This document shows, one piece after another, positions 1 to 64,000 of a DNA stretch of 64,000 bases. Location of the stretch: assembly GCA_963732695.1 (NCBI GenBank), contig CAVTAP010000012.1, positions 95,601-159,600 on the forward strand, in the 5' to 3' direction. The position numbers and the translations under genes are program-made. The first letter of the stretch is position 1; each line of letters begins with the position of its first letter. The stretch is from an uncultured Actinomycetota bacterium (GTDB lineage: Bacteria; Actinomycetota; Acidimicrobiia; Acidimicrobiales; SZUA-35). The notes under the pieces are model-generated. The model was not told the DNA's origin. It searched no databases and was given only the letters and a program-made list of their open reading frames with translations.

Positions 1-1
1 C

Positions 2-1798
2 GAACGCCCCCAACTGCTCGCCCTCGACGAGCAGGCCGTGGCGGACGAGCTCGGTGAGAGGCGGCTCCAGGCTGGCTTCGGTCCGCTCCAGCAGGTGGCC
101 GAGATCGGCCATGAGGAAGGGGGAGCCGAGAACGGCCCCGGCCCCGCCCACCAGGCGGGCATCCTCGCTGAGGGGGGCGAGCCGGCGGTCGTACACGTCG
201 TCCACGTCGGGTCGGGGCGTCGACGGGAGGTCATCACCGTCGACCCCCTCGTCGAGCAGGGCGTTGGCCACGCCGGGCAGGCCGCCGCTGGCGTGGTGCA
301 GCCAGCGCGCCAGCTGGGCCCGGCTGGCGAACGACGCCTCAGGACGCCGGTGGTCCACCAGCTCGGCCGTCTCGGCCTCGGTGAGGGGCTCGAGGGCGAG
401 GCTGGCGCCGCCGGGCAGGCGGTCGAGCGCCCGCTCCAAGCCGAGCCAGGGGGCCTCGCCGGTGTCGGGACGGGCTGCGACGACGAGGCTCAGGGCACCG
501 TCGGCGGCGGCGTGGGCCAGGTACTCGACGGCGTCGCAGCTCATCGAGTCGAGCCAGTGGGCGTCGTCGACCACGAGCACGACCGGGCGGCCGGCGGCCT
601 CGGCTTCGAGCAGTTCGAGGAGGCGGGCGGCCAGCACACCCCGGCCGGGCAGGGAGTCGGCCACGGGTGTGTCGTCGGCCGCCAGCAGGGCCCGGAAGGC
701 GGGCAGGACGCTGGAGAACGGGCCGAAGCCCACCCGGCCCCCTTCGCTGCCGGCCACCCGCACCACGTGGGCACCGGCTTCGGCCGCCCGGTACATGGCC
801 TCGGCCAGCAGCGTGGTCTTGCCCCAGGCGGCCCGGCCCCGCACGACGACCACCGGGCTGTGGCCGGGCTCGGCCAGGCCGTCGAGCGCCTCCAACTCGG
901 GCCGGCGGCCCACGAAGTGCGACGCCCGGAGCCGGCTGAGCCTGGGGGCCGGCTCCCGGGAGAGGCCGTCGTCGGGCGTGGTGACGGTGCCGGCCGGGCT
1001 GGGCGGGGCGGGCGGGTTTGCCGTCGGTCCGTCGAGGTTCACGGTGCCGCCGACGATGGCGGCCCGCAGGTCGACCAGACGGGGCGAGGGGGCCAACGTC
1101 GCGGCGCGCCGGGCCTCGACCGTGCGGTCGACCACGGCCAGGGCCTCGTCGATCCGGCCGGCCCTCGTGTTGACGAGGGCCACGGCGGCGCACAGGGCTT
1201 CGTCGGTGGGGTGGGCCTGGTGGTGGCGGGCCACGATCACCAACTGGCGGGGGGATGCCGGATCGGGGTGGCGGGCCAGCTTGGCGATGGCCGAGTACTG
1301 GGCCGCCCGGTAGTCGGCCTGGGCCGCCTCCAGGGCGGGAAAAGGCTCGATGGAGCGGGTGAGGTCGACCTCGACCAGGTGGGCCTCGAACCGTGGATCC
1401 CACCCGGTGCCGGAACGGTCGAGGTGGAGGAGCTCCCAGGCGTCGACCGCGACCGGGTCCACCGGCAGCCGGTAGCGGCCGCCGTCGGACCGCACCGGCA
1501 GATCGACAGCGCGGCCCAGGCGGTTGATGGCCACCCGGACCTGGCCCCGCCAGTCGGACGGGAGGTCGTGGGCCCACAGCTGCTCGGCCAGCCAGTCGAT
1601 CGTCTGCCCCTCGGGGCCGGCCACGGCCAGGATGGCGAGGGTCCGCCGGCGGTGGCTCGACACCTTGACCGGCACACCGGCGCGCGTCATCGTCACCGGG
1701 CCGAGCACGGAGATGCGGATGTCGGCGGCGGGTTCGGGCATCACCTCCGGCCCGTTCACGGGCTCGGCGGTGGTGGGCAGGTTCGTCTCATCCCCCAC
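2..1798 (-). CDS. SARP-type wHTH + BTAD + AAA/STAND ATPase regulator (partial, runs off left edge)
   Basis: Not in ORF track because it is open at the edge. Hand translation of minus strand from GTG 1798: ...IRISVLGPV... (SARP N-term), HPTDEAL..AGRIDEAL..LAPSPRL (BTAD), FVGRRPEL, Walker A GRAAWGKT, Walker B VLVVDDAHWLD. Start approximate. Confidence 0.85.
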   Translation of the reverse strand, partial: MGDETNLPTTAEPVNGPEVMPEPAADIRISVLGPVTMTRAGVPVKVSSHRRRTLAILAVAGPEGQTIDWLAEQLWAHDLPSDWRGQVRVAINRLGRAVDLPVRSDGGRYRLPVDPVAVDAWELLHLDRSGTGWDPRFEAHLVEVDLTRSIEPFPALEAAQADYRAAQYSAIAKLARHPDPASPRQLVIVARHHQAHPTDEALCAAVALVNTRAGRIDEALAVVDRTVEARRAATLAPSPRLVDLRAAIVGGTVNLDGPTANPPAPPSPAGTVTTPDDGLSREPAPRLSRLRASHFVGRRPELEALDGLAEPGHSPVVVVRGRAAWGKTTLLAEAMYRAAEAGAHVVRVAGSEGGRVGFGPFSSVLPAFRALLAADDTPVADSLPGRGVLAARLLELLEAEAAGRPVVLVVDDAHWLDSMSCDAVEYLAHAAADGALSLVVAARPDTGEAPWLGLERALDRLPGGASLALEPLTEAETAELVDHRRPEASFASRAQLARWLHHASGGLPGVANALLDEGVDGDDLPSTPRPDVDDVYDRRLAPLSEDARLVGGAGAVLGSPFLMADLGHLLERTEASLEPPLTELVRHGLLVEGEQLGAF

Positions 1799-1911
1799 GG
1801 CAACAGTAAACAGTGAAACGTCCCGCCGCACACGTCCCGCCACCCACGTTCAACCATCTGGCTGGGTGTCACCAGCGTGTTGTGTCGCCCCCACGACACC
1901 CAGCTCGGCAC

Positions 1912-2775
1912 TCACCCTGCCGTGAGGTACCAGCGGCGGGACAGGAGGTCGGCCCGCCACAGGTCTCCCGGGGTGACCCAGCGCAGGGTGTCGTCGATCG
2001 GGGCGGTGCCGGTGAGCCCGGTCCCGGCGGCCACGACGGCCAGCAGCACGGCCCTGGTCAGCCCGAGCAGCTGGTCGCCGGTGATGCGGCTGCCGGCGCC
2101 GGCCCGCAACGGCCGGTGCCGGCGGCGGGCCAGCGCCAGCAGGCTGGGCCGTTCGAAGCCGCAGCGGGAACCGGTCAGGTCGGGCGTCACCGGCACGCCG
2201 GCCTCGCTCAGGGCGGCGGCGATGAACGACGAGCAGGTGTAGCTGCGGTCGTCAGGCCCGTGGGGGACACGGGCCAGGGCCGAGGCCGCCGCCCGCAGAG
2301 CCCGCTCCAGCACCGCCTCCTCCGGAGGCAGCACGTAGCACCGCGACACCGAAACCAGCCCGGCCAGGATCAGGTCGTCCCAGGCGTAGATGTGGGCCCG
2401 TCCGCCCAGGGTGGCTGTCCACCGGGCGGCGACGGCGGCTGCACCCTGGTGGTTGCGCCCGACGCGGCCCACGGCCATGGCCTCGTAACGCTCGACGATC
2501 GTGCTCAGCGGTCGCAACCCGAATCGGGCTCCGGCCACCTCCGAGATCGACAGCTCGCCCTGCTCGTCGGCCACGGCCAGGCCGACGTGACGCCACGGCT
2601 CCCCGGCCCGGCTGCAGAGATCCTGCAGGAGCCCGGGCCGGGCGCAGAACACCAGGTCGCCCTCCACCACCTGGCCGACGGTGATCGTGCCGTCGACCGG
2701 CGGGGCGTCGGGCGTCACCCAGCCGTCGGTCACGAACGACACGGCGGGTGGCGGGGGGATGTGCACTGCGGTCAT
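1912..2775 (-). CDS. Permuted papain-like (NlpC/P60, YiiX/YaeF-type) amidase/peptidase
   Basis: ATG 2775 with AAGAAGGA RBS; motifs in permuted order GDLVF, WRHVGL (His), YTCSSF (Cys), C-terminal VTPGDL. Confidence 0.8.
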   Translation of the reverse strand: MTAVHIPPPPAVSFVTDGWVTPDAPPVDGTITVGQVVEGDLVFCARPGLLQDLCSRAGEPWRHVGLAVADEQGELSISEVAGARFGLRPLSTIVERYEAMAVGRVGRNHQGAAAVAARWTATLGGRAHIYAWDDLILAGLVSVSRCYVLPPEEAVLERALRAAASALARVPHGPDDRSYTCSSFIAAALSEAGVPVTPDLTGSRCGFERPSLLALARRRHRPLRAGAGSRITGDQLLGLTRAVLLAVVAAGTGLTGTAPIDDTLRWVTPGDLWRADLLSRRWYLTAG

Positions 2776-2858
2776 GACTGGTTCCTTCTTGGTCAGAGAT
2801 CGTCGGCGACGGTGCGGAGTTCGCCGCAGGCGAAGCTCCAGGTCCCCGCAGGGGACAC

Positions 2859-3740
2859 TTAGTCGGGCTGGCCCAGGTAGGCCCAGGCGGCCCAGGCGTC
2901 GGCGGGCAACGGCCGGTGGAGCAGGAGCGCCTGGCGCAACGCCTCCAGCGGCCCCACCCCCATCGCCAGACGCCGGTGGTGGGCCGCCACCACGGTCACG
3001 CAGGCGTGGTCCTCCACCGGCCACAGGGTGCCCACCGCCGAGGCGAATCCCGGCGGCAGCGTCGTCGGCAGCGAGTCGCACCCGCTCAGCACGAGGTGGG
3101 CATGGCTCCCGCCGATCCGGAGGCCAGCGGCCCGGGGTTCGTGCCCGGCCACATGGACCACGACCGGATCGTCGCGCCCCGGGGGGCGGGAATGGCCGAC
3201 GAGCTCCCGCTCCAGCGCGACGGCGGCCAGGCCCCGTTCGTCGCCCCGGCGGTGCTCCAGGCGGAAGTGGCGGCGGCGTCCCGGTGCCCGGCCGGACCCG
3301 CCGCCGGCCGGGAGCCGGTAGCACTGGGTCAACTCGAACAGGGCGGGCCGGTCGGGCCGGTGCGCTGTCTCGATCGGCAGGCGGGCCAGCACCTCATGGC
3401 CCAGTATCAGCCCCACTCGGGGGAGCCCGGCCAGCAACTCCACCAGGTGCACTGAGACCAGCTCGTACACGGCATACAGGAACTCCTCGGTGGCGAGCGC
3501 CGAGCTCGGTCGCCCGGCGGCCACCAGGCCGCTGTCACCGGCGAGCTGCGCCCGATGCCGGGTGACGAGCGCGGCCAGCGTCGGCTGCAGAGCCGCCTTG
3601 ATCGTCAGCCGCCGAGAAGGTGCCGCGCCCCCGAGCTCGGCGGTGAGCCGGCCATCGGCCCGGAAGTAGAGACGGCACACCACCGTCGGGTCGGGCCGGT
3701 TCGCAGGCGCGGCCGTGCCGACCGCAGCTGTAGAGCGCAC
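2859..3740 (-). CDS. Stand-alone CHAT-domain (caspase-like) protease
   Basis: GTG 3740 preceded by GGAGG; LARLPIE, VVHVAGH (His), LVLSGC (Cys), GTLWPVED, EALRQA, WAAWAYLG. Confidence 0.8.
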   Translation of the reverse strand: MRSTAAVGTAAPANRPDPTVVCRLYFRADGRLTAELGGAAPSRRLTIKAALQPTLAALVTRHRAQLAGDSGLVAAGRPSSALATEEFLYAVYELVSVHLVELLAGLPRVGLILGHEVLARLPIETAHRPDRPALFELTQCYRLPAGGGSGRAPGRRRHFRLEHRRGDERGLAAVALERELVGHSRPPGRDDPVVVHVAGHEPRAAGLRIGGSHAHLVLSGCDSLPTTLPPGFASAVGTLWPVEDHACVTVVAAHHRRLAMGVGPLEALRQALLLHRPLPADAWAAWAYLGQPD

Positions 3741-3828
3741 GTTGGTTCCTCCGCCGAGAGATCCGGGCCGCCTCGATGCGGCCCACAGATCGTTACGCCA
3801 CAGCGGCGGAGTGGTGGCGGGGGAAGTT

Positions 3829-4836
3829 CTATCGGATGACGGGAGGCCAGGTGGTGAGGGCCGGCCACAGGGCCGGGCCGCCGGCGGCCACCACCGAACG
3901 GCCGAGCACGGCCGCCCATTCGGCGTCCGACCCGTACTCGTCACGCCAGGCCCACAGCCGGCGGGTGGAGTACTGCAGGCGGTGCTCGTCGGTGTAGCCG
4001 ATGGCGCCGTGGATCTGGTGGGCCAGCCGGTTGATGATGCCCACGGCCCGCCCCGTCACGGTCTTGGCCGCGGCGATGGCCCGGACCGCTTCGTGGGCGT
4101 CGGCCCCGCTGGCCACCACGTCCACGGCGTTGTCGGCGGCCGCCTCGGCCCCCGCCGCCTCGCCCGCCATCTGGGCCAGGTACTGCTGGAGCACCTGGAA
4201 CTTGCCGATGGCCCGGCCGAACTGCTCGCGCTCGTTGCAGTACTGGACCGACAGCTCGGCCGCCTGGCCCAGCGCCCCGGCCATGGTCAGCGACCGGGCC
4301 AGCGCCCCCCGGGCCCGCACGTCGAGAGGCGACGGCCCGGCCTGGAGCGAGACCCCGCTCACGCTCACGTCGGCCCACGGCTCGCCGGCCTGGTTCACGC
4401 CGCTGCGCAGCACGGTGGCGGCCGACGCCGGGGCCAGGCCGACCCCGCCCTCGCCCACCACAACCAGGTGCTCGGCCGTCGGGCACCAGTACGCCCGGGC
4501 CGGCCCGCCGGCGTCGATGACCACGGCCACCGGCCCGTCGGGCAGGGCGATGCCGGCCTGCTCGCACACCCAGCCGCCCACCAGCGACAGCTCCACCAGG
4601 GGCACCGGGGCGGCAAAGCGCCCGACGGCCTTGGCGATGGCGGCGGCGTCCTGCAGCGAACCCCCCGAGCCCCCGGCCGACTCGGCCAGACCCACCGTGG
4701 CCATACCCGACTCCCACAGGGCACCCCACACCTTGGCGTCGAGCCCGCCCTCGGCGGCCCCGATCACCTCGGGCGTGCACAGGTCGCCCAGCATCGACTC
4801 GATCGTCTCGATCAGCAGCGGATCAACAGAAGCCAT
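3829..4836 (-). CDS. Acyl-CoA dehydrogenase, short subunit
   Basis: REQFGRAIGKFQ and HQIHGAIGYT motifs; 3 nt from upstream ACAD. Confidence 0.9.
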   Translation of the reverse strand: MASVDPLLIETIESMLGDLCTPEVIGAAEGGLDAKVWGALWESGMATVGLAESAGGSGGSLQDAAAIAKAVGRFAAPVPLVELSLVGGWVCEQAGIALPDGPVAVVIDAGGPARAYWCPTAEHLVVVGEGGVGLAPASAATVLRSGVNQAGEPWADVSVSGVSLQAGPSPLDVRARGALARSLTMAGALGQAAELSVQYCNEREQFGRAIGKFQVLQQYLAQMAGEAAGAEAAADNAVDVVASGADAHEAVRAIAAAKTVTGRAVGIINRLAHQIHGAIGYTDEHRLQYSTRRLWAWRDEYGSDAEWAAVLGRSVVAAGGPALWPALTTWPPVIR

Positions 4837-4839
4837 GGC

Positions 4840-5988
4840 TCAGCGCACTCCCAGCTCACGGGCCACGATGCCCCGGAGGATCTCATTGGTACCGCCCCGC
4901 AGGGTGAAGCCCGGTGCCGACAGCACCGACTCGACCACGAGGGCGTCGAAGGTCTCGTTGCGGCCCGGGGGCACGAGCTTGCGGGCCACCTCGGGGATCT
5001 CGCCCTCGAGCTGGGTGCCCAGGTCTTTCACCAGGGCGGCCTCGGTGACCGGCGACCGCCCGGCGTCGAGCGACATGGCCACCGAGATCGACAGTCGCCG
5101 CAGGGCCGACATCCGGGCCACCAGCGTGCCCAGCTCGGCCGCCGCCTCGGCCGACGGATCGGGCCCGACGGCGTCGACCAGCGCCGCCAGCAGGGGATAG
5201 GTGGACAGGATCCGCTCCGGGCCCGACCGCTCGTAGGCCAGCTCGCCGATCACCTGGGCCCAGCCGTTGCCCTCCACGCCCAGCAGCATGTGGTCGGGCA
5301 CGAACACGTCGGTCATGACCACCTCGTTGAAGTGGTGGTGGCCCGACAGCAGGCGGATGGGGCGGATCTCCACCCCGGGCGAACGCAGATCGAGCACGAA
5401 CTGGCTCATGCCGTTGTGGCGGCCCTGGGCCTCGTCCACCGGCGTGGTGCGCACCAGCACGATGAAGTAGTGGTTGTTGTGGGCCTGGCTCGTCCAGACC
5501 TTGGTGCCGTTGACGATGTAACCACCGTCGACCTTGCGGGCCGACGACCGGATCGACGCCAGGTCGGACCCCGAGTCGGGCTCCGACATGCCGATCGAGA
5601 AGTACACCTCGCCGGCCACGATGCCCGGCACCAGCTCTTCCTTGATGGCGTCGTTGCCGTGCTTGATGATCGACGGGCCGCTCTGGCGCTCGGCGATCCA
5701 GTGGGCGGCGATGGGGGCCCCGTGGGCCAGCAGTTCCTCCACCACCGCGAACCGGTCGAGGGCGGAACGGGCCTGGCCCCCGTACTCCTTGGGGTAGGTG
5801 AGGCCGAGGAAGCCGGCGGCCCCGAGCTTCTTGGAGAACGAGGCGTCGTGGCCCGACAGCCAGGTGTCGACCTTGGGCGTGTAGCTGCCGGCGGCCAGCT
5901 CGGAAGCCAGGAACTCCCGGATCCGGCCCCGGATCTCTTCGGTGGAGGCCGGCAGGGCGGCGTCGGGGAACGTGAGGCGATTGGCCAT
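4840..5988 (-). CDS. Acyl-CoA dehydrogenase
   Basis: GMSEPDSGSDLAS, NGTKVWTS, GGTNEI. Confidence 0.93.
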   Translation of the reverse strand: MANRLTFPDAALPASTEEIRGRIREFLASELAAGSYTPKVDTWLSGHDASFSKKLGAAGFLGLTYPKEYGGQARSALDRFAVVEELLAHGAPIAAHWIAERQSGPSIIKHGNDAIKEELVPGIVAGEVYFSIGMSEPDSGSDLASIRSSARKVDGGYIVNGTKVWTSQAHNNHYFIVLVRTTPVDEAQGRHNGMSQFVLDLRSPGVEIRPIRLLSGHHHFNEVVMTDVFVPDHMLLGVEGNGWAQVIGELAYERSGPERILSTYPLLAALVDAVGPDPSAEAAAELGTLVARMSALRRLSISVAMSLDAGRSPVTEAALVKDLGTQLEGEIPEVARKLVPPGRNETFDALVVESVLSAPGFTLRGGTNEILRGIVARELGVR

Positions 5989-6039
5989 GGCCTACGTTGT
6001 AGCGCCTCCGGTGCCCGAGACGAAATATCGTGGCTGGTG

Positions 6040-6987
6040 ATGAGCACCACCCCGGCCCCCGTTCCCACCGGCGTGGACGGCGACGACGCCGCGTCCCGCC
6101 GCAGCCTGGGCTACGTGGCCGCCGTGGGGGCGCTGGTGTTCTGGGGCGGGCAGGCCGTGATCGCCAAGGGGATCAAGCTCGACCCCCTCCCGCTGGTGTT
6201 CTACCGGATCTGGCTGGCCGTGGTGTGGAGCGTGGGGATGCTCTATGTCACCAGGGGCCGCCTGAGCCGGGTGTTGCTGCGGCGGTGCCTGCTGGGGGGC
6301 ATCGCCTTCGGGCTCGACCTGGTGCTGTTCTTCACCGCCCTCAAGCTCACGACGGTGGCCAACACCACGGTGATCGCCTCCCTCCAGCCGGTGCTGCTGG
6401 TGTTCGCCGCCCCCCTGCTGTTCCACGAGAAGATCAAGGTCCACGAGGTCCTGCTGGCGGCGGTGGCCATCGTGGGCGTGGTGCTGGTGGTGTTCGGCGC
6501 CACCGGCCTGCCCCAGTGGAGCGCCCGGGGCGACGTGTGGGCGCTGGCCACCCTCTTCGCCTGGACCGGCTACTTCATGGCGTCCAAGGCGGCCCGGGCC
6601 CATCTGTCGGCCGTGGAGTTCACGGCCGGGGCCACCCTGATCGCAGCCGTGGTGGTGACCCCCTTCGCCGCCTTGTCGGGCCAGGACTGGGGGCCGCCCA
6701 CGGCCGGCAACTGGTTCTGGATCGCCATGATGGCCATCGGCCCGGGGTGGGCCGGCCACTACCTGATGAACTGGGCCCTGGGGCACGTGCCGATCTGGTT
6801 CGGCGGATGTGTGGCCCTGGCCAGCCCGGTGGCCTCGGCGGTGATGGCCGCTCTGTTCCTCGACGAGCACGTCACCTTCCTCCAGGGCCTCGGCATGGCC
6901 GTCACCGTCGCCTCGCTGATCGCCATGACCGTGATCGGCGCCCTCCTCACGTCGAGCCCGTCGGGGGTCGCCGCCGCCGAGACCTGA
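6040..6987 (+). CDS. DMT/EamA family transporter
   Basis: About 10 hydrophobic segments in two EamA-like repeats; start MSTTPAP at 6040. Confidence 0.88.
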   Translation: MSTTPAPVPTGVDGDDAASRRSLGYVAAVGALVFWGGQAVIAKGIKLDPLPLVFYRIWLAVVWSVGMLYVTRGRLSRVLLRRCLLGGIAFGLDLVLFFTALKLTTVANTTVIASLQPVLLVFAAPLLFHEKIKVHEVLLAAVAIVGVVLVVFGATGLPQWSARGDVWALATLFAWTGYFMASKAARAHLSAVEFTAGATLIAAVVVTPFAALSGQDWGPPTAGNWFWIAMMAIGPGWAGHYLMNWALGHVPIWFGGCVALASPVASAVMAALFLDEHVTFLQGLGMAVTVASLIAMTVIGALLTSSPSGVAAAET

Positions 6988-7015
6988 CCTTCCCCCGCCA
7001 CCTCTCCGTCGCCGT

Positions 7016-7122
7016 GATCTCGGTGCACGAGGCGCCGCCGACGATGCGTGGCGCACCAAGACCTGGGGCGCCCATTTCTCGGTGCGTGGGGCACCGCCGG
7101 TGGTGCGCGGCGCACCGGGATC
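7016..7122. repeat. Doublet of 48-bp REP-like hairpins (GATCTCGGTGC-N26-GCACCGAGATC family), degenerate copies
   Basis: Units 7016-7063 and 7075-7122; same geometry as 12361-12467. Confidence 0.75.
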
Positions 7123-7158
7123 GGGCGAGTTCGAGGGGTGCGCTCGTAGAGTTGCCCC

Positions 7159-7653
7159 GTGCTGTCCATGCTCGACGAGGCGACGGCGAGCCGGATCGTG
7201 GGCTGGTCGCTGGTGGTGATCCAGTTCGCCCTGATCGGGCTGCTGCTGATCGGCGAATCGGGTGATCTGTGGCCCACACCGGGCCCCGTCCGGGCCCTCG
7301 CGCTGGTCCTGGTGGCAGCGGGTTGCGTGATGATGGCCGGCGCGGCGTGGCAGATCCGTCGGGCCCTCACCGCATCACCCTTGCCCAACGAGCGGACGAC
7401 GTTGATGGAGCACGGCTGGTTCGGCCCGGTCCGCCACCCGATCTACACCGGGCTGCTCACCACCGGCGCCGGGCTGGCGCTCGGCCGGGCCAGCGTGCTG
7501 GCCGTCGCCTGCCTGGTGGGGCTGGCGGTCCTGCTCCAGGTGAAGGCCCGCTTCGAGGAGACGGTGCTGGCCGAGCGGTTCGACGGCTACCCCGCCTACA
7601 TGGCCCGCACCGGCCGCCTCCTCCCCCGCCTCCTACCTCGCCTCCGCCGCTGA
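7159..7653 (+). CDS. Isoprenylcysteine carboxyl methyltransferase / PEMT family membrane protein
   Basis: VRHPIY motif, EE..L..RF..Y..Y tail; TAGAGT just upstream of GTG. Confidence 0.85.
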   Translation: MLSMLDEATASRIVGWSLVVIQFALIGLLLIGESGDLWPTPGPVRALALVLVAAGCVMMAGAAWQIRRALTASPLPNERTTLMEHGWFGPVRHPIYTGLLTTGAGLALGRASVLAVACLVGLAVLLQVKARFEETVLAERFDGYPAYMARTGRLLPRLLPRLRR

Positions 7654-7823
7654 GCCCGGCCCGCGCCGGCCCGGGTTGCGGCTCACGTCCCCGGCGAACC
7701 GAGGGCGCGAAACCGCGCTCACCCAGCGTTCCGCGTCGCGAGAGCACCGGCATTCGTGCAAAACGTGACGCAGATCGGCTGAGAGGCGCGGTTTTCGTCG
7801 CGCAGAACGAGCGGCGGCGGCCG

Positions 7824-8657
7824 TCAGTCGGTCGGGGGACGGTGGAGGCGGATGGGGTTGGCCTCCCGCATCATGCGGGGCTGGTCCCGCCAGGCGGGGC
7901 CGGCGATGAGGCCGCCGTCGACAACGTGGGCCTGGCCCGTCACCCAGCTCGACTCGTCCGACGCCAGGAACAGCACCAGGTTGGCGATGTCGGTGGGTTC
8001 GCCCGCCCGGTGCATGGGCTGGGCCGTGGCCGTGCGTTGCCGGGCCTTGTCGAGCCGCTCGTCGGTGGCCGAGGCGCTGCCGGCGAACAGCGGCGTGATG
8101 GTGTAGCCGGGGCACACGGCGTTGACCCGCACGTTGTGCTCGGCCAGCTCCAGCGCCGCGGTCTGGGTCAGCGAGATCACGCCCGCCTTGGCCACCGTGT
8201 ACAGATGGCTGCCGATCCCGGCCTGGAGGCCGCAGATGCTGGCGGTGGAGATGATCGACCCCGACTCCTGCTCGCACATGATCGGCGCCGCGTGCTTGAT
8301 CCCGAAGAACGGACCCTTGAGCAGCACGTCCATCGTGAGGTCGTAGTCCTCCTCCGAGATCGACGAGATCGGGCCCATGGCCCCGCCGAACCCGGCGTTG
8401 TTGTAGATCACGTCGAGGCGGCCCCAGCGGTGCACGGCGTCGTCGATGGCCCCCGCCACCTGCTCCTCCCGGATCACGTTGCAGGCGGCGAAGGCAGCGG
8501 CGTCGCCCAATTCGGCGGCCAGGGCCGCGCCCCGGTCCTCTTGCATGTCGGCGATGACGACGTTGGCCCCTTCGGCCACGAACCGGCGCACGGTGGCCTC
8601 GCCGATCCCGCTCGCCCCACCGGTGATCACGGCCACCTTGCCGTCGAGTCTGCCCAT
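7824..8657 (-). CDS. SDR family oxidoreductase
   Basis: GKVAVITGGASGIG, NNAG, YTVAK, VNAVCPG, VDGG. Confidence 0.93.
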   Translation of the reverse strand: MGRLDGKVAVITGGASGIGEATVRRFVAEGANVVIADMQEDRGAALAAELGDAAAFAACNVIREEQVAGAIDDAVHRWGRLDVIYNNAGFGGAMGPISSISEEDYDLTMDVLLKGPFFGIKHAAPIMCEQESGSIISTASICGLQAGIGSHLYTVAKAGVISLTQTAALELAEHNVRVNAVCPGYTITPLFAGSASATDERLDKARQRTATAQPMHRAGEPTDIANLVLFLASDESSWVTGQAHVVDGGLIAGPAWRDQPRMMREANPIRLHRPPTD

Positions 8658-8710
8658 GTCGGTTGCTCTCCTCTGTCGTGGTACTGGGGTGGGCCCGGGG
8701 CCCGCCACCG

Positions 8711-9739
8711 CTAGCGGATGTGCGGTGCGACCTCGGTGCCGAACCGCTCGATGGTGGCCATCAGCCGGTCGGCGGGCATGCCGCCCAGGTCGAACATGAA
8801 GGCGAACCGGCTGATCGGGAGGGGCACGGCGGCCTGCCACTGGCCCACCCGGTCGATCACCTCGGCCGGGCTGCCGCACAGCCCCGGGCCGGCCAGCATC
8901 TGGTCGTAGTCGAACGGGAGCTTGCGGGCCCGCGGCGTGTAGGCCACCACCACGTCCTGCACCCAGTTCCAGTACTGGCTGTAGTGGGGCTCGAAGGCGG
9001 CCCGGGCCGCCTGGGTTGTCACGTCGACGTGGCAGTGGCAGATCGCCCCCAGCCGGGGCTCGCCGGCATGGCCGGCCTCGGCCCAGGCCTGGCGGTAGGC
9101 CTCGATGTGGGGGGCGAAGCCGTCGGGTGGGGCGAACACGCTGGGCAGCATCAGGGGCAGGCCCATCTTCCCGGCCAACGTGGGGGTCTCGGCGTTGAGG
9201 CCGCCGCCCAGCCACACCGGGATCGGCCGGATGGGCCGGGGCCGGCTGGTGAAGCTGTCGAGCGGAGCCCGCAGCGGGCCCGGATGGCTGACGTTCTCCT
9301 CCCGCAGGAGGCGCACCAGCAGCCCGACGTGCTCGTTGTACAACGCCCGGCTCTGCCTCGGATCCTGGCCCAGGTACTCGAAGGTACGGGCGTACAGGCT
9401 GCCCCGACCGGCCACGATCTCGGCCCGGCCGCCCGACAGGGCGTCGACCGTGGCGTAGTCTTCCGCCACCCGCACCGGGTCGAGGTTGGCCACCAGCGTC
9501 ACCCCGGTGGACAGGGTGAGGCTGGAGGTGCGCTCGCCGATGGCGGCCAGCACCACCGCCGGGGCCGACAGCTGGTAGCCGCTGCCGTGGTGCTCGCCCA
9601 GGTGGATCGCATCGAAGCCGACCTGCTCGGCCAGCACCGCCTGGTCCACCAGCGACCGGTGCCGTTCGGCGTCGGTACCGCAGCGGCCAGTGGCCGGATC
9701 CGGCAAGAGGTCGCCCAGAGAGGCCAGTCCGATCTCCAT
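8711..9739 (-). CDS. LLM class flavin-dependent oxidoreductase
   Basis: GEHH, PVRVAEDYATVD.LSGGR; TAGCGT 7 nt before ATG 9739. Confidence 0.9.
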   Translation of the reverse strand: MEIGLASLGDLLPDPATGRCGTDAERHRSLVDQAVLAEQVGFDAIHLGEHHGSGYQLSAPAVVLAAIGERTSSLTLSTGVTLVANLDPVRVAEDYATVDALSGGRAEIVAGRGSLYARTFEYLGQDPRQSRALYNEHVGLLVRLLREENVSHPGPLRAPLDSFTSRPRPIRPIPVWLGGGLNAETPTLAGKMGLPLMLPSVFAPPDGFAPHIEAYRQAWAEAGHAGEPRLGAICHCHVDVTTQAARAAFEPHYSQYWNWVQDVVVAYTPRARKLPFDYDQMLAGPGLCGSPAEVIDRVGQWQAAVPLPISRFAFMFDLGGMPADRLMATIERFGTEVAPHIR

Positions 9740-9862
9740 GGGCCGCACGCTACAGCGGGGCCGCCGGCGGGGCGAACGCCGGCCCGGGCGCCCCCTGTCG
9801 CCGGACGCGGCGAAGCCGCCGGCAGGGAGGGGCCCCTACCGGCGGTTCCTGCGCTCCCTCCC

Positions 9863-10480
9863 TCAGTCGTCGCTGCCGTGACCACCGTGGCCGCTCTCGC
9901 CGCCCTTGTCGTCGTTGGCATCGTGGCCGGCGCCGTCGTCGCTGCCGTGGCCACCGCTCTGGCCGCTCTGGCCGCCCTTGTCGTCGTTGACGTCGTGGTT
10001 GGGGCCGTCGTCGCTGCCGTGGCCACCGCTCTGGCCGCCCTTGTCGTCGTTGATGTCGTGGTTGGGGCCGTCGTCGGAGCTGTCGTGGCCACCGCTCTGG
10101 CCGCCCTTGTCGTCATTGATGTCGTGGAGGGGGCCGTCGTCGGAGCTGTCGTGGCTGCGGAGGCCGCCCTTGTCGTCGTTGATGTCGTGGAGGGGGCCGT
10201 CGTCGGAGACGCCGTCGCCCCGCAGGCCGCCCTTGTCGTCCATGGTGATGCTGGTGGACGAGCTGTCGTCGCCCCGCAGGCCGCCCTTGTCGTCGATCGT
10301 GGTGCTGGTGGAGCCGTTGCTGTTGTCGTCGGTCGACTGGGTCTTGACCTCGGCTCCGGAGCCGATGCCGAGCACCTGGCCGGTGGTCACGGCGGCGCCG
10401 GCCATACCGGCGAAGAGGACGACGGCGGCGCCGACCTGGATGGCACCGATGGTGAGCTTCTTGCGGGGGATCATGGTCAT
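9863..10480 (-). CDS. Secreted Asp/Gly/His-rich repeat protein (7x DDKGG)
   Basis: GGAG RBS; basic N-terminus plus hydrophobic signal; repeats SDDGPxHDINDDKGG. Confidence 0.8.
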   Translation of the reverse strand: MTMIPRKKLTIGAIQVGAAVVLFAGMAGAAVTTGQVLGIGSGAEVKTQSTDDNSNGSTSTTIDDKGGLRGDDSSSTSITMDDKGGLRGDGVSDDGPLHDINDDKGGLRSHDSSDDGPLHDINDDKGGQSGGHDSSDDGPNHDINDDKGGQSGGHGSDDGPNHDVNDDKGGQSGQSGGHGSDDGAGHDANDDKGGESGHGGHGSDD

Positions 10481-10727
10481 GTTCTCCGTTCGGGGACTTC
10501 GAGAGGATGGGTTCATCGTGCGCCCCGGCCTCCCAAGCCGACCCCTGGCGAAGGTGAAGCGATGGCTAAATGCGGCGTGGCCGCCCAACCGGCGGATCCC
10601 GGCACGAAAGGGGACGAAGGGCCCGGGTTGGCGCCGGGAGAATTGACTACCTTCAGAGGCGAAGAGACCGGCCTGTGGGCGCACATGGGGGCCGGCCACC
10701 ACAGACGCCACCTAGAGGAGGCTCCTG

Positions 10728-11390
10728 ATGACCACCACAACGGCGAACGGCACTGCCGCGCCCTCCGTCACCCTTGACACTGATAAGCCGGTCGCCGAGA
10801 CACCAATCCGGCTCACCCGCCACCGGCTGGATGTGATCCTGACCGGGGTCGGTGCCCTCACCACCGTGGTACTGCTGGTGGCGGGGGCCCTGCTCGTCTG
10901 GGGCTCCAGCTTCGCCGGCAACTACGTGACCGACGAGCTGGCGGCCCAGAACATCTCCTTCCCCGACCAGGCGGCGCTGGAGCAGCAGGGCCGTGACGAC
11001 CTGGTCCAGTACGCCGGCGAGCAGGTGACCACCGGGGCCCAGGCCGAGGCCTACGCCAGCTTCATCGCCGGCCACGTGGCGGCGGTGGCCGAGGGCGCCA
11101 CCTACGCCGATCTGGGCACGCCGGAGCGGGCGGCCCGGGCCGCCGTCACCGAGGCCGCCGGCAACGGGGCCCCGGCCGACGAGATCGCCGCCCTGCAGGC
11201 CAAGGCCGACACGATCAGCGAACAGCGGGAGACGATCTTCCGGGGTGAGATGCTGCGGGGTGCGCTGCTCAACACCTACGCCTGGTCCACCGTCGGTCGG
11301 ATCGCCGGGCTGGCCGCCATCGCCGCCTTCATCACCGGGGCCGTGATGGCCCTGCTCACCGTGGCCGGTGCCCTCCACACCAAGCGCTGA
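10728..11390 (+). CDS. Conserved actinobacterial two-TM membrane protein, function unknown
   Basis: GAGGAGG RBS; N- and C-terminal TM helices; ETIFRGEMLRGALLNTY. Confidence 0.8.
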   Translation: MTTTTANGTAAPSVTLDTDKPVAETPIRLTRHRLDVILTGVGALTTVVLLVAGALLVWGSSFAGNYVTDELAAQNISFPDQAALEQQGRDDLVQYAGEQVTTGAQAEAYASFIAGHVAAVAEGATYADLGTPERAARAAVTEAAGNGAPADEIAALQAKADTISEQRETIFRGEMLRGALLNTYAWSTVGRIAGLAAIAAFITGAVMALLTVAGALHTKR

Positions 11391-11412
11391 GCCTCAACCG
11401 ACAGAACGAGCT

Positions 11413-11460
11413 CCGGCCGTGCCGGATCGGTGCCCCTCCCACCGATCCCGGTGCGGCCGG
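11413..11460. terminator. GC-rich hairpin between convergent genes
   Basis: ccggccg..gatcggtg / caccgatc..cggccgg. Confidence 0.5.
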
Positions 11461-11479
11461 GCCGCGTCGCGGGTGTGGG

Positions 11480-11914
11480 TCAGGCCCAGCCCTTCGACAG
11501 CGGCACCCAGTGGTAGACCTTGAAGTCCCGGCGGGAGAAGAGCCACCGGCCGTCGACCTTGCGGTACCGGTCGAAGTAGTGGCCGGCCACGGTGTAGGCC
11601 TCGCCCTTGTTGACCATGCGGATCTCCACCCCGCACCGCCCGGTGGCCTCGTCGCCGTCGACCTCGATCACGTGGTTCTGGATGAACGGCTTGGGGCTCA
11701 CCCCGTCGGCGGCGCCGGTGTACATCACCCGGAGCTGGTCGGTGCCGGCGAACTCCCGGTCCCGCATGGTGAACACGCCGTCGCTGGTGAACATGGCGAC
11801 GATGGTCTCGGCCTCACCCTCGGCCACGGCCAGGCAGTAGCGGGCCGTCAGCTCCCGGATCTCGTCCTTGGCCTCCAGCACGGCCAGTCGTTGCTCGATG
11901 GTGGCGTCGGCCAT
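11480..11914 (-). CDS. SnoaL-like / NTF2 family protein
   Basis: EIRELTARYC, GHYFDRYRKVDGRW. Confidence 0.88.
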   Translation of the reverse strand: MADATIEQRLAVLEAKDEIRELTARYCLAVAEGEAETIVAMFTSDGVFTMRDREFAGTDQLRVMYTGAADGVSPKPFIQNHVIEVDGDEATGRCGVEIRMVNKGEAYTVAGHYFDRYRKVDGRWLFSRRDFKVYHWVPLSKGWA

Positions 11915-12009
11915 GGTGTTCCCCCTGAGTAGTCCGGCGTGCCGCCGACCGGGCGGCGTGCCGGCGAGCGTAGCTCCCGGCTCACCGGCCGGTCATCCTG
12001 CGCCGGCGG

Positions 12010-12243
12010 TCATCCTTGCCCCGACACCTCGAGCGAGCCTGCGATCTCGTCGAGCAGGTCGAGCCACGCCTGGCCCCACGGCTCGCCCGCCATCTCCAAG
12101 GCCAGCACCACGAACACCCCGCTCGACGCCGGCACGTAGTAGTAGCGGCTCTCGGTGCGCCCCTCCGCCGACCGCCAATGGCCGCGCATGTTGCCGTCGG
12201 GGGCCGGCCGTTGGGTGACCCACCAGTCGGCCACCACGGCCAT
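12010..12243 (-). CDS. Small hypothetical protein or gene fragment
   Basis: 77-aa ORF with protein-like composition; in-frame stop just upstream, no RBS. Confidence 0.35.
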   Translation of the reverse strand: MAVVADWWVTQRPAPDGNMRGHWRSAEGRTESRYYYVPASSGVFVVLALEMAGEPWGQAWLDLLDEIAGSLEVSGQG

Positions 12244-12320
12244 GCCGGCCGACTACGACCAGTCGGTGCTCATCGGCATCGGCATGACCTACGGCACCTA
12301 TGTCGTCAACCCCTGCACCC

Positions 12321-12467
12321 CCTGATCCCGGATCCCCTGGTCCCGGATCGCCTGATCCCGGATCTCGGTGCGCAGAGCGCCGCCGGCGGTTTCTGGTGCA
12401 CCGAGATCCAGGGCGGCCGGATCTCGGTGCAGGGAACGCCACGGGCGGTTTCTGGTGCACCGAGATC
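12321..12467. repeat. 3x 15-bp tandem repeat followed by doublet of 48-bp REP-like hairpins
   Basis: cctgatcccggatcN-like x3 (12321-12365); perfect arms GATCTCGGTGC / GCACCGAGATC at 12361-12408 and 12420-12467. Confidence 0.85.
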
Positions 12468-12528
12468 TGGGGCGGGGGCGGCTCGAGCCGTCGGGGCTGG
12501 GGGGCGGGGGCTGAGGGCTGAGGGCTGG

Positions 12529-15500
12529 TCAGCGGCGGAGGATCGGGCCCCGGTACCCGGAGCGGAAACCGGCGGCCAGGAGGAGCTCGGTGACGTCGGG
12601 CCGCTCCCCGGCAGGGGCGCCGTCGACCTTGCGGATCTCGAGCGACCGGAGCTGGCCCGAGGTGACGAGCGAGGCCAGCCCCGCCACCCAGCTCGTGTCG
12701 TGAGCCGCCTCGGGGAACAGGGTGAGGCTGTGGCCGCCCCGCTCGAGGTAGACGAGCGGGCGACCGTGGCGCAGCACCACCTGGGCCCCGGCGGCCCGCG
12801 ACGGGCGTCCCGGGTTCTCGGGCCAGGCCAGCGCCGCCCCGTAGGGTTGGGCCGGGTCGCAGGCGGCCAGCACCAGCGGGGGCTCGGCGTCGGCGTCGGC
12901 GGGGTTCGAGCGCCACCCCGCCGCCCCGCCCCCGGCCGATGGTTCGTAGCCGTCGCCCCCGGCCCGTGGGGCGCTGTGGCGGTGGTCCCGCAGGCGGTCG
13001 ACGGCGCCAGGGAGAGCGAACTGGGCCGCCCCCAGGCCGGCCACGAAGTAGCCCCGACGCACCTGGCCCCGCTCCTCCATCTCTTTCAGCAGGGGGTAGA
13101 CGCCGGCGAAGCCGCCCTCGGCCCCTTCGGCCAGTGCCATCTCCCGGGTCAGCACCCCGTAACGTTCCAGCAGCTGCAGGGCCCGCACCGTGGCCGCCTC
13201 GGTGGATGACACGGCCGGGAGCCGTAGGGGGGCCACCGGGGCCCACCGTCCGGTGCCGGCCGGTGGGCCGAGCCGGGACAGGGCCCGGAGGGTCCGGCGG
13301 GGGCCGCCGGACCGGCTCGTGCGCCGGGCCCCACCGGAACGGGGGGCGCTGCCCACCGCCGCCGTGCCCGATACCAGGGCCCGCAGCGGCGTGAGGGAGT
13401 CGTTGGTGATCTCGCCCGCCCACACCAGGTCCCACAGGGCGGCCAGCACCGGCCCGTCGGCGTAGTCGCAGCCGGCGGCCTGGGCCGCCGCCACCAGCTC
13501 GGGCCAGAACGACGCCCCCCGCTCGGTCAGGTGGCACCGCAGCGCCTCGTGCAGATCGCCGCGGGGCGGGTCGGCCGGTTCGGGCACGAGGGCCGGGGCC
13601 TGGTCCCGCCACAGCAGGCGCACCCGTCCGTCGCCCGACCCCAGAGCCGACGCCCCCACCCACACGATCTCGCCCGCCGTGAGCAGTGTGTCGAGGTCGG
13701 CTGAGGTGTAGCCCGGCACCCGGGCCGGCAGGATCGACGTCTCCAGCATCGAGGCCGGCAGGGCCGCCCCCTGGAGGGTGGTGATCACGTCGGCCAGGGC
13801 GTCGATCGAGCCCCGGTTCGACCCCACGTGCTGCCACGCCGGCAGGAACCGGGCCAGCACCTCCGGGTCCACCGGCTCGACCTCGGACCGCAGGGCGGCC
13901 AGCGACCGGCGGCGCAGCACCCGCAGCACCTCGGCGTGGCACCACTCCCGCTCCACCCCGTCGGGCCGGAACTCGCCCCGCACCACCCGGCCCTGCCGCT
14001 CCAGCTCCTCCAGTGCCGCCCGGCACCGGCCCTCGTCGATCCCGAGCCCGTCGGCCACGGCGCCGGTGAGGAACGGCCCGTGGGTGCGGGCGAAGCGGGA
14101 CACCAGGTCCACCAGAGGCTCGGCCACCGGGTCGGTGAAGGCGGCGGGCAGGCCGGGGGGCAGGGCCACGCCCAGTGCGTCGCGCAGCCGTGCGGCATCG
14201 TCGGGGGCGGCCACCACCGGCCGCCCGGCGACCACCACCGGGATGGCCCGCCGCTGGTCGAGCAGGGCGGCCACCGCCCCGGGGGCGTCGAGTCCGTCGG
14301 GGCCATCGGCGCTGTCGAAGCGCTCGGCCACCTCGTCGGCCGTAAGGGGTCCGAGCCAGCGCAGTAGATCCTCCGCCCCCTCCACCGTGGAAGCCCGCCA
14401 GCCCTCGGCCGTGCGCTGCAGCTCGGCCTCCAGGGCGGCCAGCACCCCGGGGTCGAGCAGCTCCCGCAGCTCCTCCGCCCCCAGCAGGTCCCGCAGCAGC
14501 TCCCGGTCGAGCGACAGAGCGGCCGCCCGGCGCTCGGCCAGGGGGGCGTCGCCCTCGTACATGTACTGGGCGATCCAGCCGAACAGCAGCGACGTGGCGA
14601 ACGGCGACGCCGTCTGGGTGTCGACCGGCAGCACCCGGATCTTGCGGCTCCGCAGCTCGCCCAGCACCTGGCGGAGGGCGGGCACGTCGAACACGTCGTT
14701 CAGGCACTCCCGGCTCGTCTCCAACAGGATGGGGAAGCTCGGGTAGCGGGCGGCGACGCCCAGCAGGTCGGCCGCCTTCTGGCGTTGCTGCCACAGCGGG
14801 GTGCGGCGGTCGGGCCGGCGGCGGGGGAGGAGCAGGGCCCGGGCGGCGCACTCCCGGAACCGGGCGGCGAACATGGCCGTGCCCGGCAGCTGGGCCAGCA
14901 GGAGGTCGCCCAGCTCCTCGGGGTCGATCAGGAGCTCCTCGATGGGGAACTGGTCGACCGCTTCGGGCAGGCGGATCACGATCCCGTCGTCGCTCCACAT
15001 GAGCTCCACGTCGAAGCCCCACCGCTCGGCCAGGCGGTGCTGCAGGGCCATGCCCCACGGGGCGTGCACCTGGGCCCCGAACGGGCTGAGTATGCAGACC
15101 CGCCAGTCGCCGATCTCGTCGGGGAAGCGCTCCACGATGATCGTACGGTCGTCGGGCGGGCGGCCGGTGGCCTCGGCCTGTTCGGCCAGGAACTGGAGCA
15201 GGTTCGCCGCCGCCAGCTCGTCGAGCCCGTGCCGTTCGTGCAGGCGTGTCAGTGCCGCCGCCGGTTCGGCGGCCATGATCTCCCGGGTGAACGCCCCCAC
15301 CGCCCGGCCCAGCTCGAGGGGCCGGCCGGGGCCGTCGCCGTGCCAGAACGGCATCTTGCCCGGCAGCCCGGGGGCGGGGGTGACGATCACCCGGTCGTGC
15401 GTGATGTCTTCGATGCGCCAGGTGCTCGCCCCCAGCAGGAACGTCTCGCCCGGGCGGGACTCGTACACCATCTCCTCGTCGAGCTCGCCCACCCGGGCCC

Positions 15501-17208
15501 CGTCGGGAAGGAACACGCCGTACAGGCCCCGGTCGGGGATGGTGCCGCCGCTGGTGACGGCGAGCCGCTGGGCCCCGGGCCGGCCCCGCACCACACCCTC
15601 CACCCGGTCCCAGATGACGCGGGGCCGCAGCTCGGCGAACTCGTCGGACGGGTAGCGGCCGGCCAGTAGATCGAGGGTGGCCATCAGGGCGTCGTCCGAC
15701 AGGTCGGCGAAGTTGGCCGCTCCCCGCATCAGGCGGGCGAGGTCGTCCACCGGCCAGTCGTCCATGGCGCAGGCGGCCACGATCTGCTGGGCCAGCACGT
15801 CGAGCGGGTTGCGGGGGTAGCGGGTCTCCTCGATCAGGCCTTGTTGCATACGGTCGACCACCACCGCCGCCTCCAGCAGATCGGCCCGGTGCTTGGGGAA
15901 CACCTTGCCCACGCTGGGGGCGCCCACCTGGTGGCCGGCCCGGCCCACCCGCTGCAGGCCCCGGCTCACCGCCCCCGGCGACTCCACCTGGATCACCAGG
16001 TCGACCGCTCCCATGTCGATCCCGAGCTCCAGCGACGACGTGGCCACCAGGCCCTTCAGATCGCCCGACTTGAGCCGGTCTTCGATGATCAGGCGCTGCT
16101 CCCGGCTCAGGGACCCGTGGTGGGCCATGACCAGCTCGTGGCCGCTACCGGTGGGAGGCGGACGGCCCTCGGCCTCGGCCGCCCGGTTCTCTCCGTCGAC
16201 CGCCAGCTCGTTGAGCCGGGTGGCCAGGCGCTCGGCCAGGCGGCGGGCGTTGACGAACACGATGGTGGAGCGGTGGGCCTCGATCAGCTCCAGTAGCCGG
16301 GGGTGCATGGCGGGCCAGATGCTGCGCCGGGGCGGGGCCCCGGCGGCGGGGCCCGACACCGGCTCGTCGATCACCTCGCCCAGGCGGGCCATGTCGTCGA
16401 CCGGGACCACCACCTCCAGGTCGAGCGCCTTGCGCACCCCGGTGTCGACGATCGTGACCGGCCGGGGCCGCGTGCTCCCGTTATGACCGGCCGGCTCGTA
16501 GCCGCCGAGGAAGCGGGCGATCTCCTCCAGCGGGCGCTGGGTGGCCGACAGCCCGATGCGCTGGGGCGGCCGATCGGTCACCCGTTCCAGGCGTTCCAGG
16601 CTGAGCGCCAGGTGGGCACCCCGCTTCGTGGCGGCCAGGGCGTGGATCTCGTCGATGATCACGGTCTCCACCCCGGCCAGGGTCTCCCGGGCCCGGGAGG
16701 TGAGCATCAGGTACAGCGACTCGGGGGTGGTGATGAGCAGGTCGGCCGGGTTGGTGGTGAGCTGGCGGCGCACGTCGGCCGGGGTGTCGCCGGTGCGCAG
16801 CGCCACCCGGGGCTCGTGGAACGGCTCCCCCAGCCGCTCGGCCGCCAGCCGTACCCCCTGGAGCGGTGCCCGCAGGTTCTTCTCCACGTCCACCGCCAGC
16901 GCCCGTAGGGGCGAGATGTACACGATCCGGGTGCGGTGGGTCTTGGCCTCGGGGCGGGGGCGGGTGGTGAGCTGGTCGAGCCCCCAGAAGAAGGCGGTGA
17001 GCGTCTTGCCCGACCCGGTGGGGGCCAGGATGAGCGTGTGGTCGCCAGCGGCGATGCGGGGCCAGCCCTCCACCTGGGGGGCCGTCGGCTCGGGGAAGGT
17101 GGTGGCGAACCACTCGGCCGCCGCCGGGCTGAAGCCGCTGAGCACCGGGCTGCGCCCGTTCAGGGCGGCCGACCGCAACCGCTGCTGGGAACGTGGCGAG
17201 CCCGTCAT
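12529..17208 (-). CDS. lhr: Lhr ATP-dependent helicase (long form)
   Basis: APTGSGKT, DEIH, SAT, ATSSLELGID, QRVGRAGH; TAGGCT 6 nt before ATG supports a leaderless start. Confidence 0.95.
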   Translation of the reverse strand: MTGSPRSQQRLRSAALNGRSPVLSGFSPAAAEWFATTFPEPTAPQVEGWPRIAAGDHTLILAPTGSGKTLTAFFWGLDQLTTRPRPEAKTHRTRIVYISPLRALAVDVEKNLRAPLQGVRLAAERLGEPFHEPRVALRTGDTPADVRRQLTTNPADLLITTPESLYLMLTSRARETLAGVETVIIDEIHALAATKRGAHLALSLERLERVTDRPPQRIGLSATQRPLEEIARFLGGYEPAGHNGSTRPRPVTIVDTGVRKALDLEVVVPVDDMARLGEVIDEPVSGPAAGAPPRRSIWPAMHPRLLELIEAHRSTIVFVNARRLAERLATRLNELAVDGENRAAEAEGRPPPTGSGHELVMAHHGSLSREQRLIIEDRLKSGDLKGLVATSSLELGIDMGAVDLVIQVESPGAVSRGLQRVGRAGHQVGAPSVGKVFPKHRADLLEAAVVVDRMQQGLIEETRYPRNPLDVLAQQIVAACAMDDWPVDDLARLMRGAANFADLSDDALMATLDLLAGRYPSDEFAELRPRVIWDRVEGVVRGRPGAQRLAVTSGGTIPDRGLYGVFLPDGARVGELDEEMVYESRPGETFLLGASTWRIEDITHDRVIVTPAPGLPGKMPFWHGDGPGRPLELGRAVGAFTREIMAAEPAAALTRLHERHGLDELAAANLLQFLAEQAEATGRPPDDRTIIVERFPDEIGDWRVCILSPFGAQVHAPWGMALQHRLAERWGFDVELMWSDDGIVIRLPEAVDQFPIEELLIDPEELGDLLLAQLPGTAMFAARFRECAARALLLPRRRPDRRTPLWQQRQKAADLLGVAARYPSFPILLETSRECLNDVFDVPALRQVLGELRSRKIRVLPVDTQTASPFATSLLFGWIAQYMYEGDAPLAERRAAALSLDRELLRDLLGAEELRELLDPGVLAALEAELQRTAEGWRASTVEGAEDLLRWLGPLTADEVAERFDSADGPDGLDAPGAVAALLDQRRAIPVVVAGRPVVAAPDDAARLRDALGVALPPGLPAAFTDPVAEPLVDLVSRFARTHGPFLTGAVADGLGIDEGRCRAALEELERQGRVVRGEFRPDGVEREWCHAEVLRVLRRRSLAALRSEVEPVDPEVLARFLPAWQHVGSNRGSIDALADVITTLQGAALPASMLETSILPARVPGYTSADLDTLLTAGEIVWVGASALGSGDGRVRLLWRDQAPALVPEPADPPRGDLHEALRCHLTERGASFWPELVAAAQAAGCDYADGPVLAALWDLVWAGEITNDSLTPLRALVSGTAAVGSAPRSGGARRTSRSGGPRRTLRALSRLGPPAGTGRWAPVAPLRLPAVSSTEAATVRALQLLERYGVLTREMALAEGAEGGFAGVYPLLKEMEERGQVRRGYFVAGLGAAQFALPGAVDRLRDHRHSAPRAGGDGYEPSAGGGAAGWRSNPADADAEPPLVLAACDPAQPYGAALAWPENPGRPSRAAGAQVVLRHGRPLVYLERGGHSLTLFPEAAHDTSWVAGLASLVTSGQLRSLEIRKVDGAPAGERPDVTELLLAAGFRSGYRGPILRR

Positions 17209-17284
17209 GGGACCAGCCTACGTAGGGGCTGTGACACTGGACGGACCCGGCGGGCGGCACTGCCGCTTGGCGGCACGACGCCGG

Positions 17285-17331
17285 AAACGACAAGACCCGC
17301 CACCGGGTGCGGGCTGGTGGCGGGCCTGTCG
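17285..17331 (-). terminator. Intrinsic-terminator-like hairpin
   Basis: Arms 17288-17304 / 17316-17331, followed by a short T run on the minus strand. Confidence 0.5.
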
Positions 17332-17364
17332 GGCTCTGGTTCCATTCTGCCGCGGGCTATCGGA

Positions 17365-17416
17365 CAGATGCGTCCAGTGGTCGCAGTATGAGTTGTGCGA
17401 CGACTGGACGCAACTG
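17365..17416. promoter_or_regulatory. 21-bp inverted repeat (operator or hairpin)
   Basis: cagatgcgtccagtggtcgca-N10-tgcgacgactggacgcaactg, 2 mismatches. Confidence 0.55.
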
Positions 17417-17510
17417 TTTTCTACGACTGTTCCTGGTCGGCCCGGTTTGAGGCGTTTGTACCAGCCAGAAACGCCCCCCGTGGCCGCATGGACACGGCAC
17501 ACTGTTGTGT

Positions 17511-18308
17511 GTGAGGGCACCCAAACGGCCGTACCGCAGAGCGGAGGAGCTGCGCGAGCTCCTGGTGGCCGAGGGCGTGCAACTGTTGTTGGAGTCTGAT
17601 CTGGCCGACGGCGACGCCGTCACCTTCGCCCGGGTGTTCGAACGGGTGGAGCAGGCCGGGCACCCCCGGGTGACCAAGGGCTCGGTGCTGGGCCCGGGCC
17701 GGGTCTGGTCGTCGCAGAAGGAGTTCCAGCGCGAGGTGGAGACGGCCACCGCCGGCGTCCTGCTCGACATCGGGGATGAGATGACGGCCTCGCTCGAAGC
17801 CGCCACCGCCGTGCTGGGCGAGGCCGACCTCACCACGGTGGCCGGCCGCACCGACGCCGTGCGCCAATTGTGCCGGGCGGCCGGCACCGCCTACTTCACC
17901 CAGCTGCTCGGCTCCCGCACCTGGAAGTTGTGGGTGGGGCTGTGGGGCAAGGTGGCGGCGTCCTCGGGCGACATCAACCTCGAAGGCCTGGGGGCGTCGC
18001 TGCGCAGCGCCCAACGGAGCACGCTCGACCGGCTGGTCGCCGACCTGTACCGACCGCTGGCCCAGGTGGTCGGGTTCCGGGGCAAGCCCGAGCTCGGTAC
18101 CACCGACGACGCCCTGCGCCGCATGGCGGTGGCCATCGTGGCCCTCACGGACGGGATGGCCATCCATCACCGGCTGTTCCCGGAGCACTTCACCCCGATC
18201 GACCGGCCCCTCGGCCCCGGGGGCGAGGACCAGCCCTGGCACCCCTTCGCCGTGGCCCTGGAAGCCATCATCCTCCAGTACATCGAGCCCGACCCCGCCC
18301 TCGGCTGA
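17511..18308 (+). CDS. Divergent TetR-like protein
   Basis: N-terminal pattern RELLVAEGVQLL..VTFARV..VTKGSV..W.SQKEF resembles a TetR HTH; helical C-terminus. Start GTG 17511 or TTG 17505. Confidence 0.6.
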   Translation: MRAPKRPYRRAEELRELLVAEGVQLLLESDLADGDAVTFARVFERVEQAGHPRVTKGSVLGPGRVWSSQKEFQREVETATAGVLLDIGDEMTASLEAATAVLGEADLTTVAGRTDAVRQLCRAAGTAYFTQLLGSRTWKLWVGLWGKVAASSGDINLEGLGASLRSAQRSTLDRLVADLYRPLAQVVGFRGKPELGTTDDALRRMAVAIVALTDGMAIHHRLFPEHFTPIDRPLGPGGEDQPWHPFAVALEAIILQYIEPDPALG

Positions 18309-18340
18309 GCCGAGCCGTGTCGGCGCCGGTCAGGTGCCGG

Positions 18341-19093
18341 TCAGGTGCCGGTGAAGTGAGGGGCGCGCTTCTCCTTGAGGGCCCGCATGGCCTCGCGGTG
18401 GTCGTTGCTGGCGAAGGCGGCCTTGGCCCTTGTGTCGACGCTGGCCAGCGAGCTGCGGTCCACCGCCAGCTCGTTGATCGACGCCTTCATGCCGGTCACC
18501 GCCAGCGGCGCCAGGCTGGCCACCGCCTCGGCCAGGGTGTCGATGCGGTGGTCGAGCTCCTCCACCTTCACCACCTCGTCGAGGTAGCCGATACGGAGCA
18601 GCTCGTCGGCCTCGAAGGGCAGGGCGGTGAGGAAGATGCGCTTGGTGGCGGCCGGGCCGAGCTGCTCCACGAACCGCCGCAGCCCGGTGGCGTAGTAATG
18701 CACGCCGATCTTGCCCGCCGGCATCAGCAGGTGGATGCCGGCCGCCGCGATCCGCAGGTCGCACGACAGGGCCAGGTCGGTGCCGCCGCCATGGATGTTG
18801 CCGGCGATCCGGGCCAGCACCGGCACCCGCAGCGACTGGAGCCGGTCGCACAGGTCGCCGAAGCTCACCTCCAGCCTCTCGCCGTCGGCCAGGGCGCCCA
18901 GGTGGAAGCCGGAGCAGAACGACGGGCCCGACGAGGTGAGCACGGCCACCCGCACGTCGGGGTCGGCGTCGATCTGCTCGCACAGCTCCATCAGGCGCAC
19001 CAGGTCGGCGGGCTCGATGCGGTTGCGCTTCTCGGGTCGCTGCAGCCGGATCGTGGCCCGGTTCCCGCTGATCTCCAGGGTCGGCTCGTCCAT
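18341..19093 (-). CDS. Enoyl-CoA hydratase/isomerase family
   Basis: RPEKRN, FCSGFHL, GGGTDLALSCDLR. Confidence 0.9.
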   Translation of the reverse strand: MDEPTLEISGNRATIRLQRPEKRNRIEPADLVRLMELCEQIDADPDVRVAVLTSSGPSFCSGFHLGALADGERLEVSFGDLCDRLQSLRVPVLARIAGNIHGGGTDLALSCDLRIAAAGIHLLMPAGKIGVHYYATGLRRFVEQLGPAATKRIFLTALPFEADELLRIGYLDEVVKVEELDHRIDTLAEAVASLAPLAVTGMKASINELAVDRSSLASVDTRAKAAFASNDHREAMRALKEKRAPHFTGT

Positions 19094-19104
19094 GGGCCCC
19101 GACG

Positions 19105-19944
19105 CTACTTGCCCGGGCCGCCCCCCGTCCTCATGGCGAGCGCCGGCTCCCCGTCGATCGGGTCGTCGATGTCGCCCGCAAGCGGCCGGGCGGGTGGCCC
19201 GGTGAGGAGCAGGACCATCGGCACCAGCAGGGCGACGCACACCAGCCCGTCGAGCCAGTAGTGGTTGGCCGTGACGGTGACCACGGTGACGGTGGCGGCC
19301 AGGTGGGCGGCCCCCAGCCACCGGGCCCAGCTCCCGCTGAGCCGCCAGGTGGCGATGGCGACGAGGGCGGCCCAGCCCACGTGGAGCGACGGCATGGCCT
19401 GGAGCTGGCCGGCCACGGTGGAGCCGCCGATGGCGTAGACCGACTGGCCGTAGGCCACGCCGGTGTCGAGCATCCCGATCGAGGGGATCAGGCGGGGTGG
19501 GGCCACCGGGATCAGCTGGATCACGAGCGACACGAACGTGATCCCCACCAGCACGTTGCGCCAGCCGGGGTACTCGGCCCGGTGGCGGAAGAACAGCCAG
19601 ACCAGGAACAGGCCCATGCCCGGCACGTGGGCCGCGGCGTAGTAGACGTTGGCCGCCTGGGCCAACCAGCCGTGGGGGACGATCAGATCCTGGAAGGCCC
19701 GCTCGCTCGGGAGCCGCAACGTCCGTTCCAGGTTCCACAACCACAGGCCCCGGTCGTTGGCCCGCTCGATCCCCGACACCGACAGCCGGCCCGCCACCTG
19801 CCACAACGTGTAGAGCAGGGCCACCCGTGACGCCTCGCGCGCCACAGCTCCCACCGTGCCGCCACCGTTGAGCCGGCCCGCCACCGCCCCGATGGCGAAC
19901 AGGAGCCCGGCCAGCGGAAGGCTGTAGGTCCAGGGCAACCACAT
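19105..19944 (-). CDS. PAP2-like (inositolphosphoceramide synthase-type) membrane protein
   Basis: PVAPPRL, AMPSLHVGWA, TANHYWLD. Confidence 0.9.
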   Translation of the reverse strand: MWLPWTYSLPLAGLLFAIGAVAGRLNGGGTVGAVAREASRVALLYTLWQVAGRLSVSGIERANDRGLWLWNLERTLRLPSERAFQDLIVPHGWLAQAANVYYAAAHVPGMGLFLVWLFFRHRAEYPGWRNVLVGITFVSLVIQLIPVAPPRLIPSIGMLDTGVAYGQSVYAIGGSTVAGQLQAMPSLHVGWAALVAIATWRLSGSWARWLGAAHLAATVTVVTVTANHYWLDGLVCVALLVPMVLLLTGPPARPLAGDIDDPIDGEPALAMRTGGGPGK

Positions 19945-19993
19945 GGCCCCCCGAGACTACCGCCCCCGACGTGCTCCCTCCTGGCGTGGGACC

Positions 19994-21614
19994 TCAGCCC
20001 ACCTGGTGGCGGTGGGAGCGGTACCAGGCGATGGCGGCGTTGGTCGACGCGTCGTGGCCGAGCGGGGTGTCGACCGCCAGCTCGCCCTCGATGGCGGTGG
20101 CCAGCACCTTGCCCAGCTCCACGCCGAACTGGTCGAAGCTGTTGATCCCCCACACCGTGCCCATGGTGAACACCTTGTGCTCGTACAGCGCGATCAGGCG
20201 GCCCAACGTGGCCGGGTCGAGCTGTTCGGCCAGGATCGTGGTGGTGGGCCGGTTGCCGGTGAACACCCGGTTGGGGTCGTCGCTGTCCTGGCCGAAGGCC
20301 AGGGCCTCGGTCTGGGCCAACAGGTTGGCCATCAGCCGGTCGTGGTGGTCGCCGATGGGATCGGTGGCCTGGGCGAACCCGATCATGTCGCACGGGATCA
20401 GGCGTGTTCCCTGGTGGATGAGCTGGTAGAAGGCGTGCTGGCCGTTGGTGCCGGGCTCGCCCCACACGATGGGCCCGGTGGCGTACCCCACCCGCCGGCC
20501 CCACCGGTCCACCCCCTTGCCGTTCGACTCCATGTCGAGCTGCTGCAGATAGGCGGGGAAGCGGGCCAGGTGGTCGGCGTAGGGGAGCACGGCCACCGTC
20601 TCGGCCCCCAGGAAGTTCGTATACCAGACACCGAGCAGGCCCAGCAGCACCGGCAGGTTGGCCGCCAGCGGGGCCGACCGGAAATGCTCGTCGACCTCCC
20701 GCATCCCGGCCAGGAACTCCCGGAACCCGTCGGGCCCGATGGCCACCATCAGCGACAGACCCACGGCCGACCCCACCGAGTACCGGCCACCCACCCAGTC
20801 CCAGAAGCCGAACATGTTGGCCGGGTCGATGCCGAAGGCCTCCACCCGATCGGCGTTGGTCGACACGGCGACGAAGTGGCGGGGCACGGCGTCCTCGCCC
20901 AGGTCGTCGACCAGCCACCGGCGGGCCGAGCCGGCGTTGGTGAGCGTCTCGATCGTGCCGAACGTCTTGGACACCACGATGAACAGCGTCGTCTCGGGGT
21001 CGAGGTCGACCAGAGCCTCGTGGAGCGCGCTCGGGGTCGATGTTGGACACGTAGCGGAACGTGAGGCGCCGGTCGCTCCAGGGGCGCAGGGCGTGGTAGG
21101 CCATGGCCGGCCCCAGGTCGGAGCCGCCGATGCCGATGTTGACCACGGCCCGGATGGGCTCGCCGGTGGCGCCCGTCCACCGGCCGCTGCGCACGGCGTC
21201 GACGAAGGCGGCCATGCGGTCGAGCTCGGTGTGGACGTCGGCCCCCACGTCGGCCCCGTCGACCTCCAAACGCTCGCCGGCCGGAAGGCGCAGGGCGGTG
21301 TGGAGCACGGCCCGGCCCTCGCTCTCGTTGATGGGGGCGCCGGCGAACATCTGGTCCCGCCGCTCCTCCAGCCCGGCGGCCCGGGCCAGGTCGCTCAGCA
21401 GGGAGATGGTCTCCGCCGTGATCCAGTTCTTCGACAGGTCCACCCGGAGCCCGGCCGCTTCGAGGGTCAGGCCCCCGGCCCGGCCCGGGTCGGCGGCGAA
21501 GAGATGACGGAGGCTGGTACCGGCCAGGCCGTCCCGGTGGGCGGTCAAGGTGGCCCAGGCCGGGGTCTCGTCGATCGGGGGCGGCGGCTGGGGAGCGCTT
21601 GTCGGCGTGGCCAT
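19994..21614 (-). pseudogene. pgi: Glucose-6-phosphate isomerase with 1-nt frameshift (probably a sequencing error)
   Basis: N-half [16 protein letters not shown]; C-half [30 protein letters not shown]; frames join if one G of 21033-21036 is removed. Confidence 0.92.
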
Positions 21615-21708
21615 GGGGTTGGATTGTGACGCCCCGGAGCGCCGCTCCCCCCGGAAGCCCCGATATTTCGGTTCGTATGGCCCGCTGATCGGGCCCCTGC
21701 CGGAGTGA

Positions 21709-22353
21709 TCAGGCGTCGGGGCGCGGGGTGACGTAGAGGCTCTCGGCCGTGGGGCCGGGCTGGCCGTCATTGGTCAGCTCGGCCACCACCACGAACTTGC
21801 GGCCCTCCCGCTCCTTGAGCCGGGCCCGGATCTCGACGGGCACGCCGGTGAGCACCGGGGCCCGGTAGTCGACCCGGAGCCAGGCGGTGAAGCCCCGCTC
21901 GCCCTCCATGTACAGCACCTGGCCCATTGCCTCGTCGAACAGCGAGGCCACGATGCCGCCGTGGGCCCGGCCGGGCAGGCCCTCGAAGCCGGGGTCGAGC
22001 GTCACCCGCAGCACGGCCTCGTCGCCCTCGCGGTGGATGCGGGTGCCGGTGGACAGCGGGTTGGCCGGGCCGGCCACCATGCAGTCGTCGACGCAGCTCA
22101 GCACGGCCCCCTCGGGCTGGGAGCCGGTGGCCCAGTTGGGGAAGCTGTCGGTGCCCCGGGGCCGGGCCGGGGCCTGCTCCAGCTCGTCGCCCAGGGCGGT
22201 GGCGGTGGCCGCCAGCTGGCCCAGCAGCTCGTCGTCGCCGTCGTGGGCCATCAGGGCGTGCACCAGGCGGCGCACGGCGGCGGCCGCTGCCATCCGGGCC
22301 GGGCTCGTGTCGTCGGGATGGGTGTGCCCGGGATGATCGTCGTCGTCGCTCAC
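21709..22353 (-). CDS. PaaI family thioesterase
   Basis: EGLPGRAHGG..FDE, LRVDYRAP. Confidence 0.9.
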   Translation of the reverse strand: MSDDDDHPGHTHPDDTSPARMAAAAAVRRLVHALMAHDGDDELLGQLAATATALGDELEQAPARPRGTDSFPNWATGSQPEGAVLSCVDDCMVAGPANPLSTGTRIHREGDEAVLRVTLDPGFEGLPGRAHGGIVASLFDEAMGQVLYMEGERGFTAWLRVDYRAPVLTGVPVEIRARLKEREGRKFVVVAELTNDGQPGPTAESLYVTPRPDA

Positions 22354-22357
22354 GGGG

Positions 22358-23371
22358 TCACCGGTAGAAGGTCTCGGCGATGGTGGTGTCGTAGGCCCGG
22401 CGCTGCTCGCCCGCCACCGGCGGCGGCTGGAGGCACAGCGAGTCGGCCACCTCCCACATCGGCTCCAGCTGCCCGGCCACCTCGCCCGGGGTGCCGCACA
22501 CCACGAACGTGCGGGCCATCTCGTCGGGTACCAGGTCCACCAGGTTGCGCTGGCCGGCGGCCGCCGCCTCGGCCAGACGGCCCGCTTCGGCCCCGAACCC
22601 GTGGGCGGCGAAGTAGGGCTGGTACTGGGCGATGGCGGCGTAGATGGCCACGTGGCGCTTGGCGTCGTTCACCGACTCGGCCCGGTCGGGATTGGGGGCC
22701 ACCACATGCCACAGGTTGATCTCCACCTCGCTCCGGCTGCGGCCGGAGGCGGCCACGGCGTCGGCGAAGGGGCCGGTGATCTGCTGGCGGGCCCAGTCGA
22801 GCGACCACGACGGATGCCCCACCAGGCCGTCGGCCAACTCGCCCGCCACCCGCACCAGGGGGGTGCGCAGGGCCGCCACCCAGATCGGGAGGCGGGGCCG
22901 CAGGGGCGGGGCGATCGAGGCCCGGGAGAAGTCGAGCTGGTTGAACTCGCCGTCGAACCGGCCCGCCTTTCGGGCCTCGCCGGTGGTGACGAGGCGGATG
23001 ATCCGAAGGGCCTCGGCCAGGCGGGCCACCGGCCGGTCGTACGCCATGGCGTAGTGCTGCTCGTGGACCGAGCGCACGCCGGTGCCGAGGCCGAGGGTGA
23101 AGCGGCCTTCGCTCAGCTTGTCGAGGTCGAGGGCGGCCAGGGCCGTGTCGTAAGGGGACCGGGCCAAAGCCAGGGCGATCCCGCTGGCCAGGCGGATCGA
23201 CGAGGTGGTGGCGGCCACCGCCCCCAGCGAGGCCCAGGGGTTGGTGGCCAGCTCGAAGCTGAACACCCCCTCCAGCCCGGCCGCCTCCGCCTCCTGGGCC
23301 GCCTGGCCGGTGCGGGCCGCCGACCGTGACGGGGGCAGCATGATCCAGTACCTACGGGCAGCGTCGCTCAT
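22358..23371 (-). CDS. LLM class (probably F420-dependent) oxidoreductase
   Basis: LSEGRFTLGLGTG, PIWVAAL, AGELADG. Confidence 0.88.
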   Translation of the reverse strand: MSDAARRYWIMLPPSRSAARTGQAAQEAEAAGLEGVFSFELATNPWASLGAVAATTSSIRLASGIALALARSPYDTALAALDLDKLSEGRFTLGLGTGVRSVHEQHYAMAYDRPVARLAEALRIIRLVTTGEARKAGRFDGEFNQLDFSRASIAPPLRPRLPIWVAALRTPLVRVAGELADGLVGHPSWSLDWARQQITGPFADAVAASGRSRSEVEINLWHVVAPNPDRAESVNDAKRHVAIYAAIAQYQPYFAAHGFGAEAGRLAEAAAAGQRNLVDLVPDEMARTFVVCGTPGEVAGQLEPMWEVADSLCLQPPPVAGEQRRAYDTTIAETFYR

Positions 23372-23451
23372 CGCCGGCCGATCGTAGTGGGGTGGCGCCA
23401 GCGGGCCTGAATTGCCGCACTGCCCGCTGGCGCCCGATTGGTGGCGCAGCC

Positions 23452-24270
23452 CTACTCGACGATCCGCACGAGGGCGATGTAGGGGCTGTTCGTCCGCTTC
23501 TTCACCACGCCGTCGGCGGTGAGCTGCACGATGTTGCGGCCCACGGTGTCGCCTTCGTTGCCACCGACGGCCACCGCGAACGGGCCGCTGTCGTTGCGGT
23601 CGACCTGCACGATGATGCGGGAGTGGGACATGTAGTTGCGGTTGGCCCGGGCGTGGGCGAAATCGACGTGTCCGCCGCCCCGGTTGTTCTGGACGATGTC
23701 GCCCACCTGCACCGGCATGGCCTGGAAGTCGAAGCCCCGGAACACGCCGGTGCCCTGCTCGGTGTTCTTGATGGCGTCGAACACGAACTCGGAGTGGGCG
23801 CTGGAGAAGCCGAAGCTCGCCGCCGCCGGCCCGCCCTGGCGGACGCACCAGGAGATGAAGGCGGCCGACCATGGCACGTCGACACAGCTCTGAGCGCTGA
23901 TGCCGACCCCCTCGGTCCAATACTTGCCGATCTGGCGACACAGGCGGGGATCGGCCTCGTCGTCGAGGCGGTACTCCTGGAACTGGCCCAGGGCGGCGGC
24001 TGCGATCGCCACCCCCAGCACCGATCCGACCGGCGAGTTGCGGTTGTTGCCGAGCTCCTCGGCCACGATGGCGGCCATCGTCAGCGGGCCGACCTCGCCA
24101 TCGTCCAGGAGGCCGTGGGCCGCCTGGAAGGCCTTCACCCCGTTCTCGGTGTTGATCCCGAAGTCGCCGTCGATCCCGCCGACGTCGACCCCGAGACGGG
24201 TCAGCCGTTCCTGGAGCCGGCGTACCGCCTGCCCCCTGCTGCCGAACTTGAGAATGCGCTGTGTAGCCAT
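23452..24270 (-). CDS. Peptidoglycan-binding domain + DUF2272 (CHAP-like) protein
   Basis: DGDFG..T..VKAFQ..GL.DDGEVGP.T; PWSAAFISW, VGDIV, SHS, VGGN. Confidence 0.8.
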   Translation of the reverse strand: MATQRILKFGSRGQAVRRLQERLTRLGVDVGGIDGDFGINTENGVKAFQAAHGLLDDGEVGPLTMAAIVAEELGNNRNSPVGSVLGVAIAAAALGQFQEYRLDDEADPRLCRQIGKYWTEGVGISAQSCVDVPWSAAFISWCVRQGGPAAASFGFSSAHSEFVFDAIKNTEQGTGVFRGFDFQAMPVQVGDIVQNNRGGGHVDFAHARANRNYMSHSRIIVQVDRNDSGPFAVAVGGNEGDTVGRNIVQLTADGVVKKRTNSPYIALVRIVE

Positions 24271-24386
24271 CGGGTCCCCCCTCATGCGGCGGATGTGCCG
24301 ATCACACAGTGGCTCCGGTGGGGCGCCGCAGGCCCCGGAATTTCGGCCCCGGAGGCGCTCGTGTGGGGACGCGAACAGGCGTTGAG

Positions 24387-24785
24387 TCAGTCGGCGAACA
24401 TGTCGTCGACCAGGGCGGTGTCGAGGTAGGCCACCACGTCCACCACCTGGGCGTCGGCCAGGCGCATGACCCAGCAGTAGTCCTGGTTGTAGGGGCGGCC
24501 GTTGACGCCCCGGCTGGTGCCCTGCCACTGCAGCACCACGGTGTCGCCGGCCTCGTGCACCGCCGTCACCTTGGCCACCAAGGGCTCGGCGAAGCGCTCG
24601 AACAGCTGGCCGGCGGCGCCGCCCAGGAACTCGGAGCGGGAGCGGTAGGTGCCCGACACGGGGGTGGAGCCGATGACCCGCCAGGTGACGTCGTCGGCCA
24701 CGATCTGGAAGAAGGGGCGGCTGTCGCCCTGTTCCCAGGAGGCGAAGGCGGTGCGAACCAGCTCACCGTTGCTCTGCGTGCTCAT
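24387..24785 (-). CDS. SnoaL-like / NTF2 family protein
   Basis: ADDVTW, GRPYNQDYCW, YLDT; TAGCGT before ATG. Confidence 0.88.
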   Translation of the reverse strand: MSTQSNGELVRTAFASWEQGDSRPFFQIVADDVTWRVIGSTPVSGTYRSRSEFLGGAAGQLFERFAEPLVAKVTAVHEAGDTVVLQWQGTSRGVNGRPYNQDYCWVMRLADAQVVDVVAYLDTALVDDMFAD

Positions 24786-24821
24786 GCACCGACGCTAGTC
24801 CTGCCGCTACGGTCGGGCGGC

Positions 24822-25706
24822 ATGCAGACCAGTGTTGACATCGGACGGGTGGGGATCTGGCAGGGCGTGCTCGATCAGCAGCCCTCGAGCCGGGTGCGGG
24901 AGTTGGCGGCCGAGATCGAGGCCATGGGGTGGCCGGCGTTGTGGCTGCCCGAGGCGACCGGGCGCGACGCCTTCGTGTCGTCGTCGGTGCTGCTCGGCGC
25001 CACCACCACGCTGAAGGTGGCCACCGGGATCGCCCAGATCCACGCCCGCGACCCGCTCACCACCGCCGCCGGGCAGAAGACGCTGGCCGAGGCGTACGAC
25101 AACCGCTTCCTGCTCGGTCTCGGGGTGAGCCACCACCCGATGATCGAGAACGCCCGCAAGCAGGCCTACACCAAGCCGTACTCGTTCATGAAGGACTACC
25201 TGGCCCGGATGGCCGAGGCCCCGTTCACGGCGTTGGGCCCGGCCGAGCCGCCGCCCACCATCCTGGCCGCCCTGGGGCCCAAGATGCTGGCCCTGTCGGC
25301 CACCGTGCAGGGGGCCCACCCGTACTTCGTTCCGCCGGAGCACACGGTGCTGGCCCGGGAGGCGCTGGGCCCGGAGCCGCTGCTGGCGGTGGAGCAGATG
25401 GTGATCCTCGACACCAACCCCGAGACGGCCCGGGCCCTGGCCCAGGGCGACATGGCCCGCTACCTGGCCCTGCCCAACTACGCCAACAACCTGCGCCGCC
25501 TCGGCTACACCGAGGAAGACCTGGCCGGCCCGTCCGATCGGCTGGTCGACGCCATCGTGGCCTGGGGCGACGGGGACGCGATCAAGGCCCGGGTGCAGGC
25601 CCACCTCGACGCCGGCGCCGACCACGTCTGCGTGCAGCATCTGGTGGCCGACCGCAAGGTCCCGCCGGTCGACCAGTGGCGCCAGCTGGCCGAGATCCTG
25701 CTGTAG
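24822..25706 (+). CDS. F420-dependent LLM oxidoreductase (TIGR03620-like)
   Basis: GRVGIW, LGLGVSH, AALGPKML, GAHPYFVPPEHT, GADHVC. Confidence 0.9.
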   Translation: MQTSVDIGRVGIWQGVLDQQPSSRVRELAAEIEAMGWPALWLPEATGRDAFVSSSVLLGATTTLKVATGIAQIHARDPLTTAAGQKTLAEAYDNRFLLGLGVSHHPMIENARKQAYTKPYSFMKDYLARMAEAPFTALGPAEPPPTILAALGPKMLALSATVQGAHPYFVPPEHTVLAREALGPEPLLAVEQMVILDTNPETARALAQGDMARYLALPNYANNLRRLGYTEEDLAGPSDRLVDAIVAWGDGDAIKARVQAHLDAGADHVCVQHLVADRKVPPVDQWRQLAEILL

Positions 25707-25729
25707 CCCGATCACGAGGAGAACCTGCC

Positions 25730-26281
25730 ATGGCACTACGCCGACCCCCCTCCGCCCGGGTGGAGCCCCTGGCTTCGGCCGTCGAGGGCGCCCGAGAGGC
25801 GATGAAGTCGATGCCCCACAACGCCGTGAACGTGCGGGCCACGATGGCCCACCATCCGGTGCTGGCCCGGGCCTTCGGCGGCTTCGCCAACGCCGTGCTC
25901 AACGAGAGCACCACGCCCCGGCGCCAGCGGGAGCTGGTGATCCTGCGGATGGGCTGGAACTGTCAGGCACAGTACGAGTTCGGTCAGCACACGATGTACG
26001 GGATGGCCAACGGGGTGACGGCGGAGGAGGTGGCCGCCGTCACCCGGCCGTTGGCGTCGCACCCGTGGGCCGACGACGACCGGGTGCTGTTGCAGATGGC
26101 CGACGATCTCTACACCGACGACTGCGTCACCGACGCCACCTGGGCCGAGCTGACCGCCCGCTGGTCGACCCCCGAGGTGATGGAGTTCGTGATGGCCGCC
26201 CTGTGCTACCGGGTGGTCAGCGGCTTCCTCAACACCTGCGGCGTCGAGCTCGACGAGGGCGTGCCTGGCTGGCCTGCCTGA
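25730..26281 (+). CDS. Carboxymuconolactone decarboxylase/AhpD-like protein
   Basis: GAGGAG RBS; RELVILR..C.AQYEFGQH. Confidence 0.88.
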   Translation: MALRRPPSARVEPLASAVEGAREAMKSMPHNAVNVRATMAHHPVLARAFGGFANAVLNESTTPRRQRELVILRMGWNCQAQYEFGQHTMYGMANGVTAEEVAAVTRPLASHPWADDDRVLLQMADDLYTDDCVTDATWAELTARWSTPEVMEFVMAALCYRVVSGFLNTCGVELDEGVPGWPA

Positions 26282-26447
26282 TCCTCCGCCGTCACCGGTC
26301 CGGCAAGGGCGTGACCTGGTGGTCGTCGTCGGTCGGCTCGGCCATCCACTCCGTTCTACCGACTTCAGCCGCCGACAGCTTGGGAGCGGTTCGGCGGGCG
26401 GTGGTAGCGTGCGGTCTCTCGTCGAACAACACCAGGGGGTCCCGACG

Positions 26448-27014
26448 ATGCACCAAGCCCGACCCAGCGCTCCGCGCCTCCAGCCCGTCCCGGAGGTGGT
26501 CGTGAAGGCCCGCGAGTGGATGAAGAAGTCGCCGGTGAACGCCGTCAACGTGACGGCCACGATGGCCCACAACCGCACGCTGGCCAAGGCCTTCGGCGGG
26601 TTCGCCCAGGGCGTGCTCTTCGACGGTGGGCTGCCCCGCCGGATCGTGGAGCTGGCCGTGCTCCGCATGGGGTGGAACTGCCAGGCCATCTACGAATTCG
26701 GCCAGCACACCCTGTTCGGCAAGGACGTCGGGCTGACCGACGACGAGATCTTCTGGGTCACCCGGCCCATCAGCCAGCACAGCTGGACCCCGGCCGAGGC
26801 CGCCGCCCTGCAGTGCGTCGACGACCTCTACGCCGACGACTGCGTTGGCGACGCCGCCTGGGCCGAGGCGTCCAAGCACTTCAACCCGTCGGAGATGATC
26901 CATCTGCTGATGGCGGCCGGCTGCTACCGGGTGGTCAGCGGGTTCCTCAACAGCTGTGGCGTCGAGCTCGACGAGGGCGTGCCCGGCTGGCCCACCCCGC
27001 CGGCGGGAGCCTGA
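26448..27014 (+). CDS. Carboxymuconolactone decarboxylase/AhpD-like protein (tandem paralog)
   Basis: ELAVLRMGWNCQAIYEFGQH; C-terminus nearly identical to upstream gene. Confidence 0.88.
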   Translation: MHQARPSAPRLQPVPEVVVKAREWMKKSPVNAVNVTATMAHNRTLAKAFGGFAQGVLFDGGLPRRIVELAVLRMGWNCQAIYEFGQHTLFGKDVGLTDDEIFWVTRPISQHSWTPAEAAALQCVDDLYADDCVGDAAWAEASKHFNPSEMIHLLMAAGCYRVVSGFLNSCGVELDEGVPGWPTPPAGA

Positions 27015-27019
27015 GCGGT

Positions 27020-28207
27020 ATGGCCAAGCCGCTGGAGGGCATCAAGGTCCTCGACTTCACCCGGGTGTTGGCCGGCCCGTTCGCCACCCGCATCCTGTCC
27101 GACCTCGGGGCCGACGTGATCAAGGTCGAGCCGCCCGAGGGCGACATGACCCGCAACATCGGCAAGAAGATCGCCGGCATCTCGGGTTACTACACCCAGC
27201 AGAACGTGGGGAAGCGGTCGATCTGCGTCGACCTGCTCAAGTCCGAGGGCCAGGAGCTGATCAAGCGGCTGGTGGCCGAGGCCGACGTCGTCACCGAGAA
27301 CTACCGCCCCGGCGTGATGGCCGAGATGGGGATCGACTGGGACACGCTGCACGCCATCAACCCCCGGCTGGTCATGATGTCGATCTCGGGGTTCGGCCAG
27401 GAGGGCCCGGAGCGGGAGCGGGCGTCGTACGCCCCGATCATCCACGCCGAGACCGGGATCCTGCAGCGACAGGCGATGGTGACCGGGATGGACCGCCCGA
27501 TGGACCTCGCCCTGTCGGTGGCCGACACCACCACCGGCATGCACGGCCTGATCGGGCTGCTGGCTGCGCTCCACCACGCCCAGCGCACGGGCGAGGGCCA
27601 GCACGTCGACATGGCGATGATCAACGCCATGTTCTTCACCGACGACTACGTTCACCTGGCGGTGCACGGGTTGGAGGCCCAGGTGGCGGCGGGGCTGGTG
27701 TTCAACGCCACCGGCGGGCCGATCATGCTGGCCGGCGACGAGAAGTGGTTCTGGCGGGTGCTGAACACCCGCGCCGGGGTCGAGGACCCGACGCCGGAGG
27801 GGGCCGACCTGGAGACCAAGATCCGGCTGCGGCGGGCGGCGATCGACGAGTACCTCCTGTCGTTCCCCGACCGGGCGTCGCTGATCGCCAAGCTCAACGA
27901 GGTCAACCTGGCCTGGGGCGAGGTGAACGACGCCCGTACGGCGCTCGACCACCAGCGTTCGGTGGAGGGCCGCCAGGTGCTGGTGGACGTCGACGACCGC
28001 GACGGTGGCACCCGGCGCACCACCAATACGCCGTACCGGTTCTCCGGGCTCGACGCCGGCGTGTCCGGGGCGGCGGCCCATCGGGGCGAGCACAACTACG
28101 CTGCCGTGCTCGACTGGATCGACATCAGCGCCACCGAGCTCGACGCCCTCCACGAAGCCGGCATCCTGCTGCGCGACGACTCCGCCGAAGCCCCCGACCT
28201 CCGCTAA
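27020..28207 (+). CDS. CaiB/BaiF class III CoA transferase
   Basis: PLEGIKVLD, LGADVIKVE, NVGKRS, ENYRPG, ISGFG. Confidence 0.93.
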   Translation: MAKPLEGIKVLDFTRVLAGPFATRILSDLGADVIKVEPPEGDMTRNIGKKIAGISGYYTQQNVGKRSICVDLLKSEGQELIKRLVAEADVVTENYRPGVMAEMGIDWDTLHAINPRLVMMSISGFGQEGPERERASYAPIIHAETGILQRQAMVTGMDRPMDLALSVADTTTGMHGLIGLLAALHHAQRTGEGQHVDMAMINAMFFTDDYVHLAVHGLEAQVAAGLVFNATGGPIMLAGDEKWFWRVLNTRAGVEDPTPEGADLETKIRLRRAAIDEYLLSFPDRASLIAKLNEVNLAWGEVNDARTALDHQRSVEGRQVLVDVDDRDGGTRRTTNTPYRFSGLDAGVSGAAAHRGEHNYAAVLDWIDISATELDALHEAGILLRDDSAEAPDLR

Positions 28208-29200
28208 CGAAATTGCACGCCTATCTCGCGCTCAGCGCGAGTTAGGCGTGCAAGAAGCGGCGGCACATGTCGACCAGTCCCTGCGGATCGTCGACGTACA
28301 TCGACCACAGGATCTCCTGGATGTTCCAGCCTTCGGCCTTGGCCCGGTTGCGCTTGCGGTTGTCGCGCTCCCGTTCGGTGCGGCCGAAATGGAAGGCCAG
28401 CCCGTCGAGCTCCCACGCCTTCTTCCGTAGCGGCCAGGCCAGATCGGCCTGCATGATGAACGATCCGTCGGCGGCCAGGATCCGGTGCTCCAGCACCGGC
28501 TCGGGCAGGTCGTTGTCGACCAGCAGGTTCGACACCAGCCGGCTGAAGTCCGACAACGGCACCGTCCTATCGCCGAGCCGTATCTCCAGCAGCGTCCGCA
28601 GCTTGCCGCACCCGTCCCGGCCTTTGCGGGAGTGCCGGCTCAGCGTCCGGGCCATATCCGGCCAGGTGGTCAACCGCTGACGGATGGCCGACTCCACCAG
28701 ACGTTCCAACCGGCGCACGGTGACGACAGCACCACAGTCGAGCAAGGTCCGACTGATCCCCGTCACCGGGATGCCCCGGATCACGGTCTCGTCCCGCAAC
28801 GCCCATTGCGTGGTCAGATGGACGCGGGCCCTGGGCACGACGCTGTGGCTGCGGCGGGCGACGACGACCTCGGGGGTCGGGTGCTGGTACATGCCGAGCC
28901 CCCAGAGAGCTGCTGCCGATCGATGCGAGGCGACTCCGCCCGACGCCAAGCAGGCGCCAAGTAGACGCGACTCCCACGATTCGGCGACGACGGCGTGGCG
29001 ATAGACGCCCTTGCGCTCACGAATCCACGAACCAGCCGCCATGCGACGATGGATCTGGCTGGCGCTCATGCCAGCGGCGATCGCCTGGGAACGGGTGATC
29101 AGCCCGTACTGCCGCCGAAAGTGATGGTCGACGGTGTTCATGTACTTCCCCTTCTTGCACGTGTAAGTCGCGCTCAGCGCGACTTACACGTGCAATTTCG
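28208..29200. mobile_element. Candidate hairpin-bounded element carrying an AbiEi-like/DUF559 gene
   Basis: Terminal inverted CGAAATTGCACG; ~50-bp hairpins at 28208-28257 and 29151-29200; no TSD seen; mobility is inferred. Confidence 0.55.
28242..29141 (-). CDS. AbiEi-like wHTH domain + DUF559/Vsr-like endonuclease domain protein
   Basis: RQYGLITR.Q..GVY, SHRSAAALWG, IPVT..RTLLD, ADLAWP..ELDG..FH..D..RN..GW. Confidence 0.88.
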   Translation of the reverse strand: MNTVDHHFRRQYGLITRSQAIAAGMSASQIHRRMAAGSWIRERKGVYRHAVVAESWESRLLGACLASGGVASHRSAAALWGLGMYQHPTPEVVVARRSHSVVPRARVHLTTQWALRDETVIRGIPVTGISRTLLDCGAVVTVRRLERLVESAIRQRLTTWPDMARTLSRHSRKGRDGCGKLRTLLEIRLGDRTVPLSDFSRLVSNLLVDNDLPEPVLEHRILAADGSFIMQADLAWPLRKKAWELDGLAFHFGRTERERDNRKRNRAKAEGWNIQEILWSMYVDDPQGLVDMCRRFLHA

Positions 29201-29237
29201 GATGGTTGAAGGGGGAAGGGGCCGGCGGAGGCGGAAG

Positions 29238-31982
29238 TTAGGTGCCGGGGGTGGTGACGGCGTTGAGCACGTTGAGGTTGGCCGCCCGGCGGGCGGGGAA
29301 CACGGCGGCCAGCACCCCGGCCAGGGCGGCGAACAGGATGGCGAACACCAGCGACTCCCACGGGATCGACACCGTGTCGACGATGCCCTCGGGGATGGCG
29401 ACCACGGCCGCCGTGGCGAACAGCACCCCGAGCACGATGCCGAGCACCGCCCCGAACAGGCACACGATCACCGACTCCCAGCGGATCGTGGCCCGGGTCT
29501 GCTCCCGGGTCATGCCCACCGCCCGCAGCAGCCCGATCTCCCGGGTCCGCTCGATCACCGACAGCACGATCGTGTTGATCACGCCCAGGAACGCCACGAA
29601 CAGGGCGAAGGCCAGCAACAGGTTGATCAGCGTGATCAGCGAGTCGACCTGGCCCTTGGCCGAGTCGAGGTACTCGCCGGTGTTCTGCACCGCGATCGAG
29701 CCGAACCCGTCGGCCAGCGACTGCACGTCGGCCTGCACCGCCGTCCGGTCGGCCCCCTCGGCCACCGTGGCCCCCACGAAGAAGTCGTCGGTGGCCTTGA
29801 CGTGGCGCTCGTAGGTGGACAGATCGATCACGAAGGGGCTGTTGAGCACCGAGTTGTCGTCGAAGATCGCCGACACCGTCAGGTCTTCGGTCTGCAGGTC
29901 GGGGAACTCCATCGGCAGGGTGTCGCCCACTTTCAGCCCCCGGCTCTCGGCCTCGTCGGCGAACACCATCACGCCACCGTCGGTCAGGCCGTCGACCGAG
30001 CCGTCGGTCACGCCGAACGTGAGCAGCTGCTCGCCGGTGCTGGCGTTGTAGGCCGACACCGACGTGACCTTGCCGTCGCTGAGGCGCACCTCATTGGCCC
30101 GGAAGCGGCTGACCACCCCGATCCCGTCGACCTGCTCGATCTGGTTGGCCAGCTCGCCGGAGAACGCCGACCCCGTCTCGTCGTAGATGAACAGGTCGGC
30201 CTTGATCGCCCGCTCCAGGGTGGCGGCGAACGTGGTCTTGAGCGACTGGCCCACCACGCCCACGGTGGCCACCAGGGCGATGCCGATGGTGAGGGCGGTG
30301 GCGGTGGCCGCCGTGCGCTGGGGCGACCGGGCGGCGTTCTGGCGGGCCAGCCGACCCTCCAGCCCCGCCCCCGAGCCGCCGATGCCCACGGTCTGGCCGC
30401 CCCGGGCCAGGCTGGCCAGGATCGACGCCCCGGTGAGCACGGCCACCACCGACACCAGCATCTTGATCACGAACACGATGCCGGAGAGCGGGCCGCCGGG
30501 CAGGCCCTTGCCCACGGTGAACGTGAGCACGGGCAACAGGATGCCCATGCCCAGCAGCGCCACCCCCAGAACCGGGGCCCGACCCATCAGGTCGACCACC
30601 GGCCCGGCGAACAGCACGCTCAGCATGGCCACCCCCACGAAGGTGAAGATCGCCCCGAACGCCAGTGGCACCAGCACCGACGAGGCGCTCCCCCCGCCGA
30701 ACAGGCCGAGGCCCATCAGCAGCAGGCCGATGGCCAGCACCACCGAGCCGATCACGATGCGCCGGGTCCGCTTGGACCGCGACGGCGCCTCGTTGCGCAT
30801 GGCGGCGATGGGCGACACCCGCCCGGCCAGGAACGCCGGCATCAGGGCCGACACGATCGTCGCCACCAGGCCCACCACGAGCGACACGATGATCGTGCGG
30901 GGCGAGATCACCGTGGACGTCTCAGGGAACCCGCCCCCGGCCTGGAACGCCTTCTTGATCCCGAACGCCACCACCAGCCCGAAGGCGATGCCGATGACCG
31001 AGCCCACCACACCCACGATCACGGCCTCCACCAGCACGCCGCGCCGGATCTGGGCCCGGGTGGCGCCGATGGCCCGCAGCATCCCGATCTGCTGCAGCCG
31101 CTGGTTCACCAGGATGGCGAACGTGTTGTAGATGATGAACAGGCTGACGAACAGGGCGATGCCGGCGAAGGTCAGCATGGCGTTGCGGAAGATACCGATG
31201 ACCTGCTCGAACCCGGCGCTGAAGTCGTCGACGACCTGGGCCTGGTCGAGCACCTCGGCCTCCGGAGGCAGCACCGTCTGCACCGCCGCGATCATGTCGG
31301 CCGTGCTCACGCCCGAGGCCCGGGTGAGGGCGATCTGATCGACCTGACCCACCTTGCCGAACAGCTGTTGGGCCGAGGCGAAGTCGAACAGCACGTAGTA
31401 GGCGCCGGCGGCCACGCTCGGCTCCACGACGGCGGACACGGTGAAGGTCCGTTCCCCGCCCGGCGTGCTCATCCGCACCTGGTCGCCAACCGACACACCG
31501 GCGGCCTTGGCGTAGTTGCTGTCGATCGCCGTCTGGTCGATGCCGTTCGGCGGGGTGCCCTCGGCCGAGGTGATGAACGAGCCCGTGTCGCCGTTCCACG
31601 AGAACGAGATCACGGGCCCGCCCTGGGGCTGGACCCGGGAGCCGTCGTCGCGCAGGATCACGAACGGACGGAAGTTCTGTTCCGAGTCGACCCCCACGCC
31701 GGGGTCGGCCTCGCCCACCTCGGGCAGGGCGGCCACGGTGGCCACCAGGCTCTCGGGCAGGCTCACCGGGTCCTGGCCGAACTCGGGATCGGCCGCCTGG
31801 ATCTGGGCGTCGGTCCCGGCGGTGGCGTCCTCGATGAGGCTGGTGAAGGTTCCGCTCAGCGAGTCGCTGAGGATGAAGGCGCCCGACACGAACCCGACAC
31901 CGGCGACGATGGCGATCGTCATCAGCACGAGCCGGCCGAGGCTGGCCCGGATGCCCCGCAGGGCGAGCTTGATCATGGTCAC
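29238..31982 (-). CDS. ABC transporter permease, duplicated FtsX/MacB type
   Basis: IYNTF..QR..IGMLRAIGA and INT..ERTREIGLLRAVG. Confidence 0.93.
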   Translation of the reverse strand: MTMIKLALRGIRASLGRLVLMTIAIVAGVGFVSGAFILSDSLSGTFTSLIEDATAGTDAQIQAADPEFGQDPVSLPESLVATVAALPEVGEADPGVGVDSEQNFRPFVILRDDGSRVQPQGGPVISFSWNGDTGSFITSAEGTPPNGIDQTAIDSNYAKAAGVSVGDQVRMSTPGGERTFTVSAVVEPSVAAGAYYVLFDFASAQQLFGKVGQVDQIALTRASGVSTADMIAAVQTVLPPEAEVLDQAQVVDDFSAGFEQVIGIFRNAMLTFAGIALFVSLFIIYNTFAILVNQRLQQIGMLRAIGATRAQIRRGVLVEAVIVGVVGSVIGIAFGLVVAFGIKKAFQAGGGFPETSTVISPRTIIVSLVVGLVATIVSALMPAFLAGRVSPIAAMRNEAPSRSKRTRRIVIGSVVLAIGLLLMGLGLFGGGSASSVLVPLAFGAIFTFVGVAMLSVLFAGPVVDLMGRAPVLGVALLGMGILLPVLTFTVGKGLPGGPLSGIVFVIKMLVSVVAVLTGASILASLARGGQTVGIGGSGAGLEGRLARQNAARSPQRTAATATALTIGIALVATVGVVGQSLKTTFAATLERAIKADLFIYDETGSAFSGELANQIEQVDGIGVVSRFRANEVRLSDGKVTSVSAYNASTGEQLLTFGVTDGSVDGLTDGGVMVFADEAESRGLKVGDTLPMEFPDLQTEDLTVSAIFDDNSVLNSPFVIDLSTYERHVKATDDFFVGATVAEGADRTAVQADVQSLADGFGSIAVQNTGEYLDSAKGQVDSLITLINLLLAFALFVAFLGVINTIVLSVIERTREIGLLRAVGMTREQTRATIRWESVIVCLFGAVLGIVLGVLFATAAVVAIPEGIVDTVSIPWESLVFAILFAALAGVLAAVFPARRAANLNVLNAVTTPGT

Positions 31983-31986
31983 GGGC

Positions 31987-32769
31987 TCAGCCTCCGAGCG
32001 AGCGGATGCGGTCGTAGACCTGGTCGGCCGTGGGCTTGGCCATCTCGTCGACGATGTGGCCGTCGGACAGGAACAGCACCCGGTCGGCGTAGGAGGCCGA
32101 GCGGGGGTCGTGGGTGACCATCACGATCGTCTGGCCCAGGTCGTCCACCGCGGTGCGCATGAAGCTGAGGATCTCGGCCGAGGTGTGGGAGTCGAGGTTG
32201 CCGGTTGGCTCGTCGCCGAAGATGATGGCGGGCCGGCTGGCCAGGGCCCGGGCCACCGCCACCCGCTGCTGCTGGCCGCCCGACAGCTCGTTGGGCCGGT
32301 GGTTGAGCCGGTCGCCCAGCCCGGTGGCCGCCACCACCTGGTCGAGCCACGCCTTGTCGGGCTTGGCCCCCGCCAGGTCCAAGGGGAGGCGGATGTTCTC
32401 CAGGGCGTCGAGGGTGGGGATCAGGTTGAACGACTGGAAGATGAAGCCCACCTTCTCCCGCCGCAGCTCGGTGAGGGCCTTGTCGTTCAGGGTGGACAGG
32501 GCCACGCCGCCGATGAAGGCCTCGCCGCTGGTGAGCCGGTCGAGGCCGGCCATGCACTGCATCAGCGTCGACTTGCCCGAGCCCGAGGGGCCCATGATGG
32601 CGGTGAAGGCCCCCCGCTCGAACGACACGCTCACGGTGTCCAGGGCGTGCACCTCGGTGTCGCCCCGGCCGTAGATCTTCACCGCATTGACCGCCTGGGC
32701 GGCGGCCGAGTCGGACAGGGCAGCGGGCGGCGGCGGCAGGGCCGACGCGCTCGTTTCGGTCTCGGTCAT
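31987..32769 (-). CDS. ABC transporter ATP-binding protein (LolD/MacB-like)
   Basis: GPSGSGKST, LSGGQQQR, DEPTGNLD. Confidence 0.95.
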   Translation of the reverse strand: MTETETSASALPPPPAALSDSAAAQAVNAVKIYGRGDTEVHALDTVSVSFERGAFTAIMGPSGSGKSTLMQCMAGLDRLTSGEAFIGGVALSTLNDKALTELRREKVGFIFQSFNLIPTLDALENIRLPLDLAGAKPDKAWLDQVVAATGLGDRLNHRPNELSGGQQQRVAVARALASRPAIIFGDEPTGNLDSHTSAEILSFMRTAVDDLGQTIVMVTHDPRSASYADRVLFLSDGHIVDEMAKPTADQVYDRIRSLGG

Positions 32770-32931
32770 CTGGGCATTCCCTCTCTGCCTCGCCGTTACG
32801 GAGGTCCTGGCGGTCTGTGGTCTCCCGGACGTACTGACGGGCTGTACCCGGAACTACTTGTCCGGATGCCCCATCGTTCTTTCAGTGCTGCGTTCTTTCA
32901 GCGTCGTTCGTCCAATGCTGTTCAGCGTGCC

Positions 32932-34614
<1,683 letters not shown>

Positions 34615-34801
34615 GGGCTCGACGGTAGCGGAGGCGCTGACCGACACGATGCGCATGATGACGGGCCCCCACCGGCTCCGCCATCGGGCCCGCCCCCGGG
34701 CCCGGGGTGGGGCTGGCCCCCGGCCCCGTCGCCCTCCGCCCCGATGCCCGGCGACGGGTGACACACCGGCGAGCGGGGCGGTGACCGGGCACACTGGTGG
34801 G

Positions 34802-35794
34802 GTGCCCGAGGGAGACACGATCCACCGGACGGCCACCCGGCTGGCCGGTGCGCTGCTGGGCCACGCGCTGACCCGGTTCGACGCGCCCCGGGGGCTCGAC
34901 CGGCCCGCCCGCCGCCCCGGCACCACGCCCGGCCCCACGGTCGCTCCCGCCCGCGGCCCCGCCCTGGGCACGGTCATCGAGGCGGTGGAGGCCCGGGGCA
35001 AGTACCTCCTGATCCGTTTCGGCGACGGCTCGGTGCTCGAGACGCACATGAAGATGACGGGATCCTGGCACCTGTACCGCCCGGGGGAGCGGTGGCGCCG
35101 GCCGCCGTCGACGGTCCGGGTGGTGGTGGGCACCGACGAGTGGCTGGCCGTGTGCTTCGCCGCCCCCCACGCCGTGCTCCACCGGCCGACGGCCCCGTCG
35201 TCGCCGGCGCCGCCCGGGCCGGGGGTGCCGCCCGGCCCGACCCCGGTGGTCCGGCCCGAACCCGGCCCCACCCACCTCGGGCCCGACCTGTGCCGGCCCG
35301 AGCCGGCCCTGCCCGACGCCGACGTGGCCGAGATCGTGCACCGCCTCCGCACTCTGGTGCCGCCCGACACCCGGCTCGACACCGCCCTGCTCGACCAGCG
35401 CCTGTTCTGCGGGGTGGGCAACGTCTACAAGAGCGAGGTGCTGGCCGCCGCCGGCATCCACCCCGCCACCCCGCTGGCCGCCGTCGACGACGACACAAGC
35501 CGCCAGCTGGCGGCCATCGCCCACCGCCTGCTGCGGGCCAACCTGGGCCGCACCGACCGGGTGACCGTGCCCGGCGGGCTCGCCGTGTACGGCCGGGCCG
35601 GCCGCCCCTGCCGCCGCTGCGGCACCCCGATCGAACGGGCCCTCACCGGGCCCCACCATCGGAGCACCTACTGGTGCCCGGTCTGCCAGCCCCCGGCCCC
35701 CACACCGCATCGCGCCCCCACCCCGGCCCCCACCCCCGGCGTGGGCCTGTCGGCCCAGGTCAAAGGTGCGGGCCCGGCGGCGCCGGGAAAGTAG
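34802..35794 (+). CDS. nei: Fpg/Nei family DNA glycosylase (endonuclease VIII-like)
   Basis: N-terminal PEGD, RGKYL, HMKMTGSW, GVGNVY, zinc finger CRRC..CPVCQ. Confidence 0.9.
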   Translation: MPEGDTIHRTATRLAGALLGHALTRFDAPRGLDRPARRPGTTPGPTVAPARGPALGTVIEAVEARGKYLLIRFGDGSVLETHMKMTGSWHLYRPGERWRRPPSTVRVVVGTDEWLAVCFAAPHAVLHRPTAPSSPAPPGPGVPPGPTPVVRPEPGPTHLGPDLCRPEPALPDADVAEIVHRLRTLVPPDTRLDTALLDQRLFCGVGNVYKSEVLAAAGIHPATPLAAVDDDTSRQLAAIAHRLLRANLGRTDRVTVPGGLAVYGRAGRPCRRCGTPIERALTGPHHRSTYWCPVCQPPAPTPHRAPTPAPTPGVGLSAQVKGAGPAAPGK

Positions 35795-35802
35795 GCTGGT
35801 CG

Positions 35803-38800
35803 ATGATGTCCTGTGCTTCCTGTGGGCGCCCGGTAGCTCTCGATGCCCGGTTCTGCTCCCATTGCGGGGCACCGCAGGCCGCCACCACCGAGGAACGGCG
35901 GATCGTCACCGTCCTGTTCGCCGACATCGTGGGCTTCACCTCGCTGGCCGAGGGCATGGACCCCGAGGACGTGAAACACCTGGTGGACCGGGCCTTCGAA
36001 CGCCTGGCCCGGGACATCCGGGCCTTCGGCGGGGCGGTCGACAAGGTGCTGGGCGACGGCATCATCGCCCTGTTCGGGGCGCCCATCGCCCACGAGGACG
36101 ACGCCGAGCGGGCGGTGCGGGCCGGCCTGCGCATGCAGGAGACGATCGCCTCCCTGAACGACGCCGGGCCCCGGATCCGGATGCGGATCGGGCTCAACAC
36201 CGGCGAGGTGCTGGTGGGCACGACCACCGCCGGTGGCGACTACACGGCCATGGGCGACGTGATGAACTCGGCCCAGCGCCTCCAGACCCTGGCCGAGCCG
36301 GGTCAGACCCTGGTGGGGGCGGCCACCCGCAACGCCACCGGCGACGCCATCGCCTACCTGCCGGCGGGCGAGATGACGGCCCGGGGCCGGGAGCGCCCGA
36401 TCGAGGCCTGGGTGGCGGTGGAGGCGCTGCGGCCCCCCGGCCTGCACCGCCAGCGGGGTGTGGCCTTCGTCGGCCGCCGCCACGAGCTGGCCATGCTGGA
36501 GGCCCAGGCCCGCCTGGCTGTCGACGGCTCCCGGGCCCAGCTGGCGATCGTGGTGGGCGAGGCGGGCATGGGCAAGACCCGCCTGGCCTCCGAGGCGGCC
36601 CACGCGATGGAGCTGACCTTCGGGGCCGAGGTGATCGAGGGCCGGTGTCTGCCGTACGGCGAGGCCAACGTGTGGTGGCCCATCGCCGACCTGATCCGCC
36701 AGCTGTTCGACATTCCGCCCGACGCCGACATCGACGCCGGCGAAGACATCCTGCGCCCGGCCCTGGCCGCCCGGCTCGACGCCGCCTCGGCCCGGGACCT
36801 GGACCGCACGGCCACCGCCCTGCTCCACGCCCTGGGCTACGACACCCCCCTGCGGGGCGGCGACCGCAACCGGAACCGGTCGGAGGTGAAGCTGGCCTTC
36901 ACCACGGTGCTGGAGACCGACCTGGTCCACAGCCCGGTGGTGATGGTGCTGTCCGACATGCACTGGGCCGCCGCCGCCGTGTGGGAGCTGGTGGATCATC
37001 TGCTCACCGAGCTGGCCCGCCACCGGTTGATGGTGGTGGCCACATCGAGGGGCGGCGGCGACGACGAGCTGGCCCCCCGGGGCCGCCGCTACGGGCTGTC
37101 GGTGATCCAGCTCGGGCCGCTCGACGATCTGTCGGCCGCCGCCCTGCTGGCCGAGATGGGGCTCGAGATCGCGCCCAACGCCGTGGCCGACCTGGTGGAC
37201 CGGGGCGCCGGCAACCCCCTGTTCCTGGAGGAGCTGGCCGGGCTGGTGGCCAAGCGGGGCCTGGCCCCGCTCACCTGGGCCGACACCGATCCCGAAGACC
37301 TCCCCGCCACCCTGCGGGGGATCATCGCCGCCCGGCTCGACGAGCTCGATCCGGGCGAACGGTCGCTCCTGGAGGACGCTTCGGTGCTGGGCCGTACCGG
37401 CGCCGTGGAGGCCCTGGTGACCCTGGCCCACGAGATGCGGGGCAGCGACGACGTGCTGGCCGACCTGAACCGCCTGGTGGAGAAAGACCTGCTCGACCTC
37501 GACGGCACCCGCTACCGCTTCCGCTCCGATCTGGTGCGCGACGTCGTGTACGGGCGCCTGACCAAGACCACCCGGGCCCTCCAGCACTTCGGCATCGCCC
37601 AGTACCTGGAGAAGAGCCAGGGGCCCATGGTGCGCAACTCGGTGGCGGTGGCCATCGCCGAGCACTACCGGGCGGCGGCCCAGCTGTCGGCCGAGGTGGC
37701 CCTGGTGCCCGGGATCGACCGGGTCGACGTGGTGAGCCGGGCCCTCAACTGGCTCGACCAGGCCGGCGAGCGGGCCCTGATCGCCGGCGAGCCCCGTCAG
37801 GCCGCCCGCTGGTACGACTCCGGCGTGGCCCTGGCCACCGACGACGCCGGGCTGGCCTGCTTCGTCTACGGCCGGGCCAAGGCCCGCACCGAGATGCACG
37901 ACATCGCCGGGGCCCGGGCCGACCTCGACCGGTTGGAGGCGCTGTCCGACATCGATCCGGTCACGGCGGCCAAGGCCCTGCTGGTGCGGGGCGACGTGGA
38001 CCGCAAGGCCGGCGACCTCGACCTGGCGGCGGCCCGCCTGCGGGAGGCGGCCGACCGGCTGGCCGCCTTCAACGTGACCGACCAGCAGTCCCTGGCCCTG
38101 CGCCTGCTGGGCATGACCGAGATGGTCCGGGCCCACGACGCCCTGGCCCGCCAGGCGCTGGAGAGCTCCCGGGCCGTGGCCCTGGCCGCCGGCGACCGCC
38201 GGGGCGAGGCCTGGGCCCTGCAGACCCTGGCCTGGCACGCCTTCCGCCTGGGGCGGGTGGGGGAGGCCCGGGCCCTGGTGGAGCAGGCCATCGACATCTT
38301 CAACGAGATCGACGACCAGGGCGGGATCGTGTGGGCCCAGGGCGTGCTGGCCTGGGTGGCGTTCCACACCGGGGCCTGGGACGAGGCCCAATTGCTGGTC
38401 GACACCGTGCTGCCCGAGACCCGGCGCCGGGGCGATCCGTGGACCGAGGGGATCATGCTGAACCTCGACGCCGCCCTGCACCTGTGGTCGGGTCGGGCCC
38501 AGATGGCCCAGAACCTGGCCCAGGAGGCCCGCGACGTGGCCGACCGCCTCGACGACTCGACACTCGGGGTGCAGGCCAGGGCCCTGCAGGGGCGGGCCAT
38601 GGTGGCCCTGGGACGGATCGAGGACGGTACCGAGGTGCTGCTGGAGGCCTACTCCCTGGCCGACGTGGCCGACGACAGTGAAAGCCGGCGCCGGGCCGTG
38701 AGCTCCAACTGCGCCTCGGCCGCCCGGCTGGGCGAGCCGGAGCGGGCCATCCGCTGGGCCGCCCGGTTCGAGAGCCTCCACGAAGACCCCGGCGTGGTGG

Positions 38801-39291
38801 GCGAGATCGACCTGATCGTGTCGCTGGCCCTGGCCATGCTGCAGCGGGGGTCGGTGGCCGAGGCGGCCAGCCAGCTCCGCTGGGTGCAGGACGCCTCGGC
38901 CGGCACCGTCGGCTACTTCGCCGACTCCGTGGGGGCCATGGTGGCGGCGGCCCAGGGCCGGCTCGACGAGGCCGAGCGCCTGGCCGGGCGCACCCTGGCC
39001 GGCACGTCCACCTACCTGGACCGGATCTACGCCCTGTTGACCCGGGCCGGGCTCCGCACCCGGGCCGGCGACGAGGCGGGCCGCAACGGGGCCCTGGCCG
39101 ACGCCCGGGCCATGGTGGAGCGCACCGACGACCAGCCCACCCGGCTCCTGATCGACCTGGTGGCCGCCCTCTACGGCTCGGGATCGCTGGTGGACGCCGA
39201 TCAGGCCATGCGTGACGGCGGCATGGACCCCGCCGGCTGGACCACCGCCTGGAGCCTCATCGCCCGCCCCGCCACCCCCAGCTCCGCCTGA
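35803..39291 (+). CDS. Zinc-ribbon + class III adenylate cyclase + AAA ATPase + TPR protein
   Basis: CASC..CSHCG; FADIVGFT, KVLGDG, GDVMNSAQRL; GEAGMGKT; GNPLFLEE; helical C-terminus. Confidence 0.93.
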   Translation: MMSCASCGRPVALDARFCSHCGAPQAATTEERRIVTVLFADIVGFTSLAEGMDPEDVKHLVDRAFERLARDIRAFGGAVDKVLGDGIIALFGAPIAHEDDAERAVRAGLRMQETIASLNDAGPRIRMRIGLNTGEVLVGTTTAGGDYTAMGDVMNSAQRLQTLAEPGQTLVGAATRNATGDAIAYLPAGEMTARGRERPIEAWVAVEALRPPGLHRQRGVAFVGRRHELAMLEAQARLAVDGSRAQLAIVVGEAGMGKTRLASEAAHAMELTFGAEVIEGRCLPYGEANVWWPIADLIRQLFDIPPDADIDAGEDILRPALAARLDAASARDLDRTATALLHALGYDTPLRGGDRNRNRSEVKLAFTTVLETDLVHSPVVMVLSDMHWAAAAVWELVDHLLTELARHRLMVVATSRGGGDDELAPRGRRYGLSVIQLGPLDDLSAAALLAEMGLEIAPNAVADLVDRGAGNPLFLEELAGLVAKRGLAPLTWADTDPEDLPATLRGIIAARLDELDPGERSLLEDASVLGRTGAVEALVTLAHEMRGSDDVLADLNRLVEKDLLDLDGTRYRFRSDLVRDVVYGRLTKTTRALQHFGIAQYLEKSQGPMVRNSVAVAIAEHYRAAAQLSAEVALVPGIDRVDVVSRALNWLDQAGERALIAGEPRQAARWYDSGVALATDDAGLACFVYGRAKARTEMHDIAGARADLDRLEALSDIDPVTAAKALLVRGDVDRKAGDLDLAAARLREAADRLAAFNVTDQQSLALRLLGMTEMVRAHDALARQALESSRAVALAAGDRRGEAWALQTLAWHAFRLGRVGEARALVEQAIDIFNEIDDQGGIVWAQGVLAWVAFHTGAWDEAQLLVDTVLPETRRRGDPWTEGIMLNLDAALHLWSGRAQMAQNLAQEARDVADRLDDSTLGVQARALQGRAMVALGRIEDGTEVLLEAYSLADVADDSESRRRAVSSNCASAARLGEPERAIRWAARFESLHEDPGVVGEIDLIVSLALAMLQRGSVAEAASQLRWVQDASAGTVGYFADSVGAMVAAAQGRLDEAERLAGRTLAGTSTYLDRIYALLTRAGLRTRAGDEAGRNGALADARAMVERTDDQPTRLLIDLVAALYGSGSLVDADQAMRDGGMDPAGWTTAWSLIARPATPSSA

Positions 39292-39321
39292 CCGTCCGTC
39301 AGCGGCCCTCGGCCGGACGCG

Positions 39322-39355
39322 CCGGTGGCGGCCGCCCGAAGGCAACCGCCACCGG
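39322..39355 (-). terminator. Hairpin with C(UUCG)G loop between convergent genes
   Basis: ccggtggcgg / ccgccaccgg arms. Confidence 0.55.
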
Positions 39356-39373
39356 TGACGAGACGAGAGCTGC

Positions 39374-40009
39374 CTACAGGTTGGGCTGCTTGGTGATCCG
39401 CAGGTAGGGCTTCTTCTTCTCGAAGCCGGCAGGAAACAGCTTGGTGGCCTCTTCGTCGGACAGGGCCGGCACCACGATCACGTCGTCGCCGTGCTTCCAG
39501 TTCACCGGCGTGGCCACCTTGTAGCCGTCGGTGAGCTGCAGCGAGTCGAGCACCCGGAGGATCTCGTCGAAGTTGCGCCCGGTGGACGCCGGGTAGGTGA
39601 TCGTGAGGCGGACCTTGTCGTTGGGGTCGATCACGAACACCGACCGCACCGTGAGGGTGTCGTTGGCGTTGGGGTGGATCATGTCGTAGAGGGTGGCGAC
39701 GTTGCGGTCGGTGTCGCCGATGATCGGGAAGTTGACCGCCTGCCCCTGGGTCTCCTCGATGTCACCCACCCAGTTCTTGTGGTCGGCCACCGAGTCGACG
39801 CTGAGGGCCAGCACCTTGGCGTTGCGCTTGGCGAACTCGTCCTTCAGCTTGGCCGTGTAGCCGAGCTCGGTGGTGCACACCGGGGTGAAGTCCTTGGGGT
39901 GGGAGAACAGCACGGCCCACGACCCGCTTTTCCAGTCGTGGAACGAGATCTCCCCTTCGGTGGTGTCAGCGGTGAAATCGGGAGCGATGTCTCCCAGCCG
40001 GAGAGCCAT
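39374..40009 (-). CDS. 1-Cys peroxiredoxin (Prx6)
   Basis: FSHPKDFTPVCTTE, YPASTGRNFDE. Confidence 0.95.
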   Translation of the reverse strand: MALRLGDIAPDFTADTTEGEISFHDWKSGSWAVLFSHPKDFTPVCTTELGYTAKLKDEFAKRNAKVLALSVDSVADHKNWVGDIEETQGQAVNFPIIGDTDRNVATLYDMIHPNANDTLTVRSVFVIDPNDKVRLTITYPASTGRNFDEILRVLDSLQLTDGYKVATPVNWKHGDDVIVVPALSDEEATKLFPAGFEKKKPYLRITKQPNL

Positions 40010-40062
40010 GGGTGCGCCTTTCGTCGAGCCTACGGCTCCAGTTGTACCCGATCCAGACACGA

Positions 40063-40087
40063 AAACCCAACTAACCTGGTCGGGTTT
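40063..40087. promoter_or_regulatory. Imperfect 11-3-11 palindrome upstream of peroxiredoxin
   Basis: aaacccaacta-acc-tggtcgggttt. Confidence 0.45.
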
Positions 40088-40121
40088 ATCGGCTATGGCC
40101 TGAGCAGGGCAGGCCCCGAGG

Positions 40122-40655
40122 CTAGGGCCGCGTGGTCGGTGTGACCTGCTCCACCGTCACCGGCACGCTCGCCGGGGGAGCCGGGATCAGCAGCTGCTGG
40201 CCGGGCTTGAGCGTGTTGGGGTCCGAGATCCCGTTGGCCGCCGCCAGCGACCGGGTGGAGATCCCGAACTTGGAGGCGATGCCCGACAGGGTGTCGCCGT
40301 CTTCCACCACATAGGCGGTGGCGCCGGCCGACGCCGGATTCAGCCCGACCGGGTTCGACCCGGCCGGCCCCACCACGGCCGGCGGCTGCGACAGGGGCGT
40401 GGTGGTGGACCCCGCCGGCGCCGCCCCGGCGCCGGCGCCGGTGGGGGCCAGAGCGCCGGGCGCGGTGGAGACCACGGCGTCGGGGCTGGTGATCGACACC
40501 CCGGCGATCGACGGGTCGGCGCTGGGATCACCCAGTGCATCGGGCGGGGCCGACCGGCCGCAGCCGGTGAGGACCAGACCGAGACCCAGGGCGACACCCA
40601 GGGCAGGCGTCAGTGCCTGGTGACGTCGTGACGACAAGAATCGCGCTGCTCGCAT
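40122..40655 (-). CDS. LysM domain lipoprotein
   Basis: Lipobox LTGC; YVVEDGDTLSGIA..N.I..P..L..GQ.L.IP. Confidence 0.88.
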   Translation of the reverse strand: MRAARFLSSRRHQALTPALGVALGLGLVLTGCGRSAPPDALGDPSADPSIAGVSITSPDAVVSTAPGALAPTGAGAGAAPAGSTTTPLSQPPAVVGPAGSNPVGLNPASAGATAYVVEDGDTLSGIASKFGISTRSLAAANGISDPNTLKPGQQLLIPAPPASVPVTVEQVTPTTRP

Positions 40656-40771
40656 CGTTAGGGGAACCTCCGAACCGCGTCCGAGTATGGCTCAACCACC
40701 ACCCCGGCCTGAGGGATCCCCAGCGCTACTGCCCAGCGGTCACTGTACCCCCGCCGGGGCGACAGCGGAGA

Positions 40772-41914
40772 TCACTTGCGGCGGGACCGGTCGCGCGACC
40801 GGCGGTTGGGGCGCACCTGGTCCCGCACATCCTCCGCCTCGGCCCGGGCCCGGGCCTCGGTGCGGCGGACCCGGTCCTCGATCTGGTCGTCCTGGATGAC
40901 CAGCTCCACCAGCAGATCCCGGTAGTGCTCCAGCCGCCGCAGGGGGATCAGCCCCCGGGCCACCGCCGCCCGCACCGCGCACCCCGGCTCCTGCTGGTGC
41001 TCGCAGTCGGCGAAGCGGCAGGTGGCCCCCTCCCGGTCGATCTCGGGGAACGCCTTGGCCAGGCCGTCGTGGGCCTGCCACAGCCCGATCTCCCGCACCC
41101 CCGGGGTGTCGATCATCAGCCGCCCGTCGGGTAGGGGGATCAGGTCCCGGGTCACGGTGGTGTGGCGCCCCTTGTGGTCGCCGGCCCGCACCTCCCCCGT
41201 ACGCTGCACCTGCCCGTTCGACAACCGGTTGACGAGGGTCGACTTGCCGATGCCGGACACGCCGAGCAGGGCCATCGTGTGGCCGGGGGGTACCAGGTCC
41301 CGCAGCCGGCCCAGGTTGTGGTCGGTCACCACCGACAGCGGCAGCACCTCCACTCCCTCGGCCACCCCGGCCAGCTCGGCCGCCGCCGCCTCCGGGTCGT
41401 CCACGGCGTCGGCCTTGGTCAGCACCACCACCGGCCGGGCGCCGGACTGCCAGGCCACCACGAGCTGGCGTTCCAGGCGCCGCAGGTTCAGCTCCCGGTC
41501 GAGCCCGTGCATCACCAGCACCACGTCGATGTTGGCCGCCAGCACCTGGGGCTCGGGGAGGCGGCCCGGCGCCCGCCGGCACAGCGCCGTGGTCCGTTCG
41601 GCCAGGGCCACCAGGATCGGGCCGTCCCGGGGGTCGAGGCGGACCAGGACGAAGTCGCCGGTGGCGGGGGCGTCGCCCAGCCCGGTGCGCCCGGTGCCCG
41701 ACGCCGCCAGGAGGGCGTCGCCCCCGGTGAACACGAGCGAGAAGCCCCGGTTGACCCGGGCCAGCCGCCCCTTCACCAGTGGACCCTCGCCGCCCTCGGC
41801 CAGGGCCGGGCCCACCTCCTCGGCCCACCGGTCGAGTCGCTCGGTCCATCCCAGCGAGGCCAGGGTGGGGGTGAGCTGGGCCAGGTCGTCGAGGGCGGGG
41901 GCGCCGGAGGCCAC
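40772..41914 (-). CDS. rsgA: Ribosome small subunit-dependent GTPase A
   Basis: TKAD, GVSGIGKST, GRHTT, DTPG, CRFADC.H..EPGC. Confidence 0.93.
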   Translation of the reverse strand: MASGAPALDDLAQLTPTLASLGWTERLDRWAEEVGPALAEGGEGPLVKGRLARVNRGFSLVFTGGDALLAASGTGRTGLGDAPATGDFVLVRLDPRDGPILVALAERTTALCRRAPGRLPEPQVLAANIDVVLVMHGLDRELNLRRLERQLVVAWQSGARPVVVLTKADAVDDPEAAAAELAGVAEGVEVLPLSVVTDHNLGRLRDLVPPGHTMALLGVSGIGKSTLVNRLSNGQVQRTGEVRAGDHKGRHTTVTRDLIPLPDGRLMIDTPGVREIGLWQAHDGLAKAFPEIDREGATCRFADCEHQQEPGCAVRAAVARGLIPLRRLEHYRDLLVELVIQDDQIEDRVRRTEARARAEAEDVRDQVRPNRRSRDRSRRK

Positions 41915-41917
41915 TGG

Positions 41918-44149
41918 TCAGCCCACCGGCCCGGCGCCGGGGGTCACAGCCAGGGTCTCGTCGAGGAAGGCGAGCTGGAGCCGGAGCAGGTTCTCGGCCA
42001 CCGCCACCTGGGGGGTCATGTGGGTGACGCCCGACAGGGGCAGCACCCGGTGGGGGTAGCCCCGGGACAGCAGGGCGGTGCTGAACCGCAGGGTATGGGC
42101 CGCCACCACGTTGTCGTCGGCCAGACCGTGGATGAGCAGCAGGGGCCGGGTGAGGGGGGCCAGCTCCAGCCCGTCGGCACCGGCTCCGCCGTCCTCGGTC
42201 TCCCACCACAGATTGCTGCGCCGGTAGTGCTCGGGGTGCTCGGCCGGATGGCCCAGGTAGCGCTCGGTGTAGTGGGTGTCGTAGAGGCGCCAGTCGGTCA
42301 CCGGCGCCCCGGCCACGGCGCTGTGGAACCGGTCGGGCCGGCGCAGCAGGGCCAGCGCCGCCAGGTACCCGCCGAACGACCAGCCCCGGATCGCCACCCG
42401 GCCGGCGTCGAGGAACGGGTGGCGATCCAGCACGGCGTCGAGGGCGGCCAGCTGGTCGTCGAGCACGGGGCCGGCCAGGTCGCCCCGCACCGCCCGTTCC
42501 CAGGCCGGGCCCCGGCCCGGCGTGCCCCGACCGTCGGTCACCACCACGGCGTAGCCGTGCTCGGCGAACCAGCGGGACACCAGGTGGGGGTTGTGGTTCT
42601 TCAGCACCCGCTGGGCGTGGGGGCCGCCGTAGGGGTCGAGCAGGACCGGCAGGGGCGACGAGCCGTCGTGGCCCGACGGCAGGAACACGGCGCTGGGCAG
42701 CTGATCGGGCCCCAGGCGGCAGAACAGGGGGGCGGCGGCGAAGCCGGCCTGCACCCCGTGGTCGGTGATCGAAGCCACGGGATCGCCCGGCAGCAGGCTG
42801 CCGGGGCCGCCCAGGCGGTGGACCGTGATCCGGGGCGGACCCGGCTCGGGGCCGGCGGCGGTGAGCACCACCGTGGCCCCGTCGACCACGGCCCCGTGCA
42901 CGCCGGCTCCGGTGGTCAGCAGCTCCAGGGACCCCGCCGGGCCGCCGGCCGGGCCGGCGAGCGGCACGAGGCCGACCTGGATCTCGCCCGGCTCGTCGCC
43001 CACGGTGAGCGACACCGCCGCCGCCTGGCGCCCGCCGGGCCGGTCGACGAGCCCCAGCAATGAGCGGATCTGGTGGCCGTCGCCGGTGAGGGGGGTGCCG
43101 TCGAGCACGAGCCGGCGGGCCGCTCCCTGATCCTCCACCGTGAGCAGCCCGGCGTCGCACCACCGGGGCGACCCGGCCACCAGCTCCACCCAGATCCCGT
43201 CGGTGATCGCCCGTCGCTCGGTGAGGGCCCCGGTGGCGGGGTCGAGCTCGGCGATCGACACCGTGCGCTGATCCCGGGTCTGGCGCACCACCAGCGGCGG
43301 CCGGTCGTCGGCCCACACCACGTCGGCCAGGTACTCGTAGCGCCCGAACTCGCTCCACTGGATCTTCTCGTGCGACCCGTCGAGCTGCACCAGCTCGAGG
43401 CTGACGGCGGCATTGAGGGCGCCGGCCGCCGGGTAGCGAACGGCCTGGGGCTCCCGGGCCGGATGGGCCGGGTCGCCGATCCACCACACCGGCACCGTGT
43501 TCTCGTCGACCCGGGCCACCAGCAGGCTGCGGCCGTCGGGGGCCCACCAGTAGCCGGCCTGGCGTTGCATCTCCTCGGCCGCCACGAACTCGGCCCGGCC
43601 GAAGCTCACCAGGGGATCGGGGTGGGAGCGCAGCACCCGATCGGTCCCCTCGCCGAGCTCCGCCACCCGGAGATCACCGCCGTCCACGTAGGCCACGGCC
43701 GTGCCGGGCCCGTTGAGGCGGGGGTCGTACACCGAGCCCGCCACGTCGGGAGCGGTCACCGCCCCCGAGGCCACGTCGACCACGAACAGAGCGCCGGCCA
43801 GGGCGAAACAGGCCCGGGCCCCGGCGTCGTCGGTGGCGTAGGCCACGATGCCCGACGCGCTCTCCCGGGCCCGTTCCCGCCGGGCCCGCTCCGCCGGGGG
43901 CAGGCTGGCCGAGGGGTCGAACAGGGCCGCCGGGTCCACCACCAGGCGTTCCTGCCCGCCGGCCAGATCGAGCTCCCACAGGCACAGCACCGGGTCGTCG
44001 GACGCCTTGGACCGGCAGAACAGCACCCGGCTGCCGCCTCCCACCACCCGCAGGTTGCGGGCGGTCCCGAGGGTGAAGCGGGCGGTGCGGGCATAACGGG
44101 CCGGAAAATCGGCCAGCTCGGGCGAGAGCGCAGAGGCGGGCGTGGTCAC
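41918..44149 (-). CDS. S9 family (dipeptidyl peptidase IV-like) peptidase
   Basis: YGGP, GWSFGG, HGLADDNV, C-terminal His; start approximate. Confidence 0.92.
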   Translation of the reverse strand: MTTPASALSPELADFPARYARTARFTLGTARNLRVVGGGSRVLFCRSKASDDPVLCLWELDLAGGQERLVVDPAALFDPSASLPPAERARRERARESASGIVAYATDDAGARACFALAGALFVVDVASGAVTAPDVAGSVYDPRLNGPGTAVAYVDGGDLRVAELGEGTDRVLRSHPDPLVSFGRAEFVAAEEMQRQAGYWWAPDGRSLLVARVDENTVPVWWIGDPAHPAREPQAVRYPAAGALNAAVSLELVQLDGSHEKIQWSEFGRYEYLADVVWADDRPPLVVRQTRDQRTVSIAELDPATGALTERRAITDGIWVELVAGSPRWCDAGLLTVEDQGAARRLVLDGTPLTGDGHQIRSLLGLVDRPGGRQAAAVSLTVGDEPGEIQVGLVPLAGPAGGPAGSLELLTTGAGVHGAVVDGATVVLTAAGPEPGPPRITVHRLGGPGSLLPGDPVASITDHGVQAGFAAAPLFCRLGPDQLPSAVFLPSGHDGSSPLPVLLDPYGGPHAQRVLKNHNPHLVSRWFAEHGYAVVVTDGRGTPGRGPAWERAVRGDLAGPVLDDQLAALDAVLDRHPFLDAGRVAIRGWSFGGYLAALALLRRPDRFHSAVAGAPVTDWRLYDTHYTERYLGHPAEHPEHYRRSNLWWETEDGGAGADGLELAPLTRPLLLIHGLADDNVVAAHTLRFSTALLSRGYPHRVLPLSGVTHMTPQVAVAENLLRLQLAFLDETLAVTPGAGPVG

Positions 44150-44267
44150 CCGTCTTACCGTAAACCCAACCCCGCTCGATAGCATGCGCTGACGTGCGCC
44201 GTGGCAACGGTTCCGGGACACTTGCCCGGGCGCCCGGTAGCCAGGAACAAGACAGGAGCTGACAACG

Positions 44268-44537
44268 ATGGTGAAGGTCTGGATAGACCAGGATCTTTGT
44301 ACGGGCGACGGCCTCTGTGCCGAGATCGCGCCCGACGTCTTCTTCGGTCAGGACGACGGCCTCTACTACGTGAAAGAGGCTCCGGAGAACTTCGGTGCCG
44401 AGAAGCTCTACGACGGCAAGGCCAACCCGGCCGGCGCCGAGGGCATGGCCCGGGTCCCCGAGGACGGCCTCGACCGCGTGATCGAGGCCGCCGAGGAATG
44501 TCCCGGCGAATGCATCTTCATCGACGTCGAGGAGTGA
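44268..44537 (+). CDS. Single-cluster ferredoxin
   Basis: CTGDGLC...CPGECI; AGGAG RBS. Confidence 0.93.
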   Translation: MVKVWIDQDLCTGDGLCAEIAPDVFFGQDDGLYYVKEAPENFGAEKLYDGKANPAGAEGMARVPEDGLDRVIEAAEECPGECIFIDVEE

Positions 44538-44599
44538 TCAACCCCGGTTGATCCGGCTGGCCCTGGCGGCCGGCAGAAAACAGATCGAAAAGCACCAGG

Positions 44600-44623
44600 G
44601 AGCTGAGCCGAAGGGCTCAGCTC
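44600..44623. terminator. Perfect 10-bp hairpin downstream of ferredoxin
   Basis: gagctgagcc-gaag-ggctcagctc. Confidence 0.45.
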
Positions 44624-44650
44624 TCGTCGTTCCGGGCCGACGGTGGCCGG

Positions 44651-45664
44651 GTGCGTGTTGCTGCTGCGTTCCCACCCCTGGTGCTCGTCTCCGGTCTGGG
44701 CCTGATGGCCTGGCAGTGGGGCGCGGTGTCGGGCGCCTACACCCACCCCTCCGCCCCCGCCGCCGACGTCCAGCTCACCGGGATCGACCTGGCCGTCGAG
44801 ACCACGCCGGTCGGCCCGTCGCCCTTCCTGGTCACCCCGGCCCCCGACACCAGGGCCCAGTCGCTCGACCTGGTCTACGAGCCGCCGGCGGCCCCCGAGG
44901 CCAAGCCCACCATCACCGGGGGCCGGGCCACGCTGAGCGGCTCCGTGACCCTCCCCACCGGCCCCGCCGCCGGGGCCACCATCCGCCTCGAGCGCCACAC
45001 CGCCGACGGCGTGGCCATGGCCGACGTGACCGCCGGGCCCGACGGCACGTGGAAGGCGGGCGGCATCCAGGGCGGCCGCTACCGGGTGCGGGCCTGGCTC
45101 AAGGGCCAGGCCACGATGACCGGCTCCACCGTCTTCTTCCTCGGCGGCGACGAGCGCCGCCCCCTCGACTTCGCCCTCGACCCGGTCGACACCACCCCGA
45201 AGATGTCGTTCTCCAAGAAGGGCGACATCTTCCTCGGCGGTAGCGGCACGGTGGCGGTGTCGATGAAGGTTCGCTCGGTCGACGACGACGGCGTGGCCGT
45301 CACCAACGGTCTGGCCGGCGCGATCATCACCCTCACCCCCACCGGCTCGGCCACGCTCGGCGCCGGCACCGCCGCACCGGTGCCGGGGGCGTCGGCCACG
45401 GCCACCGCCGACGGCGACGGGGTGGCCCGCTTCGTCCTCACCTGCAACACGCTCGGCACCACCACCGCCGTGATCACCCACCAGGATCAGCGGGCCACGG
45501 TGGACCTGCCGGCCTGCATCCCGGTGCCGCCTCCCCCCACCACCGTGCCCGATCCGGCCGCCGCGCCCCCGGTCAACCCGGCCGCCATCGGGGCCAGCTC
45601 GTCGCCCACGCCCACCACCGTGCCCGCCGGCGCCCGCCCCGGTTCGGGAGGCACCCGTGGCTGA
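44651..45664 (+). CDS. Exported protein with carboxypeptidase-regulatory-like/Ig-like domains
   Basis: N-terminal TM; LSGSVT..AGATI..DG.W...GRY.V; overlaps PBP start. Confidence 0.7.
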   Translation: MRVAAAFPPLVLVSGLGLMAWQWGAVSGAYTHPSAPAADVQLTGIDLAVETTPVGPSPFLVTPAPDTRAQSLDLVYEPPAAPEAKPTITGGRATLSGSVTLPTGPAAGATIRLERHTADGVAMADVTAGPDGTWKAGGIQGGRYRVRAWLKGQATMTGSTVFFLGGDERRPLDFALDPVDTTPKMSFSKKGDIFLGGSGTVAVSMKVRSVDDDGVAVTNGLAGAIITLTPTGSATLGAGTAAPVPGASATATADGDGVARFVLTCNTLGTTTAVITHQDQRATVDLPACIPVPPPPTTVPDPAAAPPVNPAAIGASSSPTPTTVPAGARPGSGGTRG

Positions 45665-47918
45665 GCGGATCACCTGGACCGACCGTCTGGCCAACGTCAT
45701 CTCCACCGTCCTGCGGCTCAGCACCGCCACCCTGGTGGCTCTGGTGGTGGTGCCGCCGGCCACCGTGGGCGTGGCCGTGGCCACCCTGATCTACGGGCCG
45801 CTCCCGGCGGGCAAGCTGCCCGACGAGAAGCCGGCCATCACCGCCGAGCCGTCCACCGTGGTGGACGCCAACGGCGACGAGATCGCCGTGTTCCGCCGGT
45901 TCGACCGCACCGTGCCGGTCACCTGGGACGACATCCCGGTGTCGGTCCGCCAGGCCGTGGTGGCCATCGAGGACCAGCGGTTCTGGCAGCACAACGGCAT
46001 CGACTACGAGGGCATCGGGCGGGCCGCCCGCATCAACCTGGCGGTGGGCGAGGTGGCCCAGGGCGGCTCCACCATCACCCAGCAGTACGTGAAGAACGTC
46101 TACCTGTCACGCGAGCAGACGATCGAGCGCAAGGTGGAGGAGGCGCTGCTGGCCATCGAGGTGGAGAAGCGGATGACCAAGGAGGACATCCTCCTCGGGT
46201 ACCTCACCTCGTCCTACTTCGGCGACGGCGCCTACGGGATCGGGGCGGCGGCCGAGGTGTACTTCGGCAAGCCGGTCAGCCAGCTCGACCTGTCCGAGTC
46301 GGCCCTGCTGGCCGGCCTGGTGCAGGCCCCCACCCGCCTGTCGCCCCGCAACGACCTCGACGCCGCCGAGAGCCGCCGGGTCATGGTGCTGCAGGCCATG
46401 TTGGACCAGGGGTACATCACCCTCGACCAGTTCCAGACCGAGGCCGCCCGCCGGCTGTGGCCGGCCGACAGCGACACGCCGGCCACCGGCCCCGCCACCC
46501 TGATCGCCCCCCGCCCGGTGAAGGGCGCCATCCGGTTCCCCTACTTCGTCGACTGGGTGGAGAAGACCCTGGTCGACCAGCTGGGGCCCGACCTCGTCTA
46601 CACCGGCGGGCTACGGATCGAGACCACCATCGACCCCCGCCTCCAGGGGGCGGCCGAGCAGGCCGTGGCCAAGCGCCTGGAGCGCACCGAGTACCCGGTG
46701 GACATGGCGATGGTGTCGCTGGAACCGGGCACCGGCCACGTGCTGGCCATGGTGGGTGGGCGCGACTACGCCTTCAGCCAGGTCAACCTGGCCACCGGCG
46801 GCACCACCGGGTTCCAGCCGGGCTCGTCGTTCAAGCCGTTCGTGCTGGCCACCGCCCTGTCGCAGGGCGTCAGCCCCGACACCCGGTATCCGGCCCCCGG
46901 CACCTGGCGGGTGCCCGGCTGCCAGGGCGACTGCACGATCTCCAACTACGACGGCGCCGGCCACGGCAACATCCCCCTGCGGGAGGCCATGCGGGCGTCG
47001 GTCAACACCGTGTTCGCCAAGCTGGTGGTGGACGTGGGCGTGGACAACACGGTGGCCATGGCCCGCAGCCTCGGCCTCGAGCGGCTCGACCCCAACCACA
47101 ACTACGGGGCCTCGCTGGCCCTGGGGGCAGCCGAGACGTCGCCCCTGGAGATGGCGTCGGCCTACGGCACGTTCGCCAACCGGGGCGTGCGGGCCGCGCC
47201 AACCGGCGTGCTCAAGGTGATCGACCGGGACGGCAACGTGATCGTCGACAACACCCACCCCACCGGCACCCCGGTGCTGGACCAGAAGGTGGCCGACAAC
47301 GTGACCGACGTGCTCACCGGCGTGGTGGAGCGGGGCACGGGCAAGACGGCCCGCCTCGAGGGCCGCCCGGTGGCGGGCAAGACGGGCACGGCCCAGAGCT
47401 ACCGGGCCGCCTGGTTCGTGGGCTACACGCCCCAGGTGGCCACTGCGGTGTGGATGGGCCACGCCGACGGGCAGCACTCGCTCACCGGCGTCAACGGGGT
47501 GCGGGTGGTCACCGGCGGCACCCATCCGGCCATCGCCTGGCACGACTACATGGCCGTGGCCATGGAGGGCAGGGAGGTGATGGCCTTCCCCGTGCCGGAG
47601 AAGATCACGCCGCCCCCCAAGACCAAGAAGACGAAGAAGAACAACGCCGCCACCCCCGCTCCGGAGTCCGGCGCCTCCGGCACCGGAGGGGGCATCACCA
47701 CCGAGCCGGAGCCGAACGAGATCGGGGACCGCCAGAAGCCGGGGGTGCTGGCCGACAACTGCGGTGGCAAGGCGTGCCAGCGCCAGGGGGTACCCGACGT
47801 GCCGTCGCTACCCGAACCCGAGGTGCCGGTGACCCTGCCGCCGGCCTCCGCCGCCGCCGGTCTGGCCCCGGCCGGCCCCACATCCGCAACCACCACCAAC
47901 CCGACCCGGGGGAGATGA
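45657..47918 (+). CDS. Class A penicillin-binding protein (transglycosylase/transpeptidase)
   Basis: EDQRF, GGSTITQQ, RKVEE; SSFK, SVN, KTGT. Confidence 0.95.
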   Translation: MAERITWTDRLANVISTVLRLSTATLVALVVVPPATVGVAVATLIYGPLPAGKLPDEKPAITAEPSTVVDANGDEIAVFRRFDRTVPVTWDDIPVSVRQAVVAIEDQRFWQHNGIDYEGIGRAARINLAVGEVAQGGSTITQQYVKNVYLSREQTIERKVEEALLAIEVEKRMTKEDILLGYLTSSYFGDGAYGIGAAAEVYFGKPVSQLDLSESALLAGLVQAPTRLSPRNDLDAAESRRVMVLQAMLDQGYITLDQFQTEAARRLWPADSDTPATGPATLIAPRPVKGAIRFPYFVDWVEKTLVDQLGPDLVYTGGLRIETTIDPRLQGAAEQAVAKRLERTEYPVDMAMVSLEPGTGHVLAMVGGRDYAFSQVNLATGGTTGFQPGSSFKPFVLATALSQGVSPDTRYPAPGTWRVPGCQGDCTISNYDGAGHGNIPLREAMRASVNTVFAKLVVDVGVDNTVAMARSLGLERLDPNHNYGASLALGAAETSPLEMASAYGTFANRGVRAAPTGVLKVIDRDGNVIVDNTHPTGTPVLDQKVADNVTDVLTGVVERGTGKTARLEGRPVAGKTGTAQSYRAAWFVGYTPQVATAVWMGHADGQHSLTGVNGVRVVTGGTHPAIAWHDYMAVAMEGREVMAFPVPEKITPPPKTKKTKKNNAATPAPESGASGTGGGITTEPEPNEIGDRQKPGVLADNCGGKACQRQGVPDVPSLPEPEVPVTLPPASAAAGLAPAGPTSATTTNPTRGR

Positions 47919-47919
47919 G

Positions 47920-49653
47920 ATGACGACCGCGACGCCACCCAAGGGCTCGTCGACCTCCAAAGGCACCGGCTCCGGTAGCGGTGCCGGCAAGGGGGCCGGC
48001 ACCGGCACCGGCAACGGCACTGGCAAGGGCTCCACCCGGGACTGGTCGGCCACCGCCGGCTCGGGAAGCACCTCCGCCGGGGCGGCGGCCTCGGCCCGCC
48101 GCTCGGGCACCACCCGCACCAACGCCGGCCGGGCCGCCGCCGCCCGCACCGGGGGCAAGGTGAGCGCGGCGCGGGGCAAGGCCGGCACGGCCGCCGCCGT
48201 GGCCGCAGCCGCCGCCCGCGCCGCCGAGGGCTCCACCACCGGATCGGCCCGCACCGCGGCCGGCAAGGCGGGGACCGACCAGCGCTCGGGCTCGAACCGG
48301 CCCCAGCCGGCCTCGACGGCCCTGGTCGTGGCCGAGCGCCCCGGCCTGCCGGTGGTCTCGGGGGCTACCGGGTCGGGCAACGCCACCAGCACCACGTCCA
48401 CGTCAACCACGTCGTCCACCTCCCCCTCGTCGTCCACCACCACCGATCTCGACGGGGCCTCGGTGGAGACGATCACCGTGGGCGAGGCCCGGGCCCGCTC
48501 CCGGTTCCGCAGCCCCGACGGGCGCCGCCTGCTCGTCACCCCCCGGCTTCGCCCCGTGGACGGCGAGCCGGCCCGGCCCCCGGCCGACGACACCGACGCG
48601 GCGGGTGAGCCGTTCGTGGCCCCCACCAACCCGGTGTCCAAAGCCGTCACCCGGCGCCGCTGGGAGCGCAAGGGGTTCGTGCCCGTCACTCCGGGTCGGG
48701 TCAAGATGCGCCACCGGATCCTGCCCCGCAGCGTGATCGGGATCGCCACCATGCTGCTGTTCTTCGGGCTCGGCGTGGGGTTCAGCGGTGCCGCCTTCTA
48801 CGCCTACTACGACCAGCGGCTGGCCCAGAACGAGGAGACCGTGAGCCGCTTCGTCAACGGCTTCGACAAGCAGTTCACCGATGCCGTGGGCGCCGTCGAC
48901 GAGCTCCGGGTCCAGGCCGTGGACGACATCCGGGCCGAGATGGTGCCGATCGAGGGCATCGTGGCCGACGCCAACGGCGTGTCCACCCTGCCGGCCTCGG
49001 TGGGGCCGTCGGTGTGGCAGCTGGAGACGAAGGACGAGGCCGGCAACCTGCTCACCGGGGCCGCCTTCGCCGTGCTGCCCCACGACGGCGGCACCGCGTT
49101 CGTGACCAGCTACTCGCTCGTCGCGGCGTCGACCACCGAGCCGGCGCCGGCCATCGAGCTGGTCAAGCGCACCCAGAGGATCCCGGCCCAGCTGTGGGCC
49201 TGGGACCCCGACCGTGACCTGGCCCTGGTGGTGGTCAAGGAGGTCATCCCTCCCCTGTCGCTGGCCAGCGACGTGGACCAGGTGACCGCCGTGGGCGGCC
49301 GGGTGTTCGCCATGAGCGGGGTGGGCGGCCAGGGCTCCACCGCCTCGCCCGGCACCCTGCTCGACCACTCCCAGTCGGGCCTCCAGCACACGGCGGCGGT
49401 GGGCACCCTGTTCCAGGGCGGCCCCCTCGTCACCGGCGACGGCCGGGTGATCGGGATGGCGTCGCTCGGCTACCGACCCAACGGGATCGACCCCGGCGAC
49501 GTCCGCCAGGCCCCCGACGTGGCTGCCCTGTGCGCCAGGATCCTGCACTGCGCCAAGGCGGCCGAGGTCATGACGGTGGACCTGAACACCGAGGCCCCTG
49601 CCGCCGGTACGCCCACCAACCCCGGCACCGAATCCGCTCCCGCCGGCGACTAG
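47920..49653 (+). CDS. Membrane-anchored trypsin-like (S1C) protein lacking catalytic His/Ser, long disordered N-terminus
   Basis: TM helix, coiled coil, DLALV, GGPLV..GRVIG; TSYSLV replaces TNxHV and FQGG replaces NSGG. Confidence 0.75.
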   Translation: MTTATPPKGSSTSKGTGSGSGAGKGAGTGTGNGTGKGSTRDWSATAGSGSTSAGAAASARRSGTTRTNAGRAAAARTGGKVSAARGKAGTAAAVAAAAARAAEGSTTGSARTAAGKAGTDQRSGSNRPQPASTALVVAERPGLPVVSGATGSGNATSTTSTSTTSSTSPSSSTTTDLDGASVETITVGEARARSRFRSPDGRRLLVTPRLRPVDGEPARPPADDTDAAGEPFVAPTNPVSKAVTRRRWERKGFVPVTPGRVKMRHRILPRSVIGIATMLLFFGLGVGFSGAAFYAYYDQRLAQNEETVSRFVNGFDKQFTDAVGAVDELRVQAVDDIRAEMVPIEGIVADANGVSTLPASVGPSVWQLETKDEAGNLLTGAAFAVLPHDGGTAFVTSYSLVAASTTEPAPAIELVKRTQRIPAQLWAWDPDRDLALVVVKEVIPPLSLASDVDQVTAVGGRVFAMSGVGGQGSTASPGTLLDHSQSGLQHTAAVGTLFQGGPLVTGDGRVIGMASLGYRPNGIDPGDVRQAPDVAALCARILHCAKAAEVMTVDLNTEAPAAGTPTNPGTESAPAGD

Positions 49654-49661
49654 GGGCCGGT

Positions 49662-49711
49662 CCGAAATGAGGACCTGAGGTGCGCTGAGCGCACCTCAGG
49701 CTCCTCAGAAT
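49662..49711 (+). repeat. Solo hairpin of the CGAAAT-stem-GCGCTSAGCGC-stem-AGAA family
   Basis: ccgaaat gaggacctgaggt gcgctgagcgc acctcaggctcctc agaat; between convergent genes. Confidence 0.8.
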
Positions 49712-49720
49712 GGGGTCGGA

Positions 49721-50845
49721 CTACTTCGACAGGCCCATGAAGCGGCGGGCGTTGGTGTAGGTGACGTCGCCGAACAGCTCGGGCTGGGGGAGCTTGGCGA
49801 ACGTCTCCTCCAGCTCGCCCAGGGCGCCGGGGAACGTGCAGTCGTAGTGGGGGTAGTCGGAGCCCCACACCACCGTGTGGGCCAGGCCCATCTCGGCCAC
49901 CTGGGCGAACGCCTCGCCCTCGCCCGCCTCCATGGTGACGAAGCACTGCTGGGCGAAGATCTCCGTGGGGTCGCGCTTCAGACGGGGCACGAGGTGGCCC
50001 ATCGACTGCTTGTGGTCGTCGAGGCGCTCCAGCCAGAACGGCAGCCAGCCCAGGCCGCTCTCGAAGAACCCGACCCGGAGCCGGGGGTGGTCGTCGAGGA
50101 TGCCGCTGGCCACCACCTCCATCACCGAGGCCATCTGCTCGAACGGGTGGCACACCATGTGGACGTAGAACTGGTTGGTGTAGCGGGTGCGGGCGAAGCT
50201 CGTCATCTTGGAGCCGAAGCTGCCGTGGACGGCCACCGTGAGGTCGTGGTCTTCCGCTGCCGACCACACCCGATCCATCTCCGGTGAGTACAGCTCGAGG
50301 CCGTTGTAGCGCTCGGGGCGGAAGGTGAGGCCGGTGAAGCCGTGCTGGGCCAGGAAGGCGATCTCGGCCACGGCGGCGTCGACCGACTGCAGGGGGCAGA
50401 CCCCCATGCCGTACAGCCGCTCGGGGTTCACGGCGATGAAGTCGGCCATCCAGCGGTTGTAGGCCCGGGCGTTGGCGGCGGCCACGTCGGGCCGGGTGAT
50501 GTCGCCGGCCAGCAGGTCGAGCGAGGGGAACATGAGGGCGGCGTCGAGGCGCTCGGCATCCATCACCTCGAGCCGTTCGGCCGGGTCCCAGCTGCCGGGG
50601 AGGATGTCGTCCCAGGTGATGTCGGGGTTGGCGTAGGAGCCGGGGATGCAGGCCGGGGCGGCCGACGTGCCCGTTGCCTTGCCCTCCACGAACAGGTTGT
50701 CCCTCCCGGCATCGGTGAGGCCCGCCTGCAGGATCAGATCCCGGTACTCGGGGTCGCAGTACTCGGTCCACACCGACGTCGGCTCGCAGATGTGGGCGTC
50801 GGCGTCGTAGACCGGTGTCCGGTCCTCAGTCTTGATCGGTCCCAT
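49721..50845 (-). CDS. Amidohydrolase_2 family protein
   Basis: DADAH, AYNRW, VH, ESGLGW, GSDYPH. Confidence 0.92.
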   Translation of the reverse strand: MGPIKTEDRTPVYDADAHICEPTSVWTEYCDPEYRDLILQAGLTDAGRDNLFVEGKATGTSAAPACIPGSYANPDITWDDILPGSWDPAERLEVMDAERLDAALMFPSLDLLAGDITRPDVAAANARAYNRWMADFIAVNPERLYGMGVCPLQSVDAAVAEIAFLAQHGFTGLTFRPERYNGLELYSPEMDRVWSAAEDHDLTVAVHGSFGSKMTSFARTRYTNQFYVHMVCHPFEQMASVMEVVASGILDDHPRLRVGFFESGLGWLPFWLERLDDHKQSMGHLVPRLKRDPTEIFAQQCFVTMEAGEGEAFAQVAEMGLAHTVVWGSDYPHYDCTFPGALGELEETFAKLPQPELFGDVTYTNARRFMGLSK

Positions 50846-50910
50846 GCCAGAGTCTCGCGCCGGCGGGCCACCGGCCGCACACTGTCACAGGGGATGCTCA
50901 TACTTGGAAG

Positions 50911-51204
50911 ATGGTGAGGCGAAGGCGGGGTGCGATGGCGTCAGAGATGGAGGTTCGGGAGATGGGCCAGCCGGCGCTGACCGACCCGCAGATGTCGGCC
51001 GCCGTGCGCAAGCTCAACGCCGCGTTGGCCTGGCTCGACGGGAGCCGGCTCGACCGCCTGCGCGACGACGATCTACTGGCCCTGGCCGGAGCGTTGGCCG
51101 TGTCGGGTACCCATCTGGTGGGGGTGGTGGCCGAGCTGCGCGACGAGTTGGCCCGGCGGGGTGCGGCCTCCGTCGTTTCGAGCCGTGACGGGCCCCCACC
51201 CTAG
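50911..51204 (+). CDS. Small hypothetical helical protein
   Basis: CATACT 6 nt before ATG; fills gap between genes. Confidence 0.55.
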   Translation: MVRRRRGAMASEMEVREMGQPALTDPQMSAAVRKLNAALAWLDGSRLDRLRDDDLLALAGALAVSGTHLVGVVAELRDELARRGAASVVSSRDGPPP

Positions 51205-51215
51205 GATGGGCGGGC

Positions 51216-52364
51216 ATGACCGCGATGAGCATCGACGCCGACGAGGCGGCCCGGGCCGCCTACTACGCCGAGGGCGAGGCCCGGGCGCTGGCCCTGCCCA
51301 ACCGGGGTCCGATCCGCTTCACCGCCAGCGGCGAGGTCCATCCCGACATCCTCAGCGCCTACCGCACCTACGGCTTCTACGTCTTCACCGGCGTGGTCGG
51401 CCCCGAGGAGCTGGCCGAGCTGCGGGCCGAGGCCAGCGACGTGCTGGAGCGGGCGCCGTATCCCACCAAGGCGTCGCCGGTCGACCGGCACGGCCGGCCC
51501 GCCCTGGGGGCCGACTGGGAGCGCAGCCCGTGGCTGATGGCCCCGCCCCTGTCCGACCCGGTGGGCGGCACCAAGCTCAACCACGGCCGGCATCCGGTGA
51601 AGATGCACGAGCCAGCGGCGGCGGCCGACGCCCCGGCCGAGGTGCCGTACCTGATCCAGGCCGGGCTGGAGATGATGGAGACGTTCCTGCGGGTCTACGG
51701 CCACCCCGGCCTGCTCCGGGTGGCCGAGGCCGTCCATGGGCCCGACTTCACCCCGTTCACCGACGTGGTGTTCGTGAAGCTGCCGGGGCTCGGCCCGTCG
51801 GTGGCGTGGCACCAGGACGGCCAGCTCCTGTGGGACGACCCGAGCTGGGACGGCGACGCCCACGGGTTCAACTTCCAACTCCAGCTGTACGGGTCGAACC
51901 CGGCCAACGGGGTGTGGGTGGTACCGGGCAGCCACCGGGAGGGCAGGATCGACATCACGGCCCGGGTGGAGGCCAACGGGGGCTCCGAGCGCCTGCCCGA
52001 CGCCGTGCCGATCGTGGCCGCTGCGGGCGACGTGTCGATGACCAACCGCCAGAGCCTGCACGGCTCGTACGCCAACAACTCCGACAGCACCCGGATCACG
52101 GTGAACTTCGGGTTCCACCGCTACTCGTCGGTGGTGGGCCGCACCGGCGTGCTCAACGGGTCGGGCAACGCCTACACCCCGGAGTACATCGAGCGCCGGG
52201 CCCGCTGCATCCCGGTGGCCGTGGCCGCCCGGGCCCAGCGTTTCCCCCACGAAGACCGCTACGTGTACGCCCCCCTGGCCCACGATCCCGGCGTCAACCG
52301 CTACGACAGCGAGACCCGCCGCACCGTCATCGACGGCTGCCACCTCTACGACCTCGGCATCTGA
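51216..52364 (+). CDS. Phytanoyl-CoA dioxygenase (PhyH) family Fe/2OG oxygenase
   Basis: WHQD, NG.WVVPGSH, LHGS..N..R. Confidence 0.9.
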   Translation: MTAMSIDADEAARAAYYAEGEARALALPNRGPIRFTASGEVHPDILSAYRTYGFYVFTGVVGPEELAELRAEASDVLERAPYPTKASPVDRHGRPALGADWERSPWLMAPPLSDPVGGTKLNHGRHPVKMHEPAAAADAPAEVPYLIQAGLEMMETFLRVYGHPGLLRVAEAVHGPDFTPFTDVVFVKLPGLGPSVAWHQDGQLLWDDPSWDGDAHGFNFQLQLYGSNPANGVWVVPGSHREGRIDITARVEANGGSERLPDAVPIVAAAGDVSMTNRQSLHGSYANNSDSTRITVNFGFHRYSSVVGRTGVLNGSGNAYTPEYIERRARCIPVAVAARAQRFPHEDRYVYAPLAHDPGVNRYDSETRRTVIDGCHLYDLGI

Positions 52365-52379
52365 CCGGCCGGGAGCCGG

Positions 52380-53003
52380 TCACGGCTGCATCCTCGGATC
52401 GCTCGTGGGATCGGCGTAGGGGGCCGGACAACCGTGATCGGTGGCGTCGGGGCGCAGCTCGTAGTGCCAGGGCTCGTTGTCGTAGGTCGGGCAGAGCCCG
52501 TACCGGCCGCCGTGCTCGGCCAGCCACGCCCGGGCACCGGCCGGCCCGACATCGACCGCCTTCCCCGCCACGTGAGCCGACCGGTCGGGGGCGGCCACCC
52601 ACCGTGCCGCTTCGTCCCGCCCGCCATGGTCGGCGATCGCCTCGTCGAGCAGCTCGGCCTGATAGGCGGCTGATCGCCAGCCACTGTTGACGACGATCTC
52701 GATCCCGTCGCCGGCCGCATCGTCGGCGGCGGCCCACAGGGCGGCGAGGAGCGCCGGATCGAGCTTGGCCACCCCGGTGACGTCGGTGTCGAACACCGTC
52801 GTGCCGTCGGGAACAGCGCCATCGGCTTCGAGGGGCGTGGCGTGGGGGTCGGTGGCGAACGACGACGTGGCGGGTGGCGCCGCCTCGTGCCACCAGAACA
52901 CGACGGGGAAGCCGACGATCGCCAGGACGGCGCCGAGGAGCGCAACGAGATGGCTCTGGCGGCTGCGCCGAGCTGGTCTTCGTACCGGCTGATGGAGGAG
53001 CAC
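52380..53003 (-). CDS. vanY: M15B D-Ala-D-Ala carboxypeptidase, actinobacterial VanY-type
   Basis: TM anchor; SGWRS..YQ, SAHVAGKAVD, NEPWH; divergent from vanR/vanS. Confidence 0.85.
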   Translation of the reverse strand: MLLHQPVRRPARRSRQSHLVALLGAVLAIVGFPVVFWWHEAAPPATSSFATDPHATPLEADGAVPDGTTVFDTDVTGVAKLDPALLAALWAAADDAAGDGIEIVVNSGWRSAAYQAELLDEAIADHGGRDEAARWVAAPDRSAHVAGKAVDVGPAGARAWLAEHGGRYGLCPTYDNEPWHYELRPDATDHGCPAPYADPTSDPRMQP

Positions 53004-53036
53004 ACCGTCATTGAGAACGGCGGAGTGTTGCCGGCA

Positions 53037-53083
53037 CGTACGTGGTTTTCGATACGCCGACGATACGGGGCAGCCGTTACCCT
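53037..53083. promoter_or_regulatory. Candidate VanR direct-repeat site and -10 element
   Basis: CGATACG at 53050-53056 and 53061-53067 (11-bp period); TACCCT 53078-53083 before GTG 53093. Confidence 0.6.
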
Positions 53084-53092
53084 CGCGGAAGT

Positions 53093-53785
53093 GTGCGTGT
53101 GCTGATCGTCGAAGACGAGCCCTGGATGGCGGAAGCCATCCGCGATGGCCTCCGGCTGGATGCCATCGCGGCCGACATCGCCGGCGACGGTGACAGCGCC
53201 CTCGATCTGCTCAGCGTCAACACCTATGACATCGCCGTGCTCGACCGCGACATCCCCGGGCCCTCGGGCGACGAGATCGCCCGCCGCATCGTGGCCTCCG
53301 GCAGCGGCATGCCGATCCTGATGCTCACCGCCGCCGACCGCCTCGACGACAAGGCCGCCGGGTTCGGGCTCGGCGCCGACGACTACCTCACCAAGCCGTT
53401 CGAGCTGCGGGAGCTCGTGCTCCGCCTCCGGGCGCTCGACCGCAGGCGCTCCCGCCACCGGCCTCCGGTGCGGGAGATCGCCGGTCTGCGCCTGGATCCG
53501 TTCCGCCGGGAGGTCTACCGCCAGGGGCGCTACATCGCACTCACCCGGAAGCAGTTCGCCGTGCTCGAGGTGCTCGTCGATGCCGAAGGGGGTGCCGTCA
53601 GCGCCGAACAGCTGCTGGAACGGGCGTGGGACGAGAACGCCGACCCGTTCACCAATGCCGTGCGCATCACCATCTCGGCGCTGCGCAAACGCCTCGGTGA
53701 GCCGTGGATCATCGCCACCGTGCCCGGGGTCGGCTACCGCATCGACACAAGGCCGGGCCCCGGCGAGGAGGCGGCCGGTGGATAG
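53093..53785 (+). CDS. vanR: OmpR-family response regulator, actinobacterial VanR-type
   Basis: RVLIVEDE..AEAIRDGLRL.AIAADIAGDG..LDRDIPGPSGDEIA..AWDENADPFTNAVR, recalled as matching Streptomyces VanR. Confidence 0.85.
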   Translation: MRVLIVEDEPWMAEAIRDGLRLDAIAADIAGDGDSALDLLSVNTYDIAVLDRDIPGPSGDEIARRIVASGSGMPILMLTAADRLDDKAAGFGLGADDYLTKPFELRELVLRLRALDRRRSRHRPPVREIAGLRLDPFRREVYRQGRYIALTRKQFAVLEVLVDAEGGAVSAEQLLERAWDENADPFTNAVRITISALRKRLGEPWIIATVPGVGYRIDTRPGPGEEAAGG

Positions 53786-54857
53786 AGCCGCCGGGTTGAG
53801 CGTTCGCCTCAAGCTCACGGTCAGCTACGCCGGGTTCGTCATGCTCGCCGGCGCGGTGCTCGTCGGCGTCGGGTACTTCTCGCTCTCACGGGGCGTGCAC
53901 CCGGGTGTGGTGTTCTTCGTGCAGAGCCACGACGCCCTCGTGCGCAGCTTCGCTCCGATCGCCGCCGTGGTGATGGGGTTCCTGCTGGTATTCGGGCTGC
54001 TGGGCGGATGGCTGCTGGCCGGCCGGATGCTCCGGCCCCTGACCCGGATCACCGATGCCACGCGGATGGCGGCGACCGGCTCCCTCTCGCACCGGATCCG
54101 CCTTCCCGGTCGCCGGGATGAGATCCGGGAGCTCGCCGACGACTTCGACACCATGTTGGCCCGGCTCGAAGCACACGTGCTCGAGCAGCGTCGCTTCGCC
54201 GCCAACGCCTCCCATGAGCTGCGCACACCGCTGTCGATCACCCGGACCCTGCTCGAGGTGGCGCGCAAGGATCCGAGCGGCGACACCGGCGAGCTCGTCG
54301 ACCGCCTCCACGCCGTCAACGCACGGGCCATCGAGCTGACAGAGGCGCTGCTCCTCCTCAGCCGGGCCGACCAGCGCTCGTTCACCCGGGAGGTCGTTGA
54401 TCTGTCGCTCGTCGCCGAGGAGGCGGCGGAATCGCTGCTGCCGCTGGCCGAAGAGCGCGGGGTCTCGATCGAGACCACGGGCGACGTCACCCCCACGCTC
54501 GGCTCGCCTGCGCTCCTTCTCCAGCTGACCACGAACCTCGTCCACAACGCCATCGTCCACAATCTCGCCGACGGTGGGTTGGTGCGGGTCACGACCGGCG
54601 TCGGCCCGGGCGGCGCGGCGCTCACGGTCGAGAACACCGGTGAGATGCTCACGCCGGCGTTGACCGCCACGCTCGTCGAACCGTTCCAACGGGGCGCCGA
54701 ACGCATCCGCGGCGCCCATGCCGGTGTGGGGCTCGGCCTCGCCATCGTCAACAGCATCGTCCGGGCCCACAACGGAGCACTCAGGATCACACCGTGCCCT
54801 GCCGGCGGGTTGCGGGTCGCCGTATTGCTGCCGGCCGTGGCGGCACCGTTCGAGTAG
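53778..54857 (+). CDS. vanS: Sensor histidine kinase, actinobacterial VanS-type
   Basis: GLSVRLKLT.SYAGF, short extracellular loop, HAMP, ANASHELRTP, NLVHNAIVHN, GLGLAIV. Confidence 0.85.
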   Translation: MDRAAGLSVRLKLTVSYAGFVMLAGAVLVGVGYFSLSRGVHPGVVFFVQSHDALVRSFAPIAAVVMGFLLVFGLLGGWLLAGRMLRPLTRITDATRMAATGSLSHRIRLPGRRDEIRELADDFDTMLARLEAHVLEQRRFAANASHELRTPLSITRTLLEVARKDPSGDTGELVDRLHAVNARAIELTEALLLLSRADQRSFTREVVDLSLVAEEAAESLLPLAEERGVSIETTGDVTPTLGSPALLLQLTTNLVHNAIVHNLADGGLVRVTTGVGPGGAALTVENTGEMLTPALTATLVEPFQRGAERIRGAHAGVGLGLAIVNSIVRAHNGALRITPCPAGGLRVAVLLPAVAAPFE

Positions 54858-54890
54858 CGCTCGGGGGCGGCGAGGGGCAGGCTGTCGGCT

Positions 54891-55391
54891 GTGCCTGACG
54901 CTCCGATCAATCCTGAGCTGCCCGACCTGGCCGAACGCCTGGCGTTCCTGTTCCCCGAAGCGGACCTTTCGGCCGTCGACCTCACCGATCCCGACGCCCT
55001 GGCTGACCTCGACGACGAGCACACCCGCCTCGGGTTCATCGAGGCCGAGCATCCCCGCACCGGTGACCTGGCCGAGGACGAGCGGTTCCGTCTCCACACC
55101 AGCCTCCACCTCATCGTGGCCAACCAGGTGCTGACCGACGACCCGGCGGAGGCCTGGCCCACCCTGCAGCGGATCATGGCCAAGGGCTACACCCGCCACG
55201 AGGCCCTCCACATGGTGGCCACGGGCATGTCCAACGCCCTGTTCCACGCCATGCAGGGCCGGCCTCAGCCCCCCGAGGTCTACCTCGACTACCTGGCCGG
55301 CCTGCCCGAGCACGCCACCCGCCCCCGGCCCCGGCCCACGTCCCGCACGGGGGGCGCCCCGTCACGCCCTGGCAAACGCCGTCGCCGCTGA
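54891..55391 (+). CDS. Hypothetical protein, DUF1841-like
   Basis: H..LHLIVANQ...DP...RHEALH. Confidence 0.65.
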   Translation: MPDAPINPELPDLAERLAFLFPEADLSAVDLTDPDALADLDDEHTRLGFIEAEHPRTGDLAEDERFRLHTSLHLIVANQVLTDDPAEAWPTLQRIMAKGYTRHEALHMVATGMSNALFHAMQGRPQPPEVYLDYLAGLPEHATRPRPRPTSRTGGAPSRPGKRRRR

Positions 55392-55410
55392 ATCCACCCC
55401 GGACCGGGGG

Positions 55411-55611
55411 TCAGGGTTGGGCGGGGTCGGCGGCGTCGTCGACCATGTGGGCGCCGGTGCGGTCCCGGGGCGGCTCCTTGCCGTCGCTCAGGGGCACGGC
55501 GCGGGGCTTGAACGGGCGCTGGGGGAAGTTCAGCCGGTCCACCAGCACGGCCAGCACCGAGAGCACGAGTGCCCCGATGACCAGGCCGAACAGGCCGGCC
55601 ACCCCGGCCAT
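55411..55611 (-). CDS. Small membrane protein (66 aa)
   Basis: TGATG coupling with upstream LLM gene; N-terminal TM helix. Confidence 0.6.
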   Translation of the reverse strand: MAGVAGLFGLVIGALVLSVLAVLVDRLNFPQRPFKPRAVPLSDGKEPPRDRTGAHMVDDAADPAQP

Positions 55612-56486
55612 CAGAGCAGCGCCCCGGCCAGCTCGGACCACCCCGCCCGGGGCAGGGCGGCGTCGGCCGTGAGCACCTGGATGCACACGTGGTCGGCGCC
55701 GGCGTCGTGGTGGGCCTTGACCCGGGCCAGCACGTCGTCGAGCGTGCCCCAGGCCACGATGGCGTCGACCACGTTGTCGGCGGCGCCGGTGATGTCGGCC
55801 TCGCCGTAGCCCATGCGGATCAGGTTGTTGGCGTAGTTCGGCAGCCCGAGGTAGATCCCCATGTGCCGACGGGCGATCTCCCGGGCCTGGGCCGGATCGG
55901 TCTCCAGCACCACCATCTGCTCCACCGCCAGCAGCTTGCCGGCCCCGATCGCCTCCCGGGCGATCACCGTGTGCTCCGGGGGCACGAAGTACGGGTGGGC
56001 GCCGTCGGCCAGCTCGGCCGACAGCTCGAGCATCTTGGGCCCGAGGGCGGCGATCACCCGGCTCGGCGGCTCGGCCGGCTGCACCCCGGCGAAGCGCGCC
56101 TTGTCCATCGCTTCCAGGTACTCCCGCATCCGCGTGAGCGGCTTGGCGTAGGAGTGCTTGCGCACCCACTCGGTGAGCGTGTGATGGCTCACCCCCAACC
56201 CGAGCAGGAACCGCCCGTCGTAGGCCTCGTTGAGCGTGCGGGTGACGTTGGCGGTGGTCAGGGCGTCCCGGGCCCAGATCGAGGCGATGCCGGTGGCCAC
56301 CTTCATCCGGGGCGCCGCCTCCAGGATCATGGCCGCCGCCACGAACGGGTCCCGCCCCACGGTCTCGGGGATCCACAGGGTGGGCCAACCGGCCTGGTCG
56401 AGCTCGGCCGCCACCTCCCGGACCGCTCCCGCCGGATGCCCGTCGAGGGCGCCGGTCCAGATCCCAACCCGTCCGATGTCGATCAT
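55611..56486 (-). CDS. F420-dependent LLM oxidoreductase (TIGR03620-like), paralog of 24822-25706
   Basis: Same motifs; TAGCGT 6 nt before ATG. Confidence 0.9.
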   Translation of the reverse strand: MIDIGRVGIWTGALDGHPAGAVREVAAELDQAGWPTLWIPETVGRDPFVAAAMILEAAPRMKVATGIASIWARDALTTANVTRTLNEAYDGRFLLGLGVSHHTLTEWVRKHSYAKPLTRMREYLEAMDKARFAGVQPAEPPSRVIAALGPKMLELSAELADGAHPYFVPPEHTVIAREAIGAGKLLAVEQMVVLETDPAQAREIARRHMGIYLGLPNYANNLIRMGYGEADITGAADNVVDAIVAWGTLDDVLARVKAHHDAGADHVCIQVLTADAALPRAGWSELAGALL

Positions 56487-56542
56487 CCGCTCACGCTACC
56501 CGGCCGCCCTGCCCGTGCCCTGCGCCGGGACGGGGCGAGCTC

Positions 56543-57535
56543 CTAGCGGTGCCGGGAGCGGGGCCGGTTCACCACCAGGGTGAAGGTGGGCACGGCCCGG
56601 TCGGCCCACCGGGCCTTGTACTCCAGGTCCATGCCCAGGTCGTAGGTGCCGGCCTCGCCGGTCTGGCACAGGGCCCGGAGCTGGTGGTGTTGGAGCAGAT
56701 GGCCGACCGACAGCTCGGCCGCCTCCCGGGCGTAGCTGAGCTGCAGCCCCCGGTAGATCCCGGCCCGCACCCCGCCCATGATGTAGCCGACGTCGGCCCC
56801 GCCCAGCCGGGCCACCAGCACCCGCAGCCGCCCCCGGGCCTGGAGCCGGGCCGTCATCTCCCGATAGGTCACGAGCATCTCCGGCGAGGTGATCCCGGTC
56901 TCCTCCCGTCCCTTCCAGCTCCGCCGCTCCACGGCCAGGATCCGGTCGAACACCTGGGGGTCGTGGCTGGCGTCGGTCACCTCCAGCCCCACCTCCTCGG
57001 CCCGCCGGCCGGCCTGGCTCAGGTTGCGGCGGAACCGGGGCGACCGGCGGGTCCACCACGGCTCGTACCCCCCGTCGAGGTCGGCCACCTGGCGCACGAT
57101 GCCGGCCGCCATCCCCACCGGACCCAGCTGGGCCAGGGCCGACGCCACCCGCATGGGGAACGAGGAGTCGCTCACCAGCTCCGGCATCCCCGGCAGCACC
57201 ACCTGATCCCACGGCTCGGCCGCCACCACCCGGGCCACCCGGTCGGCCAGGGCCTCCACGTCCGGGCCGACCAGGGGGGAGGCGAACCCCCACAGGGGTT
57301 CCAGCCCGGCGATGACCCGGCGGCCGTCGCCCAGCCGGTAGCGGGCGAGCAGGGCCCAGCCCGAGCCGTCGGTCAGCACCAGCGGCTCGGCCCCCGCTCC
57401 CGGCCCGAACCCGGCGTACACCGGCAGCACCCAGTCGAGCCCGGAGCACCAGTGATCGACCTCAGGGGTGCGGTCCACGGCCGATTCGAATTCGGACCAC
57501 TGCCGGTCCAGGTCGGCCAGGGAAAGGTGCTTCAC
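56543..57535 (-). CDS. GNAT family (CelD/BcsL, Acetyltransf_6-like) protein
   Basis: RS.RFRRNL, E.RSWKG, LSVGHLL, YDLG..EYKARW; start uncertain. Confidence 0.75.
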   Translation of the reverse strand: MKHLSLADLDRQWSEFESAVDRTPEVDHWCSGLDWVLPVYAGFGPGAGAEPLVLTDGSGWALLARYRLGDGRRVIAGLEPLWGFASPLVGPDVEALADRVARVVAAEPWDQVVLPGMPELVSDSSFPMRVASALAQLGPVGMAAGIVRQVADLDGGYEPWWTRRSPRFRRNLSQAGRRAEEVGLEVTDASHDPQVFDRILAVERRSWKGREETGITSPEMLVTYREMTARLQARGRLRVLVARLGGADVGYIMGGVRAGIYRGLQLSYAREAAELSVGHLLQHHQLRALCQTGEAGTYDLGMDLEYKARWADRAVPTFTLVVNRPRSRHR

Positions 57536-57669
57536 GTCGGGCCCATCATCGGTCGCTCCACCGGAGTTTGTCGCATCATCGAATCCCGCTACTGGCGCTT
57601 GTGTTGCAACTTGGTGAGTCTCGTCATTCCCGAGCCGACCGCCCGAAGCGCACGAGGTAGAAAGAACCA

Positions 57670-58467
57670 ATGGTTTCAGATGATGTGGTCTCGGCTTACG
57701 CGCGCGACGGCGTGGTCGTCGTGCGCGGGCTGATGACATCGGCGGAGCTGGAACTGATCGCAGCCGGCATCGGCAAGGTCCTGGCCAACCGGAGCAGCGC
57801 GGCCCAGGTACTGAGCCTCCCCGAGGACCCCGGGCTGTTCGTCGAAGACTTCTGCCGCTGGGCCGAGATCGACGAGATCGGCAAGGTGGCGCTGCGCTCC
57901 GGTGTGGCCCGCACCGCAGCCGAGCTGATGGATTCGCCAACGGCCCGCTTCTACCACGATCACATCCTGGTGAAGGAGCCCGGCACCGAGGCCGCCACCC
58001 CCTGGCACCAGGACCAGCCCTACTACAACGTGCACGGCCGCGGCATCAGCGCCTGGATCCCGGTGGACCGGGTGCCCAAGGTCGGTTCCCCCGAGTTCTG
58101 GGCCGGCTCCCACCTGGGGCCCTGGCGCCTGCCCCGCTCGTTCCTGGAGCGGGAGGCCAAGTGGTTCCCCGAGGGCACGCTGGCCGAGGTGCCCGACATC
58201 GACGCCGACCGTTCGCTGTACGACATCCGGCGCTGGGAGCTGGAGCCGGGCGACGTGGTCTTCTTCGACTTCGCCACCGTCCACTCGGCCCCCGGCAACC
58301 CCACCGAGAACCGGCGGCGGGTGCTGACCCTGCGCTACCTGGGGGCCGACGCCCGCTTCACCCACCGGCCGTGGAAGACGTCGCCCGAGTTCCCGGGGCT
58401 CAGCCGGGAGCTGGCCGAGGGGGCGGAGCTCGATCACCCCTACTTCCCCCTGGCCTGGCCCCGGTAA
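57670..58467 (+). CDS. Phytanoyl-CoA dioxygenase (PhyH) family
   Basis: TPWHQDQPY, GSH, PGDVVFF..VHSA..N..RR. Confidence 0.9.
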   Translation: MVSDDVVSAYARDGVVVVRGLMTSAELELIAAGIGKVLANRSSAAQVLSLPEDPGLFVEDFCRWAEIDEIGKVALRSGVARTAAELMDSPTARFYHDHILVKEPGTEAATPWHQDQPYYNVHGRGISAWIPVDRVPKVGSPEFWAGSHLGPWRLPRSFLEREAKWFPEGTLAEVPDIDADRSLYDIRRWELEPGDVVFFDFATVHSAPGNPTENRRRVLTLRYLGADARFTHRPWKTSPEFPGLSRELAEGAELDHPYFPLAWPR

Positions 58468-58491
58468 ACGGGCTGGTGCGAGGCCCGAGAG

Positions 58492-59265
58492 TTACCGCCC
58501 CTTCCAGTTGGGGGCGCGCTTCTCGGAGAACGCCTTGGGGCCCTCGATGAAGTCCTCGCTGGTGGCCATGGCCGCCACCGAGTCGTATTTGGCCTTGATC
58601 GACTCCTCCAGCGAGGCCATGTCGAGGCTGCGGTAGACGACGTCCTTCGACGCCCGGACCGACAGCGGGGCGCAGGCGCAGATCATGCCGGCCCATTCCC
58701 GGGCGGTGGCCAGCAGCTCGTCGGCCGGCACCACCTTGTTGACGAAGCCCAGCTCGTAGCCCTCCGAGGCCGGCACATGGCGCCCGGTGAGGATCATGCC
58801 CAGGGCCCGCTTGGAGCCGATCTGGCGGGGGAGCCGCTGGAGGCCGCCGGCCAGGGCGGCCAGGCCCACCCGGGGCTCGGGCAGGGCGAAGGTGGCGGCG
58901 TCGGAGGCGATGATGATGTCGCAGGCCAGGGCGATCTCGAACCCGCCGCCCATGGCCACGCCGTTGACGGCGGCGATCACGGGCTTGGCGAGGTCGAAGC
59001 GGGAGGTGAGGCCGCCGAAGCCGCGCGGCGTGGCCACCCGCTCGCCCCCCTCGGCCTGGTACCGCAGGTCGTTGCCGGCGCTGAAGCCCCGGCCTTCGCC
59101 GGTGATGATGGCCACCCACAGGTCGTCGTCGGCGGCGAAGTCGTCGAAGACGGTGCCCAGCTCCACATTGGCCGGGGGATGCAGGGCGTTGAGCCGGTCG
59201 GGCCGGTTGAGGGTGACCGTCATCACGTGGTCGGTCTTGTCGACCCGGCAGTACTCCAAGTCCAT
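58492..59265 (-). CDS. Enoyl-CoA hydratase (CaiD-like)
   Basis: FSAGNDL, GGGFE, LPEPRVG. Confidence 0.92.
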   Translation of the reverse strand: MDLEYCRVDKTDHVMTVTLNRPDRLNALHPPANVELGTVFDDFAADDDLWVAIITGEGRGFSAGNDLRYQAEGGERVATPRGFGGLTSRFDLAKPVIAAVNGVAMGGGFEIALACDIIIASDAATFALPEPRVGLAALAGGLQRLPRQIGSKRALGMILTGRHVPASEGYELGFVNKVVPADELLATAREWAGMICACAPLSVRASKDVVYRSLDMASLEESIKAKYDSVAAMATSEDFIEGPKAFSEKRAPNWKGR

Positions 59266-59321
59266 CTCGTTCCTCCAGCGCTGGGGTGCCCGGTGCGGGC
59301 CTCGTGTGGTGCGGCCGGCGG

Positions 59322-59972
59322 TCAGCGCCGCCGGGCCGTGGCGCCCATCATGTTCGAGGCGTCGCCCGTGGCGCCAGACACCCGGGAAGGGCTGCCGCCA
59401 GACACCGGGGAGGGGGAGGGCCGCTTGCGCCGGGCCGGCCGCCTGGCGTCGGCGTCGGCCAGCACCCGGTACAGGGTCAGGAACACGACCACAGCCGACA
59501 CCCCGGTGGTGGTCCACCACAGCCAGGGACTGGTGGCGTCGGTGCCGGCGGTGATGGTGTGGACGGTGGCCAGCCAGTAGGTGGCGAACGACGTCATGTG
59601 GATCCGCTTCCACCAGCGGCGGGGCAGGCGGGCCATGGCCAGCGACGTCGCCTCCACCGCCACCAGGGTGTAGAGGGCCAGGATGCCGCCGGCCACCGGC
59701 CACGTCTTGTAGGGCGACGCCAGCGGCACCAGCAGGTCGGCCGGGCCGAACTGCACGTAGCTGTCGGCCACCAGGCCCGCCAGGTGGAGCACGGTGAACA
59801 CGAGGGCCAGGCCGCCCAGGAAGCGGTGGACGTCGAGCAGCCACTTGGGGGTCGACCAGCTCTTGAGCACGCTGGTGGACAGCATCAGGCCCCACACCAC
59901 CGAAAGGGCGAGCAGCACCCAGGCGGTGATCCCGGTGGCCCGGGCCAGGTACCACCACGTCTGGGAGATCAC
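59322..59972 (-). CDS. Ferric reductase-like transmembrane (di-heme b) domain protein
   Basis: WYLARATG, HRFL..LH, WKRIH..VH; GTGA overlap with apbE stop. Confidence 0.88.
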   Translation of the reverse strand: MISQTWWYLARATGITAWVLLALSVVWGLMLSTSVLKSWSTPKWLLDVHRFLGGLALVFTVLHLAGLVADSYVQFGPADLLVPLASPYKTWPVAGGILALYTLVAVEATSLAMARLPRRWWKRIHMTSFATYWLATVHTITAGTDATSPWLWWTTTGVSAVVVFLTLYRVLADADARRPARRKRPSPSPVSGGSPSRVSGATGDASNMMGATARRR

Positions 59973-61027
59973 GAGACGGCTCCCACCGGGAGGCCGGCGG
60001 ACGCCGGGCGGGAGGCGAGGAGAGGGCGCAGCTCGGGCGAGGCGTGCACCTGGCCGGAGCGGTCGACGATCACGGCGGCGGCGTGGTGCACATGGCCCAG
60101 GGCCTGGCCGGCGTCGAGAGTGAACAGGGCCTTGGTCAGGGCCTCGGCCCACCAACCTTCGGCCGCCAGCACGGTGACGGCCACCACGTCGGTTCCGGTG
60201 GGGACACCGGTGAAGGGGTCGAGGAGGTGGTGGACGGGGCGGCCGTGGCGGTCGTGCCAGCGCCGCAGGAGACGGCTGCTGGTGGCCAGGGCGCCGTCGC
60301 CCACGGCCAGGCGGAGCAGCTCCACCTCGGGATCGAAGGGGTCGGCCACCGACAGGGGCCAGTCGCCCTCGTCGGGCCCCCGGCCCCGCACCCGGAGATC
60401 GCCGCCCAGGTTGACCAGGGCGCCCGCCGCGCCGGCGGCCATCAGCTCGCCCGACACCAGGTCGGCGGCCAGGCCTTTGCCGATGCCGCCCGGATCGAGG
60501 CCATGGCCGGTGGCCACCGCCACCGTGCCGGCCTCGGGGTCGATCGCGAGGGCCCCGCCGGGGGCGGCGGCAAGGGCGACGGGCCGGGCCCGGCCGCCGG
60601 CCCCGGTGCCGCCGGCCCCGGCTCCGTCAGCCCCGGCATCGTCGTTGACGCCGGGGGCTCGGTCCCAGGGGAGGGGGGTGGCCGCTTCGGCCGCTGCGAT
60701 CAGGGTGAACGTCCGGTCGTAGCCGGCGGCGAGCAGGGCCGGGAGCTGGGTGGCGTCGAACCGACCGCCGGTCTCCCGGGCCGCCTCCACCGCCCGCCGG
60801 GCCAGCTCGAGGGTCTCGGGTGCCACCGCCACCGGACGGGGGGAGGCGGCGTTGACCAGCGACACGTCGCTGGCCGGGTCGAAGCGGCTCCAGCGGCGTT
60901 CCAGCTCGGCCACCCGGGCCACGGCCCGATCGGCCAGCGCCTCGCCGTCGGCTGACGCGCCGGCTCCGGTCTCGACGATCAGGTGGCAGTCGCTGCCCAT
61001 GGCCCGGAAGCGGCGTTCAGCTGCCAT
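59969..61027 (-). CDS. apbE: FAD:protein FMN transferase
   Basis: AMGS, SRF..SDVS.VN, FDAT, DPGGIGKG, NLGGD, ATS, HHLLDP. Confidence 0.93.
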   Translation of the reverse strand: MAAERRFRAMGSDCHLIVETGAGASADGEALADRAVARVAELERRWSRFDPASDVSLVNAASPRPVAVAPETLELARRAVEAARETGGRFDATQLPALLAAGYDRTFTLIAAAEAATPLPWDRAPGVNDDAGADGAGAGGTGAGGRARPVALAAAPGGALAIDPEAGTVAVATGHGLDPGGIGKGLAADLVSGELMAAGAAGALVNLGGDLRVRGRGPDEGDWPLSVADPFDPEVELLRLAVGDGALATSSRLLRRWHDRHGRPVHHLLDPFTGVPTGTDVVAVTVLAAEGWWAEALTKALFTLDAGQALGHVHHAAAVIVDRSGQVHASPELRPLLASRPASAGLPVGAVS

Positions 61028-61658
61028 GGCTCTTGCTCACCGGAGGGGCCGCTGTCGCCCGGGGGGCGGGGGCGGTGGGGAGCGGTGCCGCCGTCACCCG
61101 CTGGGGGGTGGTGGTGGCGGGGCCGCCCTCGACGGTGGTGGGCGGGACGGTGATCGCCGTCGGGGCCGGGAACGACGTGACGGGAGCCGGAGCGGCCACG
61201 CCGGCCGGGCCGGCGCTCTGGGCGGCGGCCGCGTCGGCGGCGGCATCGGCGGCGTTCTGGGCGGCGGCCGACCGGGCCATCGCCCCCACCATCACCAGGG
61301 TGGCGATCACGCTCACGCTGGCCACGAACCGGCGGCTGGCGTCGGCCGGGTGGGAGGAACGGCCGGCGCCGGGCGAGGCAGCGGAGGGACGGCTGCTTCG
61401 CTTCGGCGCCGGCCCGGCGACCGGGCCCGCTGAGGGGAGCGGGGCCCGGTTGCTCGTCCGGCCGGAGACCGGAGGCCGGGAGGGGGCGTTGGTGGCGGCA
61501 GTGGTGCCGCTGCGGAGGCTGGCCGGGATGCGCTCCCGGGGAGCCCGAGGGGCTCCCCCAGGTGTTGGCCGAAGGCCAACCCGAGGAGCCCGAGGGGCTC
61601 CCCCAGGTGTTGGCCGAAGGCCAACCCGAGGAGCCCGAGGGGCTCCCTCAGTCGTCAT
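61017..61658 (-). CDS. Single-TM protein with Pro/Thr-rich linker ending ...SKSHGS
   Basis: Overlaps both neighbours; TM FVASVSVIATLVMVGAMA; start uncertain. Confidence 0.65.
   Translation of the reverse strand: MTTEGAPRAPRVGLRPTPGGAPRAPRVGLRPTPGGAPRAPRERIPASLRSGTTAATNAPSRPPVSGRTSNRAPLPSAGPVAGPAPKRSSRPSAASPGAGRSSHPADASRRFVASVSVIATLVMVGAMARSAAAQNAADAAADAAAAQSAGPAGVAAPAPVTSFPAPTAITVPPTTVEGGPATTTPQRVTAAPLPTAPAPRATAAPPVSKSHGS
61541..61647. repeat. 45-bp tandem repeat x2.4 with two internal hairpins (MIRU-like)
   Basis: gagcccgaggggctcccccaggtgttggccgaaggccaacccgag at 61541 and 61586, partial at 61631. Confidence 0.9.
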
Positions 61659-62040
61659 CGTCCGAGCCTTCGTACTCGTGCTCGTGCTCACGTTCTTCGT
61701 GCTCGCCGTCCTCGTACTCGCCGCCCCCGGAGGCGACCGAGCTACCGGCGGAGATCGAGACCGGCTCGGCCCCGGCCGAGCGAACGGGGGGGAGGGTGGC
61801 GACGGTGGCGGGGGTCTCGACCTCGGCCGTGGCCGGGGGAGCGATGTTGGTGGGAGTGATGGTGGTGGGGCTCTCGACGACCTGCTCGGTTGAGGCGGTG
61901 GCGAGCACCGACGGCGTCCCACCGGGGCTGGCGTCGGCCGCACCGCCGAGGATGGCGGAGTTGAGGGCGGTGGCCGCTCCGGCGGCGAACATGGTCCCGG
62001 TGATGGCAGCGGCTGTGGCGAGGGCTGATCTGCGCTTCAT
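61648..62040 (-). CDS. Secreted protein with acidic His-rich tail
   Basis: Signal MKRRSALATAAA..; C-terminus EYEDGEHEEREHEHEYEGSDDDD. Confidence 0.8.
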   Translation of the reverse strand: MKRRSALATAAAITGTMFAAGAATALNSAILGGAADASPGGTPSVLATASTEQVVESPTTITPTNIAPPATAEVETPATVATLPPVRSAGAEPVSISAGSSVASGGGEYEDGEHEEREHEHEYEGSDDDD

Positions 62041-62047
62041 GTCCCTG

Positions 62048-62103
62048 ACCGTAACGAAACCCCTGGTAACGACGGGCCAGGCCAGGGTTAAGGCTCGGTA
62101 AGG
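62048..62103 (-). promoter_or_regulatory. Leaderless -10 plus OmpR-type repeats
   Basis: TACGGT 7 nt before ATG 62040; TAA(C/G)G at 62067, 62089, 62099. Confidence 0.5.
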
Positions 62104-62122
62104 AACAAGCGGTCACAAGGAC

Positions 62123-63526
62123 CTATGTCAAGGGCGACGAGGCAGGGGCGGCGAGGGTGATGCTGGCGTCGAGCCCCGTTCCGTCGGGCCCGTCGGCCAG
62201 CTCGGCCCGGCCCCCGTTCGCCGCCATCAGGTCGGCCACGATGGCCAGGCCGAGGCCGGATCCGGCCCGGCCCGATCCGGGGGCCCGCCAGAAGCGGTCG
62301 AAGGCCCGGGCCCGCTGCCCGGCCGTCATCCCGGGGCCGTCGTCCACCACGTGGGCCGAGATCTCGCCGTCGGCCCGGCGGCCCTGCAGCCGCACCGTGC
62401 CCCCGGCCGGGGTGACGCCGATGGCGTTGTCGAGCAGGTTGTCGAGCACCGTGTCGAGCGTTCCCGGCACCGCTCGGACCACGAGGTCGGGGTCCTCCGG
62501 CCCGAAGTCGAGATCGAGGGTGACACCCTGGGCCTCGGCCACGGGAGTCCAGCGCTCCCACCGCTCCACCAGCACCTGGGCCAGGTCGACCTCGGCCGTG
62601 GGCGGGGCCGTCCCGCCGGCCCGGGCCAGCACGAGCAGGCTGTCGACCAGGTGGTTCAGCCGGTCGACCTCGCTGAGGGCGGCCTCGACCTTGGCCTGGT
62701 CGGCGCCGCCGGGGGCCCCGTCGATCGTCTCCAGCCGGAGCCGCAGGGCGGTGAGAGGGCTGCGGAGCTGGTGGGAGGCGTCGGCCGTGAACGCCCGTTG
62801 ACCCTCCACCAGGCGCTGGAGCCGCTCGGCCATCCGGTTGAAGGTGACGGCCAGGCTGCGCAGCTCGGGCGGGCCGGCGTCGTCGGGCACCCGCTGGCTC
62901 AGGTCGCCCCGGGCCAGGGCCTCGGCCCCGTTGCGTACGGCCCGGACCGGGCTGGTGATACTGACGGCCAGGGCGTAGGCGATGGCCGTGACGGTCGCCA
63001 GCACCACCACGCTCAGCAGGGCGAGCTGGAGCCAGACGGCCCGGATCTTCTCGTCGATCTTGGACGTCGGGTAGGTGATCCGCACCGCCCCGTGGATGTT
63101 GCCGCCCGAGGTCACGGGCACGGCGGCGTAGAGGAAGGCGGCCTTCAGGCTCTCCGAGTAGCGGACGTCGCTGACCGACCCCCGTCCGCTCAGCGCCGTC
63201 TGGAACTCCACGCGGGTGGAGAAGTCCCGGGGGGCGCCGTCGGGGTCGGCGGAGTCGAGCACCGAGATCCCCCGCTCGTCCACGATCACCACCCGGGCGC
63301 CGTTGATCGCCTTCACGTAGGTGTCCACCTTCGGGCCGACGTCGAGCGGCGCACCCGATTCCAGGGTGTCCTCCACCAGGGCGGCGAAGTAGTCGGCCTC
63401 GCTCTCCACCTGAAACTCGAGCCGGCTCCGCTCCCGGGAGGCGAACGTGACCCCCAGCGGGTACACCAGCACCACCAGGGCGAACAGGGCGATGCCGAGG
63501 TACGACAGCACCAGCCGTCGGGTCAT
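62123..63526 (-). CDS. HAMP sensor histidine kinase
   Basis: 2 TM, HAMP, ASHQLRSPL, NLLDNA, DDGPG, GSGLGL; start could be GTG 63574. Confidence 0.92.
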   Translation of the reverse strand: MTRRLVLSYLGIALFALVVLVYPLGVTFASRERSRLEFQVESEADYFAALVEDTLESGAPLDVGPKVDTYVKAINGARVVIVDERGISVLDSADPDGAPRDFSTRVEFQTALSGRGSVSDVRYSESLKAAFLYAAVPVTSGGNIHGAVRITYPTSKIDEKIRAVWLQLALLSVVVLATVTAIAYALAVSITSPVRAVRNGAEALARGDLSQRVPDDAGPPELRSLAVTFNRMAERLQRLVEGQRAFTADASHQLRSPLTALRLRLETIDGAPGGADQAKVEAALSEVDRLNHLVDSLLVLARAGGTAPPTAEVDLAQVLVERWERWTPVAEAQGVTLDLDFGPEDPDLVVRAVPGTLDTVLDNLLDNAIGVTPAGGTVRLQGRRADGEISAHVVDDGPGMTAGQRARAFDRFWRAPGSGRAGSGLGLAIVADLMAANGGRAELADGPDGTGLDASITLAAPASSPLT

Positions 63527-63585
63527 GGTGAGACGAGGCATCGTCGGTCGGGTCACCGTGAGGCGCCTGGACACGGGCCGCCCGC

Positions 63586-64000
63586 CTACCGGGGGTCGAA
63601 CCGGTAGCCGACGCCCCGGATGGTGGCGATCCAGCTGGCGTCGCCCAGCTTGCGGCGCACGGCCGCCACGTGCACGTCGAGGGTCTTGGTCGACCCCCAC
63701 CAGTTGGGGTCCCAGACCTCGTCGATGATCTTCTCCCGGGTGAACACGGCGCCGGGATCGGAGGCCAGGAGGGCCAGGAGGTCGTACTCCCGGGGGGCAA
63801 GATCGAGCTCTCGCCCGTCCACCGTCACCCGCCGGGACCGGCGGTCGATCTCCAGCGGGCCGAACACCTGGTGTCCGCCGGCGCCGTCTCCGGCCCCGGT
63901 CATGGCCCCGGCCGCCGGGTCGACGCCCTCGGCCGCCGGCTCGGGCCGGGCCCGGCGCAGCACGGCCCGCATCCGGGCCACCAGCTCCCGCAACCCGAAC
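63586..64000 (-). CDS. OmpR-family response regulator (partial, 5' end outside window)
   Basis: RELVARMRAVLRR, REYDLL, TLDVHV..RRKLG, TIRGVGYR. Confidence 0.92.
   Translation of the reverse strand, partial: FGLRELVARMRAVLRRARPEPAAEGVDPAAGAMTGAGDGAGGHQVFGPLEIDRRSRRVTVDGRELDLAPREYDLLALLASDPGAVFTREKIIDEVWDPNWWGSTKTLDVHVAAVRRKLGDASWIATIRGVGYRFDPR

Follow-up and report, generated by a model that had tools for sequence, protein, structure and literature searches.

A single gene lies between two inverted copies of a short hairpin in the window, a 64,000-nt stretch of an uncultured Actinomycetota genome (assembly GCA_963732695.1, contig CAVTAP010000012.1, positions 95,601 to 159,600), which raises the question of how the gene and the repeats that frame it belong together. 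REP/REPIN repeats and their RAYT partners have so far been the model case of a dedicated, vertically inherited enzyme that keeps and multiplies palindromes, and that enzyme has always been an HUH transposase. A preliminary description of the window proposed that its gene is a non-RAYT element of comparable kind. The arrangement looks like an undescribed counterpart of the partnership between REP repeats and RAYT transposases, with a different enzyme.

The features of the locus are collected in Table 1. Both hairpins are 50 nt long, stand in inverted orientation around a single 299-aa gene (exactly one ORF lies between them) and match the pattern CGAAAT-TGCACG-N8-GCGCTSAGCGC-N8-CGTGCA-AGAAG with 0 mismatches. 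No further match was found in the window with up to three mismatches allowed, and 100 dinucleotide shuffles yielded 0 matches. When the hairpins were folded as single-stranded DNA, 0 of 200 shuffles were as stable. Read along the plus strand, the left hairpin runs from the CGAAAT flank through a 14-nt stem arm, the GCGCTCAGCGC apex and the second stem arm to the AGAAG flank; in both copies CGAAAT points outward and AGAAG faces the gene. Over its 11 bp the apex, GCGCTSAGCGC, is perfectly palindromic. The two stems differ in sequence (CCTATCTC/GAGTTAGG vs TGTAAGTC/GACTTACA) with pairing retained, apart from one mismatch within the left stem. These compensatory changes do not necessarily imply selection on structure, as template switching within a palindrome could also be their source.

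The gene stands between a CoA-transferase ORF and an ABC permease ORF. Immediately past the TAA of the former comes the left hairpin, which takes in the final codons and TAA stop of the nuclease gene. The right hairpin is separated from the permease stop by 38 nt and ends 9 nt upstream of the nuclease gene ATG, its AGAAG flank overlapping the likely ribosome-binding site. On all of these points (inverted 50-bp hairpins bounding one gene, stems with compensatory changes, a left hairpin encoding the last codons and stop, a right hairpin abutting the ribosome-binding site, and a unit beginning straight after the CoA-transferase TAA) the preliminary description proved accurate. A gene-free relative that it had placed at 49662 was also recovered (Table 1); this solo hairpin shares apex and flanks with those at the window gene, has a different stem, directly follows a plus-strand TAG stop and has no family gene nearby. 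Rfam models scanned over 27500-30000 gave nothing near threshold, the top match being mir-4716 (23.6 bits vs a cut-off of 76).

Table 1. Positions, strands and supporting evidence for the features of the hairpin-framed locus and the solo hairpin in the window
Feature	Position	Strand	Evidence
Left hairpin (3' of gene)	28208..28257	+	Exact pattern match; DNA fold -23.2 kcal/mol, z -5.7
Right hairpin (5' of gene), inverted relative to left	29151..29200	-	Exact pattern match; DNA fold -25.4 kcal/mol, z -9.3
Nuclease fusion gene (predicted), 299 aa	28242..29141	-	ORF; Pfam AbiEi_4; PADLOC AbiEi; AlphaFold fold matches 6y8q, 3r3p, 1vsr; dN/dS
AbiEi-like module, codons about 1-190	28572..29141	-	PF13338, residues 3-48; 6y8q_A fold match
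Predicted Vsr-like PD-(D/E)XK nuclease domain, codons about 200-299	28245..28544	-	Conservation; 3r3p profile and fold matches
Solo hairpin, same superfamily	49663..49710	+	CGAAAT, GAGGACCTGAGGT stem, GCGCTGAGCGC apex, AGAA; z -7.4

The encoded protein begins with a winged helix-turn-helix (residues 3-48), matched by Pfam AbiEi_4 (PF13338, E 7.6e-11), and PADLOC reports AbiEi over residues 10-173 (E 1.8e-26). Its AlphaFold model has a pLDDT of 88.3. About the first 190 residues align with the AbiEi structure 6y8q_A over 191 columns (target-normalised TM 0.64, E 1.4e-5), the second domain of this module being similar to the AbiEi C-terminal domain. Over its last ~100 residues the protein resembles the catalytic domain of the homing endonuclease I-Bth0305I (3r3p_B, target-normalised TM 0.71, probability 1.00), with further fold matches to Vsr (1vsr, 1cw0) and a profile match of the nuclease domain to 3r3p (E 0.0014). 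Across 43 aligned family members, D233 and H251 are invariant and E244 and D260 are present in at least 90%, suggesting that these four residues have a catalytic role. As modelled, the window protein joins an AbiEi-like DNA-binding module to a Vsr/I-Bth0305I-like (EDxHD) nuclease fold. The earlier assignment, AbiEi-like/DUF559, stands for the AbiEi part and agrees with the predicted Vsr-like fold, but the protein has no match to Pfam DUF559 (PF04480). Its sole nuclease-side Pfam match was MTES_1575 (E 0.0038, 17.7 bits), which falls below the 38.2-bit cut-off. NCBIfam returned no match for the window protein and a weak match of one paralog to its DUF559 model (E 0.0074, far under cut-off). Pfam detected no transposase domain in the window protein. 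The gene is under purifying selection, with a dN/dS of 0.22 against its ortholog in G004. It had also been described as less GC-rich than its neighbours, and it is (67.0% vs 69.4% and 70.0%), but at the 11th percentile of called genes the deviation is marginal, and GC content was rejected as a sign of foreign origin.

The genome that contains the window (G000) carries nine family genes, the paralogs being 27-43% identical to the window protein. An exact word of at least 15 nt was shared between the upstream and downstream flanks of 5/9 family genes, compared with 26/4720 control genes taken from a crude GC3-based caller; the remaining four family members had no clear matching flank pair. Four IS transposases were found among the 15 top flank-sharing controls scanned, and ordinary genes, periplasmic binding proteins and a PLP enzyme among them, are also framed by same-family hairpins. 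Each family gene has a separate hairpin family, and each hairpin family has dispersed copies. For the family at the window gene, we counted 15 strict solo copies and 33 hairpins with the same apex. The genome has 163 strong hairpins in all, vs 7 in a shuffle. Solo hairpins sit at gene 3' ends, not promoters, mostly wedged between gene ends, and 10 of the 19 that could be oriented lie between convergent genes. The solo units were observed as single hairpins, or as tandem repeats in two arrays; inverted doublets were not noticed among them. As had been claimed, no AbiEii toxin gene is adjacent: the two PF08843 matches (C14:6524-7006 and C10:2253-2642) lie on other contigs, which have no family genes, and neither adjoins any of the nine family copies. 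Y1/RAYT (PF01797) had 0 matches in this 92%-complete genome and did match in control genomes, in keeping with the non-RAYT label.

Related loci were sought with the four closest paralogs as query, all nine being too diverse for alignment. Among Acidimicrobiales loci, 34/74 shared a word of at least 13 nt between their flanks, against 10/434 shuffled pairings and 1/69 windows displaced from these loci; roughly half of the loci had no clear matching flank pair. GAAAT/ATTTC motifs were densest in the flanks, at about 3.4 per kb, compared with 0.41 inside the genes and 0.33-1.39 in displaced windows. A strict hairpin detector (stem at least 14, at most 2 mismatches, loop at most 14) applied to 80 related loci found hairpins upstream of 9, downstream of 7 and on both sides of 3; it misses hairpins with internal loops, and the shared-word test was therefore used instead. 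Testing by free energy whether a hairpin spans the stop codon did not discriminate (65/78 loci passed vs 65/76 displaced control windows), and overlap of the stop codon by the 3' hairpin is known from example loci. A protein search scored 8000 candidates, of which 1396 reached E <=1e-5. Members are common in Acidimicrobiales, where they are usually annotated as 'AbiEi antitoxin domain protein' or 'hypothetical'. Plasmid carriage was considered and rejected, a single distant match (27% identity) having been found in 72,556 plasmid records.

Across the family, the AT-rich base of the hairpin is conserved (GAAAT...ATTTC/AGAA, or GAAC...GTTC in a different clade), the stem varies and the palindromic apex matches the protein clade. 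On the protein tree, each apex label requires one change, where shuffled labels need at least 2 and at least 3. At the orthologous window loci, the stems read TTGCACG.. in G000 and G005, TAGGAGCCTGAG.. in G004 and G007, and TTYGTGGGTTYGACA in G009, and the GCGCTSAGCGC apex is retained at all of them despite the stem change. Arms of the form GAAAY-N12-18-GCGCTSAGCGC numbered 27 in G000, 55 in G004, 27 in G005, 10 in G007 and 19 in G009, and at most one in each of the 56 other genomes (61 in total). These five are exactly the genomes with a window-protein homolog of at least 61% identity; among the matches listed, homologs in other genomes reach at most 44%. Because the five are also mutual closest kin by CoA-transferase identity (83-97%), the co-occurrence may stem from a single event. 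Another hairpin family, CCTCATGGAG...CACCGGTGAGAC, is represented by 36 arm matches in G000; none were found in 60 relatives, in which the gene paired with it has no relative above 68% identity. Three of the follow-ups suggested in the preliminary description gave positive answers: flanking hairpins are enriched at homologs, the hairpin apex motif tracks the protein clades, and solo copies are numerous.

The search for empty sites, also suggested there, had a mixed outcome. Sites of paralogs and of solo hairpins are empty, replaced or inverted in relatives, but the window gene's own locus keeps its synteny in the four genomes whose homolog reaches 75% identity or more, and related genomes yielded no empty counterpart of it. 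In G009, G003, G001 and G002 the CoA-transferase ortholog does not adjoin the ABC permease, so an empty site for the gene is not definable there. G004 and G005 have extra DNA between the window-gene ortholog and the CoA-transferase hairpin; an ECF-sigma-like ORF, read by eye, begins just past that hairpin. The G005 ortholog is matched in two disjoint parts and an internal stop interrupts the G007 ortholog, breaks that may be metagenome assembly errors; these genomes nevertheless keep 27 and 10 hairpin arms. Elsewhere, turnover is evident. The C1 site has three different occupants in three genomes; in G005 it is a different family member, oppositely oriented and accompanied by its own hairpin type. 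At C7, G007 has an exact empty site, G004 the hairpins only and G000 hairpins plus gene, and in G005 the gene and downstream flank match until the contig ends. The C9 site is empty in G005 and G007 and holds a deletion remnant in G004, and at C17a a solo hairpin stands in G003 where G000 has the cassette. Solo hairpins at orthologous convergent junctions are likewise missing or replaced in relatives whose flanking genes are about 90% identical. Neither the C7 nor the C9 junction, the two sites with readable insert boundaries, showed a convincing target-site duplication.

We give an even chance to the reading that the window gene belongs to a large nuclease family partnered with palindromic intergenic repeats, a functional analogue of REP/REPIN-RAYT in which PD-(D/E)XK replaces HUH. 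This reading takes the observed anatomy, cognate pairing, co-occurrence, turnover and purifying selection on the gene, and adds that this protein, rather than another agent, would bind and nick the hairpins and mobilise or maintain them. The AbiEi-like module would bind the palindrome, most likely at its apex, and binding to the hairpin next to its start codon might also provide autoregulation. The Vsr-like domain would then nick at or near the conserved hairpin base, and repair or replication from the nick could copy, replace or homogenise hairpins. Hairpin-gene-hairpin would thus form a cassette open to gain, loss, replacement or flipping. We know of no PD-(D/E)XK nuclease that alone performs the strand transfer done by HUH enzymes, so the spread of hairpins to new sites is unaccounted for by this working. 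A broader proposal, which we put forward tentatively, is that AbiEi-like wHTH/Vsr-fold nickases, specific for both sequence and structure, are a second, independently evolved palindrome-replicating class that disperses its own hairpins and cassettes without a transposase. Nick-induced repair or template switching would, on this proposal, create, homogenise and disperse both. If true, many orphan AbiEi antitoxins and DUF559 proteins of Actinomycetota would be parts of this system and not of toxin-antitoxin pairs.

The alternative that survives best, although we consider it unlikely, is that the nuclease genes are selfish homing cassettes inserting at hairpins that they recognise, some other process having spread the hairpins. 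Cognate pairing would then reflect choice of target, not mobilisation of the hairpin by the protein. The nuclease fold is indeed nearest to a homing-endonuclease catalytic domain (3r3p), and the C7 site, with hairpins only in one relative and hairpins plus gene in G000, and the C17a site, with a solo hairpin in G003 and a cassette in G000, are what insertion into existing hairpins could leave. Targeting of REPs by IS elements is on record (PMC1525189). Against this, the CCTCATGGAG..CACCGGTGAGAC hairpins were not found in any of the 60 relatives, and a close homolog of the gene is missing from them too; there were thus no pre-existing targets, and the hairpins multiplied only in the gene-bearing lineage. 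The flanking hairpins are, moreover, both complete and the ORF extends into the 3' copy, so they look like part of the unit and not like a split target.

Somewhat less likely again is that the protein is a regulator only, an orphan AbiEi-type repressor or nucleoid-type factor whose palindromic operators double as bidirectional terminators, with a nuclease domain that is inactive or has an unrelated repair role and with turnover caused by ordinary recombination and by mutation templated on palindromes. AbiEi represses its own promoter via inverted repeats, the N-terminal 190 residues of the window protein resemble the whole AbiEi fold and the upstream hairpin abuts the start codon. A perfect 11-bp palindrome would suit a dimeric operator, and convergent junctions, where 10 of the 19 oriented solo hairpins lie, are where terminators are found. 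However, solo copies sit at gene 3' ends and not at promoters, the four putative catalytic residues are conserved over the 43 members and the gene is under purifying selection. Repeats also come, go and are replaced between genomes with flanking genes about 90% identical, and passive decay is a poor explanation for a hairpin family with 36 arm matches confined to one genome. It is very improbable that terminator-like hairpins are simply recombination hot spots between which variable genes accumulate, a view to which the excess of strong hairpins over the shuffle, the ordinary genes framed by same-family hairpins and the extra DNA with its ECF-sigma-like ORF in G004 and G005 would lend themselves, because the flank-sharing controls (5/9 vs 26/4720, and 34/74 vs 1/69) disfavour it, as do the different, matching hairpin family of each paralog, the apex motifs that track protein clades and the replacement at the C1 site of G005 by a different family member with its own hairpin type.

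If the partnership reading is true, a parallel partnership exists on another nuclease fold and in another phylum, and this lifestyle evolved more than once. A function would be supplied for a large family now labelled as orphan antitoxins or hypothetical proteins, and part of the rapid intergenic turnover in Acidimicrobiales genomes, and of their contig breaks, would be explained. The family would also offer palindrome-specific DNA-binding nucleases, new and already diversified in nature, with targets directly readable from the gene flanks.

Several known systems share parts of this picture. AbiEi of the type IV AbiE system matches in the N-terminal wHTH (PF13338) and second domain and in the inverted repeat beside its own start codon, but AbiE is bicistronic, and here no AbiEii nucleotidyltransferase toxin is adjacent, a C-terminal nuclease domain is added and dispersed repeats frame the gene on both sides. 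I-Bth0305I/EDxHD homing endonucleases and Vsr share the catalytic-domain fold and the conserved acidic and His residues, as well as a selfish-element style of gene with variable presence. Unlike them, the window gene is free-standing and intergenic between two complete hairpins with no intron or intein, its nuclease is fused to an AbiEi-like module, and dispersed hairpins are associated with it. DUF559-type nucleases differ in that the Pfam DUF559 model does not match the window protein, and in the part of the literature covered we found no paper that connects DUF559/AbiEi-type nucleases with hairpins, whether flanking or dispersed. IS200/IS605, other insertion sequences that have subterminal hairpins and the IS elements that target REPs are similar in their hairpin-forming inverted ends and in an ORF that enters the terminal repeat, and the family falls in the same range of the flank-sharing test as IS-transposase control genes. 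They differ in that no DDE, HUH, serine or tyrosine transposase is present here, copies within the genome are diverged paralogs (27-68% identical) rather than near-identical, and target duplication was not seen at the C7 and C9 junctions.

The closest comparison is with REP/REPIN-RAYT, whose features we take from passages of PMC3116915, PMC3337134, PMC3333891 and 10.1101/2022.05.22.493013, and for the GTAG or CGTC tag at the REP end from a passage of PMC3733652, in each case together with the general background on these systems. The enzymes are different, an AbiEi-like wHTH with a predicted Vsr/PD-(D/E)XK-fold nuclease here and a Y1 HUH transposase there, and so are the base tag (GAAAT/AGAA or GAAC against GTAG or CGTC), the copy number per family (tens against hundreds) and the phylum, which here is Actinomycetota. 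In both systems, the gene is framed by inverted short palindromic repeats that are also dispersed extragenically and carry a conserved tag at their base, and one genome can contain several gene copies, each paired with a repeat family of its own. The gene is inherited mostly vertically and in synteny in both, and a gene lineage and its own repeat family co-occur across genomes, here through few independent events in kin genomes.

The association between hairpins and this nuclease family, whose genes combine an AbiEi-like module with a Vsr-like domain, is real, specific and widespread. In the window, the hairpin pattern of the preliminary description was recovered with 0 mismatches at both proposed ends of the unit; even when 3 mismatches were allowed, the window contained no further occurrence, and 100 shuffles gave 0 matches. 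The two hairpins are indeed inverted, with AGAAG inside and CGAAAT outside, and enclose exactly one gene, as had been described. The TAA and final codons of this gene do lie within the left hairpin, while its ATG is 9 nt beyond the end of the right one. The gene-free relative placed near 49662 is a solo hairpin, that is, one with no family gene nearby. A further strong hairpin of unrelated sequence, with a 16-bp stem and 10-nt loop, is remote from every family gene.

Coordinates of the features discussed (G000, own genome; G003 to G007, related genomes; C, contig; L, extracted locus)
Feature	Location	Position	Strand	Remark
Left hairpin	window	28208-28257	+	ssDNA fold -23.2 kcal/mol, z -5.7
Right hairpin	window	29151-29200	-	ssDNA fold -25.4 kcal/mol, z -9.3
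Nuclease ORF	window	28242-29141	-	299 aa
Solo hairpin	window	49663-49710
Unrelated hairpin	window	17369-17412		G000:C12:112969-113012
IS gene, top control	G000:C7	76849-78306		IS66-type
IS gene, top control	G000:C7	814511-815968		485 aa, IS66 guessed from length
IS gene, top control	G000:C26	205842-207299		485 aa, IS66 guessed from length
IS gene, top control	G000:C26	11152-12522
IS gene, top control	G000:C25	293613-294737
IS gene, top control	G000:C21	39673-40773
Composite palindrome pair	G000:C1	51513-52377		L103
ORF between these	G000:C1	51811-52281		156 aa
Solo hairpin	G003:C448	1120-1500		L133
Extra DNA	G004:C12	156410-157893		L090, ~1.5 kb
Extra DNA	G005:C6	24903-27592		L091, ~2.7 kb
Window-gene ortholog	G005:C6	27592-28391		residues 1-143 and 164-297
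Window-gene ortholog	G007:C92	12779-13667		L010
C7 insert, right junction	G000:C7	722626-722695		L120 3500-3590; compared with G007:C585 (L128)
Gene running into element	G000:C25	384330-384580		L135 4330-4580; ORF at 384462
Gene running into element	G000:C17	340560-340700		L123

The AbiEi half of the earlier AbiEi/DUF559 label held: Pfam returned AbiEi_4 (E 7.6e-11) and no DUF559 match, the nuclease side being hit by MTES_1575 only, below threshold. Hits of PADLOC AbiEi models span residues 10-173 (E 1.8e-26), and AbiEi is autoregulatory. An AlphaFold model (mean pLDDT 88.3) was built from an alignment of 43 sequences, comprising the window protein, its 8 own-genome paralogs and a hand-picked 34 of the 80 related loci. 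By fold comparison, residues 1 to ~190 resemble the entire AbiEi structure 6y8q, and the final ~100 residues resemble both Vsr and 3r3p, the catalytic domain of I-Bth0305I, a homing endonuclease (TM 0.71, normalised to target); 3r3p was also recovered by a profile search of PDB sequences (E 0.0014). All 43 sequences have D233 and H251, at least 90% keep E244 and D260, and comparison with the G004 ortholog gives a dN/dS of 0.22. Both AbiEii matches in the own genome lie on contigs without family genes. Existing names of family proteins, where given, are 'AbiEi family antitoxin domain-containing protein' or 'hypothetical'.

The own genome (7.46 Mb, 26 contigs, ~71% GC) contains 78 GCGCTSAGCGC cores, 33 of which top a hairpin in which 10 or more of the 14 flanking positions pair. 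Three stem types were seen under this apex (TTGCACG.., TGGCGCG.. and TAGGAGCCTGAG..), plus a longer composite form. Flanks were asymmetric CGAAAT...AGAA in 19 of the 33, symmetric AAAT...ATTT and TTCT...AGAA in 3 each, partially matching in 5 and non-matching in 1, with 2 composite. By our own gene calls, 10 of the 19 oriented copies sit between convergent genes, mostly 0-11 nt from both stop codons. Strong hairpins of all kinds, from many families, number 163 vs 7 in a codon-block shuffle, and GAAAT/ATTTC occurs at 0.15 per kb of coding and 0.51 per kb of non-coding DNA. A solo hairpin in G003 has CGAAAAT...CAGAAGG flanks with another stem and apex; this genome lacks the GCGCTSAGCGC family and a close homolog, yet its hairpin follows the same flank design, which is therefore common to hairpin families across the genus.

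The pairing recurs among the 8 own-genome paralogs found by tblastn (27-43% identity), named here by contig. The C1, C9, C17a and C25 copies each carry one hairpin family on both sides, unlike the window hairpins in sequence, and the C7 copy has related repeats on both sides; the 3' hairpin contains the stop codon of the C1 and C17a copies. Each paralog's hairpin family is also dispersed in the genome, with counts noisy for the shortest motifs. We then compared flanks by the longest exact word common to upstream (-260..+20) and downstream (-45..+160) sequence. Words of at least 15 nt were found for 5/9 family genes vs 26/4720 control genes, the latter called by our own crude caller. Among the 15 top controls scanned, 4 were IS transposases (IS66-type, DDE_Tnp_1_4, DDE_Tnp_1 and rve-type) and the others ordinary genes, so the test picks up true mobile elements; two remaining 485-aa genes are guessed from length to be IS66 copies. 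Other Acidimicrobiales genomes supplied 80 loci, 74 of them with complete flanks; words of at least 13 nt were shared at 34/74 loci, compared with 10/434 cross-locus pairings and 1/69 displaced windows of the same loci, bearing out the predicted enrichment of flanking hairpins. The density per kb of the base motif GAAAT/ATTTC is ~3.4 for these flanks, against 0.41 for the genes and 0.33-1.39 for displaced windows. Separately, two long composite palindromes (GTTCGAACCG...GTCGCGA type, one bearing a GCGCTGAGCGC apex) enclose a 156-aa ORF on C1 with no match in a Pfam scan, which may be a further hairpin-associated gene or a chance ORF.

Paralog sites differ among relatives, most of which are metagenome assemblies whose contigs break at repeats (G007, for example). 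At C1, the gene and its hairpins are replaced in G005, over the readable part of that stretch, by another family member on the opposite strand with hairpins of its own type, and in G004 by an unrelated ORF (FAD-oxidoreductase-like by eye only) with no visible hairpins. The C7 flanks meet exactly in G007 and hold two tandem solo hairpins in G004; in G005, the gene and downstream flank match as far as the contig end. C9, with gene and hairpins in G000, is empty in G005 and G007 and reduced to a ~110-nt deletion remnant in G004. C25, likewise with gene and hairpins, is collinear in G004 and G005, and in G007 the gene is inverted and more divergent than the flanks. Solo hairpins at 3 convergent junctions correspond to empty sites or other-family hairpins in relatives, with flanking genes ~90% identical. 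The C7 insert ends GGGAAACGCC at its right junction, ~12 nt ahead of the flank's GGGCGTTTCG; GTTTCG of the target itself completes a small new palindrome there, a possible hint of inverted target duplication or a chance event. Adjoining genes also run into the elements: relative to G005, where the site is empty, the ORF upstream at C25 has a new C-terminal tail with an element-supplied stop codon, and that at C17a also terminates inside the hairpin.

Empty sites were thus found at C7 and C9, and not at the window locus where they had been sought, which is stable beside the ABC permease in four genomes. G004 and G005 carry extra DNA from the ortholog to the hairpin behind the CoA-transferase gene, beginning after that hairpin with an ECF-sigma-like ORF (by-eye reading only); G000 and G007 are without this DNA and have a single hairpin there, the outcome expected of recombination between two hairpins. 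The nearest orthologs of the window gene look broken: the G005 match is split into two pieces and the G007 translation has an internal stop, which may be real decay or metagenome-assembly errors; the hairpin family is still present in both.

Among 61 genomes (the own genome and 60 relatives), GAAAY-N12-18-GCGCTSAGCGC arms number 27 in G000, 55 in G004, 27 in G005, 10 in G007 and 19 in G009, and at most 1 in each of the other 56 (reversed control pattern, 0-1). These five are the genomes with a window-protein homolog at 61% identity or more; elsewhere, identity is at most 44% among the matches listed. The five are also most closely related to one another (83-97% identity of the CoA-transferase), so this co-occurrence may be a single evolutionary event. 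The CCTCATGGAGCGTCTCACCGGTGAGAC family is an independent case: with up to 3 mismatches it gives 36 arm matches in G000 and 0 in the 60 relatives; in these genomes, no relative of the gene between the hairpins exceeds 68% identity. In the main rival reading, hairpins are spread by something else and serve the genes as homing targets; against it, this hairpin family is confined to the sole genome holding its gene.

Hairpins and proteins also appear to diversify together. At the window-orthologous locus, apex and base (the conserved flank motif) are retained over wholly different stems: TTGCACG.. in G000 and G005, TAGGAGCCTGAG.. in G004 and G007, and TTYGTGGGTTYGACA in G009. Template switching inside the palindrome, in place of selection, could account for compensatory stem changes. 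The C1, C9, C7 and G004-C2 genes (proteins 62-68% identical to that of C1) occupy separate loci, all with a CACCGGTG-type apex. In a FastTree built from 83 proteins, 1 change suffices for each apex label, vs minima of 2 and 3 for shuffled labels; this agrees with the proposed co-phylogeny and is suggestive only, given n=3 and 4. More generally, related genomes are not independent samples.

Our preferred reading is enzymatic maintenance of the hairpins: the AbiEi-like module most likely binds the palindrome, with nicking near the conserved base most likely carried out by the Vsr-like domain, whereupon repair or replication at the nick would copy, replace or homogenise hairpins. A PD-(D/E)XK nuclease is not known to carry out strand transfer alone, so the nick model does not account for spread to new sites. 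At the level of titles and abstracts, we found no literature linking DUF559 or AbiEi-type nucleases to flanking or dispersed hairpins. The closest parallel is REP-RAYT, in which dispersed palindromic repeats are partnered with a Y1 (HUH) tyrosine transposase, for which no gene was found in the 92%-complete G000 assembly. Both systems follow the same logic of gene and repeat partnership, but the enzyme of the present family has another fold.

Follow-up and report, generated by a model that had tools for sequence, protein, structure and literature searches.

A solitary hairpin between convergent genes as a member of a REP-like palindrome family with a putative nuclease partner

What is a hairpin doing in the short gap where two genes run head-on into each other? 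The question is posed by positions 49662-49711 of the stretch of DNA that we analyzed, 64,000 nucleotides from an uncultured member of the Acidimicrobiales, referred to here as the window. The genome that contains it (G000) is 7.46 Mb long, lies in 26 contigs, has 71% G+C and is 92% complete. REP-like palindromes (from repetitive extragenic palindromes) are among the commonest unexplained repeats of bacteria, and GTAG and CGTC tags make up the feet of REPs. To our knowledge, the RAYT transposase is the only known partner enzyme of REPs, and it is missing from many bacteria rich in repeats. REP/REPIN elements with their RAYT transposases are reportedly the subject of work by Ton-Hoang in 2012. 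The reading that we consider best is that our hairpin belongs to a REP-like family of ~55-nt intergenic palindromes, the partner of which is a nuclease and not a RAYT.

The hairpin and its spacer

The hairpin is a solo copy of a palindromic repeat and has no strand of its own. It runs from a foot, CCGAAAT, through a 13-nt 5' arm, the centre GCGCTGAGCGC and a 14-nt 3' arm to the tail AGAAT. On its left is a gene for a protein with a trypsin-like peptidase domain (Trypsin_2; 47920-49653, forward strand), the stop codon of which falls 8 nt ahead of the hairpin; on its right is a convergent gene for an amidohydrolase (Amidohydro_2; 49721-50845, reverse strand). The two convergent stop codons are 67 nt apart (spacer 49654-49720, likewise assigned to neither strand); the hairpin takes up most of this spacer, the outer, G+C-rich letters of which pair around it. 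Two further exact matches to the 11-nt centre are present in the window, at 28228-28238 and 29170-29180, making three in all. The first-pass annotation had noticed that the solo hairpin has the foot CCGAAAT, the centre GCGCTSAGCGC and the tail AGAA in common with two hairpins that frame the open reading frame 28242-29141, and that its stem differs from theirs yet is self-complementary with one bulge (arms of 13 and 14 nt, against other arms of 14 nt in the gene-framing pair). Both observations hold. The bulge reflects one G of the family consensus that is missing from the 5' arm, where AGGAGCC has become AGGACC. A metagenome contig from run X5 carries the hairpin with the 'missing' G restored, after the G at 49673.

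As RNA, the spacer folds with -44.6 kcal/mol on the forward strand (z -6.3) and -39.0 kcal/mol on the reverse strand (z -5.8), and not one of 200 shuffles was as stable on either strand. Stems this stable on both strands would suit the view that these are plain terminators or RNA-stability hairpins, held in place by selection without any protein partner, their framing of a nuclease gene being a by-product. We regard this as very unlikely. In having a strong, G+C-rich stem where convergent genes end, the hairpin is indeed like intrinsic terminators, including the tail-less terminators of actinobacteria, but the stem is followed by a T tract on neither strand (AGAAT on the forward, ATTTCGG on the reverse), and the hairpin is one of a conserved sequence family with an unpaired foot and tail that a terminator does not need. 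A scan of 49400-50000 for terminator and promoter consensus returned no terminator-like sites. Nor did Rfam match any family on 49500-49900, where the best score was 19.7 bits (mir-1203, E 0.96) against a gathering score of 100. In six RNA runs, the fraction of sampled words found was 0.04-0.07; contigs from run X15 cover parts of the region, but they reveal neither ends nor strand. A side role of the stem at transcript 3' ends is plausible; the convergent position fits a terminator, but the T tract is absent. Once inserted, the stem would probably act, as a secondary and putative effect, on both convergent transcripts at their 3' ends.

A dispersed family and its changing sites

The family was defined by a covariance model, R1, based on an alignment of 33 canonical copies (A1). 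It matches the solo hairpin with 62.2 bits and a genome-wide E of 3.0e-14 at C12:145261-145314 of G000, which is 49661-49714 of the window. That the solo hairpin pointed to a dispersed family was borne out by scanning the whole of G000, in which 138 matches on both strands reduce to 73 distinct loci, 68 of them at E <= 1e-5, of a palindromic unit of ~55 nt. As with REPs, the element is a short palindrome in many copies, 64 of the 73 being intergenic. Near-perfect, odd-centred palindromes of 19 bp number 49 in G000, and 20 of these have the GCGCTSAGCGC centre. The exact centre occurs 78 times, about 50 times within hairpins with the same foot; composition arithmetic gives an estimate of ~28 chance occurrences.

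The stems fall into three classes. Class I begins TGCACG, class II contains GCGCGTCC, and class III, to which the solo hairpin at 49662-49711 belongs, contains AGGAGCCTGAG; by a simple motif rule, the 73 copies split into 44 of class III, 27 of class I or II and two others. Among 59 gapless copies, the letters C-C-G-A-A-A-T-T of the foot are kept in 42-53 and the letters A-G-A-A of the tail in 46-51, and the flanking letters are rich in C 5' of the repeat and in G 3' of it. The first-pass annotation had named foot and centre among the conserved determinants. The foot has kept that place, and together with the tail it is the best-kept part of the repeat; the centre has not, being exact in just 40 of the 73 copies (20 with G and 20 with C as the middle base) and covarying as a paired stem in many class III copies. 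The ends are of the types AAAT/AGAA in 44 copies, TTCT/AGAA in 12, AAAT/ATTT in 12 and other in five, which puts the mixed AAAT/AGAA type modestly above what chance combination of ends would give (chi-square 5.9). Pairing extends to 90.6% of the cells of A1 (71% in shuffles). Both partners have changed in 13 of its 18 pairs, although most of these double changes are differences among the three stem classes and therefore represent few events. Template switching inside palindromes could be an alternative source of the complementarity of the arms, without selection.

Where do the copies sit? According to a crude gene caller based on GC3, which gave 5598 genes and a coding share of 81%, 34 of the 73 copies lie between convergent genes, 26 between tandem and four between divergent genes, and nine are placed 'inside' genes, probably through errors of the caller. 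The background of gaps of at least 40 nt is 709 convergent, 1977 tandem and 912 divergent (n=3598). Convergent gaps are thus enriched (34/64 intergenic copies against 709/3598 gaps, p 3e-9) and divergent gaps depleted (4/64, p 8e-5). A copy is typically separated from a stop codon by 0-15 nt, close up against the 3' end of a gene. This placement and the convergent enrichment count in favor of plain terminators, as does the presence in G000 of other close pairs of R1 hairpins on either side of ordinary metabolic genes. The nuclease gene discussed below is thus not alone in being framed, but it almost always is. The foot is on the strand of the genes in 15 of the 26 tandem gaps, so there is no rule of orientation. 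None of the 73 loci forms an inverted doublet, in which the family differs from REPINs; the closest pair is the two gene-framing hairpins, 942 nt apart, and the next closest pairs are 1.7-2.5 kb apart. At C19:11822-15591 of G000, three copies lie 1.7-2.0 kb apart between amidohydrolase, gluconolactonase-like and formyl-transferase genes.

The family is dispersed, it is confined to one lineage, and its copies come and go at orthologous sites. Our comparison panel comprised 41 genomes including G000, all MAG-grade except G009. R1 matches occur in five of them: G000, G004 (at least 136), G005 (at least 102), G007 (at least 84) and, weakly, G009 (five weak matches). The model did not find the family in the eight remaining congeneric genomes, nor in 28 further genera.

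The site of the solo hairpin (49662-49711) is filled in G004 and G005 and empty in G007, where the spacer is missing and the stop codons of the two genes overlap in GACTAGTCC. The identities of the flanking genes set G007 outside the other three genomes (92.9-93.9% against 94.7-95.8%, and 78% against 90%), and so an insertion is the simplest history. The smallest insert, that of G004, extends from foot to tail, with a stop codon immediately on either side. A DNA metagenome contig from run X1 joins 49631 to 49731 through 19 other letters, and hence is without the hairpin; it has no differences from the window over 275 nt of left flank and eight over 338 nt of right flank. In a second metagenome state, from run X5, 62 other letters replace the hairpin. 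Presence and absence at this junction, a comparison that the first-pass annotation had suggested, are both found: the hairpin is missing in G007 and the X1 contig and present in G004 and G005. For the spacer from 49631 to 49731, the metagenomes hold three states: empty (X1), hairpin with the extra G (X5) and 62-letter replacement (X5).

We also surveyed 40 hairpin loci of G004, G005 and G007, a sample from which the gene-framing copies and the 49662-49711 site were excluded on purpose. Thirty-one are syntenic in G000, and eight of those, at six sites, are empty there. The site C8:343057-343095 (orthologs L105, L117 and L156) holds class II in G007, class I in G005 and class III in G004, and in G000 no hairpin but a retained, foot-like GGCGAAACT. 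In G004 and G005, the upstream open reading frame at this site enters the hairpin, and its stop codon lies inside the stem. C12:199416 has class II in G007, class I in G005 and nothing in G000. C4:86863 is filled in G007 and G004 and empty in G000 and G005; G000 retains the tail with its G-rich flank, and from the letters that remain its state looks like a deletion. Some of the empty sites in G000 look like deletions between short repeats, which are possible for any palindrome without an enzyme. Among orthologous copies, the middle base of the centre differs and the foot keeps its side. The junctions of seven filled/empty sites show no constant target-site duplication. In presence/absence polymorphism, and in being small non-coding inserts, the hairpins resemble MITEs, from which they differ in that the entire element is one palindrome and that neither separate terminal inverted repeats nor a consistent target-site duplication is seen. 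An origin of the outer G+C-rich helix as a palindromic copy of the target flank was considered and rejected, the junctions having no such pattern.

The gene between two hairpins

The two hairpins that share their ends with the solo copy frame a gene for a protein of 299 aa, 28242-29141 on the reverse strand. Both are of stem class I. One is at the 3' end of the gene (28206-28260, forward strand, R1 E 3.0e-15), and the stop codon of the gene falls within its 3' arm; the other is just upstream of the gene (29148-29202, reverse strand, R1 E 3.3e-18), and its tail, AGAAGGGGAAG, runs into a purine-rich stretch a few nucleotides ahead of the ATG and looks like a ribosome-binding site. Feet point outward and AGAA tails inward. 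The neighbors are a CoA-transferase gene (CoA_transf_3) and an FtsX permease gene (FtsX/MacB_PCD). The nuclease gene is alone between its hairpins, with no gene for an AbiEii nucleotidyltransferase toxin beside it.

The protein is made of two parts, an AbiEi-like winged helix (residues ~1-190) and a PD-(D/E)XK nuclease domain of the Vsr/DUF559/I-Bth0305I kind (residues ~200-299). Pfam AbiEi_4 matches residues 3-48 (E 7.6e-11), and MTES_1575 matches residues 243-291 below threshold (E 0.0038); DUF559 in Pfam and the whole of NCBIfam gave no match to the 299-aa protein. An AlphaFold2 model has a mean pLDDT of 91.2. With Foldseek, the ~190 N-terminal residues of the model match the AbiEi antitoxin 6y8q (E 1.4e-6) and Rv2827c (1zel), and the last 100 residues match the catalytic domain of I-Bth0305I (3r3p, probability 1.00, TM 0.69) and Vsr (1vsr, 1cw0). 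Five residues, E218, D233, D246, H251 and D260, are invariant across 36 homologous sequences. By predicted fold and by these conserved acidic and histidine residues, the protein is a Vsr/DUF559-like PD-(D/E)XK nuclease. The label 'DUF559' given by the first-pass annotation is right at the level of the clade, as Vsr, DUF559 and 3r3p are placed together in clade 58 of the PD-(D/E)XK enzymes in Steczkiewicz 2012 (PMC3424549), although Pfam gives no DUF559 match here. Taylor 2011 (PMC3239194) describes I-Bth0305I as an EDxHD homing endonuclease. In fold and in the AbiEi_4 motif, the N-terminal part is like the type IV toxin-antitoxin system AbiE; the differences are that no AbiEii toxin gene is adjacent and that a nuclease domain is fused to the C terminus. 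From I-Bth0305I and Vsr, the gene differs in lying outside any intron or intein and in having no adjoining cytosine methyltransferase gene in the window.

Gene and repeat go together. Homologs of the protein at E <= 1e-10 occur in 29 of the 41 genomes, and orthologs of at least 61% identity only in those that bear the family: G004 (79%), G007 (75%), G005 (91/88%) and G009 (61%). The first-pass annotation would have been contradicted by copies spread equally over genomes without the nuclease family; the copies are instead restricted to five of 41 genomes, precisely those with an ortholog (61-91% identity). Every ortholog adjoins a family hairpin, on both sides in all but G005, in which the ortholog is in two pieces (L045/L071) and the downstream hairpin is degenerate, yet the genome has its at least 102 R1 matches; G005 is a natural case for asking whether the family decays once the gene is lost. 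The framing stems are of class I in G000 and G005 and of class III in G004 and G007. In G000, G004, G005 and G007, the gene adjoins the same FtsX gene, so it is one inherited locus and the co-occurrence counts as one event, not four. A search for an empty cassette junction found that the CoA-transferase and FtsX genes are not neighbors in five more distant congeners. In G009, the ortholog has a different gene context and is framed by a fourth type of stem with the same centre, and this variant is itself dispersed over at least 41 distinct loci (40 of 48 candidates scored).

Three readings of this pairing have to be weighed. In the first, the palindromes are duplex binding sites of the winged-helix part: the upstream copy would autoregulate the gene, the dispersed copies would be additional or decoy sites spread by another route, and the nuclease domain would serve an unrelated task such as repair or defence. 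There is something to be said for this. AbiEi binds inverted repeats in its own promoter, and the N-terminal two thirds of our protein match the AbiEi fold and Pfam AbiEi_4; the hairpin at 29148-29202 ends a few nucleotides ahead of the ribosome-binding site and ATG; and the palindromes are near-perfect, as sites for a dimer would be. What such an operator leaves unexplained is the further copy at the 3' end of almost all homologs, the preference for gene 3' ends over promoters (4/64 divergent), and insertion, loss and replacement of one class by another at orthologous sites, and the invariant nuclease residues would need an explanation of their own. We consider this reading unlikely.

In the second, the gene is a free-standing cassette of the homing type that invades palindromes, the solo hairpins being its targets or leftovers and not its passengers. 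The centre of a solo hairpin would be cut and repaired from a framed donor, leaving a full palindrome on each side. The best structural match of the nuclease domain, 3r3p, is the catalytic domain of a homing endonuclease, and the orthologs in G009 and other MAGs lie in different gene contexts, both of which would suit such a landing pad. But there is only one copy of each gene type per genome, the gene is syntenic in four genomes of the clade, and the arrival of solo hairpins at naive sites, 49662-49711 for example, goes unexplained. The end types also speak against it: the mixed AAAT/AGAA type of 44 of the 73 copies is one whole end of the cassette, and the AAAT/ATTT type that loss by recombination would produce accounts for just 12 of 73. 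This second reading seems improbable to us. An origin of the solo copies as remnants of recombination between the two hairpins of the gene was rejected for the majority, given their mixed foot types.

The third reading is the one that we prefer, in which the nuclease handles the repeat. That the family is specifically partnered with the single-copy gene 28242-29141, and that relatives of the gene carry cognate hairpin families of their own, is shown; that the nuclease mobilizes the hairpins, which would make the solo hairpin 'non-autonomous' in the sense of the first-pass annotation, we infer from the association. The protein would recognize the hairpin through the conserved foot, tail and top of the stem by means of its winged helix, and the Vsr-like domain would cut at or near foot and tail. 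Cutting would then lead to hairpins being copied into, replaced at or removed from the 3' ends of genes, and to stems being swapped at sites that retain a foot or tail. We give this mechanism slightly better than an even chance. It would parallel the action of RAYT transposases on REP/REPIN elements, with an unrelated enzyme. Counting against it, three of nine paralogs and one of 13 orthologs are without a matching pair of hairpins.

The parallel with REP/REPIN elements and their RAYT transposases, as set out in Nunvar 2010 (PMC2817692) and Bertels & Rainey 2011 (PMC3116915), extends to a foot that is conserved and unpaired, to copy numbers in the tens at the ends of genes, to a single-copy gene, inherited for the most part vertically, between two inverted copies, and to a cognate repeat for each gene lineage. 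The enzyme differs, an AbiEi-like winged helix with a Vsr-like PD-(D/E)XK domain here against an HUH Y1 transposase there. Could the hairpins nevertheless be classical REPs moved by a RAYT? They are short extragenic palindromes with a conserved foot and many copies, as such REPs would be, but the Y1 transposase (PF01797) was not found in G000 (92% complete), G004, G005 or G007 by a search that was positive in six of 14 known genomes as a control. The foot is CCGAAAT, accompanied by a second conserved end, AGAA, against the GTAG and CGTC tags named for REPs in PMC3733652, a survey of REPs which, in the part available, does not mention actinobacteria, the hosts here. We regard a RAYT as exceedingly improbable.

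Relatives with hairpins of their own

G000 encodes eight further paralogs of the 299-aa protein at 29-43% identity. Counting all nine genes, six have a hairpin of their own on both sides, two have one upstream only and one has none; besides 28242-29141, the framed AbiEi/Vsr-like genes are C1:71893-72837, C25:59611-60480, C17:340745-341743, C9:184576-185523 and C7:720734-721627. The hairpins of three other paralogs, those on C1 and C25 among them, are dispersed over ~10-25 further loci each. One genome thus holds several gene-plus-repeat pairs.

How specific is the framing? We scored local alignments between the 400-nt flanks of each gene and compared them with 600 random genes of similar length. 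A score of at least 20 was reached by six of nine paralogs and three of 600 controls, and a score of at least 25 by four of nine paralogs and no control. The level that none of the 600 controls reached was also attained by 11 of 13 orthologs, which is too specific for hairpins that are plain terminators; with a hairpin sequence proper to each protein lineage as well, the flank statistics put the idea of 'no partner' under strain. Sharing of exact 12-mers between flanks placed four of eight called paralogs within the top 53 of 5564 genes, and missed the paralogs on C25 and C7, as repeats were imperfect and a start was wrongly called; it was too crude a measure, and the local-alignment score was used instead.

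The pattern is found beyond G000. In other MAGs, we located 15 orthologous loci at 54-91% identity, of which 13 have both flanks present. Twelve of these 13 have a matching hairpin on each side, differing in sequence from lineage to lineage and with A/T-rich feet; the sole unframed one is the G005-type locus. In a second subfamily, five of eight loci have a flank score of at least 24. The C1 paralog as query retrieved one related locus, which is truncated. Framing hairpins are also dispersed in three other MAGs, at 12, 7 and 16 further loci, so that with G009 cognate hairpins are dispersed in all four other genomes tested.

The finding points to a second partner of REP-like repeats, unrelated to the first: a winged helix joined to a Vsr-like nuclease, with cognate repeats in several lineages. 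The wider proposal is that AbiEi-Vsr nucleases are a second class of repeat-keeping enzyme, unrelated to RAYTs and widespread in Actinomycetota, by which lineage-specific hairpins are kept, copied and swapped at the ends of genes, with foot and tail as fixed points of attachment. We put this at somewhat short of an even chance. It would explain the occurrence of three stem classes at one site in three sister genomes. Were it true, it would be a testable answer to the origin of such repeats in high-G+C Gram-positive bacteria, it would describe a compact protein that recognizes structured DNA with a short sequence tag, and it would give a function to a large family, of which 8000 scored candidates yielded at least 1396 homologs at E <= 1e-5 and the members of which, where named at all, are called 'AbiEi family antitoxin domain-containing protein' or hypothetical. 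In annotation, family hairpins should not simply be taken as terminators. A literature search that did not extend to subscription journals and supplements found no account of a nuclease gene with dispersed palindromes of its own on either side; a gene framed in this way by its own palindromes has so far been described otherwise only for an unrelated class of enzyme, the RAYTs.

Two minor observations concern the hairpins of the relatives. In L137, a public MAG record, a C25-type homolog has 93-nt inverted ends (347-439 and 1494-1587) made of two hairpins, with a score of 77.5, and these look like the ends of an insertion sequence. G000 also contains a longer type of palindrome, which has the GCGCTSAGCGC centre, other stems, no CCGAAAT foot and outer arms with GGTTCGAACC; examples outside the window are C1:52326, C4:309466, C8:127178 and C21:584982. 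The GGTTCGAACC outer arms resemble a 90-nt hairpin, with ~14 further copies, that lies upstream of the C26:327798 paralog.
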